Notes: a model not told the origin generated them from the letters alone. DNA of 64,000 bases from Escherichia coli (GCF_050320075.1 NZ_CP190019.1), one strand, 5' to 3'. Counted from the stretch's first letter, positions 1-64,000 are shown. Translations and numbers: made by a program.

Positions 1-978
1 GTGGATAAGTCCTCCGGTGAGCTGGTGACACTGACACCAAACAATAACAACACCGTACAACCTGTGGCGCTGATGCGTCTGGGCGTTTTTGTACCGACCC
101 TTAAATCACTGAAGAACAGTAAAAAAAATACACTGTCACGTACTGATGCCACGGAAGAGCTGACACGTCTTTCCCTGGCCCGTGCTGAGGGATTCGATAA
201 GGTTGAGATCACCGGCCCCCGCCTGGATATGGATAATGATTTCAAGACCTGGGTGGGGATCATTCATTCCTTTGCCCGCCATAACGTGATTGGTGACAAA
301 GTTGAACTGCCTTTTGTTGAGTTTGCAAAACTGTGTGGTATACCTTCAAGCCAGTCATCCCGCAGGCTGCGTGAGCGCATCAGCCCTTCCCTGAAGCGCA
401 TTGCCGGTACCGTGATTTCGTTTTCCCGTACCGATGAGAAGCACACCCGGGAATATATCACCCATCTGGTACAGTCAGCTTACTACGATACTGAGCGGGA
501 TATTGTGCAGTTACAGGCCGATCCCCGCCTGTTTGAACTGTACCAGTTTGACAGAAAAGTCCTTCTCCAGCTTAAGGCGATTAATGCCCTGAAGCGACGG
601 GAGTCCGCCCAGGCACTCTACACCTTTATAGAGAGCCTGCCCCGGGATCCGGCACCGATATCGCTGGCGCGGCTGCGTGCACGCCTCAATCTGAAGTCTC
701 CTGTATTTTCCCAGAACCAGACGGTCAGACGGGCAATGGAGCAGTTGCGCGAGATTGGATATCTTGATTACACGGAGATCCAGCGGGGGCGGACAAAATT
801 CTTCTGTATTCACTACCGGCGTCCCCGGTTAAAAGCGCCGAATGACGAGAGTAAGGAAAATCCGTTGCAACCTTCACCTGCGGAAAAAGTCAGTCCGGAG
901 ATGGCGGAGAAGCTTGCCCTGCTTGAGAAACTGGGCATCACGCTGGATGACCTGGAAAAACTCTTCAAATCCCGCTGA
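1..978 (+). CDS. repA: RepFIB replication initiation protein RepA (325 aa)
   Basis: Full-length ORF from GTG at position 1; translation ([17 protein letters not shown]...LEKLFKSR) matches the RepFIB initiator of IncF plasmids as I recall it; iteron-like repeats follow immediately. Confidence 0.9.
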
Positions 979-1004
979 ACATAAACTGTAGTCAGTGAAG
1001 AGCG

Positions 1005-1250
1005 CTCCTTTACTGACTACAGCTTATATTAACCGGCGCAGTGAGTGGTCTGCTCACTGCAGTTTATATTCTGTTTCCTGCAGTGCTGTCTGTAGCTGAG
1101 CTGCCATCTGCCTGTCCCTTACGTAAGTGATCCCGTAACCTGATCCTGAGGCATTGCTCCCTTCATAAAACATGACTTACTCACTACAGCTTATATACAT
1201 GCTCCAGCTTATGTTATGTCTGTTCTGCTGACCACAGCTTATATAAGGAA
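1005..1250. repeat. RepFIB downstream iteron-like direct repeats (ACTACAGCTTATAT-type)
   Basis: Copies at 1013-1029, 1179-1198 and 1228-1248, a variant at 1051-1070 and an inverted copy at 981-996. Confidence 0.55.
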
Positions 1251-1262
1251 GCGCGTATGCCG

Positions 1263-2003
1263 TCACCTCAGGGGAGGCAGTGTACGCAGGATCTCCGCAG
1301 CATCCCGCCCGTCACCTGTGAAAGGCACTGCCAGCGTGGCAGCCATATCCAGTGCAAACACTCTGGTATAAACCTCCATCGAACGTGGATCCCTGTGACC
1401 AACCAGTGCCTGGATGACTTTCCGGGGCTGGCGGTGATAGAGCATGTGCATGATATAGCTGTGCCGGAAGGTGTGTGGTGTGACCGGAATCGAAAAGTGT
1501 ACTCCGTCAGCTTCGGCCCGTCTGACAGCCTGCTTCAGCCAGTTGCGCATGGTTTCGTCGGTCACGGCCCATAATGGTTCACGACGACGGGGCCGGGTGG
1601 TGATCATCCAGCTTTCCATCTGCCTGACATAGCTTATATCTGTCAGCGGAACCAGGCGCACTTCATCTTTTGGCGGGCGTCCGCGTCGCGCACGCACTTT
1701 TTCGGACAGGATCCGCACAAACGGTCTTACTCCATTCAGGTCAAATGATTCCGGCGTCAGCATCCGGGCTTCGCCAATACGCATTCCGGTATTCCAGAGG
1801 GTGGCGAACAGCATATGGTGACGCTGATCCGGCATATAGAAGAGAAGGGCACTCACTTCCGGGGCCAGCAGGTAGGCCGGTGTGGCCCCCGTGGAAGTGG
1901 CCATTCTTCTCAGGGAGAGCGCTGTTGCAAAATCCACCCCCGGCGCAATGGGTAACAGGGAGACGCGTTCAGGTGAATTCTGCAGGGGAATGACATTGTT
2001 CAT
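1263..2003 (-). CDS. int: Tyrosine site-specific recombinase/integrase (RepFIB-associated int)
   Basis: 246-aa ORF with C-terminal phage-integrase catalytic region ([12 protein letters not shown]...GH...Y); position directly after RepFIB as in ColV plasmids. Confidence 0.8.
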
Positions 2004-2685
2004 GAGTTATTTTTCACGTAGCACACGCACTGTTTATGGATACAGGTATTCTGACCTGAACGCCCGGATCCTTCCACGACAATAAATCGCAGCGCGCGGA
2101 TCCTTTTGTTTGATTATCACGCATTATTGCGGGTAAAACCAAATACATAAAGGCGCATTTTGCCGCTGGGATCCCGTCTTAAGCCAGTCATGGTGCGGGC
2201 TGAGGGCTGGTTTACCGTTTTTGGGAGAATTGGGGTAATGCCAGGACAGGCAGAAACGGAGAAAAAATCCTGCAGACGCCCTTAAAAGACAACTGAAAAT
2301 TTCTGACTCCATATTCCTCTGGTTTCAGACTGCTTAATCACATCATCAACCTGATACATAACAAACAGATTCTGTTCACAGAATGAACAATTAAGTAAAT
2401 GGTTAGATTATGCGAAAAAGTACAGATATTTCTCACCATCGTTATTGAATAATATGTCTTCACACAAACAATATTAATATTTTGAGTGTAAGCCCTGACT
2501 CAAAGAAAGAAATGTCTGTTTTCGGAATCAAAAATATATAGTTATCAAAATACATTAATTTCAAATTTGAAATTAATGTAAAACGATTTAGTAAATGTTA
2601 TGATATTATAAATCTACTCCTCCATGTTTAGAGGAGTATTTGCAGACTGGACGCTCTTATATAGTTACTTACCTTTATACATATT

Positions 2686-3594
2686 CTAACATAAGCATTT
2701 ACCAACCTTACAGGGAACAGACCATAGTAGTTTATATTTCCATTCAGGTCTGAATGCACCGATAGAATATATCATCTTTTTATTATTATCCTGACAATAC
2801 CTTCGCGCTTTATCTATATTCAGCCACATAAGGACACTTCCCGGACTTAGTTTCATGCAATTCTCATCATTCAGAACTGCACCATTTGGAACGTCATAAT
2901 AAACATTACATGAGCTTTCAGATTTCAGTACTATATCAATAGCACACGGTTTATTATCCCAGAATAGCACATGGCCAAACATAAGTTCTCGTAAGTGAGA
3001 AATAAACATTAACAGATTATCATATTCGTAGCAAGGTAGGGTACCTCCAAACCGGGAATGAAAAAGTGATATATAAGAGCTGGATATTTCTTTATCGGAT
3101 AACTGGCTTATACACTTAATCTCTCCGCCATTCCTGATAAATCTCTGGATTTCATTTCGGCGAGTTTTTTCAAATTTAGGTGAAAAAGATTCCTTTATAA
3201 TACAATTTTGTTTTTTTCTGGCTATTTTCCATGTTGCATTGATAATATTTTGTTTATTTATAATTGATAATTTATTAGTTTTATCCGGAAAAAAACATCT
3301 TGCATGTGGGGAAAAAGGAATTAATACCTCATCAGATGAAAGAGGATAAGACCTTCTTGCCATTATCCCAATTTGTTTTCCATTGCACAGAAAATATGAG
3401 CCTTTGATATCACCATCTTTTTCATAGTGAAAAAAATCAAACTTCCAGTCATGATGTATCATAAAGTATGAAACAACATCCGGATGCATGTTTACACTAC
3501 CACCGTATTTTTCAAAAGTTTTTTTGTACGTTTCGAATGTAGATGGTTTCCAGGCCGTAATAATGCGCTTTATATTTTTAATTGACAAAGTCAT
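2686..3594 (-). CDS. mig-14: Mig-14-like protein (302 aa)
   Basis: 302-aa ORF immediately downstream of hlyF on the same strand; the hlyF-mig-14 pairing is typical of ColV plasmids; protein identity recalled, not verified. Confidence 0.5.
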   Translation of the reverse strand: MTLSIKNIKRIITAWKPSTFETYKKTFEKYGGSVNMHPDVVSYFMIHHDWKFDFFHYEKDGDIKGSYFLCNGKQIGIMARRSYPLSSDEVLIPFSPHARCFFPDKTNKLSIINKQNIINATWKIARKKQNCIIKESFSPKFEKTRRNEIQRFIRNGGEIKCISQLSDKEISSSYISLFHSRFGGTLPCYEYDNLLMFISHLRELMFGHVLFWDNKPCAIDIVLKSESSCNVYYDVPNGAVLNDENCMKLSPGSVLMWLNIDKARRYCQDNNKKMIYSIGAFRPEWKYKLLWSVPCKVGKCLC

Positions 3595-3656
3595 ATCCTC
3601 GGCGTTTTTATATATTATGAGTGCAACACCAACAATAATTCTGATTATGATAAATA

Positions 3657-4766
3657 TTATTTAAAATCAACTTCCATTTGTTGTTGAATTGAAAGGTGTT
3701 TTGTCGTTTCTATACAGTATTTAATATAATCAGTAAACTTTGGCGGTTTAGGCATTCCGATACTCAGTAGCTTGTCGTTACTGAAACAAACATTGAGCAT
3801 ACTGAACGCTCCATATAAACGAATGGCTTTTAACATAAGGCGTTCGTTACAGGGACCAAAAATATTTTTAAAATCATGACGGCTCATTGCCAGTATGTCA
3901 TAACTGACTTTAGTATATCTGTCTCCAACAGGATCACAGTTCAAAGCACGGGCTACAGCTTCGTCAATAGCAGAGAACGTCACACTACTTTCTTTACCTG
4001 CTGATATATGAACAATCTCACCATTAATTAACGAGCTTTCAAGCAACATTAGCAATGCATCAGCACAATAATCTACAGGGATAACATCTATTTTATCATC
4101 CAGAGAGCACATAAATTTTTGCAACATTAACCCCATTCTGAATACCCAGAAAATACTGGTTGAAGGTAAGCACCCTAAACGACTGTGGCCAACAATAATT
4201 GATGGTCGGGCAACCAACAAAGGTAAATCAGGACACTGCTTACGCATCAGATATTCTATTGTTGCTTTTGAATGCGTATACTCCACTAAATGTTCACCTG
4301 TTTCTGATGAAGCAGACTCTTCCTTAACTAGCGACCCCGTATGAGGTGTACAAGACATAGCAGTACCAACATGAAGGAAGCGTTTCAGTCCTGCCACTTT
4401 TGCCATTCTTCTTGCAAAAGCAAGTGTACCTGTAACATTCACATTCCATATAAAAGGATTATTACCAAAAGAAGCTATAGCCGCACAGTTTATAACATGA
4501 GTGACTTCATCAAGACGAGGATCCATGAGAAAGGCTTCCGGATTATTTAGATCCCCAGGCAAGATGTTATCATTAGTTAATGCATGCAACCTTTCCTCAC
4601 AAACATTAAATTTACGCATATTTTCTTTAATTCTTTCCAGTCCCGCTTGTGGAGTAGGTGCTCGTACTAAAAGTAGCAAATTTATATTATTACAGTTATC
4701 CAGCAGCTTATCCAGGACCGCGCCACCAAGAAATCCTGTTGCACCTGTAAGTAATAATAATTTCAT
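3657..4766 (-). CDS. hlyF: HlyF, SDR-family NAD(P)-binding protein (369 aa)
   Basis: N-terminal Rossmann motif LLLTGATGFLGGAVLDKLL; size and context (next to ompT) as in ColV plasmids. Confidence 0.75.
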   Translation of the reverse strand: MKLLLLTGATGFLGGAVLDKLLDNCNNINLLLLVRAPTPQAGLERIKENMRKFNVCEERLHALTNDNILPGDLNNPEAFLMDPRLDEVTHVINCAAIASFGNNPFIWNVNVTGTLAFARRMAKVAGLKRFLHVGTAMSCTPHTGSLVKEESASSETGEHLVEYTHSKATIEYLMRKQCPDLPLLVARPSIIVGHSRLGCLPSTSIFWVFRMGLMLQKFMCSLDDKIDVIPVDYCADALLMLLESSLINGEIVHISAGKESSVTFSAIDEAVARALNCDPVGDRYTKVSYDILAMSRHDFKNIFGPCNERLMLKAIRLYGAFSMLNVCFSNDKLLSIGMPKPPKFTDYIKYCIETTKHLSIQQQMEVDFK

Positions 4767-5198
4767 ATCTAACCTCTTTTGTTTTCATGTGATCATTATA
4801 AAAATAAATTATCTTACATAAACAATGATTAAACAAAATCAAGAGAGATTAAATGTAAAAACAATGTTTATTTTTATACGGCAGAATCCTTCAGGTTATT
4901 GCGTGTGTTTTTATTGGATGGTCTTCTTATTATTGACGAGTAATAGAATTATAATAAAGTTCATATTGTTAACATCGCTTATCAATTATTTTTATGTCGA
5001 TAACACTGTGTCGTTATGCATGAAGAGTGGCAGGGCAGCATCTTTAAAAATACAAGAGTTAACAGAAACACTTTTATCGTTGAGCACATATACCCTCCAC
5101 ATATTATAAAAAATCAAAAGACCACCATCAGAAGTGCTGGCCTTTTGTTTATCATATTTAAAGTGTCATGAAAAAGTTAAAAACAGGCATGCTTCAGG

Positions 5199-6158
5199 TT
5201 AAAAATAATACTTCAGACCAGCTGTGGTCATAAAGTTATAGCTTTCAATGCCTGCACCATTTTTGGTGTGATCAGATATATTCAAATTTCTGGAGTACAG
5301 AGAAGTATCACCTTTCTTATTAGTAATACGGTTCCATGTTCCTTCGACATAAACTTTAGCTGCAGGTGTAATATAATAACCAGCATGTAGTGAGACAGAG
5401 TAATAGTTCTGATTATTTACATCGCTACGATAGGTGATCCTTTTCTCAGGGTTGTAATGCTCATCATTATCCGATGCCTTCACCCATCCGCTATATTTGA
5501 AACTCCCCCCGAACTCAAAGCTATCATACCGATAATTACCGGTTAACCCTATATAGGGCATTTTAAAGTGTTGTTTGTAGCCTATAGCTCTTTCACCATC
5601 TGGAAATGATCCCGTTTCATCCCGGAAGCCTCCCTCACTACTATAGATATAAGAGCCTCCTTTTGCTGTAAAGCTATAACGATTTTCCTGGTAACCAGCC
5701 ATAAGACCTAACTGATAGTCTGGTTGATTCAGGAGCCATCCCTTAATATTCAGGTCGAATTCATTAGCAAAATTTAGACGGGTATTCGGATGTTTACTCT
5801 CATCAGTCCAGGTTCCGGGATTGCTCGTATCCAGCCAGTCCCTGTCCACCATATTGCCTCCACGACCAGCTAATGTTGTCCACCCTGAGGCACCGACAGA
5901 TACTCTGGGTAACAGATCCCAGTTAAATGCCCCCTTGACAATTGGCGCATTACTGTATTTCCAGTCCAGCTGGCTGGCTTTGCGCCCTTTTTCTTCAGGC
6001 AGATAAACCCGTTCTTTGGCCTTGCCACTTAAAGTGCCAAAATCAATCTCCGTACTGATTTTCTCCGGTGTAAAAGAAAGCCCAGTATCAGAAGCCAGTG
6101 CAGCAAACGCTACAGGAGCTGAGAGTGCAGTAGCAAGAATCTTTAAGTACATAGACAA
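5199..6158 (-). CDS. ompT: Plasmid-borne omptin outer-membrane protease OmpT (319 aa)
   Basis: Signal peptide followed by omptin-like beta-barrel sequence (…WTDESKHPNTRLNF…GLKYYF end). Confidence 0.8.
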   Translation of the reverse strand: MSMYLKILATALSAPVAFAALASDTGLSFTPEKISTEIDFGTLSGKAKERVYLPEEKGRKASQLDWKYSNAPIVKGAFNWDLLPRVSVGASGWTTLAGRGGNMVDRDWLDTSNPGTWTDESKHPNTRLNFANEFDLNIKGWLLNQPDYQLGLMAGYQENRYSFTAKGGSYIYSSEGGFRDETGSFPDGERAIGYKQHFKMPYIGLTGNYRYDSFEFGGSFKYSGWVKASDNDEHYNPEKRITYRSDVNNQNYYSVSLHAGYYITPAAKVYVEGTWNRITNKKGDTSLYSRNLNISDHTKNGAGIESYNFMTTAGLKYYF

Positions 6159-7440
6159 GTTAACTCCATTCCACTCGTTTGTTTTTGATAAATATTTTTT
6201 TATTTACTCGTAGTAGTCAACTGAAAAATGCTGTTTTGTTTAACGTTTGTTTACAATGTGGCCACATGTCGCTTTATTTATTCCCTTTTATGTCAGAATA
6301 TCAGGGGAGTCAGTCAAACCCGGTATGATTACTGCCCCGGTCATCCATGTTCCAGAAAATATCAGGGCATACAGGGCGCTGGTAACTGCGAATAAGGCCC
6401 TGGTCGGACACTTTATGCCGGGAACGTCTGTAACGTGGAAACCGGTACCTTCTTCCTGGGGTTATTTTGTTAACTCTTATCTAAAGGGAGACAAAATGGC
6501 CAAATCCTGCGATTATGAAGCAATCAGGGTCTTTATTAGCGTTAATGTCGGCAAATATACCAATAACGCCATTACAGTTAATTATTCAGATAGCGTTTGT
6601 GCGACAAGACATTACCATTCGACGAAAATAAACTCAGGTGGTTGATATCAGAAATCAACCGTGGCTCCACCTACAAAAAAAGTTGCTGGTTTATAAATCC
6701 CTCCTTTCTGATTAATAAGAAAACTAATAACATATGAGTGTGATTACTTGTTCAGATAAGTTAATTATCTTAGTGATTGATATTTATTTTGTTTCAGTGA
6801 AAATGATGCTTTTATTAGAAAATTTATAAATACCAAGTCGGTGGTGTTTATTAGTGTAATGGAGGGGAGTGCGTAAATCGTTCATGTAACACTTCCTTCC
6901 AATAATACTTTATAAATCAATAGATGTATGATTACTTATTTCCTGAAATATCATATATATTGCTATATTTCTTAACGAGATATTCTTATTTTATTGATAA
7001 TTGCATCTCTTTTATTTAATGTAAAGCTTTCTTATTAATCTTCTAATGTATTGCAAAATGGTAGATGCTGAGTAATCAACAGACTTGTATGTAAAGTCAA
7101 GATTAACGTTGCTAAAGCACGCATCAATTTTCTGATAAAAGGATGGGGTTGTTTTTTTCGATAAAAAAAATTCTTGTCTAACCACTGGTGAAATAAGATT
7201 ATTATTACCCCGAATTAATACTGAGCCTAACAATAGAATACAAAAAAAACAAAATGCTTTAAATAAGGGGAGCACTATAAGTTATCCTCTTTACTTTATG
7301 CTTACCAACTCACTTATGTTACTTTATAACATAACCCATCTTGCGTTGTAAACAGACTCGTTTTAGTTCCATGCACCTTTTGAGATCGTGACCAAATAAT
7401 GGCGTTAGTGATGTTCTTCCAGTGTCATATGGTTAAGTAG

Positions 7441-7712
7441 TTGATATGGCGTTCACTGTTATATTCTGACAACCAGTTTGCCGCCAGTTCCCGCTTTTCA
7501 TCCAGCGTTCTGAACAGACAAAAACCGAGTATTTTTGTTCGGTATGTCCGGTTAAAACTCTCGATAAAAGCGTTCTGCGCCAACTTACCTGATTGGGTAA
7601 TCTCCAGTTTTACTACATGTTTTTCTGCGCATTACGTCCGTGTTGGATAAAAAAAATCCTGGCCATAATCTATGCGAATCATAGCTGGATAGACATGGTT
7701 TTCCGCAATCCT
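7441..7712 (-). mobile_element. IS3-family-like transposase fragment (remnant)
   Basis: Reverse-strand translation gives …QNAFIESFNRTYRTKILGFCLFRTLDEKRELAANWLSEYNSER…, typical of a DDE transposase C-terminal region; abuts the IS629-like element. Confidence 0.4.
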
Positions 7713-7766
7713 TGAACCGCCCCGGGAATCCTGGAGACTAAACTCCCTGAGAAAGAGGTAAACAGG

Positions 7767-8093
7767 ATGACTAAAAATACTCGTTTTTCCCCCGAAGTCC
7801 GTCAGAGGGCGATTCGTATGGTTCTGGAAAGTCAGGGCGAATATGACTCACAGTGGGCGGCAATTTGTTCCATTGCCCCAAAGATTGGCTGTACACCGGA
7901 GACTCTGCGTGTCTGGGTACGCCAGCATGAGCGGGATACCGGAGGCGGTGATGGCGGGCTCACCACCGCTGAACGTCAGCGTCTGAAAGAGCTGGAACGT
8001 GAAAATCGTGAACTGCGCCGCAGTAACGATATCCTTCGCCAGGCTTCCGCTTATTTTGCGAAGGCGGAGTTCGACCGCCTCTGGAAAAAATGA
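7767..8093 (+). CDS. IS629-like OrfA (108 aa)
   Basis: [50 protein letters not shown]… matches IS629/IS1203 OrfA as recalled. Confidence 0.85.
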
Positions 8094-8507
8094 TGCCACT
8101 GCTGGATAAGCTGCGTGAGCAGTACGGGGTCGGACCGCTATGCAGCGAACTGCATATTGCCCCGTCAACGTATTACCACTGTCAGCAACAGCGACATCAT
8201 CCGGATAAACGCAGTGCCCGTGCGCAGCGCGATGACTGGCTGAAGAAAGAGATACAGCGCGTATACGATGAAAATCACAAGGTATACGGTGTGCGTAAAG
8301 TCTGGCGTCAGTTGTTACGGGAAGGTATCAGAGTGGCCAGATGCACTGTGGCACGTCTCATGGCAGTTATGGGACTTGCCGGTGTTCTCCGTGGTAAAAA
8401 GGTCCGTACGACCATCAGCCGGAAAGCCGTTGTCGCAGGCGACCGCGTAAACCGTCAGTTCGTGGCAGAACGTCCTGACCAGTTGTGGGTGGCTGATTCT
8501 ACTTACG
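8090..8507 (+). CDS. IS629-like OrfB, 5' portion (exon 1, interrupted by intron)
   Basis: [20 protein letters not shown]…QLWVADSTY then reading frame enters intron sequence. Confidence 0.75.
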
Positions 8508-9163
8508 GTGTGCCCGGAGTTCAGGGCGGGCATGGATGCTTAAATGAACCGCGAGTCTGTCTGGAATATTGAACCGGTAACTCACGATGAGAAACCCAAC
8601 AATCCCACCGGGTGTGACGGTGGAGAACCTGAGCGGCAGTGACCTGCGGCATGCCCGCAGGGTGATGTAACCCGCTGACAACGGGGATTGAGGCGAGATC
8701 ACTAAGCCGAGATGATCCTCAAGGTTAAGTACTGAAAGGCTGAAGAACATAAACCCGTTAATCCGCCTCTGTGGGTTGAAAACGTCACCACGGCCTACGT
8801 GATCTGACAGGCCGTGCAGGAGGAACTGGCAGTGATACGTAAGCACTGCCGGTCGAAGGTGTTTTGACATGTATGCGAAACACCGGGGCAGCAGCGTCTA
8901 TCACGCTTGCGTTGCTGACTTCTGCCAACTTGCGGCAAGCAAGGATAAAGAGTGCGACGGGCAGCCTCCTCAGTATGCCTGAGTCCAGGCAGGTAAACCG
9001 GGGAAGGTCAGCGACGGATGTTAAGGGGGCATGGCTCCGATGACGCGCTGGCTGGCGGAGCTTCCGTAGTAGTCCGCGATGGGGAAAGCCCATTACATGG
9101 CGAAGGGAAGCAGTTTGAATGTGTTTGCGACGTGAATTAACTGGCCTAACGAGGTGAAGACCT

Positions 9164-10687
9164 TTGATAATCAGCGAAATGCAACGCAAGCTTGCCACAT
9201 GGGCAGCCACCGATCCGTCCCTACGGATTCAACGGCTGCTGCGTCTGATAACACAACCAGAATGGCTGGCTGAAGCGGCGCGGATCACGCTTTCATCAAA
9301 GGGGGCGCATACCCCCGGCGTTGATGGCGTGAACAAAACAATGCTACAGGCCAGACTGGCTGTTGAGCTGCAAATCCTCAGGGATGAATTACTCTCAGGC
9401 CACTACCAGCCCTTGCCCGCCAGACGGGTTTACATCCCTAAAAGCAACGGCAAACTGCGACCACTGGGTATCCCCGCGTTGCGGGATCGTATTGTTCAGC
9501 GGGCCATGCTGATGGCGATGGAGCCGATATGGGAGAGTGATTTTCATACGCTCTCATATGGCTTCCGGCCTGAGCGCAGTGTCCACCACGCGATCCGCAC
9601 GGTGAAATTACAGCTCACAGACTGCGGTGAAACCCGGGGACGCTGGGTGATTGAAGGCGACCTGTCCAGTTACTTCGACACCGTACATCATCGACTGCTG
9701 ATGAAGGCTGTACGCCGCAGGATCAGTGACGCACGTTTCATGACTCTGCTGTGGAAAACCATCAAGGCGGGACATATCGATGTCGGTCTCTTTCGGGCGG
9801 CCAGTGAAGGTGTGCCACAGGGCGGTGTTATATCGCCGCTATTATCGAACATCATGCTGAATGAGTTCGATCAATACCTGCATGAGCGCTACCTGAGCGG
9901 GAAAGCCAGAAAAGATCGGTGGTACTGGAATAACAGTATCCAACGGGGCCGAAGTACGGCGGTCAGAGAAAACTGGCAGTGGAAACCCGCGGTGGCGTAC
10001 TGCCGCTATGCCGATGATTTTGTCCTCATCGTCAAAGGCACCAAAGCACAGGCGGAAGCCATCAGGGAGGAGTGTCGGGGTGTGCTCGAAGGCAGTCTGA
10101 AACTCAGGCTGAACATGGATAAGACTAAAATCACCCATGTTAATGACGGCTTTATCTTTCTGGGGCACAGGATCATTCGCAAACGCAGTCGTTATGGCGA
10201 GATGCGAGTGGTCTCAACGATCCCGCAGGAGAAAGCCAGAAACTTCGCCGCATCGCTGACAGCACTGTTATCAGGCAACTACAGTGAAAGCAAAGTCGAT
10301 ATGGCTGAACAACTCAACCGAAAACTGAAAGGCTGGGCCATGTTCTATCAGTTCGTTGATTTTAAGGCCAAAGTCTTCAGTTATATCGACCGTGTCGTGT
10401 TCTGGAAGCTGGCTCACTGGCTGGCCCGCAAATACCGTACAGGTATCGCTTCCCTGATGAGGTGGTGGTGTAAATCACCGAAACCGGGTCAGAGTAAAAC
10501 GTGGGTTTTATTTGGTAAAACCAATCACGGCAAGCTCAGCGGCGAAATACTGTACCGGTTGGTGGGGCAAGGCAAGAAGCTGTTCCGCTGGCGGCTACCC
10601 GAAGGTAATCCCTATCTGAGGACGGAGACCAGAAACACGTATACATCGCGCTTTACAGAAGTGGCAATGGCGTTCGCCAGCATTTAA
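9164..10687 (+). CDS. Group II intron-encoded reverse transcriptase/maturase (507 aa)
   Basis: RT motifs including …AYCRYADDFVLIV… (YADD), maturase-like C-terminal region. Confidence 0.85.
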   Translation: MIISEMQRKLATWAATDPSLRIQRLLRLITQPEWLAEAARITLSSKGAHTPGVDGVNKTMLQARLAVELQILRDELLSGHYQPLPARRVYIPKSNGKLRPLGIPALRDRIVQRAMLMAMEPIWESDFHTLSYGFRPERSVHHAIRTVKLQLTDCGETRGRWVIEGDLSSYFDTVHHRLLMKAVRRRISDARFMTLLWKTIKAGHIDVGLFRAASEGVPQGGVISPLLSNIMLNEFDQYLHERYLSGKARKDRWYWNNSIQRGRSTAVRENWQWKPAVAYCRYADDFVLIVKGTKAQAEAIREECRGVLEGSLKLRLNMDKTKITHVNDGFIFLGHRIIRKRSRYGEMRVVSTIPQEKARNFAASLTALLSGNYSESKVDMAEQLNRKLKGWAMFYQFVDFKAKVFSYIDRVVFWKLAHWLARKYRTGIASLMRWWCKSPKPGQSKTWVLFGKTNHGKLSGEILYRLVGQGKKLFRWRLPEGNPYLRTETRNTYTSRFTEVAMAFASI

Positions 10688-10692
10688 ATGGA

Positions 10693-10726
10693 GAGCCGGA
10701 TGCGCTGAAAGGTGCACGTCCGGTTC
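10693..10726 (+). ncRNA. Group II intron domain V (catalytic hairpin)
   Basis: GAGCCGGATGCGCTGAAAGGTGCACGTCCGGTTC fits the domain V consensus; lies 51 nt upstream of the intron 3' end. Confidence 0.7.
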
Positions 10727-10749
10727 GGGGAGGAGAGGCAGGGAAATAG

Positions 10750-11250
<501 letters not shown>

Positions 11251-11292
11251 GTTCACAGATAAAACACTCTCCAGGAAACCCGGGGCGGTTCA

Positions 11293-11690
<398 letters not shown>

Positions 11691-11722
11691 TTAGTGTATG
11701 ATGGTGTTTTTGAGGTGCTCCA

Positions 11723-11998
11723 GTGGCTTCTGTTTCTATCAGCTGTCCCTCCTGTTCAGCTACTGACGGAGTGGTGCGTAACGGCAAAAGCACCGCCGGA
11801 CATCAGCGCTATCTCTGCTCTCACTGCCGTAAAACATGGCAACTGCAGTTCACTTACACCGCTTCTCAACCCGGTACGCACCAGAAAATCATTGATATGG
11901 CCATGAATGGCGTTGGATGCCGGGTAACTGCCCGCATTATGGGCGTTGGCCTCAACACGATTTTACGTCACTTAAAAAACTCAGGCCGCAGTCGGTAA
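11723..11998 (+). CDS. insA: IS1 InsA
   Basis: 91-aa [43 protein letters not shown]…. Confidence 0.85.
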
Positions 11999-12420
11999 CC
12001 TCGCGCATACAGCCGGGCAGTGACGTCATCGTCTGCGCGGAAATGGACGAACAGTGGGGCTATGTCGGGGCTAAATCGCGCCAGCGCTGGCTGTTTTACG
12101 CGTATGACAGGCTCCGGAAGACGGTTGTTGCGCACGTATTCGGTGAACGCACTATGGCGACGCTGGGGCGTCTTATGAGCCTGCTGTCACCCTTTGACGT
12201 GGTGATATGGATGACGGATGGCTGGCCGCTGTATGAATCCCGCCTGAAGGGAAAGCTGCACGTAATCAGCAAGCGATATACGCAGCGAATTGAGCGGCAT
12301 AACCTGAATCTGAGGCAGCACCTGGCACGGCTGGGACGGAAGTCGCTGTCGTTTTCAAAATCGGTGGAGCTGCATGACAAAGTCATCGGGCATTATCTGA
12401 ACATAAAACACTATCAATAA
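11917..12420 (+). CDS. insB: IS1 InsB frame (expressed as an InsAB fusion by frameshifting)
   Basis: 167-aa ORF overlapping insA in the -1 frame. Confidence 0.8.
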
Positions 12421-12497
12421 GTTGGAGTCATTACCCAATAGCCGAAAGATAGCGCACACATCGCCGTTGGTCAGTTAGTACGAGGTTTCCGCCAAGT

Positions 12498-13887
12498 TCA
12501 CCTTTTACCAAAGATGGCCTCAGAGCTTCCCTGAAGCTTTATCATGGCTTCAAGTAGGTCATCTTCGTTCAGTGAGCGCTGAGATTTGTTGATGCTAGGG
12601 GCGTGCCGTCTGCGGGAAGGCTCATCACCAGAACAAGGTAACGATTGTGAGCGATTATTGTCCCGTTTTCTCTGGACCTGACGGGCAACATCCAACACAT
12701 GGCCAAGTCTCTTGTTATCTACAATGGCGACGGGATCAACCTCAGAAAGCCGGTCATAGGTGGAGTAGGGCAGCAGCACGCCATTTAGTCGCAGCTCCTT
12801 ATGTCCGTCAGGATAATGCCAGACATCAATATACTTGCCGATGGCTCTTCGACTGTACTCGTTGTCCTCAATCAGATAGAGCATTTTATCGTATTGTACA
12901 GTCAGATTTTTTGATACCCGGCGAGGCTCTCGCTAGGTAAATTCTGCATCAAGGTCATCGTCTAATGCCAGCGGCCGGTGCGCGTTAAAATCATGCAAGG
13001 GTTCTTTGGCAAAGCGCCGGTTATAATCCTTCTGCAAATGCATTGGCCGCTTCTATTGTACAGATCCCCTTAAGCCTGAGCTCCTTAACGAGTCGGTCCT
13101 GAAGTGTCAAATGAGCACGTTCAACGCGGCCTTTTGCCTGGCTGGTTTCAGCACACAAAGGAGTAATATTAAGGCAGCGCATGGCCCTGGCAAACTGGGT
13201 TTCGCCGGGGCCGGTGGTGGCGTGCTTATTATTGACTCTGAATACGCTGGCTTTATCGCTGTAGAGGATCATCGGTTTACCGTATTTCTCGATATAGCCA
13301 CGTGTAGCTTCAAAATAGGTAAATGTGGACTCAGATTTCACAAACAGCAGGTGCATCAGGCGACTGGTGGCATCGTCAACATAGACCAGGGCAGAACAGG
13401 GTCGACCCCGGTTTTCAAACCAGTGGTGGTCGCAGCCATCAATTTGTATCAGCTCGCCAGTACAAGGACGCCGGTAACGAGGCTGATGAATTTTCGGTGC
13501 GCGTTGTCTGCGGGGAATCCAGAGTCCGGCCTTTATCATGAGACGTCGGATGGTTTCCTTTCCAAGGACCAGACCGTGAACTTCCTCCAGCTTTTCCCGC
13601 GCTAGCGTGGGGCCAAAATCACGGTAGTGCTCCCGGATTATACTGAGTGCCTGATCTGTCAGTGACGCTGGCAACAGACGGTTACCAGTGCGGCCACGAC
13701 TCTGGTTGTTCATGCCAAGCGGCCCATACTGGCGATAACGTTTGAGCAGACGGCTGCAATGACGTGGCGTGATGCCCAGCATTTCGGCAGCCTGTCTAGG
13801 ACGGATATTGCGATCGATGACATCCTGAAGGATTTTGAGGCGATTGATTTCTTTCACGGTGAACATTCCGGCGTCATTTATAGCCAT
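12498..13887 (-). pseudogene. DDE transposase pseudogene (ISNCY/IS1202-like; family uncertain), frameshifted
   Basis: 288-aa ORF (13021..13887) with HTH N-terminus and integrase-core region, followed out of frame by a 128-aa ORF (12498..12884); together about the size of one transposase. Confidence 0.45.
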
Positions 13888-14194
13888 AGAAAACTCCTCA
13901 TCAGGAAAAAGTGAGTCGTTGTCTAGACATAGGGATCTGAGAAACTATAGCCTGGACATTCCTAATGAGCCACAAATAGACATTAGCATTGAGCCTCTAC
14001 AATGTTTGTGCGCACAATCTATCTTATGTTAAATAACATTGAATATTAACTTACTTCATGAAGCTTACTGCTTCTATTTCCACTTCTTTTTCTTATTAAT
14101 CGCTCCCCTAATCCACGCATTCATCTGCTCTACAGGCTCTAAAATATTTTTTCTGAGTACTGAGCACAAACTGCTCCATAAAAAACAGACCACA

Positions 14195-14350
14195 AGTTTG
14201 GGCATGATACTGATGTAGTCACGTTTTATTGTTTTCATGAAGCTCTCTGCTATTCCATTACTCACCGGACTCCGCACCGCCGTGTTCTTCGATTTAAGTC
14301 CCAACATCCGAGCGAACTGGCGTGTTTCATTAACCCGGTAGTCAGAGTCA
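14195..14350 (-). mobile_element. IS2-like fragment (about 150 bp homologous to the IS2 orfB 3' region)
   Basis: Internal comparison: 14200-14350 aligns with 17095-17245 of the intact IS2 in this window (GTTTGGGCATGATACTGATGTAGTCACG…); homology ends abruptly. Confidence 0.5.
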
Positions 14351-14523
14351 GCGGTCGAAAGACCTCCCAGGTAGCTACTCTGCATACCCACTATAATGCA
14401 ACTATTCTCGTGACGTGTGTTTCAGCTCTCCCCCGGCTATGATACGAGATGGTATGGAGAGCCCTTCTGGGGCCACTGCCTGCACCAGATGCAACAGGAC
14501 GCCTGATATGAATGCAATTTCTG

Positions 14524-15717
14524 TCAGGACAGGCGGGTAACTTTCTGTGGCCATGGATCAGGGAATACTCCACCCGACATCCACCACTGAATTTCTTCTT
14601 CAGTCAACAAGCAAAGGGATAAGGCATGTGTAAAATCATTAACTTCAGTGGCATTGCCAATGATAGTCAACTGACAGCAGCGATCGCCAAATCGCCCAGA
14701 GGCTGTGTCGATGTGTCGCTGTAGCGCTGAACGTTCTTCACGAGTTAAATTATTGTCAGTATGTTCCAGTACTCCAGCTTTCCAGTAGCCAATGAGCGCC
14801 AGACTGATGCTTCCTGCTGACTGATTCCAGAGCAGGGCAAGATCATCTCTCCCGGGGAGCCAAAAAAAACCTTTACTGCGATAAACGCCCATGCCCATAA
14901 AGCGGTGACAGGTATCCCATAATCTTTGCGGATGGAATGGCCTGTCGTCCCTGATGACGCGCCATATAAGTTCCTCATTGTTGCACGGAGTATCCATGTT
15001 TCCTACAAGTGCTTCCAGTTCACTGATGAGTAACTCAACACGGTCAAAATTGTAGTCCGGGATCGCCAGTAATGTGCTCAGTTCAATATTTCCCCATGAT
15101 ACCGCGAGCACATCCACGGAGGGGTTAAGTGGGTGTATGGCTTTTGCCACAGCGGAGATAATGTCAAAGGGCAGGCGGTCATTTCTGGTCAGCAGCAGCC
15201 TGTTGCAGAACATGATTTGCTCGGCCAGCAAATTCTCCAGGCCGCGTTTGTTATGCCGGAGATTTTCCTGAAGAGTGGGGATCAGTTTTTTCCCATCATT
15301 GTAATCTTCATGGAGCATGACAGTATCAACGAGTGTTAAAAACGCCTTCAGGCGTACACGTGAATGGCGACGCAGGTATTTGACCAGAGGAAGCGGATGA
15401 CTGCTTCCGGAGGTTTCAATCAGCATCACATCCGGCTTGTTGTGATCAAGCAGGTGGTTAATTGCGAGATCCATCTTTTTGAGGCCTGCGGGGCTGCTGA
15501 TGCTGTCTGCGGTGATACTTACGAAATTATTGTCTTTTGCATCTACAATATCTGTGTTGGCGATCAGCACGCCGTCCACATCCAGTTCGCTCATGTCATT
15601 GACTATGACAGAGACTGAAAGCTGTTTTTCGTGTGCCTGTATGAGCAGGTTTTTCAGCAGAGTGGTTTTCCCTGCGCCGAGGAAGCCATTGAGAATGATG
15701 ACAGATGTTGTTTCCAT
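14524..15717 (-). CDS. COG0523/CobW-like (G3E family) P-loop GTPase, divergent
   Basis: Walker A GFLGAGKTTLL after probable start at internal Met (METTSVIIL, 15717); overall architecture resembles CobW/YjiA-type GTPases; the expected CxCC metal motif appears replaced (SITADSISS). Confidence 0.55.
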   Translation of the reverse strand: METTSVIILNGFLGAGKTTLLKNLLIQAHEKQLSVSVIVNDMSELDVDGVLIANTDIVDAKDNNFVSITADSISSPAGLKKMDLAINHLLDHNKPDVMLIETSGSSHPLPLVKYLRRHSRVRLKAFLTLVDTVMLHEDYNDGKKLIPTLQENLRHNKRGLENLLAEQIMFCNRLLLTRNDRLPFDIISAVAKAIHPLNPSVDVLAVSWGNIELSTLLAIPDYNFDRVELLISELEALVGNMDTPCNNEELIWRVIRDDRPFHPQRLWDTCHRFMGMGVYRSKGFFWLPGRDDLALLWNQSAGSISLALIGYWKAGVLEHTDNNLTREERSALQRHIDTASGRFGDRCCQLTIIGNATEVNDFTHALSLCLLTEEEIQWWMSGGVFPDPWPQKVTRLS

Positions 15718-16451
15718 ATCAGCAGTACACCAGTTAGTTAGCGAGGAAGGCGCTTGGTGGTACAAAGAGCATCCGGATTGAATCGCATAACGTCGACGGG
15801 AGTTGTTGTCGTTTTTCCTGTGAGGTCTCAACCTGCCACAGAACGCACCGGACTTATTGGTATTTAGTCTCCATCAGCATAATTATCACCATTTTTATCT
15901 CCGGGGGAAGATTTGTTCTGAACAGGAGTGGGAGGTGTGACCTCCTGAAAGTAATTACAGATTGCTAGTTGTTGTATTTTTATTCGAATATGTCTCTTCG
16001 TATCAGTGATAGCACCTAGATAAAGTATATTCCGGGAGCGTTATCTGTTCTAGATATCAGAGAGTCAGTCATTTGTAAAAAAGAGAGCTGCATCATTCTA
16101 TTTTTCCTGTCTATTCACCCTGTTGTCGTATCTAAAAGACATCCGTTCCGAGGATGTCGGGCACCCGTTCTGTACTAAGATACATAGCTTTTGGGTCTGC
16201 ACTATTTGGAACCGACAGAAGTCTGTCTGTGATATCCGCATTTTTCTGTGTGCGATATATTCCGAAAAACTTCAAACCACTTAAAAGAGGTGTTTCCGGA
16301 GGATAAGTTCGACCAGGGAATAGTGTTTCCTGGTAAGTGTGGCGGAGCCAGTTCACCAGGAGTATCTTTCTTATCCAGTTATACTGGATTTTATTAGATG
16401 ATCACCCTACCCTGCAGCAGTACGCTGACGGTGTTTTTTTGGAGAACCATT

Positions 16452-16928
16452 ATGAATAACGTCATCTTTGATTGGTATTTATCTAGGCAAAAATTCATTC
16501 AACGTCCACTGCCAAGATGCAACAGGCAGAGTCCTTAACTGTCAGAATCCAAGTGCTCGAAATTATTCGAATTCCTTACTAATTCCTCCTACACAACTAT
16601 TGTTATGGAAGCTTGCGAAGATGCTCACTATATGGCACGGAAATTTTCGGAAATGCGTCATAAAACAAAGCTAATACCTCCTCATTTTGTCCAACCCTTC
16701 GTTAAAATTAATAAAAATGATTTCTTTGAGGCTGAAACCATATGTGAAGTTACATCAAGCCATCAATGAGATTTGTAGCATTAGGAGCTGAATCCCAGCA
16801 GAGGATTCCACTTTTCATCCGTCGTTGACAATGGCCTTGAAAAACGCCGTTACTCACCGTTCTCCTTCACGGTAATACGCAGTTATAGTTGCAGAGCAAT
16901 GTAATGGATCTTTTATATTAAGAAATTG
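16452..16928 (+). pseudogene. IS110-family transposase N-terminal remnant (frameshifted, truncated by IS2)
   Basis: IGIYLGKNSFNVHCQDATGRVL… then, in another frame, VMEACEDAHYMARKFSEMRHKTKLIPPHFVQP…; typical IS110-family N-terminus. Confidence 0.45.
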
Positions 16929-16939
16929 TGGATTTGCCC

Positions 16940-17845
16940 CTATATTTCCAGACATCTGTTATCACTTAACCCATTACAAGCCCGCTGCCGCAGATATTCC
17001 CGTGGCGAGCGATAACCCAGCGCACTATGCGGATGCCATTCGTTATAATGCTCGAACGCCTCTGCAAGGTTCTTTGCTGCCGTTAACCCGTCTGGTTTGG
17101 GCATGATACTGATGTAGTCACGCTTTATCGTTTTCACGAAGCTCTCTGCTATGCCGTTACTCTCCGGACTCCGCATCGCCGTGTTCTTCGGTTCAAGCCC
17201 CAACATCCGGGCAAACTGCCGTGTTTCATTAGCCCGGTAGCATGAACCATTATCCGTCAGCCACTCTACTGGAGACGCCGGAAGCTCGTTGCCGAAGCGG
17301 CGTTCCACCGCTCCCAGCATGACGTCCTGTACTGTTTCACTGTTGAAGCCGCCCGTAGTAACCGCCCAGTGCAGTGCCTCACGGTCACAGCAGTCCAGCG
17401 CGAACGTGACTCGCAGTTTTTCTCCGTTATCACAGCGGAACTCGAACCCGTCAGAGCACCATCGCTGATTACTTTCTTTCACAGCCACTCTGCCTGTATG
17501 TGCCCGTTTCGATGGCGGTACAGCAGGTTTTCGCTCAAGCAACAGCGCATTCTGGCGCATGATCCGGTAAACACGTTTGGCATTGATCGCAGGCATACCA
17601 TCAAGTTCTGCCTGTCTGCGAAGCAGCGCCCATACCCGACGATAACCATACGTGGGCAGCTCTCCGATAACATGGTGTATACGGAGAAGCACATCCGTAT
17701 CATCAGTGTGACGACTGCGGCGGCCATCCATCCAGTCATCGGTTCGTCTGAGAATGACGTGCAACTGCGCACGCGACACCCGGAGACAACGGCTGACTAA
17801 GCTTACTCCCCATCCCCGGGCAATAAGGGCGCGTGCGCTATCCAC
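16940..17845 (-). CDS. insD: IS2 OrfB (InsD, 301 aa)
   Basis: [46 protein letters not shown]… with DDE integrase core. Confidence 0.85.
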
Positions 17846-18221
17846 TTTTTTGCCCGTCCATATTCAACGGCTTCTTTGATTCTTTGAGGAGTTCATTTTC
17901 CATCGTTTTCTTGCCGAGCAGGCGCTGGAGTTCTTTAATCTGCTTCATGGCGGCAGCAAGTTCAGAGGCAGGAACAACCTGTTCTCCGGCGGCGACAGCA
18001 GTAAGACTTCCTTCCTGGTATTGCTTACACCAGAGAAATAACTGGCTGGCTGCTACACCATGTTGCCGGGCAACGAGGGAGACCGTCATCCCCGGTTCAA
18101 AGCTCTGCTGAACAATTGCGATCTTTTCCTGTGTGGTACGCCGTCTGCGTTTCTCCGGCCCTAAGACATCAATCATCTGTTCTCCAATGACTAGTCTAAA
18201 AACTAGTATTAAGACTATCAC
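17838..18221 (-). CDS. insC: IS2 OrfA (InsC) with altered C-terminus caused by 8-bp insertion
   Basis: [40 protein letters not shown]… but ends …[17 protein letters not shown] instead of the recalled canonical …[14 protein letters not shown]…. Confidence 0.7.
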
Positions 18222-18787
18222 TTATTTAAGTGATACTGGTTGTCTGGAGATTCAGGGGGCCAGTCTAAGGTGCACGAATCCTAGAGGCAGAATGTTTCTC
18301 CACATGCTTGTGGAGAAACCGCCGCATTTTGCCCGTTCTGTACGATACACCGTAGCCAGAGATAAGATATTCTGTTGCTGTATGCTACATACATTACACT
18401 ATACGAAATCAGGTCTGTTCAATCAGTAAGGAAATAAACGGACAAACGTTATGTAACCCAGACAGAGATATATTGTCTGGGAAAATAGTGGCTTTTGTGG
18501 CGAAAACTAGTAAAACAGCAACCCGAACCACTTGATGTGCATCGTTTTTGATTATTCCCGTATACTCTTGCAGAAGGAGTTCTCCGTCGGGCTACTGTCA
18601 TGGTTAATGCGGGGAATATGGCGACAATACAACATACCTAAAAGAGTAATGGACAGATGAAGCGGTTTATTCATTTCCCATGATTCTGAGTACCTACCAA
18701 GTCTGAGTAACCACTTTTATACTTTTAATTTTCGTTCATTTAGCTATCGTTTAATTATTATCACATAGGATTCTGCCGTTTTTAACA

Positions 18788-19096
18788 ATGCAGGATAATA
18801 AGATGAAAAAAATGTTATTTTCTGCCGCTCTGGCAATGCTTATTACAGGATGTGCTCAACAAACGTTTACTGTTGGAAACAAACCGACAGCAGTAACACC
18901 AAAGGAAACCATCACTCATCATTTCTTCGTTTCGGGAATTGGACAAGAGAAAACTGTTGATGCAGCCAAAATTTGTGGCGGTGCAGAAAATGTTGTTAAA
19001 ACAGAAACTCAGCAAACATTCGTAAATGGATTGCTCGGTTTTATCACTTTTGGCATCTATACTCCGCTGGAAGCCCGGGTATATTGCTCACAATAG
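18788..19096 (+). CDS. iss: Iss (increased serum survival; Bor-family lipoprotein)
   Basis: MQDNKMKKMLFSAALAMLITGCAQQTF… lipobox LITGC; about 100 aa; classic ColV-plasmid gene. Confidence 0.85.
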   Translation: MQDNKMKKMLFSAALAMLITGCAQQTFTVGNKPTAVTPKETITHHFFVSGIGQEKTVDAAKICGGAENVVKTETQQTFVNGLLGFITFGIYTPLEARVYCSQ

Positions 19097-19955
19097 TTGC
19101 CCATCGATATGGGGAGCTCATCTGCACTGTTCATTAATATACTTCTGGGCTCCCTACAGTTGTTTTTGCATAGTGATAAGCCTCTCTCTGAGGGAGGAAA
19201 TAATCCTGTTCAGCGATGTCTGCCAGTCGGGGGGGCTGCATTATCCACGCCCGAGGCGGTGGTGGCTTCACGCGGGGATGGGCAGATTGATCTGATATGC
19301 AACCGACGACGACCAGCGGCAACATCATCACGCAGAGCTTCATTTTCAGATTTGGGCCACCTTTTGATTTCTCGTTTAACTTTTGCAGTCACCAGACTGT
19401 GATTTATTTTAACAAATCAATAGCTTTCATAAAATTCTCGAAGCTGAAAGCTTAACTGAACCAACCAGCCTGGCTGGTGTTTTCTAAAGACAAAAAGGCC
19501 ATCAGCAAAACACTGATAGTCTGAATCACCTTTATCAATCATGTATGAAGAAAATATGCGCAATTAGTTGACAGTGATTATCATTTTCATTAAAAAGAGC
19601 GCGTAGCATTCTTATTTCATGAGGAAATTTACCCGCCAACAACCTGAGTAGCGAAAGCTGTTCATCCCCAATATTTTTGCTGGCGGGTTCTTTTTTCTAC
19701 TGTCCTCCTCCCCAGAGGAAGCATTCCCATTAATCATTACTGGCGAGGAGGCAAGAGAAAAAGTCGGTTCTTTGTCCCTAAATAACAGCATCATTTCAGT
19801 CCATGCAAAATCTGATTTACCAGCTCACATAATAACCTGATGATACACAGTGTAAGTTCACAGAGATATTGCAATTGCCTCCGGATAAGTAAGGGGAGAT
19901 TGCACTATGCAAATGCAGCACCTGAGGTTGGCTATCCTAAGCAGCCGATTATGCG

Positions 19956-21011
19956 TTGAGGCTTTCAGTGATGGCTGATATAGCAACAATGAGAATGAAG
20001 GCTCTGCACTTCTGGGATAAACACGGTATTTCTGCAGCTTCTGAAGCCTTTGGCGTATCCTGCCGCACGCTTTACTGGTGGCGTCAGTTACTGATCAAGG
20101 GAGGACCTGAGGGGCTAATCCCGCACAGTAAGGCACCTCTGGTGCGACGAAAAAAGCACTGGCATCCCGATGTGCTGAAAGAGATTCGACGCCTCAGGAC
20201 AGAGCTGCCGAACCTCGGTAAAGAGCAGATTTTTGTTCGCCTGAAGCCCTGGTGCGCATAACGCCATCAGACCTGCCCGAGTGTTTCCACCATCGGCAGA
20301 ATGATCGCCACCGCACACGATAAAATGCGGATGATACCAGTACGTCTGAGCTCGCGGGGTAAGGCTCTGCTTGTCAAAAAGCGAACCACCCCCCCCCCCC
20401 CCCGCAGGCCAAAGCACTACCGTCCGGTAAAGACAGGAGAGCTCATTGGGATGGACGCCATTGAGCTCAGAATGGGTGAAATGCGTCGCTATATCATTAC
20501 CATGATCGACGAACACAGCGATTATGTACTGGCGCTGGCTGTGCCGTCGCTCAACAGTGATATCGTCAATCACTTTTTCAGCCGTGCAGCCCGGCTGTTC
20601 CCTGTCGGTATCAGCCAGATCATCACAGATAACGGGAAAGAGTTCCTGGGAAGCTTTGACAAAACGCTGCAGGAAGCCGCCATCAAACACCTCTGGACCT
20701 ATCCCTACACGCCAAAAATGAACGCTATCTGTGAACGTTTTAACCGGGCATTAAGAGAGCAATTCATTGAATTTAATGAAATTTTACTCTTTGAGGATCT
20801 GGCGTTGTTTAACCTGAAACTGGCGGAATATCTGGCGCTGTATAACAGCAAAAGACTCCACAAGGCGCTCGCACTAACGACGCCCGTGGAATATATTTTA
20901 AAAGAGAACAAAAATTGCAATATGTGGTGGACCCATACACAGCAAACGCACAGGCCGCCCCGGTTGGGTAGATATGTGGGATGGCTGGTTCAGACTTCAG
21001 GATATGGTTGA
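19956..21011 (+). pseudogene. Transposase-like gene (HTH + integrase core), split into two ORFs, with a 15-C homopolymer
   Basis: ORFs 19956..20261 and 20301..21011; second has rve-like core (…DNGKEF…YTPKMNAICERFN…); poly-C at 20389..20403 encodes PPPP. Confidence 0.45.
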
Positions 21012-21782
21012 GGCTGGTGATGAAGTCTCTTTATCAGGAGATCTGATCAAGAGACAGCCGCGCAGGGGGATTCACTATGCTGGATTCTTTTAACAAATTC
21101 TCCGCTAACCAAAAAATAGACTTTTTGCATTCGTAAATGCGTTAAGAGATAATTTTTAAAGTTCCATCAATCTCCCGGCCAGTTCGTCTCGCGGCATTAC
21201 TCACTATCCGCACAACTTCAGTAAGATCATGACTTTTTCAATCGTTATCTGTTGACCAAGCTTTGAAACCACTAGCGTCCCGTCAACCTGACCTGGAATC
21301 GTCGAGAACCGCCCATAGTTGTGAATTGGCTAGAGTGTGATGGAAAGCAACGCTAAACGACCTAGTCACACATTCTCTTTTCCCTAACAATGACCATTTA
21401 GTGAAATAACGTATCCAAAATGATGACGTGAAAGCCTGATACTGGCAGCGAAAAGCCGAAAAAACTCACCTGGTCAGGAGCAAAAATCGGATTATTCGCC
21501 AACAGCGTAATATCAGCAGTAGTTCTCGACACGCTTGCGCTATAGACAGAGGATGAAACGCTGCTGGTCGGAGTTCTCTATACATTTTTGGCGACGGCAG
21601 AACCGCTCACCAATGCCTTAACGTCTATCAGCCTTCCGGTGAGTTGGAACAGCATGCTCAGCGTTTGCAAGATATTCTCCACGGTCTGTAGCAGCGTAGG
21701 TTTCAATTTAAATATCCCCAGATAGCCCTCTGGGAGCTTCCCTTTTTATTAAGTTTTAATTACCGTTGCAATAGTTAAATGA

Positions 21783-21805
21783 TATTGGTAATTATTATCA
21801 TTAGC
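21783..21805. promoter_or_regulatory. Putative Fur box upstream of iroB
   Basis: TATTGGTAATTATTATCATTAGC resembles the GATAATGATAATCATTATC Fur consensus; iro loci are iron-regulated. Confidence 0.4.
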
Positions 21806-22246
21806 ATTTGTGTCTGTGTTGTTTCTGGTAAGGCTGAAAGGGAACAAACATCGCCTGTACAACGGCGTTTTTACTTACAGACCAGCGAAGGCGAGACTAT
21901 CAGGATGATGCATCGTGTGTCTAAGAAATCACGGTTCTTTCCAGATTCGTTGTTCGGTCTAACACTGCACAAATGCGTCAGAACATCCCGGCGTAGCTGT
22001 CCGACGCCATTTGGGCTGTTCAACAGGACAATGGCGCGTAAGCGTTAATGGAAGTGGGGATACGGAGTTCCCTGTTCACCTGTGTATGTCACGGAAAAGT
22101 CTCTGACTGAGCTGTCCATAACGCTGGTGAAGCACAAATGGCGCAGCATCTGGTAAAGCAGGTTTAACGAAAAGTCGTGTCCTGCTGCTGGCATATGAGT
22201 GCGTCGACTGCCTGATTTAGATCGTCAAGCGGAGAGGGATTTTCTC

Positions 22247-23362
22247 ATGCGTATTTTGTTTGTAGGCCCGCCTCTCTATGGGCTGTTGTATCCTGTGCTG
22301 TCTCTGGCGCAGGCATTTCGCGTTAACGGTCATGAAGTGCTGATCGCCAGTGGAGGACAATTCGCACAAAAAGCGGCAGAGGCCGGGTTGGTGGTGTTTG
22401 ACGCCGCACCCGGTCTGGATTCCGAAGCTGGTTACCGCCACCATGAGGCACAGCGGAAAAAAAGTAATATCGGAACCCAAATGGGCAACTTCTCATTCTT
22501 CAGCGAAGAAATGGCCGACCATCTGGTGGAGTTTGCCGGACACTGGCGGCCTGACCTCATCATCTACCCTCCGCTCGGAGTCATCGGGCCGCTGATTGCC
22601 GCCAAATATGATATACCGGTCGTGATGCAAACCGTAGGCTTCGGCCATACCCCCTGGCATATCAAGGGTGTAACGCGTTCGCTCACGGACGCCTATCGTC
22701 GCCACAATGTGGGGGCCACACCACGTGATATGGCCTGGATCGACGTAACACCGCCGAGTATGAGCATTCTGGAAAACGACGGTGAACCCATTATTCCGAT
22801 GCAGTACGTCCCGTATAACGGTGGCGCGGTGTGGGAACCATGGTGGGAGAGAAGGCCCGAGCGTAAACGTCTGCTGGTGAGTCTCGGCACTGTCAAACCG
22901 ATGGTTGACGGCCTTGATCTAATCGCCTGGGTTATGGATTCTGCCAGTGAGGTCGATGCCGAGATCATCCTGCATATTTCAGCCAATGCGCGGTCCGATT
23001 TGCGCTCGCTGCCGTCAAATGTTCGCCTGGTTGACTGGATACCCATGGGTGTCTTCCTCAACGGCGCAGATGGTTTCATTCATCATGGCGGAGCAGGCAA
23101 TACCCTGACAGCGCTACACGCTGGTATTCCACAAATCGTCTTCGGCCAGGGAGCCGATCGCCCGGTAAATGCCCGCGTTGTTGCCGAACGCGGCTGCGGG
23201 ATTATCCCTGGCGACGTCGGCCTGTCGAGTAACATGATCAATGCTTTCCTCAACAATCGCTCACTTCGCAAAGCCTCTGAAGAGGTAGCAGCGGAAATGG
23301 CGGCGCAACCCTGCCCAGGTGAAGTGGCGAAAAGCCTGATCACAATGGTACAGAAAGGGTAA
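22247..23362 (+). CDS. iroB: IroB, enterobactin C-glucosyltransferase
   Basis: MRILFVGPPLYGLLYPVLSLAQAFRVNGHEVLIASGG… GT-family fold; first gene of iroBCDEN. Confidence 0.9.
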   Translation: MRILFVGPPLYGLLYPVLSLAQAFRVNGHEVLIASGGQFAQKAAEAGLVVFDAAPGLDSEAGYRHHEAQRKKSNIGTQMGNFSFFSEEMADHLVEFAGHWRPDLIIYPPLGVIGPLIAAKYDIPVVMQTVGFGHTPWHIKGVTRSLTDAYRRHNVGATPRDMAWIDVTPPSMSILENDGEPIIPMQYVPYNGGAVWEPWWERRPERKRLLVSLGTVKPMVDGLDLIAWVMDSASEVDAEIILHISANARSDLRSLPSNVRLVDWIPMGVFLNGADGFIHHGGAGNTLTALHAGIPQIVFGQGADRPVNARVVAERGCGIIPGDVGLSSNMINAFLNNRSLRKASEEVAAEMAAQPCPGEVAKSLITMVQKG

Positions 23363-23375
23363 CCACTACACCTTC

Positions 23376-26300
23376 ATGATAATCATATGCCAGCACCCAT
23401 CCAGGAGTCATGCATCCATAACAATGCGGGACCGGAGCGTGCTGGCTTTTTTGCGGAACGATCCGGCCAGTGGATCGTATTTTACAGACGGAGGAGGCTT
23501 AATGCCTGCGAATCACACTCCCACACCGGCTCAGTCATGGATAGTTCGCCTAGCGCGCGTGTGCTGGGAACGTAAGAAACTTAGTGTCATCGTGGTGGTA
23601 GCGTCAGTATCGACTATTTTGCTGGCTGCGCTGACGCCACTGCTGACAAGACAGGCTGTGAATGACGCACTGGCGGGCAATCCGGCCCGCCTGCCGTGGC
23701 TGGCCTGCGGGTTACTGTTGATCGCTTTTTTTGATTTCATCGGTAACTATGTGCGCCGTGGTTATGCCGGGATGCTCTCACTCTGGGTGCAGCATACCCT
23801 CAGAGGACGGGTATTCGACAGTATTCAGAAACTTGACGGCGCAGGCCAGGATGCGCTGCGCACCGGGCAGGTGATTTCACGGACCAACAGCGATCTGCAG
23901 CAGGTGCATACCCTGCTGCAGATGTGCCCGGTGCCGCTGGCAGTGTTCACTTATTACATTGCCGGCATTGCCGTGATGCTGTGGATGTCCCCTGCCATGA
24001 CGCTTATCGTCGTGTGCGTACTGGTATGCCTGGCGATCACCGCGCTTCGTGCGCGTCGTAGGGTCTTCGCGCAAACCGGGCTGGCCTCGGACCAACTGGC
24101 GAATCTCACCGAACATATACGCGAGGTGCTGGCACAGATCTCAGTGGTAAAATCCTGTGTGGCAGAGATGCGTGAAACGCACTGGCTCGATAGGCAGTCG
24201 CGGCAGATTGTGCGTGTACGCATCGGTGCGGTTATCTCGCAGGCGATGCCTGGGGCCACCATGCTGGCGCTACCGGTGCTCGGGCAAATCGTCCTGCTGT
24301 GCTACGGCGGGTGGTCGGTCATGCACGGGCGGATCGATCTCGGTACCTTCGTTGCATTCGCCAGCTTCCTCGCGATGCTGACCGGGCCAACCCGCGTACT
24401 GGCATCGTTTCTGGTTATCGCACAGCGCACTCAGGCGTCCGTGGAGCGGGTGTTTGCACTGATCGACACCCGTTCACAGATGGAGGACGGGACGGAGTCG
24501 ATTAACAGTCAGGTTGTCGGACTGGAACTGGAGAATATGAGCTTTGACTACCACCATGGCGACAGACATATCCTCAGCAATATCTCCTTTTCCCTGCGCG
24601 CCGGTGAAACCGTGGCGGTGGTGGGCGCATCGGGTTCAGGAAAATCGACCCTGTTGATGCTGCTGGCGCGTTTTTATGATCCCTGCTCCGGAAAGATATG
24701 GCTCAACACCAGCGAAGGCCGACAAAATCTTCGCGATATCAGACTGGAGGCGCTTCGTCGCCGGGTAGGCATCGTATTTGAAGATGCTTTTCTGTTTGCC
24801 GGTACGGTGGCGGAAAATATCGCCTATGGCCACCCTCAGGCAACGGCGGACGACATTCGCCGTGCGGCAGCTGCTGCAGGAGCCAGCGATTTTATCAACG
24901 CCCTGCCGAAAGGCTTCGATAGCCTGTTAACCGAACGGGGTACGAATCTTTCCGGCGGGCAGAGGCAGCGAATAGCGCTGGCGCGGGCGCTCATTACTGC
25001 ACCGGACGTGTTAATCCTGGATGATACCACCTCAGCGGTTGATGCTGTTACGGAAGCGGAGATTAATACCGCGCTGGGTCGCTATGCTGACGAAGGGCAT
25101 ATGCTGCTGGTGATTGCCCGACGGCGTTCAACACTTCAGCTAGCCAGCCGGGTTGTGGTGCTGGATAAGGGCCGTATGGTGGATACCGGAACCCCGGCAG
25201 AACTTGAAGCGCGCTGTCCGGCGTTCCGCGCACTGATGACCGGCGACAGCGATTTTCTGGCCACGTCCCACAATAGCCACAACGAATTGTGGCCGGCTGA
25301 ACCAGCGACACAAGACGATGTAACGGATACGGGGGATAAAGGTTTTGTCGCCCGTATGACCCGCGTACCGGAAAATGCAGTACAGCAGGCGCTGGCCGGT
25401 AAAGGTCGCAAAGTCACGTCACTACTGAAGCCTGTGGCGTGGATGTTCGTCATCGCCGCTCTGCTGATCGCACTCGATTCTGCGGCAGGCGTAGGGGTAC
25501 TGATACTGTTGCAGCACGGCATTGACTCCGGTGTCGCCACAGGCGATATGTCGATCATCGGCCTCTGTGCCCTGCTCGCCCTGTGCCTAGTCATTGTGGG
25601 CTGGTGCAGTTATTCTCTGCAGACGGTCTTCGCCGCCAGAGCGGCGGAATCAGTTCAGCATTCGGTGCGCTTGCGCAGCTTCGGCCATATGCTGCGTCTT
25701 GGACTCCCCTGGCATGAAAAGCATGCCGATTCGCGTCTTACCCGCATGACCGTTGATGTGGACTCTCTCGCCCGCTTTCTGCAAAACGGCCTTGCCGGTG
25801 CGGCCACCAGTCTGGTGACGATGTTCGCAATCGCCGCCACCATGTTCTGGCTCGACCCGTTCCTGGCGCTGACGGCATTAAGCGCAGTGCCAGTGGCCGC
25901 ACTGGCAACCATGATTTATCGCCGCCTCAGTACCCCTGCTTATGCACAGGCACGGCTGGAAATAGGCAAAGTCAACAGCACCCTGCAGGAAAAAGTCTCT
26001 GGCCTGCGTGTCGTGCAATCGCATGGTCAGCAGGAACTGGAGGGCGCCCGGCTGCGCGCGTTATCGGAGCGTTTCCGCGCAACCCGTGTGCGAGCACAAA
26101 AATACCTTGCAGTCTATTTTCCGTTCCTGACATTCTGCACCGAGGCCTCCTATGCCGCTGTTCTGTTAGTGGGAGCTTCGCAGGTCGCCGCTGGAGAAAT
26201 GACTGCCGGGGTACTGGCGGCTTTCTTCCTGTTGCTGGGGCAATTCTATGGGCCAGTGCAGCAGTTATCAGGGATTGTCGACGCCTGGCAGCAGGCGACA

Positions 26301-27161
26301 GCCAGCGGCAAACATATTGATGAACTACTGGCGACAGAAGGCACTGAGCACCTCGGGTCCTCTTCGGTCCTCCCTGTCACCGGTGCACTGCATCTTGATG
26401 AGGTCACGTTCAGTTATCCCGACAGTCACGAGCCAGCTCTGAACAAACTTACCCTGACGATCCCAGAGGGAATGGTTGTCGCGGTCGTCGGTCGCAGCGG
26501 TGCGGGTAAGTCGACGCTGATTAAGCTGATTGCCGGGTTGTATTTCCCCACGCACGGCAACATCAGAATCGGTGTGCAAATGCTCGATGATGCCTCGCTC
26601 ACTGAGTATCGTCGCCAGATTGGGCTTGTCGATCAGGATGTAGCACTGTTTAGTAGTGATATTGCAGAAAACATTCGTTATTCACGGCCATCCGCCACCA
26701 ATGAAGACGTTGAAATTGCCTCACAGCGGGCAGGGCTGTATGAGATGGTGTGCAATCTGCCGCAGGGATTCCGGACACCGGTGAATAACGGCGGAGCCGA
26801 TCTGCCCGCAGGTCAGCGCCAGTTGATTGCGCTGGCCCGCGCGCAACTGGCGAATGCCCACATCCTGCTGCTCGACGAAGCCACGTCATGTCTGGATCGC
26901 ACATCCGAAGAACGACTGATGTCATCGTTAACAGATGTCGTGCATGCCGGGAAGCACTCGGCGCTGATTGTTGCACATCGTCTGACCACCGCGCAACGCT
27001 GCGATCTGATTGCCGTTATTGATAAGGGGTTACTTGCGGAATACGGAACCCACGAACAGCTGTTATCTGCGGGCGGCCTCTATACCCGCTTATGGCATGA
27101 CAGCGTCAGCAGTACTGCGCTCCATCGCCAGCACAACATGAAGGAGGAAACCCCGGGATAG
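23376..27161 (+). CDS. iroC: IroC, ABC exporter (fused TMD-NBD x2); true start probably at Met 23502
   Basis: Two Walker A boxes (GASGSGKST, GRSGAGKST) and two ABC signatures (LSGGQRQR, LPAGQRQ). Confidence 0.9.
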   Translation: MIIICQHPSRSHASITMRDRSVLAFLRNDPASGSYFTDGGGLMPANHTPTPAQSWIVRLARVCWERKKLSVIVVVASVSTILLAALTPLLTRQAVNDALAGNPARLPWLACGLLLIAFFDFIGNYVRRGYAGMLSLWVQHTLRGRVFDSIQKLDGAGQDALRTGQVISRTNSDLQQVHTLLQMCPVPLAVFTYYIAGIAVMLWMSPAMTLIVVCVLVCLAITALRARRRVFAQTGLASDQLANLTEHIREVLAQISVVKSCVAEMRETHWLDRQSRQIVRVRIGAVISQAMPGATMLALPVLGQIVLLCYGGWSVMHGRIDLGTFVAFASFLAMLTGPTRVLASFLVIAQRTQASVERVFALIDTRSQMEDGTESINSQVVGLELENMSFDYHHGDRHILSNISFSLRAGETVAVVGASGSGKSTLLMLLARFYDPCSGKIWLNTSEGRQNLRDIRLEALRRRVGIVFEDAFLFAGTVAENIAYGHPQATADDIRRAAAAAGASDFINALPKGFDSLLTERGTNLSGGQRQRIALARALITAPDVLILDDTTSAVDAVTEAEINTALGRYADEGHMLLVIARRRSTLQLASRVVVLDKGRMVDTGTPAELEARCPAFRALMTGDSDFLATSHNSHNELWPAEPATQDDVTDTGDKGFVARMTRVPENAVQQALAGKGRKVTSLLKPVAWMFVIAALLIALDSAAGVGVLILLQHGIDSGVATGDMSIIGLCALLALCLVIVGWCSYSLQTVFAARAAESVQHSVRLRSFGHMLRLGLPWHEKHADSRLTRMTVDVDSLARFLQNGLAGAATSLVTMFAIAATMFWLDPFLALTALSAVPVAALATMIYRRLSTPAYAQARLEIGKVNSTLQEKVSGLRVVQSHGQQELEGARLRALSERFRATRVRAQKYLAVYFPFLTFCTEASYAAVLLVGASQVAAGEMTAGVLAAFFLLLGQFYGPVQQLSGIVDAWQQATASGKHIDELLATEGTEHLGSSSVLPVTGALHLDEVTFSYPDSHEPALNKLTLTIPEGMVVAVVGRSGAGKSTLIKLIAGLYFPTHGNIRIGVQMLDDASLTEYRRQIGLVDQDVALFSSDIAENIRYSRPSATNEDVEIASQRAGLYEMVCNLPQGFRTPVNNGGADLPAGQRQLIALARAQLANAHILLLDEATSCLDRTSEERLMSSLTDVVHAGKHSALIVAHRLTTAQRCDLIAVIDKGLLAEYGTHEQLLSAGGLYTRLWHDSVSSTALHRQHNMKEETPG

Positions 27162-27264
27162 TTACTGGACACGTAATGTATTAAAAACACAGTCAGAAGC
27201 GGCGGTACCGTGAATAGCCGCTTTAATTATTTATACTGACATCCTTAATTTTTAAAGAGTATGA

Positions 27265-28494
27265 ATGCTGAACATGCAACAACATCCCTCTGCTATCGCC
27301 AGCCTGCGCAACCAACTGGCAGCGGGCCACATTGCTAACCTTACTGACTTCTGGCGCGAAGCTGAGTCGCTGAATGTTCCTCTTGTGACGCCAGTCGAAG
27401 GAGCGGAAGATGAGCGAGAAGTGACCTTTCTGTGGCGCGCCCGACATCCTCTGCAGGGCGTTTATCTGCGTCTGAACCGGGTGACGGATAAAGAGCACGT
27501 AGAAAAAGGAATGATGAGCGCCCTTCCCGAAACGGATATCTGGACACTGACACTGCGTTTACCCGCAAGTTACTGCGGCTCCTATTCGCTGCTGGAAATC
27601 CCCCCCGGCACTACGGCTGAGACGATTGCACTGTCCGGAGGCCGTTTTGCCACCCTTGCCGGAAAGGCCGATCCGCTAAACAAAATGCCGGAGATCAACG
27701 TTCGGGGAAACGCAAAGGAATCAGTGCTGACACTTGATAAAGCTCCCGCCCTGTCGGAATGGAACGGCGGCTTCCACACCGGACAACTGCTTACCTCCAT
27801 GCGCATTATCGCCGGGAAATCTCGCCAGGTTCGGCTCTATATTCCGGATGTTGATATTTCTCAGCCCCTCGGGCTGGTCGTGCTGCCCGATGGTGAAACC
27901 TGGTTTGATCACCTTGGCGTATGCGCGGCAATTGACGCCGCCATAAATAATGGGCGCATCGTGCCCGTGGCTGTACTGGGCATTGACAACATTAATGAAC
28001 ATGAACGCACTGAGATACTCGGCGGGCGCAGCAAACTGATAAAGGATATCGCCGGACATCTGCTGCCGATGATTCGCGCTGAACAACCGCAGCGTCAGTG
28101 GGCAGACCGTTCGCGCACAGTGCTGGCCGGGCAGAGCCTCGGCGGGATCAGTGCGCTAATGGGGGCTCGTTACGCACCGGAAACGTTCGGTCTGGTGCTC
28201 AGCCACTCTCCTTCAATGTGGTGGACGCCAGAAAGAACCAGTCGACCAGGCTTGTTCAGCGAAACCGATACCTCATGGGTGAGTGAGCATCTGCTTTCTG
28301 CCCCACCGCAGGGCGTACGTATCAGCCTGTGCGTGGGATCGCTGGAAGGTTCGACAGTGCCTCACGTTCAGCAGCTTCACCAGCGGCTGATTACCGCTGG
28401 CGTCGAAAGCCATTGCGCAATCTACACCGGTGGTCACGATTACGCATGGTGGCGCGGTGCACTGATTGACGGGATTGGTTTACTACAGGGTTGA
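27265..28494 (+). CDS. iroD: IroD, salmochelin esterase
   Basis: 409-aa esterase with GQSLGG serine motif; iro synteny. Confidence 0.9.
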   Translation: MLNMQQHPSAIASLRNQLAAGHIANLTDFWREAESLNVPLVTPVEGAEDEREVTFLWRARHPLQGVYLRLNRVTDKEHVEKGMMSALPETDIWTLTLRLPASYCGSYSLLEIPPGTTAETIALSGGRFATLAGKADPLNKMPEINVRGNAKESVLTLDKAPALSEWNGGFHTGQLLTSMRIIAGKSRQVRLYIPDVDISQPLGLVVLPDGETWFDHLGVCAAIDAAINNGRIVPVAVLGIDNINEHERTEILGGRSKLIKDIAGHLLPMIRAEQPQRQWADRSRTVLAGQSLGGISALMGARYAPETFGLVLSHSPSMWWTPERTSRPGLFSETDTSWVSEHLLSAPPQGVRISLCVGSLEGSTVPHVQQLHQRLITAGVESHCAIYTGGHDYAWWRGALIDGIGLLQG

Positions 28495-28578
28495 GTTGAC
28501 CCACAAACACTTTCAGGAAACGGTACAGACTTCCTGAATAAATCAAATAGTCACCTGCGGAAAAGGAATAATCATCAG

Positions 28579-29535
28579 ATGTATGCCCGCGAGTATCGCT
28601 CAACACGCCCGCATAAAGCGATTTTCTTTCATCTTTCTTGCCTCACCCTTATCTGTAGTGCGCAAGTTTATGCGAAGCCGGATATGCGGCCACTGGGGCC
28701 GAATATAGCCGATAAAGGCTCCGTGTTTTACCATTTCAGCGTCACCTCTTTCGACTCTGTCGATGGCACACGCCATTATCGGGTATGGACGGCCGTGCCG
28801 AATACAACCGCACCGGCATCGGGTTACCCGATTTTATATATGCTTGACGGTAACGCAGTTATGGATCGCCTGGATGACGAACTGCTCAAACAATTGTCAG
28901 AAAAAACACCGCCAGTGATCGTGGCTGTCGGGTATCAGACCAACCTCCCTTTCGATCTCAACAGCAGGGCTTACGACTATACGCCAGCAGCAAAAAGCAG
29001 AAAAACAGATCTCCACTCAGGGCATTTTAGCCGTAAGAGTGGTGGCAGCAACAACTTCCGCCAGTTACTGGAAACGCGTATTGCCCCAAAAGTGGAACAG
29101 GGACTGAATATCGATCGGCAACGCCGCGGCTTATGGGGGCACTCCTACGGCGGCCTCTTCGTGCTGGATTCCTGGCTGTCCTCCTCTTACTTCCGGTCGT
29201 ACTACAGCGCCAGCCCGTCGTTGGGCAGAGGTTATGATGCTTTGCTAAGCCGCGTTACGGCGGTTGAGCCTCTGCAATTCTGCGCCAAACACCTGGCGAT
29301 AATGGAAGGCTCGGCGACACAGGGTGATAACCGGGAAACGCATGCTGTCGGGGTGCTGTCGAAAATTCATACCACCCTCACTATACTGAAAGATAAAGGC
29401 GTCAATGCCGTATTTTGGGATTTCCCCAACCTAGGACACGGGCCGATGTTCAATGCCTCCTTTCGCCAGGCACTGTTAGATATCAGTGGTGAAAACGCAA
29501 ATTACACAGCAGGTTGTCATGAGTTAAGCCACTAA
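28579..29535 (+). CDS. iroE: IroE, periplasmic salmochelin hydrolase
   Basis: 318-aa ORF with signal sequence and GHSYGG motif; iro synteny. Confidence 0.85.
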   Translation: MYAREYRSTRPHKAIFFHLSCLTLICSAQVYAKPDMRPLGPNIADKGSVFYHFSVTSFDSVDGTRHYRVWTAVPNTTAPASGYPILYMLDGNAVMDRLDDELLKQLSEKTPPVIVAVGYQTNLPFDLNSRAYDYTPAAKSRKTDLHSGHFSRKSGGSNNFRQLLETRIAPKVEQGLNIDRQRRGLWGHSYGGLFVLDSWLSSSYFRSYYSASPSLGRGYDALLSRVTAVEPLQFCAKHLAIMEGSATQGDNRETHAVGVLSKIHTTLTILKDKGVNAVFWDFPNLGHGPMFNASFRQALLDISGENANYTAGCHELSH

Positions 29536-29579
29536 ACACTGCCCGCTTTTACGCGGGCAGTACGCCTGAAACACTACGA

Positions 29580-31757
29580 TCAGAATGATGCGGTAACTCC
29601 GGCATAGTAAGCCCGGCCTGGCTCGTTATAGGTATTCGCCCCTTCAGAAGATCGGAAGATCTGTTTATTGAGGATATTACTGACGCCGACATTAAGACGC
29701 AGATTTTTATTAATATCGTAATTGAAGTTCGTCCCCACCAGTGAATAAGCGCCCAGCTCTTTACCTGACAGACCGCCAGTATCTTCACTGCGGGTTTCCG
29801 CATGAGTACGCGGTTTTTGTCTGCCATATAACGTCCAGTTGACGCTGGCAGAAAACGCCTGGGTGATGGTCCAGTTAAGCGAGTTATTGATAGTATATTT
29901 CGGGATGACCGACAGAGGATTACCGGTGTCTTTTTGCTCCGAAGTGATCATCCATGTGGCATTGGTATTCCAGTTCAGACGATCTTTCACCAGTGGGAAA
30001 GACATACTGGCTTCGATACCGTCCACCAGAGCTTTCCCGCCATTCTGCCACTTGAGGATATATGCGCCTGAAGCGGTTTGCCCGATAACGTTATCCCCGG
30101 CCACGATCTTATTCTGGTAATCATTGCGGAAGTAGGTCACACTTGCGTGGTAATCTTCCCAGGTGAACTCCAGCCCAATTTCTTTATTGACGCTGATTTC
30201 CGGATCGAGATCTTTATTACCGATCAGGTAGCACCCGCCTGATGTAATATCTTTTGGACAGCCATTGCCTTTCGAGTAGAGCAGATAGCCTTCACTGGAT
30301 TGATACAGGTTTGGGGCTTTAAAGGTTCGGGCAACCCCTGCTTTGACTTTGAAATAATCGCCCAATTCCTGCGAAAGATTCAGACTGGGGCTGAAGTTCC
30401 CGCCGGAGTCGCTGAGATAATCAAAGCGCAGGCCGGGAATGATATTCGTGCCAGGAACCGGCTCAATGTTATCTTCAATATACAGCGCACTGATTTGAGA
30501 ATGATTTTTACTGCTGCGATCCGCAGCAGAGCCAGAAATACCGCTGATATCACTGTCATTCACCGTCAGGCTGGTAGAGGAAGGATCATCGAGCTTATCG
30601 CGGTTCCACTCTGCACCAACGGTCAGCGTTTGATCAACCATCACATTCAAAGGAATATTAAGCTCGCCGCTGGTTCGCCAGGAACTCAGGCGATTGGTCG
30701 TAAACTTTTCACCCGCTAAAATACGCCCTTCACCACCGCCGGATAATCCTTCATTCATGCGGGTATTATTGGTTTTCTCGTAATAAACACCAAAGCGACT
30801 TTGTCCCCAGTCCCAGATACCATTATGCGTAATGCCATAATTCTGTCGGTACAGGCGGTTCGTCTCTTTGCCGGATTTTGCCAGGCTTTCGGTAACTGCA
30901 CTGGAAGAACTGTTTTGCGTATCGCCCGCATAGATATTCCCCTGGCGGCTATATCCGGCTTCGAAATCGAGAATCTGCTGCGGATTTAATTTCCACGAGA
31001 CAACGCCGTTAATATCTTTGTTACGTACCCCTTCATGCCCGGCTGCGTTTTTCGTACCGACCGGAGAATTAATATCCCAACTGTCAGCATCCGTTTTATT
31101 CAGGTTACCATACAAACGCGTGGTAAGAGCATTACCAGCCAGAGGCCCACTAAGGCTGAAATTGGCGCGACGCGTAGCGCCCTCATCGCTACTTTCCGGC
31201 TGATTGGTGTATAACGACAGCGAACCGTGCCAGTCGTTGGTGGGACGTTTGGTAATGATGTTCACCACCCCCCCGGCTGCCCCCGAACCGTAGCGCGCCG
31301 CCGCAGGGCCGCGGATCACTTCAATACGCTCAACCTGTTCCGGTGGCACCCAGTTGGTGTCACCGCGGGTATCACGCTCTCCACGCCAGCTATAACGCAC
31401 GGAGTTACGTGACGTCACCGGTACACCATCAATTAAAATTAAGGTGTTTTCCGGCCCCATACCACGAATATCGATCTGGCGGTTGTTACCGCGTGTGCCC
31501 GAGGCGCTATTGCCGGTAAGATTGACGCCAGGCATTTTACGAATAATATCTGAAAGGTCGTTTACCGGAGGGGTCTTTTTAATATCCTCGCTGGTAATAA
31601 CCGACACGCCCGGCTGCTGTTTTAATACCTGCTCAGCGGTGGCTTCCACCACCAGAGTCTCGTCATTATCATCGTCGGAGGATTTGGCTACTGATACCTG
31701 GCTATTCAACCCAACCAGGAGCACAGTTAGCGACCAGAGGATTTTGTTAATTCTCAT
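29580..31757 (-). CDS. iroN: IroN, TonB-dependent salmochelin receptor
   Basis: 725-aa ORF with signal peptide, TonB-box region and C-terminal aromatic residue (…AGVTASF). Confidence 0.9.
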   Translation of the reverse strand: MRINKILWSLTVLLVGLNSQVSVAKSSDDDNDETLVVEATAEQVLKQQPGVSVITSEDIKKTPPVNDLSDIIRKMPGVNLTGNSASGTRGNNRQIDIRGMGPENTLILIDGVPVTSRNSVRYSWRGERDTRGDTNWVPPEQVERIEVIRGPAAARYGSGAAGGVVNIITKRPTNDWHGSLSLYTNQPESSDEGATRRANFSLSGPLAGNALTTRLYGNLNKTDADSWDINSPVGTKNAAGHEGVRNKDINGVVSWKLNPQQILDFEAGYSRQGNIYAGDTQNSSSSAVTESLAKSGKETNRLYRQNYGITHNGIWDWGQSRFGVYYEKTNNTRMNEGLSGGGEGRILAGEKFTTNRLSSWRTSGELNIPLNVMVDQTLTVGAEWNRDKLDDPSSTSLTVNDSDISGISGSAADRSSKNHSQISALYIEDNIEPVPGTNIIPGLRFDYLSDSGGNFSPSLNLSQELGDYFKVKAGVARTFKAPNLYQSSEGYLLYSKGNGCPKDITSGGCYLIGNKDLDPEISVNKEIGLEFTWEDYHASVTYFRNDYQNKIVAGDNVIGQTASGAYILKWQNGGKALVDGIEASMSFPLVKDRLNWNTNATWMITSEQKDTGNPLSVIPKYTINNSLNWTITQAFSASVNWTLYGRQKPRTHAETRSEDTGGLSGKELGAYSLVGTNFNYDINKNLRLNVGVSNILNKQIFRSSEGANTYNEPGRAYYAGVTASF

Positions 31758-31991
31758 ACCTATTCCCTAATAAATGCCTAACTTAAAATGTTTGATCGTT
31801 AAGCTCACATCCTTGCCAGATATTTTTTACTGCCATTATTGTTTTTATATAAGAATGATAATTAATATCATTTAGCAAAAAAAAAGCAATCCCTCACAAG
31901 ATAAATATATTGATTTTTCATAAATATCAAATTGATGGTGATGCTGCCAACTTACTGATTTAGTGTATGATGGTGTTTTTGAGGTGCTCCA

Positions 31992-32267
31992 GTGGCTTCT
32001 GTTTCTATCAGCTGTCCCTCCTGTTCAGCTACTGACGGAGTGGTGCGTAACGGCAAAAGCACCGCCGGACATCAGCGCTATCTCTGCTCTCACTGCCGTA
32101 AAACATGGCAACTGCAGTTCACTTACACCGCTTCTCAACCCGGTACGCACCAGAAAATCATTGATATGGCCATGAATGGCGTTGGATGCCGGGCAACCGC
32201 CCGCATTATGGGCGTTGGCCTCAACACGATTTTCCGCCATTTAAAAAACTCAGGCCGCAGTCGGTAA
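31992..32267 (+). CDS. insA: IS1 InsA (copy 2)
   Basis: 91-aa ORF. Confidence 0.85.
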
Positions 32268-32689
32268 CCTCGCGCATACAGCCGGGCAGTGACGTCATCG
32301 TCTGCGCGGAAATGGACGAACAGTGGGGATACGTCGGGGCTAAATCGCGCCAGCGCTGGCTGTTTTACGCGTATGACAGGCTCCGGAAGACGGTTGTTGC
32401 GCACGTATTCGGTGAACGCACTATGGCGACGCTGGGGCGTCTTATGAGCCTGCTGTCACCCTTTGACGTGGTGATATGGATGACGGATGGCTGGCCGCTG
32501 TATGAATCCCGCCTGAAGGGAAAGCTGCACGTAATCAGCAAGCGATATACGCAGCGAATTGAGCGGCATAACCTGAATCTGAGGCAGCACCTGGCACGGC
32601 TGGGACGGAAGTCGCTGTCGTTTTCAAAATCGGTGGAGCTGCATGACAAAGTCATCGGGCATTATCTGAACATAAAACACTATCAATAA
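32186..32689 (+). CDS. insB: IS1 InsB frame (copy 2)
   Basis: 167-aa ORF. Confidence 0.8.
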
Positions 32690-32704
32690 GTTGGAGTCAT
32701 TACC

Positions 32705-32903
32705 AACCGGATGGAGACATTGCAGGATTAGGTTTGTGAGTGGATGCATAGTCATATATTGCACCTCCAGCCACACCCCCAGCAGCTGCTCCAATTCCTC
32801 CTGCAACAAATTGTCCGGATAGTGTTCCTATAGCCATCGCAATATCACGCCCTGAAGCACCACCAGAAACAGAATCTAATTCATTTAGAGTCAGAGTTCT
32901 CAT
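32705..32903 (-). pseudogene. cvaC: Colicin V precursor gene cvaC, 3'-truncated by IS1
   Basis: MRTLTLNELDSVSGGASGRDIAMAIGTLSGQFVAGGIGAAAGGVAGGAIYDYASTHKPNPAMSPSG then reading frame runs into the IS1 end; double-glycine leader intact, about 37 C-terminal residues missing. Confidence 0.85.
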
Positions 32904-33117
32904 ATGATCTCCTTTTTATCTTATCGGATATTGAATAATAATTATCACCAACAAAGTAACATATTGCAGACATTAATATAGAGAAGCAAAATGTATGCAT
33001 GGATAAAAAGTCCTTTCCTCTAAAAACACAATCATATATAGCTAATGCAATATATATTGCGGTGGCATTTATTATAAATGCAAATAACAACTCTAATTTT
33101 GTTCTTTTTCTATCCAT
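32881..33117 (-). CDS. cvi: Colicin V immunity protein Cvi (78 aa)
   Basis: MDRKRTKLELLFAFIINATAIYIALAIYDCVFRGKDFLS… overlaps the cvaC start as in the native operon. Confidence 0.85.
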   Translation of the reverse strand: MDRKRTKLELLFAFIINATAIYIALAIYDCVFRGKDFLSMHTFCFSILMSAICYFVGDNYYSISDKIKRRSYENSDSK

Positions 33118-33163
33118 TACTTTTTATCCCATTACTTTCTATCCCATTACCATACAAACACTA

Positions 33164-33182
33164 ACGATAATGATTATCGTTC
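33164..33182. promoter_or_regulatory. Fur box in cvi-cvaC promoter region
   Basis: Palindrome AACGATAATGATTATCGTT about 50 bp upstream of the cvi start; ColV expression is known to be Fur-regulated. Confidence 0.55.
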
Positions 33183-33580
33183 ACATAGTCAAGAGTGAAG
33201 GGGAGGGGGCCCTCACCCCCTATAAGGGGTCCGCTTGGAAAACGGATTTCCCCACGTCAAGAGAATTGAGTTGAACGAGTGGTTACATCCAAGCCAGCTA
33301 ACTCACTGAACGTAAAGTATGTACGAAATGCTCCTACCGTCCGATAACCATTTGGCTTACTTCCGTACATTCCCTTGCGTAGATGTTCAGAATTGTACGA
33401 TTTCGGACACCAAAACCGCTGTTGTCCCGCCATTCTGGCGATTCCTGAAAGTCATTTGACTAAAAAATAGTCTTAACGTGGTTTATTTTCCGAATTCCAA
33501 GCGGCCCGCCCTACATTTATACAATGTCCGGCAGGGCATAAAAGGGGCGAAAGAAAATACCTGGGCGAAGTCGCTGAACA

Positions 33581-33862
33581 TCATTCTGGCGATTTCAATA
33601 AAGGTACTTGCTCACGCTCTGTCATTTTCTGAAACTCTTCATGCTGCATTTCGATTTTCCTTCTAAGATCATAACTCGCATACCTGTTCTTTTTATGTAT
33701 ATCTATATCTATTTTTGTGACGAGTTCAAACCACAATGTTCGCACTCCCCATGCAGCGTTATGAAACATTTCCGCAACGGCTATAGAGTCTGTATTAACT
33801 GCTTCAGTCATGTAGTCGCTAATACGTTCAGCGGTAATTTTCGTTATTTCATCGTAATTCAT
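33581..33862 (-). CDS. Hypothetical protein (93 aa)
   Basis: ORF only; no recognisable motif. Confidence 0.3.
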
Positions 33863-34046
33863 TTTATCTCCTACAAGATTATTTAATGGAATGCAAAATA
33901 TCTGGCCTGATAATAATGTTCCAGAATTAATATCTGCAGGCTATGTTAAGTTGTCCCCACACACAATCTACCTGTTTTCTCGTGTGTGCCACAGGAGCAA
34001 TACATAAATAGTCTGGCCATTAAGTTCGTAACCAGCTGCTGTAGAT

Positions 34047-34202
34047 CTTAGTTTGTTTTCTTTGACATTAGGCTCGGCCCTTATAGCCTTTGGTCTTCCG
34101 GCCACAGTTGTTGGTTTTGTTGGCGTAGTTATTGCAGGTGCTATTGGTGCATTTATCGATGATAAATTTGTTGATGAGTTGAATCACAAGATCATAAAAT
34201 AA
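34047..34202 (+). pseudogene. cba: Colicin B gene remnant (3' end only, pore-forming domain C-terminus)
   Basis: In-frame translation …SLFSLTLGSALIAFGLPATVVGFVGVVIAGAIGAFIDDKFVDELNHKIIK* resembles the C-terminus of pore-forming colicins (A/B type); no start codon; sits where cba should end, just before convergent cbi. Confidence 0.7.
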
Positions 34203-34219
34203 TTAAAAGGAAGGCAGTG

Positions 34220-34747
34220 TTACTGCCTCCCTTTAAAATATTTAATGACAAGCAATGGCATCAGTAAAATCGCATATGTCATGGTTAAAACAGTAAAGTA
34301 AATGGAGCAGTATAAAATAAAAAGAGTGATGACATTATGAGATAATAATTTAAAAAAACCACCTGCTGTTGTTAGTTCCAGATTATAGAACAGTGTGATA
34401 TAAATCAGAATGGCATAAAAAACGGCCCCCCAGAAACAGGATTGCACAACAAGTTTTCTTGTTACTGGCTTTATGATTTCTCTTGTCTTATATGTGCAAA
34501 GAAAAACGAGAATACCCATAACTGGTGCTGTCTTGTTGTAGTTTGACATAAGTGCTGTCATGACGGGATCATGCAATGATGTAATAGAAGGGAGAAATGC
34601 AACCTTATTATATAAGTAGTACAGCACTTGAGAATATGGATTATTTATCCGAAGTATTAATATAGCCATTAATGGAATAATACCGATTATGGAAAATGCA
34701 TATAATATTTCGTTTGCTTTCTTGTTCTTATCTTTATTGCTGGTCAT
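34220..34747 (-). CDS. cbi: Colicin B immunity protein Cbi (175 aa from internal Met)
   Basis: Multi-pass membrane protein MTSNKDKNKKANEILYAFSIIGIIPLMAILIL…; convergent with the cba remnant. Confidence 0.7.
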   Translation of the reverse strand: MTSNKDKNKKANEILYAFSIIGIIPLMAILILRINNPYSQVLYYLYNKVAFLPSITSLHDPVMTALMSNYNKTAPVMGILVFLCTYKTREIIKPVTRKLVVQSCFWGAVFYAILIYITLFYNLELTTAGGFFKLLSHNVITLFILYCSIYFTVLTMTYAILLMPLLVIKYFKGRQ

Positions 34748-34990
34748 ATATATACCTTTTTGTATTTTTATATATAGATTATATATCAGAGTTCTCAATA
34801 TATTTCCAGTATTTAATGGAGTGTACAGATATATATCTTATATATGGTAGTTCAGGTGCTTCCCTACCATTTTTAACGGCATATCCGGCAAACAATGTTA
34901 TGGGGAGCCTCTCTCATGGGGTTCGTTCGCCGGTGTAAGCGTTAGCCAGCCGCGAACTCTATTATCTTATTAACTTATAAGGAGTTATGT

Positions 34991-35806
34991 ATGGAAACCT
35001 TAACTGTTCATGCACCATCACCATCAACTAACTTACCAAGTTATGGCAATGGTGCATTTTCTCTTTCAGCACCGCATGTTCCTGGTGCTGGACCTCTTTT
35101 AGTCCAGGTTGTTTATAGTTTTTTCCAGAGTCCAAACATGTGTCTTCAGGCTTTAACTCAACTTGAGGATTACATCAAAAAACATGGGGCTAGCAACCCT
35201 CTCACATTGCAGATCATATCGACAAATATTGGTTACTTCTGTAACGCCGACCGAAATCTGGTTCTTCACCCTGGAATAAGCGTTTATGACGCTTACCACT
35301 TCTCAAAACCAGCGCCAAGTCAATATGACTATCGCTCAATGAATATGAAACAAATGAGCGGTAATGTCACTACACCAATTGTGGCGCTTGCTCACTATTT
35401 ATGGGGTAATGGCGCTGAAAGGAGCGTTAATATCGCCAACATTGGTCTTAAAATTTCCCCTATGAAAATTAATCAGATAAAAGACATTATAAAATCTGGT
35501 GTAGTAGGTACATTCCCTGTTTCTACAAAGTTCACACATGCCACTGGTGATTATAATGTTATTACCGGTGCATATCTTGGTAATATCACACTGAAAACAG
35601 AAGGTACTTTAACTATCTCTGCCAATGGCTCCTGGACTTACAATGGCGTTGTTCGTTCATATGATGATAAATACGATTTTAACGCCAGCACTCACCGTGG
35701 CGTCATCGGAGAGTCGCTCACAAGGCTCGGGGCGATGTTTTCTGGTAAAGAGTACCAGATACTGCTTCCTGGTGAAATTCACATTAAAGAAAGTGGTAAG
35801 CGATAA
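34991..35806 (+). CDS. cma: Colicin M (271 aa)
   Basis: METLTVHAPSPSTNLPSYGNGAFSLSAPHVPGAGPLLVQVVYSFFQ… matches colicin M as recalled, full length. Confidence 0.9.
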   Translation: METLTVHAPSPSTNLPSYGNGAFSLSAPHVPGAGPLLVQVVYSFFQSPNMCLQALTQLEDYIKKHGASNPLTLQIISTNIGYFCNADRNLVLHPGISVYDAYHFSKPAPSQYDYRSMNMKQMSGNVTTPIVALAHYLWGNGAERSVNIANIGLKISPMKINQIKDIIKSGVVGTFPVSTKFTHATGDYNVITGAYLGNITLKTEGTLTISANGSWTYNGVVRSYDDKYDFNASTHRGVIGESLTRLGAMFSGKEYQILLPGEIHIKESGKR

Positions 35807-35855
35807 TATAAGGGCCGGGATTCCGGCCTTTTTATGCAGCCTTTATAACAGTGTA

Positions 35856-36209
35856 TTAGTCATTCGCATATTCAACATATCCCTCTTCACAATGGTACAT
35901 GCCATAATACATTCTCTTACCCTCCGGACCTTCAGCTTTAAATGGGACAAGAAGTGTTTTTTCATCTTCAACATCTGTTAAACTTCTCTCAATCTTTTCC
36001 CATGTAATTTTCGGGATTTCTGTACCAAGAAGTTGTACATCGTTGTCCCAGCGTTTCATTCTTTGCAGGTAATCATTTTTTACAAACGTTCTGGCCTGTT
36101 CATCGCTGACCTGATAGCATGCCGGACCTTTATCTTCAGACCAGAAAAAAACAGCAGCAAGAGCAATAATCGTTAAAATAAAAATAAATTTCATGCTAAT
36201 TACTTTCAT
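35856..36209 (-). CDS. cmi: Colicin M immunity protein Cmi (117 aa from Met MKVISMK…)
   Basis: MKVISMKFIFILTIIALAAVFFWSEDKGPACYQ…; convergent with cma. Confidence 0.8.
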   Translation of the reverse strand: MKVISMKFIFILTIIALAAVFFWSEDKGPACYQVSDEQARTFVKNDYLQRMKRWDNDVQLLGTEIPKITWEKIERSLTDVEDEKTLLVPFKAEGPEGKRMYYGMYHCEEGYVEYAND

Positions 36210-36386
36210 AAAATCTCCACAACTTCTGTCGTTCATTCGATATAAAAAAACATTACGAATATATCCGTACAATGTGAGCATACTGTGAAGTGGCTTTAAC
36301 AATTATGAAATAATACAAGAGATCACATATTGCAGTGGTCTCTTCTTTTATAGAATAAATCACAATTCATAATTATGATTTGTGAC

Positions 36387-37178
36387 TTATGCGTGTCTGT
36401 TTTTCAGCATTGTGACAGCATCGGACTCAGGAATCGAAAACTGCACCCGGTGCCGTGCAGCCACATCCAGCGCAAACACCTTCGTGTACACCTCTGTCGA
36501 ACTAATCGACTTGTGCCCCATCAGGCTCTGCAGCACCTTCAGCGGAATACCAGCATACAGCATATGCATCGCGTAGGAATGGCGGAAAGTATGTGGGGTA
36601 ACCGGAACAGAGAACGTCACGCCGTCGGCCGCAGCGGCCTCTACAGCTTCATTCAGCCAGGTGCGAACTGTGCGGTCGGTGATTCCCCAGATGCGCGCCT
36701 TCTCCATTCTTCCGGTTCGTTTGTTTCTGCGCTCCAGTGGGATTTTCAGCGTGGCCACCATCATCTGCAGTTGGCTGACGTATTGTGTATCGGACAGGGG
36801 AACCAGGCGATGCACCTGACTGCCAGCAGGGACACGGCCTGCCGTTCTGGTCGCTTTTTCAGTCCGTTGTTTGAGCGTGGCCAGCTGTACGAACGGATAT
36901 GGCGGCGCCAGAGAAAAATCTCCCCGCGTCAGCGCCAGCGCTTCGTTTATACGTGCGCCCGTGTTCCACAGGGTGGCCAGCAACATTTTGCGGTGCAGAT
37001 CCGGTACATAGTGGAGCAGGGCGCTGATCTCCGGCGCCAACAGATATTTTGGTAATTCGTCCTGCACAAGTGCCATCTGACGTAGTGCCAGCGCAGCCGG
37101 GTAATCAATGGCAACAGGTAATGTTGCCGGAGGCGTTAAAAAAGAACCAGGCAGGGAAAGCAATTGTGGGCCACTCAT
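36387..37178 (-). CDS. Tyrosine site-specific recombinase (ResD/XerD-like), 263 aa
   Basis: C-terminal catalytic region …HTFRHSYAMHMLYAGIPLKVLQSLMGHKSISSTEVYTKV…; paralogous to int at 1263..2003. Confidence 0.8.
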   Translation of the reverse strand: MSGPQLLSLPGSFLTPPATLPVAIDYPAALALRQMALVQDELPKYLLAPEISALLHYVPDLHRKMLLATLWNTGARINEALALTRGDFSLAPPYPFVQLATLKQRTEKATRTAGRVPAGSQVHRLVPLSDTQYVSQLQMMVATLKIPLERRNKRTGRMEKARIWGITDRTVRTWLNEAVEAAAADGVTFSVPVTPHTFRHSYAMHMLYAGIPLKVLQSLMGHKSISSTEVYTKVFALDVAARHRVQFSIPESDAVTMLKNRHA

Positions 37179-37864
37179 GATGTCCCCTTTATGAAATCCT
37201 CAATCTCTTGCTCGGTCTTTTTAGACTTCTTTACCATTTCGTACTCCTTTTGGAGTGTTTTACCTCTGGCTTTCAACAATACCAACCTCGTTGGCGATAG
37301 TGTATCGGAAAGGCCGTGCAGAGGGAGGCCACATAACATTCTCAGTTCTCGTGATAACCGCAGTGCTTTTACTCCCAACATAGCTGCGTTTTTATGCAAA
37401 CTATATTCACCCGCTCCACCATAAGGAGTATCTTCAACAAACACATTATCTACACACACGACAGCTTCGTAGCTGAGAACAGAGAGTTCGCTGAGCCTAT
37501 ACATCAGGCCAGAAGGAAGGGAGCGCCAGTTACCAGATACCGGGGAATAATCGATTTCCGGTAATAAGAACTCAGCTTCTCCTCTGCCATCCTGATCGTG
37601 CTCCACAGTTGCTGTTGCTGCTGGAGCGCAACGCTGCGCAAATCGCTCAAGTAAAAAAACCAGCTCTGTACTAATGTAAAGACGCTCGCTGGCCAGCTTC
37701 GCTGCTGCAGTTCTCTCCTCACGTCTGAGTGTGAAGTGGTGAGTAAGGAACACCGCTCCGACAGCAGATGCGATGGTCGATACAGCTGTAATTATCTGCG
37801 GCCCCAGACTGGCGCTGTCCTTCACCACCTTCACGCCTTCGGTCGCAATAAACCAGTCAGCCAT
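37175..37864 (-). CDS. Hypothetical membrane-anchored protein (229 aa)
   Basis: N-terminal hydrophobic helix (IITAVSTIASAVGAVFLTHHF); stop overlaps recombinase start (ATGA). Confidence 0.5.
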   Translation of the reverse strand: MADWFIATEGVKVVKDSASLGPQIITAVSTIASAVGAVFLTHHFTLRREERTAAAKLASERLYISTELVFLLERFAQRCAPAATATVEHDQDGRGEAEFLLPEIDYSPVSGNWRSLPSGLMYRLSELSVLSYEAVVCVDNVFVEDTPYGGAGEYSLHKNAAMLGVKALRLSRELRMLCGLPLHGLSDTLSPTRLVLLKARGKTLQKEYEMVKKSKKTEQEIEDFIKGTS

Positions 37865-37907
37865 GTTTATTCCTTTATTGTTGAGAAATCCCGCCTTCTG
37901 TATGTAT

Positions 37908-38258
37908 TCAGCGGTCGGCAGCCAGTTCTTCAGCCAGCTTCACAAAGCCTTTGTGCTCAGTCTGCAGGTAATGGCTGTAAATCCGGGCATCACGTTCTGT
38001 GAGCCCGGATGGATTGCCGGTGAAGTAACGTTGCAGCACCGCAATACAGTGATTGTAGGTATCGAGATCATATTCCCAGTTTCCCAGCTCACCGGCCGCA
38101 TCCAGCTCCCGGCGAAACTGCTCGTATTTACGGAGCAGAATGCCAAGACCTAATTCTGTTGCAGCATAAACATTATTTTCTCCTGGCGCGGAAATCGCAT
38201 TACGGATTTTTTCAAAAGCATAACTGAAATCATTTCTCTCATTGAATGCAGTAAACAT
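37908..38258 (-). CDS. Hypothetical protein (116 aa)
   Basis: ORF 44 bp upstream of the 229-aa gene, same strand. Confidence 0.45.
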   Translation of the reverse strand: MFTAFNERNDFSYAFEKIRNAISAPGENNVYAATELGLGILLRKYEQFRRELDAAGELGNWEYDLDTYNHCIAVLQRYFTGNPSGLTERDARIYSHYLQTEHKGFVKLAEELAADR

Positions 38259-38437
38259 GTCCTTTCCTCAGTTGAATAGTTAGCCGTGCAATTTTACCAC
38301 ACCTCAATCATCGCCAGATGAGTGCCACTCTGTTGAGAACAGTGACTTTCACAAAAAATGAATTTCACATACTGAAATAATAAGTAGCCATATAGAAACG
38401 CAGTTAAATTACCGGAGAGCCGTTTCCGTCAGATCCG

Positions 38438-38466
38438 ACTTTCCGGAATATCACAACTTTCCGGAA
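38438..38466. promoter_or_regulatory. Two copies of palindromic octamer TTCCGGAA (within ACTTTCCGGAA direct repeats)
   Basis: ACTTTCCGGAA at 38438-38448 and 38456-38466, about 180 bp upstream of the 116-aa gene. Confidence 0.3.
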
Positions 38467-38710
38467 GTGTACCACGCTGAGAAAATAATCATATCGCTGT
38501 TTTCCGCCCCTGCGCGGCGCATCACAGGTCAGGGAGATGACACAACATATAGTGTCATGAGCAGCTGAATGAGATACCACATGTTGTGCTGACAGGAGGT
38601 GGCGTTGTGTGGGGGGAGAGGAAGATCCGTAACCAGGAGTTTTCGGATCTTCCTGAAGAAAAAGAAAGATTAATGTAAAATTAACAATAATTAACAGCCA
38701 TTGATAACTA

Positions 38711-38745
38711 AAACAGATTAATGCACATTAAGCATTAATCTGTTT
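38711..38745. repeat. Perfect inverted repeat (14-bp arms, 7-bp spacer) with ATTAATGC half-site
   Basis: AAACAGATTAATGC-ACATTAA-GCATTAATCTGTTT, 45 bp downstream of the KAP NTPase stop; followed by a T-run on the + strand. Confidence 0.6.
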
Positions 38746-38789
38746 TTATTTTTGTATTTAAGGCAATTAAAACACCGTATCAATGATGC

Positions 38790-41700
38790 TCAGTCATAAA
38801 ACTCAACATCACGGACATAGCGTACGGGAGTAATAACAATTTTGTGTTCATCACGCCCTGACCCCATTTTTGGCGGCTGAATAAATCCAAGATTGCTGAT
38901 TAATTCGGCCACTTCCCACAAATCCACGGAGTGAGGGATTTTCCTGAACCTGTCATGTGGTAACAGTCCATGATAGCTCTCATCAGCAAAACTGTTCAGC
39001 ACCACGCAAAGCGCGTCTTTGCCAGCATCCCCGGCAACCAGACAACGTTTAAGCAGTGTCAGGCGCAGATCATCGTCACCCATCCAGGGACTCAGTTCTG
39101 CCAGAATATCTAATGACAGCAGGTAGCTCTTATCAAGAATTCCCGGTTTGTTATCACGCAACCAGCGTAAAGCGGCAACTTTTATATTCATACCGATTAG
39201 CTTGTGACGAAAAAGTTCGCTTGCCAGTTCTTCATCAAAGTCACCCTCGATATAAAAAATATCTTCTGGCTCCTGGGTAATAATCTCAGGACGCTGGGCA
39301 ATAAGGTTACCAAGCAGAGTATTCATCCTGTTAATATCATCAACATTTCCACAGAGAGCATTAAACAACACCGTAAAGACATTAACTGTCGGTGCCAGTT
39401 TTTTCTCTGAACATAACAGTTCAGCATTTCGCAATGGAATGTTTTCAGGCACATCGATAATAACAACGTTTAAATTACTCAGTACTTTCAGTAAAGCTTC
39501 TTCTGAAATGACTGGCGAGCAAATTAATTCAGAAATAAAATTATTAAATATTCCTGTATCATTTATGACTATATCAGATGGTTCAAATTCAAAGTGTTTC
39601 TCATTTACCCACTGAACAAGTTCACCGGAAGTATTAATTGATGTATCATGCAATAAATGAATAATATTATCAAAGGATGGAAAAATCCTGTCATGCTGCA
39701 ACAGCATGCTATAGATATTTCTCCCTGAAGCATTATTGTCCGCACACTCTGAACGATTAATAATATCATCCAGATTATTTATACAAAAATCCATTTTGGC
39801 TATAATCTGTTCAACAACAGTCATTGAGACTTCAGAAGAATTCAGCAATTCAGGAATACGATCAATCTCTTCCGATTCAATAAATACCGATAAAATAAAA
39901 TCTTCTATGTTAGTCCACAGAACTTCTGTTAATTCAGAAATAGCCAGGGACTCGAGACAATGAAACGGATAAAGAGAGAATGACATTCTTTCTTCATTCT
40001 TGTCTTGCGTCAGGCAAAGATAAACATTTTTAAGATTACTGACGGAATATTTGAATAATCCTGCACCCGCAATTTTCCTGATAACAGAACACTTCTCGTC
40101 TCCCACATCACCTGGAATATATGAAACTGAAAGTGTATTATCTTTCAACACTTCAAAAAACGCATCACCATATCCTTTTGGCACAGCAGTAATAAGAATT
40201 GGGGAGGAATCTATAAGTTCACCGATACGTTTATTAATCTCAACCGATTGCCAGATATTTGATTTTTCAGTCAGGCATAACAGGTGTGCCGCTATTTCCT
40301 GAACAAAAAACTTTTGCTCGGGTGTGCGTTCTTCTGACGCACATAAATGTGCCAGCAATCTGTTCAGTATATGTTCATCTGACATAAAAATCTCCAGGTA
40401 ACGCAGGCGAACATACGTTGTGAAATCGTTCTGCATCAACATCAGCAAACTAACCACACGCTGGCTACCCGTCTGACTCAGTAATGCCATTATATTGTTT
40501 TTCAGGGTATCAGGGTCATTATCAATCAGCCATCTGATAACAGCAGGATGTTGAGCATTGTCACGCTGCAGAACCCCCAGCTTTTTGAGTCGTTCAACAA
40601 TATTATTAACGTTATCAAGATGGAATGAGAATGTTTTTTCCGGACCTTTACCAGACATAACATCCTTAAGAAATAAATTATCTGTCTCACTCAGCCCTCC
40701 GGGAATGAAGATTGAGCGATAGGACATGTAATCTGTTGATAAATAACCACTTGATAACAGAAAAAATATAAAGTCAATCTGTTCATGTTCCGACTGAATC
40801 GTCAGGACACCTGTATCCTCTTTCTTCTTTATCCAGGCAACAAAGCCTTCATTTGTCATCTTTTCTGCTATATCAGCTACAGTTCCGGAAAGAATTTCGG
40901 TCCTCAATGACTCCAGACTGGAAATATTATTTTTCACTCTGGTTATATTATCAACAGATTTAGTTTCAATTAAATGGCATCGTTTTTCATACTGCTGCTT
41001 CAGTTTTTCTGTATCCCGCTGATTTATCATGAGAAAAATTTGTCTGTTATAGGGGGTAACGACCTGAATATTTTCCTTATCTAAAAGCATGAGAAATTCA
41101 TCTTCATCTTGTATCAAATCATCAAGACTTATTTGCCTTCCTTCTGTATAAAAAACAAGCGCGCCGCTATAATTTTTACTAAGGTAAGGCATGAGCAGTT
41201 CTTCGCGCAGATTTTCCCGGTTTGCGAGTTTTTCATTTGTTATCGCTACAAGTGACTGTGCCATATCCTCAAGTTCGTTATTTGCAGAATGTAATAATTC
41301 ATTCTGAATTTCATGGTCTAAGTAGCTTTGAATAAAATGATAAAGAACACCTTTTTTACTATCTATACCATGATAATCTTCCGCACAGAGATTTTTATAT
41401 GCTATCATGGCAAGTAGTTTGGCCAGATTTTCCCGACTATTGACTAAATTCTGATAGAGTCGAAACTCATTTGTAATATTATGCATTACACGCATATTGG
41501 GAATAAATGTCGCAATACGAGAAATACATTCGCTTAAGTTATTATTTATCTCTTCTTCTTTGAATTTTTTAACAAAATGCTCATAAGCATTCTGGTTATC
41601 CATCACTGGAATAACAGGCATAACAAAATCAAAGAATTTCGTTCTTGACTCTGCTGAGTTGAAAATACCATCTCTGACAGCATAAATAAATTTTACAGGT

Positions 41701-42611
41701 TTTCTGTCAGAAAGGCAGTTATTAATAATTTGATTGATTTCCCGCAATTTCACGAAAATCCGGCCATTGTTAAAACGGTCAAGATCTTCGAATATCACTA
41801 CATCATATTTAGTCGAATCAAAAAAATAGACAATTTCATCAATATAGACATTAAGTAAAGAAGGTGATGATGCCCGGGTTGTAACAGCGCCTTTCAGAAG
41901 GTCCACTTTATCAAGACTTACTTTCCTGTCAAATATACCGATACGATGTAACTGGTTCAAAAGCAGGCATAACGATCCCATCACAGATGCCACTGCACCG
42001 GACACACGCACCCCAAACGGGCATTCAAGAAGGTAACGGGCGAATGCTCCCGGCAAAGATAGCTTTGTTGTAACGTAATCCGGCGCAAGGAAAAATAAAG
42101 CAGCTCCACTCAGTAAAATGGTTCCTGTCAGAAAAGACGCAGACCGCAATATTTGTCCCGCAGTCACATCTGATATACGGTCAATGCGGGAACAGGGAAG
42201 CTCATGCTTTTTATTTTTGTAGAGTATTTGTTGCAGAATACTGTATTCAATAGATTTTTCAACACTACCAGTATTTTTCGTCCCTTCGTCACTACTGCTG
42301 TCCCCATTACTTTCATCCACATGTCTCTGCATATCAAAATCAGCAAGAGAAACGGTTAACACCCGCAGTGTCCCATTGTGAGCTTTGCACCATGTTTTTA
42401 ATACTGAGCTTTTCCCTGCCCCATACGGCCCGGTAACAGCAATATTCCGGATATCCGGATGTTCATAAGCATAATTAAGCGCGCTGATATAACAGCCTGC
42501 TTTATCTGAGTCGAGTTCTGTCGGAGTCAGTGCTTCATAGCTCACTGCATTTGCCTCAGCATGATCACTATCGGCAACGATCGGTGTCAGCCACGGTGTG
42601 GACATTATCAT
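38790..42611 (-). CDS. KAP-family P-loop NTPase with intra-domain transmembrane helices (1273 aa); function unknown
   Basis: Walker A NIAVTGPYGAGKSS; hydrophobic helices (FLTGTILLSGAALFFLAP, VRVSGAVASVMGSLCLLLNQL) inserted before Walker B-like YDVVIFEDLDRF; about 950-aa C-terminal region without assignable motif. Confidence 0.65.
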   Translation of the reverse strand: MIMSTPWLTPIVADSDHAEANAVSYEALTPTELDSDKAGCYISALNYAYEHPDIRNIAVTGPYGAGKSSVLKTWCKAHNGTLRVLTVSLADFDMQRHVDESNGDSSSDEGTKNTGSVEKSIEYSILQQILYKNKKHELPCSRIDRISDVTAGQILRSASFLTGTILLSGAALFFLAPDYVTTKLSLPGAFARYLLECPFGVRVSGAVASVMGSLCLLLNQLHRIGIFDRKVSLDKVDLLKGAVTTRASSPSLLNVYIDEIVYFFDSTKYDVVIFEDLDRFNNGRIFVKLREINQIINNCLSDRKPVKFIYAVRDGIFNSAESRTKFFDFVMPVIPVMDNQNAYEHFVKKFKEEEINNNLSECISRIATFIPNMRVMHNITNEFRLYQNLVNSRENLAKLLAMIAYKNLCAEDYHGIDSKKGVLYHFIQSYLDHEIQNELLHSANNELEDMAQSLVAITNEKLANRENLREELLMPYLSKNYSGALVFYTEGRQISLDDLIQDEDEFLMLLDKENIQVVTPYNRQIFLMINQRDTEKLKQQYEKRCHLIETKSVDNITRVKNNISSLESLRTEILSGTVADIAEKMTNEGFVAWIKKKEDTGVLTIQSEHEQIDFIFFLLSSGYLSTDYMSYRSIFIPGGLSETDNLFLKDVMSGKGPEKTFSFHLDNVNNIVERLKKLGVLQRDNAQHPAVIRWLIDNDPDTLKNNIMALLSQTGSQRVVSLLMLMQNDFTTYVRLRYLEIFMSDEHILNRLLAHLCASEERTPEQKFFVQEIAAHLLCLTEKSNIWQSVEINKRIGELIDSSPILITAVPKGYGDAFFEVLKDNTLSVSYIPGDVGDEKCSVIRKIAGAGLFKYSVSNLKNVYLCLTQDKNEERMSFSLYPFHCLESLAISELTEVLWTNIEDFILSVFIESEEIDRIPELLNSSEVSMTVVEQIIAKMDFCINNLDDIINRSECADNNASGRNIYSMLLQHDRIFPSFDNIIHLLHDTSINTSGELVQWVNEKHFEFEPSDIVINDTGIFNNFISELICSPVISEEALLKVLSNLNVVIIDVPENIPLRNAELLCSEKKLAPTVNVFTVLFNALCGNVDDINRMNTLLGNLIAQRPEIITQEPEDIFYIEGDFDEELASELFRHKLIGMNIKVAALRWLRDNKPGILDKSYLLSLDILAELSPWMGDDDLRLTLLKRCLVAGDAGKDALCVVLNSFADESYHGLLPHDRFRKIPHSVDLWEVAELISNLGFIQPPKMGSGRDEHKIVITPVRYVRDVEFYD

Positions 42612-43033
42612 TGATACAATTCCGTTGTTGTTTTAGTTACATTTTACTGGTTTTATTCCGCTTTTATCTCAAGCATGGATCTCTGAATTTCTTAACTTAA
42701 CCAGACGAGAAGAAAGCAGGCAAAGGCAACCGTACTTACCTGAAGAGACGACTGTGATAGCATAAATCGATTTTTAAGACGATAATTTTCCTCTTACCGT
42801 ACGTTTTCGTACGGTTGGCCCTCAAACCCCTATCAGGCCTGCCGTGGAGATTTTGTGGTGCGTCTCGACGGCAGCACCTGTCTGCAGTTATGGAATAAAG
42901 AAGGCAGAGTGGTACGCCGGGAGGGCGATCCGCTGGAAGTGGCGCAGTGGCTGCAGGCCTGTCATGATGCCGGAATAGAAGTTCGTGTACAGGTTAATGA
43001 AAGCGTCACTCCGTAAAAACATGCCAGCACGGT

Positions 43034-43381
43034 TTACACATCATCCCATGATGGCAGCCGCTTAACTTTCCTGCGCCACCAGTGGAAAGAGGCCATGAGC
43101 AGTCCGAACAAAAAACCCCCCGTGATACTTATAATAATGGCCTCACCTGCCACCATTCCTGACGGCCCCCAGTAGATAAACCACATTGCACATCCCCAGG
43201 AAATGCCCCATAAGCCCCCCGTCAGCACCGTGACCTGCCAGAACGGCATAAAGGGTAATGGCGGAAGCCGGATACCCAGCCGCCAGAGAATACGCAGAAG
43301 AGGAGGGGCATAATTGCTCCGCCACATCTTTTTGCTGTCCATCAGGGCAATGGCCCGGGCTTTTTTCTGCTCAAAGGTCAC
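43034..43381 (-). CDS. Hypothetical small membrane protein (115 aa)
   Basis: Two hydrophobic Trp-rich segments (VTVLTGGLWGISWGCAMWFIYWGPSG; IIISITGGFLFGLLMASFHWW). Confidence 0.45.
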   Translation of the reverse strand: MTFEQKKARAIALMDSKKMWRSNYAPPLLRILWRLGIRLPPLPFMPFWQVTVLTGGLWGISWGCAMWFIYWGPSGMVAGEAIIISITGGFLFGLLMASFHWWRRKVKRLPSWDDV

Positions 43382-43621
43382 AGGAGCACCTCCGTTCCAT
43401 GATGTAAACGTGACACAGCTTATTGTTATTGATTATTATTATCATGCTGTGATTATGTTGTCATGCACCGGTACACTGACAAAAGAAAGGGAGAACAGGA
43501 GGCCGGCTGATGAACAGGAAATATTATCTTAATCCGCGTAAGCGGGCCGTGAGGGCCGCTTACAAGCGTGTATGAGATCAGTTTGGATATTCGAAATTAT
43601 TGTACGTTTAACGCACCATAC

Positions 43622-43655
43622 ATTAATGCTAATGTATGCATACATTAGCATTAAT
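43622..43655. repeat. 34-bp perfect palindrome ATTAATGCTAATGTATGCATACATTAGCATTAAT
   Basis: Self-complementary over its full length; 27 bp downstream of the 160-aa ORF stop. Confidence 0.7.
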
Positions 43656-43682
43656 GATGAAGGAAAAGAATAACAATGGCAG

Positions 43683-52232: not shown

Positions 52233-55200
52233 ATGGACTTTTCCCGCTTTTTTATCGACAGGCCGATTTTCGCCGCGGTGCTGTCGATTTTAATTTTTAT
52301 CACCGGGTTAATCGCTATCCCACTGCTGCCGGTGAGCGAATATCCGGATGTCGTCCCGCCGAGCGTCCAGGTGCGCGCGGAGTATCCCGGCGCCAACCCG
52401 AAAGTGATTGCCGAGACCGTGGCGACGCCGCTGGAGGAAGCGATCAACGGCGTTGAAAACATGATGTACATGAAATCGGTCGCCGGCTCCGACGGCGTGC
52501 TGGTCACCACCGTCACCTTCCGCCCGGGTACCGACCCGGATCAGGCGCAGGTTCAGGTGCAGAACCGCGTCGCGCAGGCCGAAGCGCGTCTGCCGGAGGA
52601 TGTACGCCGTCTGGGGATCACCACCCAGAAGCAGTCTCCGACGCTGACCCTGGTGGTGCATCTGTTCTCCCCCGGCGGGAAGTACGACTCGCTGTATATG
52701 CGCAACTACGCCACGCTGAAAGTGAAGGATGAGCTGGCGCGCCTGCCCGGCGTCGGCCAGATCCAGATTTTTGGCTCCGGTGAATATGCGATGCGCGTCT
52801 GGCTGGATCCCAATAAGGTCGCTGCCCGCGGTCTGACGGCCTCGGATGTGGTGACGGCGATGCAGGAGCAAAACGTCCAGGTGTCTGCCGGACAGCTTGG
52901 CGCCGAGCCGCTGCCGCAGGAGAGCGATTTCCTGATCTCCATTAACGCCCAGGGCCGTCTGCATACCGAAGAAGAGTTTGGCAATATCATTCTGAAAACG
53001 GCGCAGGATGGCTCGCTGGTCCGCCTGCGCGACGTGGCGCGCATCGAGATGGGTTCCGGTAGCTATGCGCTGCGCTCCCAGCTCAACAATAAGGATGCGG
53101 TCGGGATCGGTATCTTCCAGTCACCCGGCGCTAACGCCATCGATCTGTCGAACGCGGTACGCGCCAAAATGGCCGAGCTGGCCACCCGCTTCCCGGAAGA
53201 TATGCAATGGGCGGCGCCGTACGACCCGACGGTTTTCGTCCGCGACTCCATCCGCGCGGTGGTGCAGACGCTGCTGGAGGCGGTAGTGCTGGTGGTGCTG
53301 GTAGTGATCCTGTTCCTGCAGACCTGGCGCGCGTCGATTATCCCGTTGATCGCTGTGCCGGTATCGGTGGTGGGTACCTTCAGCATTCTCTATCTGCTGG
53401 GCTTCTCGCTGAATACCCTGAGCCTGTTCGGGCTGGTACTGGCTATCGGTATCGTGGTGGACGACGCCATCGTGGTGGTGGAGAACGTCGAGCGTAATAT
53501 CGAAGAGGGGCTTGCGCCGCTTGCCGCGGCGCATCAGGCGATGCGTGAGGTCTCCGGGCCGATTATCGCCATTGCGCTGGTGCTGTGTGCGGTGTTCGTG
53601 CCGATGGCGTTTCTCTCCGGGGTCACCGGCCAGTTCTACAAACAGTTCGCGGTGACCATCGCCATCTCGACGGTGATCTCGGCCATCAACTCGCTGACGC
53701 TCTCCCCGGCGCTGGCGGCCCTGCTGTTAAAGCCGCACGGCGCGAAGAAAGACCTCCCTACCCGGCTGATCGATCGCCTGTTTGGCTGGATTTTCCGTCC
53801 GTTTAACCGCTTTTTCCTGCGCAGCTCGAACGGCTATCAGGGACTGGTAGGCAAAACGCTTGGACGCCGTGGCGCAGTGTTTGCGGTGTACCTGCTGCTG
53901 CTCTGCGCCGCTGGGGTGATGTTTAAAGTCGTCCCCGGCGGGTTTATTCCCACCCAGGATAAGCTGTATCTCATTGGCGGCGTGAAGATGCCGGAAGGGT
54001 CGTCGCTGGCGCGCACCGACGCGGTGATCCGCAAAATGAGCGAGATCGGGATGAATACCGAAGGGGTCGACTATGCGGTCGCTTTCCCGGGGCTTAACGC
54101 GCTGCAGTTCACCAACACGCCGAATACCGGGACGGTCTTTTTTGGCCTGAAACCGTTCGACCAGCGCAAACACACGGCGGCGGAAATTAACGCGGAGATC
54201 AACGCCAAAATCGCGCAAATCCAGCAGGGCTTTGGCTTTTCCATCCTGCCGCCGCCGATTTTAGGTCTGGGTCAGGGTTCCGGCTACTCCCTGTACATCC
54301 AGGATCGCGGAGGGCTGGGCTATGGCGCGCTGCAAAGCGCGGTGAATGCGATGTCCGGGGCGATTATGCAGACGCCGGGGATGCACTTCCCGATCTCGAC
54401 TTACCAGGCTAACGTGCCGCAGCTGGACGTGCAGGTCGATCGCGATAAGGCGAAAGCGCAGGGGGTATCGCTAACCGATCTGTTCGGTACGCTGCAGACC
54501 TATCTCGGCTCGTCTTATGTCAATGACTTTAACCAGTTCGGGCGTACCTGGCGCGTGATGGCCCAGGCTGACGGACCATACCGCGAGAGCGTGGAAGATA
54601 TCGCCAATCTGCGCACCCGCAATAATCAGGGCGAAATGGTACCGATCGGCAGTATGGTGAATATCAGTACCACCTACGGGCCGGATCCGGTGATCCGCTA
54701 CAACGGTTATCCGGCGGCGGACCTGATTGGCGATGCCGATCCGCGGGTCCTCTCTTCTTCGCAGGCGATGACGCATCTGGAAGAGCTGTCGAAGCAGATC
54801 CTGCCGAATGGGATGAATATTGAGTGGACGGATCTCAGCTTCCAGCAGGCCACCCAGGGCAACACGGCGCTGATCGTCTTCCCGGTGGCGGTGCTGCTGG
54901 CATTCCTCGTACTGGCCGCGCTGTATGAAAGCTGGACCCTGCCGCTGGCGGTGATCCTTATCGTACCGATGACGATGCTCTCCGCGCTGTTTGGCGTCTG
55001 GCTGACCGGGGGCGATAACAACGTCTTCGTGCAGGTGGGTCTGGTGGTCCTGATGGGCCTGGCCTGTAAAAACGCCATTCTGATCGTCGAGTTTGCCCGC
55101 GAGCTGGAGATCCAGGGGAAAGGCATCATGGAAGCGGCGCTGGAGGCATGCCGCCTGCGTCTGCGCCCGATCGTGATGACCTCCATCGCCTTTATCGCCG

Positions 55201-55385
55201 GGACCATTCCGCTGATCCTCGGCCACGGCGCGGGGGCGGAAGTCCGCGGCGTCACCGGGATCACGGTGTTCTCCGGGATGCTGGGCGTGACGCTCTTCGG
55301 TCTGTTCCTGACGCCGGTGTTTTACGTGACGCTACGGAAACTGGTGACCCGCAGGAAGCCGGTCCAGGAGGATCTGCCCGCCTAG
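52233..55385 (+). CDS. oqxB: OqxB, RND efflux transporter (1050 aa)
   Basis: 12-TM RND pump, starts MDFSRFFIDRPIFAAVLSILIFITG. Confidence 0.9.
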   Translation: MDFSRFFIDRPIFAAVLSILIFITGLIAIPLLPVSEYPDVVPPSVQVRAEYPGANPKVIAETVATPLEEAINGVENMMYMKSVAGSDGVLVTTVTFRPGTDPDQAQVQVQNRVAQAEARLPEDVRRLGITTQKQSPTLTLVVHLFSPGGKYDSLYMRNYATLKVKDELARLPGVGQIQIFGSGEYAMRVWLDPNKVAARGLTASDVVTAMQEQNVQVSAGQLGAEPLPQESDFLISINAQGRLHTEEEFGNIILKTAQDGSLVRLRDVARIEMGSGSYALRSQLNNKDAVGIGIFQSPGANAIDLSNAVRAKMAELATRFPEDMQWAAPYDPTVFVRDSIRAVVQTLLEAVVLVVLVVILFLQTWRASIIPLIAVPVSVVGTFSILYLLGFSLNTLSLFGLVLAIGIVVDDAIVVVENVERNIEEGLAPLAAAHQAMREVSGPIIAIALVLCAVFVPMAFLSGVTGQFYKQFAVTIAISTVISAINSLTLSPALAALLLKPHGAKKDLPTRLIDRLFGWIFRPFNRFFLRSSNGYQGLVGKTLGRRGAVFAVYLLLLCAAGVMFKVVPGGFIPTQDKLYLIGGVKMPEGSSLARTDAVIRKMSEIGMNTEGVDYAVAFPGLNALQFTNTPNTGTVFFGLKPFDQRKHTAAEINAEINAKIAQIQQGFGFSILPPPILGLGQGSGYSLYIQDRGGLGYGALQSAVNAMSGAIMQTPGMHFPISTYQANVPQLDVQVDRDKAKAQGVSLTDLFGTLQTYLGSSYVNDFNQFGRTWRVMAQADGPYRESVEDIANLRTRNNQGEMVPIGSMVNISTTYGPDPVIRYNGYPAADLIGDADPRVLSSSQAMTHLEELSKQILPNGMNIEWTDLSFQQATQGNTALIVFPVAVLLAFLVLAALYESWTLPLAVILIVPMTMLSALFGVWLTGGDNNVFVQVGLVVLMGLACKNAILIVEFARELEIQGKGIMEAALEACRLRLRPIVMTSIAFIAGTIPLILGHGAGAEVRGVTGITVFSGMLGVTLFGLFLTPVFYVTLRKLVTRRKPVQEDLPA

Positions 55386-55400
55386 CCTGCAGCAGATAAC

Positions 55401-55438
55401 AAAAAAACCGCCTTCACAATTTGAAGGCGGTTTTTTTT
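55401..55438. terminator. Rho-independent terminator (bidirectional) between oqxB and oqxR
   Basis: AAAAAAACCGCCTTCACAATTTGAAGGCGGTTTTTTTT: GC stem flanked by A-run and T-run. Confidence 0.75.
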
Positions 55439-55454
55439 CGTCACCAGAAAATGA

Positions 55455-55934
55455 TTAATGCGCTTTTTTAAAGCGGGCGATCATTTCCGGCACCGGGTCG
55501 CAGCCGCTGGTATCGGCGTTTTTGACCGCCTCCAGCGCGCTGGCCACGGTATGGCGAGCGAGGACGTTTAACGAAGCCTGCTCTGCTTCATCGGCAACCG
55601 ATTTGAAGTACCAGCAGGCGTTGGCGCTGACCACGCAGCGGGCCGGGACGTCAGGACGCGACGCCCACAGTTTTTTATCTTCGATAACCGAAAGATAGAT
55701 ATCACGCAGGGTGATCTTGTCCGCCGGACGGCCAAGATGAATTGAGCCGTTGCGACCAAGCGTGGAGACGATAATGCCGTCACGAGTTAGCGGAACCATT
55801 AGTTTACGGATAAAGCTCGGGTTCGCTTCCAGGCCGTAGGCCAGAATCGCACTCGTCGAACGTTCACCCATCTGCTCCGCCATTGCTACGCTGAGAACCA
55901 TCTGCAAAGCTGTCGGGAAGCGGTAATCTAACAT
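55455..55934 (-). CDS. oqxR: OqxR, Rrf2-family transcriptional repressor (160 aa)
   Basis: MLDYRFPTALQMVLSVAMAEQMGERSTSAILAYG… Rrf2 HTH; the ORF-track N-terminal extension runs into the IS26 IR and is artefactual. Confidence 0.8.
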   Translation of the reverse strand: MLDYRFPTALQMVLSVAMAEQMGERSTSAILAYGLEANPSFIRKLMVPLTRDGIIVSTLGRNGSIHLGRPADKITLRDIYLSVIEDKKLWASRPDVPARCVVSANACWYFKSVADEAEQASLNVLARHTVASALEAVKNADTSGCDPVPEMIARFKKAH

Positions 55935-55983
55935 GGCAGTGTCCTGGGTTGCGGTGAATCTTGTTCTTTTTAGCACCGCAGAG

Positions 55984-56803
55984 GGCACTGTTGCAAAGTT
56001 AGCGATGAGGCAGCCTTTTGTCTTATTCAAAGGCCTTACATTTCAAAAACTCTGCTTACCAGGCGCATTTCGCCCAGGGGATCACCATAATAAAATGCTG
56101 AGGCCTGGCCTTTGCGTAGTGCACGCATCACCTCAATACCTTTGATGGTGGCGTAAGCCGTCTTCATGGATTTAAATCCCAGCGTGGCGCCGATTATCCG
56201 TTTCAGTTTGCCATGATCGCATTCAATCACGTTGTTCCGGTACTTAATCTGTCGGTGTTCAACGTCAGACGGGCACCGGCCTTCGCGTTTGAGCAGAGCA
56301 AGCGCGCGACCATAGGCGGGCGCTTTATCCGTGTTGATGAATCGCGGGATCTGCCACTTCTTCACGTTGTTGAGGATTTTACCCAGAAACCGGTATGCAG
56401 CTTTGCTGTTACGACGGGAGGAGAGATAAAAATCGACAGTGCGGCCCCGGCTGTCGACGGCCCGGTACAGATACGCCCAGCGGCCATTGACCTTCACGTA
56501 GGTTTCATCCATGTGCCACGGGCAAAGATCGGAAGGGTTACGCCAGTACCAGCGCAGCCGTTTTTCCATTTCAGGCGCATAACGCTGAACCCAGCGGTAA
56601 ATCGTGGAGTGATCGACATTCACTCCGCGTTCAGCCAGCATCTCCTGCAGCTCACGGTAACTGATGCCGTATTTGCAGTACCAGCGTACGGCCCACAGAA
56701 TGATGTCACGCTGAAAATGCCGGCCTTTGAATGGGTTCATGTGCAGCTCCATCAGCAAAAGGGGATGATAAGTTTATCACCACCGACTATTTGCAACAGT
56801 GCC
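55984..56803 (-). mobile_element. IS26, copy C (820 bp, intact)
   Basis: IRs GGCACTGTTGCAAA; intact Tnp26 at 56036..56740. Confidence 0.95.
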
Positions 56804-57073
56804 GACGAATTCGATATGCACGCCGCGTTGTGTCAGCGTTTGCACGATCCGGCGCAAATCATCGAGATTGCGCGCCAGGCGATCCATGCTATGCACCACC
56901 ACGGTGTCGCCGGTGCGGGCGAAGCTTATCAGCGCTTCCAGTTGCGGACGCTTGACATCCTTGCCGGATGCCTTGTCGCTAAAAGCGCGATCAACCTTGA
57001 CGCCTTCCAGTTGCCGTTCCGGGTTCTGGTCGAAGGTGCTGACCCTGATATACCCAATGCGCTGTCCAGTCAT
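56804..57073 (-). pseudogene. tnpR: Tn21-family resolvase gene tnpR, 5' 90 codons (truncated by IS26)
   Basis: MTGQRIGYIRVSTFDQNPERQLEGVKVDRAFSDKASGKDVKRPQLEALISFARTGDTVVVHSMDRLARNLDDL… then reading frame enters IS26. Confidence 0.85.
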
Positions 57074-57198
57074 GGAATTCCCTGCAAAATGTCAGGGAAG
57101 ACTCTATGACCTTCAACGAGATATGTCAATAAATTCAAAATTCAATCCTATCCTGACGCAATTTACACATGGCATCTGACATCAGGTTAGGGTATGCC
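57074..57198. promoter_or_regulatory. Probable res (resolution) site region of the Tn21-family backbone
   Basis: Position between tnpR start and urf2/tnpM, as in Tn21; subsites not individually identified. Confidence 0.3.
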
Positions 57199-57549
57199 TC
57201 AACCTGACGGCGGCGAATCACAAGCGTCCGGTTTGACGCTGGTTTCGGTCGCAGTGCTGGCCCGCGCCTGGAAGCGCTGATAGCACTCCAGCCCGCAGAA
57301 ATGCTCCACGTACTCGGCCCCTTCCGGCGTGAAGGCGGCATCGAGCGGGATTTCCTTGCAGCACACGCAGCAACTGGTGCTCGGTTCATTGGCGTTCATG
57401 GTGGTGTTCCTCCATTGGTTGACGAAGCCGACGAAGGCCGCCGCCGGCATCGGCCTGGCGAACAGGAAACCCTGCACCGTGTCGCAACCCGCCTGCCGCA
57501 ACCACGCAAGGCAGTCGGGTGTTTCCACACCCTCGGCTACCACCTCCAT
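57199..57549 (-). pseudogene. Tn21 urf2/tnpM-region ORF interrupted by integron insertion
   Basis: Frame …[47 protein letters not shown]… upstream part lies across IRi. Confidence 0.45.
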
Positions 57550-57574
57550 TGTCGTTTTCAGAAGACGGCTGCAC
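57550..57574. repeat. IRi, 25-bp inverted repeat at the intI1 end of the class 1 integron
   Basis: TGTCGTTTTCAGAAGACGGCTGCAC. Confidence 0.8.
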
Positions 57575-57751
57575 TGAACGTCAGAAGCCGACTGCACTAT
57601 AGCAGCGGAGGGGTTGGATCCATCAGGCAACGACGGGCTGCTGCCGGCCATCAGCGGACGCAGGGAGGACTTTCCGCAACCGGCCGTTCGATGCGGCACC
57701 GATGGCCTTCGCGCAGGGGTAGTGAATCCGCCAGGATTGACTTGCGCTGCC

Positions 57752-58765
57752 CTACCTCTCACTAGTGAGGGGCGGCAGCGCATCAAGCGGTGAGCGCACT
57801 CCGGCACCGCCAACTTTCAGCACATGCGTGTAAATCATCGTCGTAGAGACGTCGGAATGGCCGAGCAGATCCTGCACGGTTCGAATGTCGTAACCGCTGC
57901 GGAGCAAGGCCGTCGCGAACGAGTGGCGGAGGGTGTGCGGTGTGGCGGGCTTCGTGATGCCTGCTTGTTCTACGGCACGTTTGAAGGCGCGCTGAAAGGT
58001 CTGGTCATACATGTGATGGCGACGCACGACACCGCTCCGTGGATCGGTCGAATGCGTGTGCTGCGCAAAAACCCAGAACCACGGCCAGGAATGCCCGGCG
58101 CGCGGATACTTCCGCTCAAGGGCGTCGGGAAGCGCAACGCCGCTGCGGCCCTCGGCCTGGTCCTTCAGCCACCATGCCCGTGCACGCGACAGCTGCTCGC
58201 GCAGGCTGGGTGCCAAGCTCTCGGGTAACATCAAGGCCCGATCCTTGGAGCCCTTGCCCTCCCGCACGATGATCGTGCCGTGATCGAAATCCAGATCCTT
58301 GACCCGCAGTTGCAAACCCTCACTGATCCGCATGCCCGTTCCATACAGAAGCTGGGCGAACAAACGATGCTCGCCTTCCAGAAAACCGAGGATGCGAACC
58401 ACTTCATCCGGGGTCAGCACCACCGGCAAGCGCCGCGACGGCCGAGGTCTTCCGATCTCCTGAAGCCAGGGCAGATCCGTGCACAGCACCTTGCCGTAGA
58501 AGAACAGCAAGGCCGCCAATGCCTGACGATGCGTGGAGACCGAAACCTTGCGCTCGTTCGCCAGCCAGGACAGAAATGCCTCGACTTCGCTGCTGCCCAA
58601 GGTTGCCGGGTGACGCACACCGTGGAAACGGATGAAGGCACGAACCCAGTGGACATAAGCCTGTTCGGTTGGTAAGCTGTAATGCAAGTAGCGTATGCGC
58701 TCACGCAACTGGTCCAGAACCTTGACCGAACGCAGCGGTGGTAACGGCGCAGTGGCGGTTTTCAT
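57752..58765 (-). CDS. intI1: IntI1, class 1 integron integrase (337 aa)
   Basis: [53 protein letters not shown]…. Confidence 0.95.
58650..58678 (+). promoter_or_regulatory. Pc cassette promoter, weak variant (PcW: -35 TGGACA, -10 TAAGCT, 17-bp spacer)
   Basis: TGGACA at 58650-58655 and TAAGCT at 58673-58678 inside the intI1 5' region; P2 site lacks GGG insertion (14-bp spacer). Confidence 0.7.
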
Positions 58766-58836
58766 GGCTTGTTATGACTGTTTTTTTGTACAGTCTATGC
58801 CTCGGGCATCCAAGCAGCAAGCGCGTTACGCCGTGG

Positions 58837-58907
58837 GTCGATGTTTGATGTTATGGAGCAGCAACGATGTTACGCAGCAGGGCAGTCGCCCTAAAACAAA
58901 GTTAGCC
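58837..58907 (+). other. attI1 recombination site
   Basis: Region ending in core GTTAGCC immediately before the first cassette. Confidence 0.55.
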
Positions 58908-58909
58908 AT

Positions 58910-59407
58910 ATGAACTCGGAATCAGTACGCATTTATCTCGTTGCTGCGATGGGAGCCAATCGGGTTATTGGCAATGGTCCTAATATCCCCTGGAAAATTC
59001 CGGGTGAGCAGAAGATTTTTCGCAGACTCACTGAGGGAAAAGTCGTTGTCATGGGGCGAAAGACCTTTGAGTCTATCGGCAAGCCTCTACCGAACCGTCA
59101 CACATTGGTAATCTCACGCCAAGCTAACTACCGCGCCACTGGCTGCGTAGTTGTTTCAACGCTGTCGCACGCTATCGCTTTGGCATCCGAACTCGGCAAT
59201 GAACTCTACGTCGCGGGCGGAGCTGAGATATACACTCTGGCACTACCTCACGCCCACGGCGTGTTTCTATCTGAGGTACATCAAACCTTCGAGGGTGACG
59301 CCTTCTTCCCAATGCTCAACGAAACAGAATTCGAGCTTGTCTCAACCGAAACCATTCAAGCTGTAATTCCGTACACCCACTCCGTTTATGCGCGTCGAAA
59401 CGGCTAA
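58910..59407 (+). CDS. dfrA12: DfrA12, trimethoprim-resistant dihydrofolate reductase (165 aa)
   Basis: MNSESVRIYLVAAMGANRVIGNGPNIPWKIPGEQKIFRRLTEGKVVVMGRKTFESIGKPLPNRHTLVISR…. Confidence 0.9.
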   Translation: MNSESVRIYLVAAMGANRVIGNGPNIPWKIPGEQKIFRRLTEGKVVVMGRKTFESIGKPLPNRHTLVISRQANYRATGCVVVSTLSHAIALASELGNELYVAGGAEIYTLALPHAHGVFLSEVHQTFEGDAFFPMLNETEFELVSTETIQAVIPYTHSVYARRNG

Positions 59408-59518
59408 CCATTCCGTCAACGGGACGCCAAAATGCTGCGCATTTTGGTTCCCTCCGCTGCGCTCCGGCTCTCGTTACGTCCAACGTTAGCACCACTGAAA
59501 CCCAGCTTTATTTAGCTC

Positions 59519-59809
59519 ATGTTTATTCAAACGGCATTTAGCTTTTCAGGCGTTATTCAGTGCCTGTTTTGCCTTTTTTCCGGGCTTCGCCTGCATGGGC
59601 TGCGCAGGTTTTCAGTCTTTTTGGCCTCTAGCCCTTGCGTAGCAAGCGCAAGCAGCTATCGTTTTTGCAGTGCTGTGCCGCCTCGGTGGCGCAGCGTTTT
59701 TTCACGGTTAGCGCCCGTCGCCAAATTCAAGTTATCCGTTTTGGCTTCTGGTTCTAACATTTCGGTCAAGCCGACCCGCATTCTGCGGTCGGCTTACCTC
59801 GCCCGTTAG
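59519..59809 (+). CDS. gcuF: gcuF (orfF) cassette ORF of unknown function
   Basis: Position between dfrA12 and aadA2 as in the common dfrA12-orfF-aadA2 array; attC-like GTTAGAC at 59805-59811. Confidence 0.6.
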   Translation: MFIQTAFSFSGVIQCLFCLFSGLRLHGLRRFSVFLASSPCVASASSYRFCSAVPPRWRSVFSRLAPVAKFKLSVLASGSNISVKPTRILRSAYLAR

Positions 59810-59814
59810 ACATC

Positions 59815-60606
59815 ATGAGGGAAGCGGTGACCATCGAAATTTCGAACCAACTATCAGAGGTGCTAAGCGTCATTGAGCGCCATCTGGAATCAACGTTGCT
59901 GGCCGTGCATTTGTACGGCTCCGCAGTGGATGGCGGCCTGAAGCCATACAGCGATATTGATTTGTTGGTTACTGTGGCCGTAAAGCTTGATGAAACGACG
60001 CGGCGAGCATTGCTCAATGATCTTATGGAGGCTTCGGCTTTCCCTGGCGAGAGCGAGACGCTCCGCGCTATAGAAGTCACCCTTGTCGTGCATGACGACA
60101 TCATCCCGTGGCGTTATCCGGCTAAGCGCGAGCTGCAATTTGGAGAATGGCAGCGCAATGACATTCTTGCGGGTATCTTCGAGCCAGCCATGATCGACAT
60201 TGATCTAGCTATCCTGCTTACAAAAGCAAGAGAACATAGCGTTGCCTTGGTAGGTCCGGCAGCGGAGGAATTCTTTGACCCGGTTCCTGAACAGGATCTA
60301 TTCGAGGCGCTGAGGGAAACCTTGAAGCTATGGAACTCGCAGCCCGACTGGGCCGGCGATGAGCGAAATGTAGTGCTTACGTTGTCCCGCATTTGGTACA
60401 GCGCAATAACCGGCAAAATCGCGCCGAAGGATGTCGCTGCCGACTGGGCAATAAAACGCCTACCTGCCCAGTATCAGCCCGTCTTACTTGAAGCTAAGCA
60501 AGCTTATCTGGGACAAAAAGAAGATCACTTGGCCTCACGCGCAGATCACTTGGAAGAATTTATTCGCTTTGTGAAAGGCGAGATCATCAAGTCAGTTGGT
60601 AAATGA
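59815..60606 (+). CDS. aadA2: AadA2, aminoglycoside (3'') adenylyltransferase (263 aa)
   Basis: MREAVTIEISNQLSEVLSVIERHLESTLLAVHLYGSAVDGGLKPYSDIDLLVTV…. Confidence 0.9.
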   Translation: MREAVTIEISNQLSEVLSVIERHLESTLLAVHLYGSAVDGGLKPYSDIDLLVTVAVKLDETTRRALLNDLMEASAFPGESETLRAIEVTLVVHDDIIPWRYPAKRELQFGEWQRNDILAGIFEPAMIDIDLAILLTKAREHSVALVGPAAEEFFDPVPEQDLFEALRETLKLWNSQPDWAGDERNVVLTLSRIWYSAITGKIAPKDVAADWAIKRLPAQYQPVLLEAKQAYLGQKEDHLASRADHLEEFIRFVKGEIIKSVGK

Positions 60607-60607
60607 T

Positions 60608-60667
60608 GTCTAACAATTCGTTCAAGCCGACCGCGCTACGCGCGGCGGCTTAACTCCGGCGTTAGAT
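60608..60667 (+). other. attC (59-be) of the aadA2 cassette
   Basis: GTCTAACAATTCG…internal inverted repeats…GGCGTTAGAT. Confidence 0.65.
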
Positions 60668-60769
60668 GCACTAAGCACATAATTGCTCACAGCCAAACTA
60701 TCAGGTCAAGTCTGCTTTTATTATTTTTAAGCGTGCATAATAAGCCCTACACAAATTGGGAGATATATC

Positions 60770-61117
60770 ATGAAAGGCTGGCTTTTTCTTGTTATCGCAA
60801 TAGTTGGCGAAGTAATCGCAACATCCGCATTAAAATCTAGCGAGGGCTTTACTAAGCTTGCCCCTTCCGCCGTTGTCATAATCGGTTATGGCATCGCATT
60901 TTATTTTCTTTCTCTGGTTCTGAAATCCATCCCTGTCGGTGTTGCTTATGCAGTCTGGTCGGGACTCGGCGTCGTCATAATTACAGCCATTGCCTGGTTG
61001 CTTCATGGGCAAAAGCTTGATGCGTGGGGCTTTGTAGGTATGGGGCTCATAATTGCTGCCTTTTTGCTCGCCCGATCCCCATCGTGGAAGTCGCTGCGGA
61101 GGCCGACGCCATGGTGA
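60770..61117 (+). CDS. qacEdelta1: QacEdelta1, SMR-family efflux protein (115 aa)
   Basis: [69 protein letters not shown]…. Confidence 0.9.
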
Positions 61118-61436
61118 CGGTGTTCGGCATTCTGAATCTCACCGAGGACTCCTTCTTCGATGAGAGCCGGCGGCTAGACCCCGCCGGCGCTGTCACCGCG
61201 GCGATCGAAATGCTGCGAGTCGGATCAGACGTCGTGGATGTCGGACCGGCCGCCAGCCATCCGGACGCGAGGCCTGTATCGCCGGCCGATGAGATCAGAC
61301 GTATTGCGCCGCTCTTAGACGCCCTGTCCGATCAGATGCACCGTGTTTCAATCGACAGCTTCCAACCGGAAACCCAGCGCTATGCGCTCAAGCGCGGCGT
61401 GGGCTACCTGAACGATATCCAAGGATTTCCTGACCC
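61111..61436 (+). pseudogene. sul1: sul1, 5' 108 codons only (truncated by IS26 copy D)
   Basis: [73 protein letters not shown]… then IS26 IR. Confidence 0.85.
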
Positions 61437-62255
61437 GGCACTGTTGCAAATAGTCGGTGGTGATAAACTTATCATCCCCTTTTGCTGATGGAGCTGCACA
61501 TGAACCCATTCAAAGGCCGGCATTTTCAGCGTGACATCATTCTGTGGGCCGTACGCTGGTACTGCAAATACGGCATCAGTTACCGTGAGCTGCAGGAGAT
61601 GCTGGCTGAACGCGGAGTGAATGTCGATCACTCCACGATTTACCGCTGGGTTCAGCGTTATGCGCCTGAAATGGAAAAACGGCTGCGCTGGTACTGGCGT
61701 AACCCTTCCGATCTTTGCCCGTGGCACATGGATGAAACCTACGTGAAGGTCAATGGCCGCTGGGCGTATCTGTACCGGGCCGTCGACAGCCGGGGCCGCA
61801 CTGTCGATTTTTATCTCTCCTCCCGTCGTAACAGCAAAGCTGCATACCGGTTTCTGGGTAAAATCCTCAACAACGTGAAGAAGTGGCAGATCCCACGATC
61901 CTCAACACGGATAAAGCGCCCGCCTATGGTCGCGCGCTTGCTCTGCTCAAACGCGAAGGCCGGTGCCCGTCTGACGTTGAACACCGACAGATTAAGTACC
62001 GGAACAACGTGATTGAATGCGATCATGGCAAACTGAAACGGATAATCAACGCCACGCTGGGATTTAAATCCATGAAGACGGCTTACGCCACCATCAAAGG
62101 TATTGAGGTGATGCGTGCACTACGCAAAGGCCAGGCCTCAGCATTTTATTATGGTGATCCCCTGGGCGAAATGCGCCTGGTAAGCAGAGTTTTTGAAATG
62201 TAAGGCCTTTGAATAAGACAAAAGGCTGCCTCATCGCTAACTTTGCAACAGTGCC
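61437..62255 (+). mobile_element. IS26, copy D (819 bp; same frameshifted allele as copy A)
   Basis: IRs GGCACTGTTGCAAA; tnp26 ORFs identical to copy A (61500..62203 region). Confidence 0.9.
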
Positions 62256-62270
62256 CTCAATACTCGTGTG

Positions 62271-63150
62271 GGCTCTGTTGCAAAAATCGTGAAGCTTGAG
62301 CATGCTTGGCGGAGATTGGACGGACGGAACGATGACGGATTTCAAGTGGCGCCATTTCCAGGGTGATGTGATCCTGTGGGCGGTGCGCTGGTATTGTCGC
62401 TATCCGATCAGCTATCGCGACCTTGAGGAAATGCTGGCGGAACGCGGCATTTCGGTCGACCATACGACGATCTATCGCTGGGTCCAGTGCTACGCCCCGG
62501 AGATGGAGAAGCGGCTGCGCTGGTTCTGGCGGCGTGGCTTTGATCCGAGCTGGCGCCTGGATGAAACCTACGTCAAGGTGCGGGGCAAGTGGACCTACCT
62601 GTACCGGGCAGTCGACAAGCGGGGCGACACGATCGATTTCTACCTGTCGCCGACCCGCAGCGCCAAGGCAGCGAAGCGGTTCCTGGGCAAGGCCCTGCGA
62701 GGCCTGAAGCACTGGGAAAAGCCTGCCACGCTCAATACCGACAAAGCGCCGAGCTATGGTGCAGCGATCACCGAATTGAAGCGCGAAGGAAAGCTGGACC
62801 GGGAGACGGCCCACCGGCAGGTGAAGTATCTCAATAACGTGATCGAGGCCGATCACGGAAAGCTCAAGATACTGATCAAGCCGGTGCGCGGTTTCAAATC
62901 GATCCCCACGGCCTATGCCACGATCAAGGGATTCGAAGTCATGCGAGCCCTGCGCAAAGGACAGGCTCGCCCCTGGTGCCTGCAGCCCGGCATCAGGGGC
63001 GAGGTGCGCCTTGTGGAGAGAGCTTTTGGCATTGGGCCCTCGGCGCTGACGGAGGCCATGGGCATGCTCAACCACCATTTCGCAGCAGCCGCCTGATCGG
63101 CGCAGAGCGACAGCCTACCTCTGACTGCCGCCAATCTTTGCAACAGAGCC
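62271..63150 (+). mobile_element. IS6100 (IS6 family, 880 bp)
   Basis: IRs GGCTCTGTTGCAAA; transposase MTDFKWRHFQGDVILWAVRWYCRYPISYRDLEEMLAERGISVDHTTIYRWVQ…. Confidence 0.9.
62296..63096 (+). CDS. IS6100 transposase
   Basis: 266-aa ORF in the track (true start may be the internal Met of MTDFKW…). Confidence 0.9.
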   Translation: MSMLGGDWTDGTMTDFKWRHFQGDVILWAVRWYCRYPISYRDLEEMLAERGISVDHTTIYRWVQCYAPEMEKRLRWFWRRGFDPSWRLDETYVKVRGKWTYLYRAVDKRGDTIDFYLSPTRSAKAAKRFLGKALRGLKHWEKPATLNTDKAPSYGAAITELKREGKLDRETAHRQVKYLNNVIEADHGKLKILIKPVRGFKSIPTAYATIKGFEVMRALRKGQARPWCLQPGIRGEVRLVERAFGIGPSALTEAMGMLNHHFAAAA

Positions 63151-63588
63151 CGCCGTGCTAGTCTGCTCGGTGATGGTGGAGTGAAGCCAACCCGCAATCG
63201 GGTTATGAATCTGCATCGCGATTCGCAATCAGCTGTCTCTTGAGCATGTCGAACTCCTGCGATGTTATCTCGCCGTGCTCGTGCTGCTACACCAACTTGT
63301 CCAACTCATCCGCCACACCGCTCCCCACCACCTGCGATGGCCAGGTTGTTTGCTGGGCGCATTGGCGGAGTATCGTCTCGACCCGGGACACCCACACCGG
63401 CACAACCTTACGGGAGTGATTCACTGTCAAAGAATCGGCCCGGTGCTCTGACGCAAGTATCGGGATGGTCACCATTTGTAAGCCGTAGACCTGAGTGGTG
63501 ATCAAGACTTCGATACCACCGACCGTACCGGTACTAATCGACGACGGTCGTGTTCGTCGCCTGCCGCAGGGACTCTGCACACCTCCGT

Positions 63589-64000
63589 TTACGCATGTGC
63601 CTGGAGGAGTTGGAAATCGTCGTGTTCGGGAAACATTAAACACAGGATGGCAGCGATCTGAGCCAGCACATGATCAGCTAGCTCACCATCCGGATCGACG
63701 GCCCACTGCATCGTCGCGCCAGCGATGACCGAGTGCAGGAGCAACTCAGCTGCCGCAGGAGCACCTGGGGGCAGTCGCTTGCGGATCCCCTCCACCACCG
63801 CGCGGTTCCGCTGGATCGCAAGCGTGCGTAGCTCCGGCACCTGGAGCTCGTACCAGGAGATGAGATAGTTCACCGAGAAGTCGTTGCGAGTGTTCATGCT
63901 CCGAACGAGCACCTGCAAAAATTCCCAGAGCCCTTGCGGCCCTGCGCCTATCGGTATCGCATTCAGGTAATGCCGCACCTGCTCGACGCCGCGCTCCATC
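63589..64000 (-). CDS. mphR(A): MphR(A), TetR-family repressor of the mph(A) macrolide operon, 3' part (runs off window edge)
   Basis: …MERGVEQVRHYLNAIPIGAGPQGLWEFLQVLVRSMNTRNDFSV…FQLLQAHA*; context directly next to IS6100 as in the IS26-mph(A)-mrx-mphR(A)-IS6100 unit. Confidence 0.7.
   Translation of the reverse strand, partial: MERGVEQVRHYLNAIPIGAGPQGLWEFLQVLVRSMNTRNDFSVNYLISWYELQVPELRTLAIQRNRAVVEGIRKRLPPGAPAAAELLLHSVIAGATMQWAVDPDGELADHVLAQIAAILCLMFPEHDDFQLLQAHA

Follow-up and report, generated by a model that had tools for sequence, protein, structure and literature searches.

The window, that is, the whole 64,000-nucleotide stretch of Escherichia coli DNA (GCF_050320075.1, NZ_CP190019.1) that was analysed, carries on its minus strand a gene for a 1273-aa protein, tmn, together with a gene for a 115-aa membrane protein upstream in the same orientation and a perfect inverted repeat downstream. 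The features are as follows (residue numbers refer to the 1273-aa protein).

38635..42830, no strand assigned: tmn cassette relative to a Tmn-less backbone (blastn against pECOH45; the alignment breaks off after 38634 and picks up again at 42831)
38710-38724 and 38732-38746, no strand assigned: perfect inverted repeat, 15-nt arms (100% complementary) and 7-nt loop, 43 nt past the tmn stop
38790..42611, minus strand: tmn ORF, 1273 aa, ATG start, TGA stop
38793..41339, minus strand: predicted cytosolic arms, residues 425-1273, no Pfam domain, AF2 helices
40659..40784, minus strand: conserved island EQIDFIFFLLSSGYLSTDYMSYRSIFIPGGLSETDNLFLKDV, residues 610-651, at the junction of proximal and distal arm (conservation peak)
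41340..42491, minus strand: YobI-ATPase domain PF20693, residues 41-424 (Pfam 6.7e-104, model 1-363/363)
41772..41807, minus strand: Walker B sequence motif YDVVIFEDLDRF (VVIFEDLDRF), residues 269-280
41949..42017, minus strand: predicted TM helix 2, residues ~199-221 (hydropathy peak 1.68; AF2 helix 199-224)
42078..42143, minus strand: predicted TM helix 1, residues ~157-178 (hydropathy peak 1.86; AF2 helix 151-175)
42405..42446, minus strand: Walker A sequence motif NIAVTGPYGAGKSS, residues 56-69
43034..43381, minus strand: ORF for a 115-aa membrane protein, Pfam DUF6404 (1.9e-37), same orientation as tmn

The 1273-aa ORF encodes Tmn, an already known anti-phage defence system that consists of one gene and is annotated as such in RefSeq. 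The PADLOC model Tmn (PDLC02220) matched the protein from end to end (residues 1-1273 on profile positions 1-1273; E=0, 2057.3 bits), and at 2057 bits it is implausible that artefactual PADLOC and Pfam matches underlie this identity. The identical RefSeq protein, WP_064055658.1, bears the product name 'anti-phage transmembrane ATPase', as do the copies on plasmids with 100% identical DNA. The exact protein sequence recurs on at least 1000 contigs of a public collection, and the ORF is therefore not a chance reading frame; among complete E. coli genomes the allele has a frequency of about 2.5% and is nearly always plasmid-borne. The Tmn family comprised 1867 homologues at E<=1e-10, carrying, among the matches listed, only PF20693, and the 76 aligned homologues measured 1253-1318 aa. 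The system also goes by the name TmnA, and its entry in DefenseFinder is 'Gao_Tmn'.

Tmn entered the literature with Gao et al. (2020, Science 369:1077), and its homologue in E. coli ECOR25, called Tmn-25, has since been characterised (PMC13001434); the alleles assayed in the literature are ECOR25, ECOR70, b1359 and Addgene PLG026. Given the 2020 report and the existing RefSeq annotation, the locus is a real finding but not a new one. An earlier note, made from the sequence alone, had correctly recognized an anti-phage defence gene on an F-type ColV plasmid, encoding a membrane-anchored P-loop NTPase with TM helices inside its NTPase domain. Its description of the module as undescribed fails against the PADLOC score (the full-length match came from the very check it had proposed), the RefSeq name and the experimental papers.

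The YobI-ATPase domain is the best-conserved portion of the Tmn family in an alignment of 77 sequences; its dN/dS is 0.07 outside the TM insert. Across these 77 homologues, Walker A residues G61, G64, G66, K67, S68 and S69 are invariant, as is the Walker B stretch F274-E275-D276-L277-D278-R279. Only two segments exceeded a 19-residue Kyte-Doolittle mean of 1.5, namely residues 157-178 and 199-221; with Walker A at 56-69 and Walker B at 269-280, both predicted helices therefore lie between the motifs. Motif positions, hydropathy and the AF2 model thus agree with the arrangement first proposed for this ORF, a Walker A followed by two hydrophobic helices and then a Walker B-like motif. Mutagenesis of Tmn-25 showed that defence requires G66 and K67 of Walker A and D276 and R279 of Walker B (PMC13001434). 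The 15 positions at which Tmn-25 was mutated (G66, K67, Y262, D276, R279, N297, K325, F326, R374, F506, Y541, R544, L867, L33 and K183), which include every residue that abolished or altered defence when mutated and two neutral controls, all hold the identical residue under the same number in the window protein; an allele only 83% identical passes this comparison equally, which gives it no power to discriminate between alleles. Walker A-dependent phage resistance is known for homologues (PMC13001434; bioRxiv 10.1101/2022.08.21.504612; PMC11846954), from which we infer that the window allele would likewise act as an anti-phage defence gene.

The cytosolic arms depart from this pattern, being the most variable portion of the family in the same conservation profile. 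A Pfam search of residues 401-1273 returned no domain, and the AF2 model of residues 425-1200 is mainly helical (about 40 short helices, pLDDT mostly 80-93), consistent with an initial description of the C-terminal region as helical and free of assignable motifs, which holds for ~850 residues. The model comprises a proximal coiled-coil with a small alpha/beta unit (~434-600), followed by a distal HEAT/ARM-like alpha-solenoid; the best Foldseek matches were all HEAT/ARM solenoids, albeit weak ones (E>=7.9e-4). The highest dN/dS of the protein (0.47) falls in the proximal arm, at residues 451-600. Relative to the 83%-identical allele, identity is 94% in the NTPase, 52-76% at 451-600 and 62-68% at 951-1050. 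Binding of RIIB has been assigned to the Tmn arms (PMC13001434), and a conserved engine with variable arms suggests that the arms would serve as the phage-protein sensor. Within this variable region, the island at residues 610-651 retains M629, R632, S633, F635, G638, L640 and D644 in all 77 homologues, and residues 601-750, which span it, show a dN/dS of 0.14; it is possibly a hinge or coupling element.

In its genomic context, tmn forms a cassette of one gene and low GC content on an IncF plasmid of the ColV type. The cassette (~4.2 kb, GC 38.5%, against 50.6% and 52.0% in the flanks) contains no gene other than tmn, with the likely terminator and the sequence upstream of the gene, and its right junction is marked by the 3' remnant of a gene, annotated in RefSeq at 42831..43016. 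The neighbours of tmn are backbone genes present in 2101 and 1561 plasmids, compared with 171 for tmn itself. The palindrome that had been noticed beyond the stop is perfect, as described (38710..38746); the surrounding RNA has a folding energy of -30.6 kcal/mol (z = -4.9 relative to shuffled sequences) and a U run ends both strands, so that it is likely an intrinsic terminator and possibly a bidirectional one. No promoter for tmn was identified within 220 bp upstream, and expression from this plasmid is assumed.

The 115-aa protein was found as the earlier note described it, upstream, in the same orientation and Trp-rich (10 Trp, 8.7%), with two hydrophobic stretches (residues ~50-69 and ~73-102), but its designation as a partner membrane protein does not stand. 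A module in which Tmn requires, or is modulated by, the DUF6404 protein would account for several observations: no terminator-like site was found between the two genes, the nearest same-strand upstream promoter-like site (43464..43435) precedes the DUF6404 gene, both products are membrane proteins by hydropathy, and the synteny survey of plasmids found the pair adjacent in 151/151 carrying the near-identical allele. Against it, YhaV/PrlF takes the place of DUF6404 upstream of the 83%-identical allele, and homology between the two loci reaches no further than 48 bp before the start of tmn. With 2101 plasmids to the 171 that have Tmn, DUF6404 is about 12 times commoner, and where Tmn is missing its neighbours are colicin loci (Ia, E1-type or V). 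Between the two genes lies, like a scar, what is left of a backbone gene of the opposite strand (42831..43016). Moreover, Tmn alone protects heterologous hosts (bioRxiv 10.1101/2022.08.21.504612; PMC11846954), and no conserved operon was found (PMC13001434). The DUF6404 gene is an ordinary plasmid backbone gene and not a Tmn partner, and an obligate or modulatory two-gene module is very improbable. Even less credible is a primary role in plasmid maintenance or competition, whether addiction-like or by exclusion, with phage defence as an incidental effect. The gene does sit on conjugative plasmids in 138/141 places, surrounded here by TA modules, a recombinase and colicin genes, and in other plasmids VapBC occupies its place beside the same flanking gene; yet phage-specific triggers and a phage-encoded anti-Tmn protein have been reported (PMC13001434; PMC11846954), homologues are also chromosomal and spread over many genera (family census; PMC13001434), and toxicity in the absence of a trigger has not been reported (PMC13001434).

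The reading we favour, at a probability of roughly 0.8, is that the window protein acts by the Tmn mechanism as a single-gene anti-phage defence of a ColV plasmid. By analogy with Tmn-25, whose decamer senses T2 RIIB, hydrolyses ATP and exports Mg2+, with plasmolysis following (PMC13001434), the two helices inserted between the Walker motifs would fix the NTPase at the inner membrane, and the protein would assemble as a decamer, a pentamer of dimers. The cytosolic arms would bind an early phage protein, which for T2 would be RIIB, a membrane-associated replisome protein; productive engagement would switch on ATP hydrolysis, the activated complex would export Mg2+ and cause plasmolysis, and the falling ATP may also trigger the ATP-sensing systems Gabija, Septu I and PrrC where these are present, with which synergy has been described (bioRxiv 10.1101/2022.08.21.504612; PMC13001434). 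The main support of this mechanism is one preprint of 2026, whose map reaches 11.6 Å and whose model was guided by AF3 (PMC13001434); a PDB search returned no entry with a Tmn sequence. The window allele may behave like Tmn-25, with an equal phage range, but closely related clade Ib alleles differ in range (PMC13001434) and the RIIB/T2 specificity is therefore not transferable to it. Dhillonvirus escape maps to nmad5 rather than RIIB (PMC11846954), indicating that triggers vary by phage.

Two other accounts of how the protein might act were weighed against Mg2+ export by Tmn. ATP depletion by the triggered NTPase could itself be the primary antiviral effect, in which case no dedicated Mg2+ export would exist, and Mg2+ release and plasmolysis would be secondary, less ATP chelating less Mg2+ and energy-dependent osmotic homeostasis being lost. 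This is consistent with the sharp fall in total ATP on infection, which is not matched by a change in extracellular ATP (PMC13001434), with the Gabija/Septu synergy through ATP sensing, with a map in which the ion path is not resolved at 11.6 Å (PMC13001434), and with only two TM helices per protomer and no transporter-like domain detectable by Pfam or hydropathy. We regard it as unlikely, given that in infected Tmn cells specifically intracellular Mg2+ goes down and extracellular Mg2+ up, whereas K+ and Na+ changes are Tmn-independent, and that the decamer has a central opening of ~25 Å (PMC13001434). An exclusion like that of PifA, in which infection is aborted by membrane depolarisation and nucleotide leakage, is largely refuted and highly improbable. 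This analogy of the earlier note drew on its placing of the protein in the KAP family, which is overstated: the EDLDR motif and the TM insertion are present, and Aravind et al. (2004) name in their title a hhhhDDLDR-type Walker B and a TM insertion in the NTPase as KAP features, but the YobI family has both, and a Pfam search reporting all domains at E<=10, a check that the note itself had named as refuting, gave YobI-ATPase PF20693 and no KAP_NTPase, which PifA, as positive control, matched at 6.3e-43. The Walker B VVIFEDLDRF does resemble IVVMDDLDRL of PifA, and both are membrane-associated P-loop NTPases of F-type plasmids; however, BLASTP between them gave a best E=2.0, that is, no significant similarity, and hhalign of the 77-sequence Tmn profile against PifA yielded an alignment of just 32 columns, around Walker A, with a probability of 26%. 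The KAP label is loose rather than absurd, since earlier papers also call Tmn a KAP NTPase (bioRxiv 10.1101/2022.08.21.504612; PMC11846954); the later study places it in a 'phylogenetically distinct YobI family' and records that infected Tmn cells neither depolarise nor take up propidium iodide nor leak ATP (PMC13001434).

Set beside known systems, the window protein shares with PifA (plasmid F; KAP, PF07693; T7 exclusion) a phage-blocking P-loop NTPase on an F-type plasmid, a DDLDR-type Walker B and membrane-associated action. PifA belongs to another Pfam family, has no TM helices and works through depolarisation and leakage, as Tmn does not (PMC13001434), and the suspicion that the two differ in size and C-terminal region was right (741 against 1273 aa). 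With Avs and the bacterial STAND NTPases it has in common a single large polypeptide joining a repeat-type sensor that binds phage proteins to an oligomerising P-loop NTPase; a STAND domain match is absent (nSTAND E>1), and Tmn is membrane-embedded, a decamer rather than a tetramer, and lacks a separate effector domain. Closer is the ~38%-identical Tmn paralogue of enterobacterial plasmids ('pcar' or 'YobI family P-loop NTPase'), of the same architecture and length, which aligns over residues 5-1262 and contains PF20693, but belongs to another clade and occurs on about 490 plasmids, compared with about 170 for the window allele group. Closest of all is Tmn itself (PADLOC; Gao et al. 2020), from which structural differences are nil: the window protein shares its ~1270-aa length class, its YobI NTPase into which two TM helices are inserted, its helical solenoid arms, its single-gene organisation, all functionally assayed residues and, like clade Ib, a plasmid-borne location in Enterobacteriaceae.

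The 1273-aa open reading frame that the earlier note had put forward as an undescribed phage-exclusion module is tmn, a defence gene that is already catalogued. A PADLOC search, one of the checks proposed there, gave a single overwhelming match, to model PDLC02220 'Tmn' (E = 0, 2057 bits), with protein residues 1-1273 aligned to profile positions 1-1273; RefSeq names the product 'anti-phage transmembrane ATPase' (WP_064055658.1), and several experimental papers deal with the system, which leaves no discovery value in the locus as such. The only significant Pfam match is YobI-ATPase (PF20693; 6.7e-104, residues 41-424); the C-terminal 873 residues gave no domain in the Pfam search, and neither NCBIfam nor PHROGs holds a model matching the product. 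The motifs and the palindrome after the stop codon were recovered where they had been reported, with positions re-measured as follows.

38790..42611 (-), tmn ORF, 1273 codons without interruption
Residues 56-69 (-), Walker A, NIAVTGPYGAGKSS, placed by motif position in the ORF
Residues 157-178 and 199-221 (-), hydrophobic stretches, from the 19-residue Kyte-Doolittle mean
Residues 269-280 (-), Walker B-like motif, YDVVIFEDLDRF, placed by motif position in the ORF
38710-38724 and 38732-38746, arms of a perfect palindrome, 15 nt each, 100% complementary, 7-nt loop

The two hydrophobic stretches are the only parts of the product in which the 19-residue mean exceeds 1.5. The palindrome lies 43 nt past the tmn stop, and the RNA around it is predicted to fold at -30.6 kcal/mol (z = -4.9 against shuffles). 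An Rfam scan of 37800..43700 returned only sub-threshold chance matches, and a sigma-70 promoter scan of the 220 bp upstream of tmn found nothing convincing. The gene is real and was correctly described, and the functional guess was broadly correct, but it was already known.

Distribution is overwhelmingly plasmid-borne. The full gene occurs at ≥99% identity on 151 plasmid records (megablast against plasmids), and 137 of 5426 complete E. coli genomes (about 2.5%) contain a match, with 138 of 141 tmn places on plasmids; the one chromosomal copy inspected is an integrated plasmid segment. The exact protein is encoded on at least 1000 contigs of a public collection. More broadly, tblastn recovered a Tmn homologue on 667 plasmids, and the family comprises 1867 proteins at E ≤ 1e-10, PF20693 being the sole domain in each one listed and lengths ranging from 1253 to 1318 aa among the 76 aligned. 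A full-length paralogue of ~38% identity, annotated as 'pcar' or hypothetical, is present on about 490 enterobacterial plasmids and is commoner on plasmids than the window allele.

Discovery of Tmn is credited to Gao et al. 2020 in citing papers (PMC11846954), according to which it inhibits phages including T2 and P1. Wu et al. (bioRxiv 10.1101/2022.08.21.504612) cloned tmn from ECOR25, found it to act synergistically with Gabija, Septu I and PrrC, and remarked on its plasmid location. A later preprint (Wu et al. 2026, PMC13001434) placed Tmn among the YobI-family NTPases, divided it into 10 clades and found no conserved operon, clade Ib (~1270 aa) being enterobacterial and plasmid-enriched; it presented a decamer at 11.6 Å with AF3-guided modelling, proximal and distal arms of HEAT/ARM-like repeats, loss-of-function mutants, and phage ranges that differ among closely related clade Ib alleles.

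Structure prediction and a Foldseek search, likewise proposed in the earlier note, returned helical arms with only weak solenoid matches. The AF2 model of residues 1-1200 (mean pLDDT 78.3; 80-93 across residues 410-1200) has two long helices (151-175 and 199-224); residues from about 486 to 599 form a small unit with some beta structure and three long helices, and about 40 short helices follow. Foldseek matches in the PDB (best E 7.9e-4, TM ≤0.15) were all HEAT/ARM solenoids, among them karyopherins, CAND1, Scc2, Pds5 and ATR, and a sequence search of the PDB gave no match. The predicted anatomy of the window protein matches what has been published for Tmn, and no solved structure comes close to it.

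At all 15 positions mutated in Tmn-25, the tested homologue from E. coli ECOR25, the window allele has an identical amino acid under the same numbering, a match that shows its functional residues to be intact. The same comparison was dropped as proof of allele identity with Tmn-25, because an 83%-identical allele from an E. fergusonii IncI-gamma/K1 plasmid satisfies it too. ECOR25 is not among the best 60 complete-genome matches to tmn, no mention of accession WP_064055658 was found in the papers searched, and the supplements of Yamashita et al. 2025 hold no sequence.

Divergence between the window allele and the E. fergusonii allele is distributed unevenly. The NTPase is 94% identical, and residues 251-400 reach 98-100%, against 52-76% for residues 451-600 and 62-68% for residues 951-1050. 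For this pair, Nei-Gojobori dN/dS rises from 0.07 in the NTPase core to 0.27 in the TM insert and 0.47 in residues 451-600, then drops to 0.14 in residues 601-750 and lies at 0.22-0.28 further on; the entire protein is under purifying selection, with the proximal arm the most relaxed in constraint, or diversifying. In addition, dS varies more than two-fold along the gene (38790..42611 against 6001..9807 of the E. fergusonii plasmid), from 0.23 in the NTPase core to 0.50-0.60 in residues 451-600 and 751-1050, which hints at mosaic recombination between tmn alleles and not at uniform divergence.

An alignment of 77 Tmn sequences reproduced the conservation profile of the two-allele comparison and delimited one further element.

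40659..40784 (-), residues ~610-651, conserved island in the 77-sequence alignment, where the proximal and distal arms meet, outside the Pfam domain

Seven of its residues (M629, R632, S633, F635, G638, L640 and D644) are invariant across the 77 homologues, and the island is absent from the residues mutated in PMC13001434. Tentatively, at a probability of roughly 0.3, the 610-651 element would act as a hinge that relays to the ATPase the binding of a trigger by the variable arms, and the window allele may have a trigger and phage range unlike those of Tmn-25. If true, the hinge and the differing phage range would refine a known system and would not constitute a new kind of system.

The ORF proposed as a membrane partner of tmn was accurately described, with 115 aa, the same orientation, 10 tryptophans and hydrophobic segments, and it belongs to Pfam DUF6404 (1.9e-37). 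Its role as partner, and with it a two-gene model of the defence system, is contradicted by synteny, for which the following features are relevant.

38635..42830, tmn cassette, ~4.2 kb, delimited by homology breaks against pECOH45
42831..43016 (+), 3' gene remnant, from RefSeq annotation of a closely related plasmid, at the right-hand cassette junction
43034..43381 (-), DUF6404 gene

The DUF6404 gene is found on 2101 plasmids and tmn on 171; where tmn is missing, the neighbours of the former are colicin Ia, E1-type immunity or colicin V loci. Upstream of the diverged tmn allele there is a YhaV/PrlF toxin-antitoxin pair in place of DUF6404; homology of that locus with the window breaks off at 42659, 48 bp upstream of the tmn start codon. 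In pECOH45, a Tmn-less IncI1 plasmid, homology to the window extends to 38634 and picks up again at 42831, and the gene behind the remnant is intact (196 aa) beside DUF6404 in pECOH45, pSEEH1578_01 and pCE2050_A. These breaks and the 3' remnant indicate that tmn arrived as a ~4.2-kb cassette, replacing an 85-aa gene (no phrog match) and most of the 196-aa gene (a weak phrog match only). GC content is 38.5% in the cassette and 50.6% and 52.0% in its flanks. The DUF6404 gene lies outside this scar, and all published Tmn assays used tmn cloned by itself. One remaining point speaks for linkage: no terminator-like site was found between DUF6404 and tmn, and on the tmn strand the closest promoter-like match lies upstream of DUF6404. 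Read-through transcription from DUF6404 into tmn is therefore possible, but it would imply no functional module.

Two other arrangements were considered and set aside. The downstream 116-aa gene, conserved beside the diverged allele, was a candidate companion of tmn; it is present in 1561 plasmids, mostly without tmn, often has VapBC as its other neighbour, and is plasmid backbone. A defence hotspot between the recombinase and DUF6404 was not demonstrated, the sampled plasmids showing a common backbone arrangement with simple replacement by tmn. Just inside the right-hand cassette junction, 42796..42815 is a perfect inverted repeat of 8 bp around a 4-nt loop, ACCGTACG TTTT CGTACGGT, and may serve either to terminate transcription of the truncated gene on the opposite strand or as a recombination site. 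The non-coding block that separates tmn from the 116-aa gene (38377..38634) is 92% identical to a block of pECOH45, contains several imperfect inverted repeats (38541-38588, 38619-38654) and has no Rfam match; it may be a regulatory region or the target site of the recombinase.

Further genes flank the cassette on both sides.

36387..37178 (-), ResD/Xer-like tyrosine recombinase gene, its start overlapped by the 229-aa gene
37175..37864 (-), 229-aa hypothetical protein, PADLOC candidate-defence model PDC-S67 (1.2e-17), phrog_33426
43683..44165 (-), 160-aa hypothetical protein after the DEDDh gene, no family match
44282..45130 (-), DEDDh 3'-5' exonuclease, 282 aa, PADLOC DEDDh (1.1e-27) and candidate system PDC-S48 (7.2e-21)
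45176..45457 (-), yacB, type II toxin, by annotation
45564 onwards, truncated Tn3-family transposase fragment, ~110 bp from yacB

Translational coupling of the 229-aa gene and the recombinase gene is suggested by the 4-bp ATGA overlap of stop and start; in the public collection, at least 1000 contigs encode the exact 229-aa protein. Along with tmn and the PDC-S67-like gene, the DEDDh and 160-aa genes could make up a small defence cluster on the plasmid. Upstream of yacB the annotation shows no antitoxin gene, and the toxin may have been orphaned when the transposon severed it from its antitoxin gene. The Tmn-less plasmids p1658/97 (6927..12351) and pKPN101-IT (6913..7556) share the 229-aa and 116-aa backbone genes, with a VapBC toxin-antitoxin pair at the adjacent position; slightly beyond VapBC, p1658/97 carries a BREX system (brxL, pglZ). 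The genes around tmn have exactly the window's coordinates in pSCZE2, a plasmid of E. coli SCZE5 (NZ_CP051224.1), and in NZ_CP123241.1 tmn likewise occupies 38790..42611. With 1357 mismatches in the first 50000 positions and no collinearity past 50 kb, the window is related, not identical, to NZ_CP051224.1 and comes from a related ColV/IncF plasmid.

As to mechanism, PMC13001434 reports that T2 RIIB is a direct trigger and binds the arms, and that infection leads to an ATP fall without leakage or depolarisation and to Mg2+ export and plasmolysis; the ATP collapse is presented as the signal waking Gabija and Septu. ATP collapse would produce secondary activation of ATP-sensing systems. Across the window span, the closely related plasmid has no annotated Gabija, Septu or PrrC. 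The main live rival holds that ATP depletion is itself the effector, with Mg2+ loss and plasmolysis as consequences. It is favoured by the presence of only two TM helices per protomer, by the lack of a transporter-like domain in Pfam and hydropathy analyses, and by the fact that no ion path was resolved (PMC13001434). PifA-like depolarisation is contradicted by the measurements in the same preprint. A purely plasmid-selfish role of tmn was also considered.

The practical weight of the locus lies in its carriers. With conjugative ColV/IncF virulence-resistance plasmids as its vehicles and a presence in about 2.5% of complete E. coli genomes, the allele represents a predictable obstacle to phage therapy of avian-pathogenic and extra-intestinal E. 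coli. Counter-measures already published are an anti-Tmn protein of phage origin and, in Dhillonvirus, escape mutations in nmad5 (Yamashita et al. 2025, PMC11846954). Re-examination yielded the cassette boundaries, the removal of DUF6404 as partner, a YobI and not KAP assignment at Pfam level, and the unmutated arm-junction motif; any residual novelty is small and possibly resides in this conserved, unstudied motif and in the specificity of a common plasmid allele.

The assignment to the KAP family made in the earlier note did not hold by the refuting criterion set there, a missing match to the KAP NTPase HMM. KAP_NTPase gave no match to the tmn product even at E ≤ 10 in Pfam, whereas the positive control, PifA of plasmid F (12446..14671), matched it at 6.3e-43. 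The best BLASTP E value between Tmn and PifA was 2.0, one insignificant local alignment placing VVIFEDLDRF opposite IVVMDDLDRL, and hhalign of the Tmn family profile against PifA aligned the Walker A loop only (probability 26%). Earlier papers (bioRxiv 10.1101/2022.08.21.504612, PMC11846954) call Tmn a KAP NTPase, whereas PMC13001434 sets YobI apart as phylogenetically distinct, and for this reason we file the gene under YobI/Tmn, 'KAP-like' denoting a resemblance and not a demonstrated membership. Tmn is like KAP proteins in the membrane anchor inserted in its NTPase and in its DDLDR-type Walker B, and unlike PifA in its Pfam family, YobI-ATPase as opposed to KAP_NTPase.
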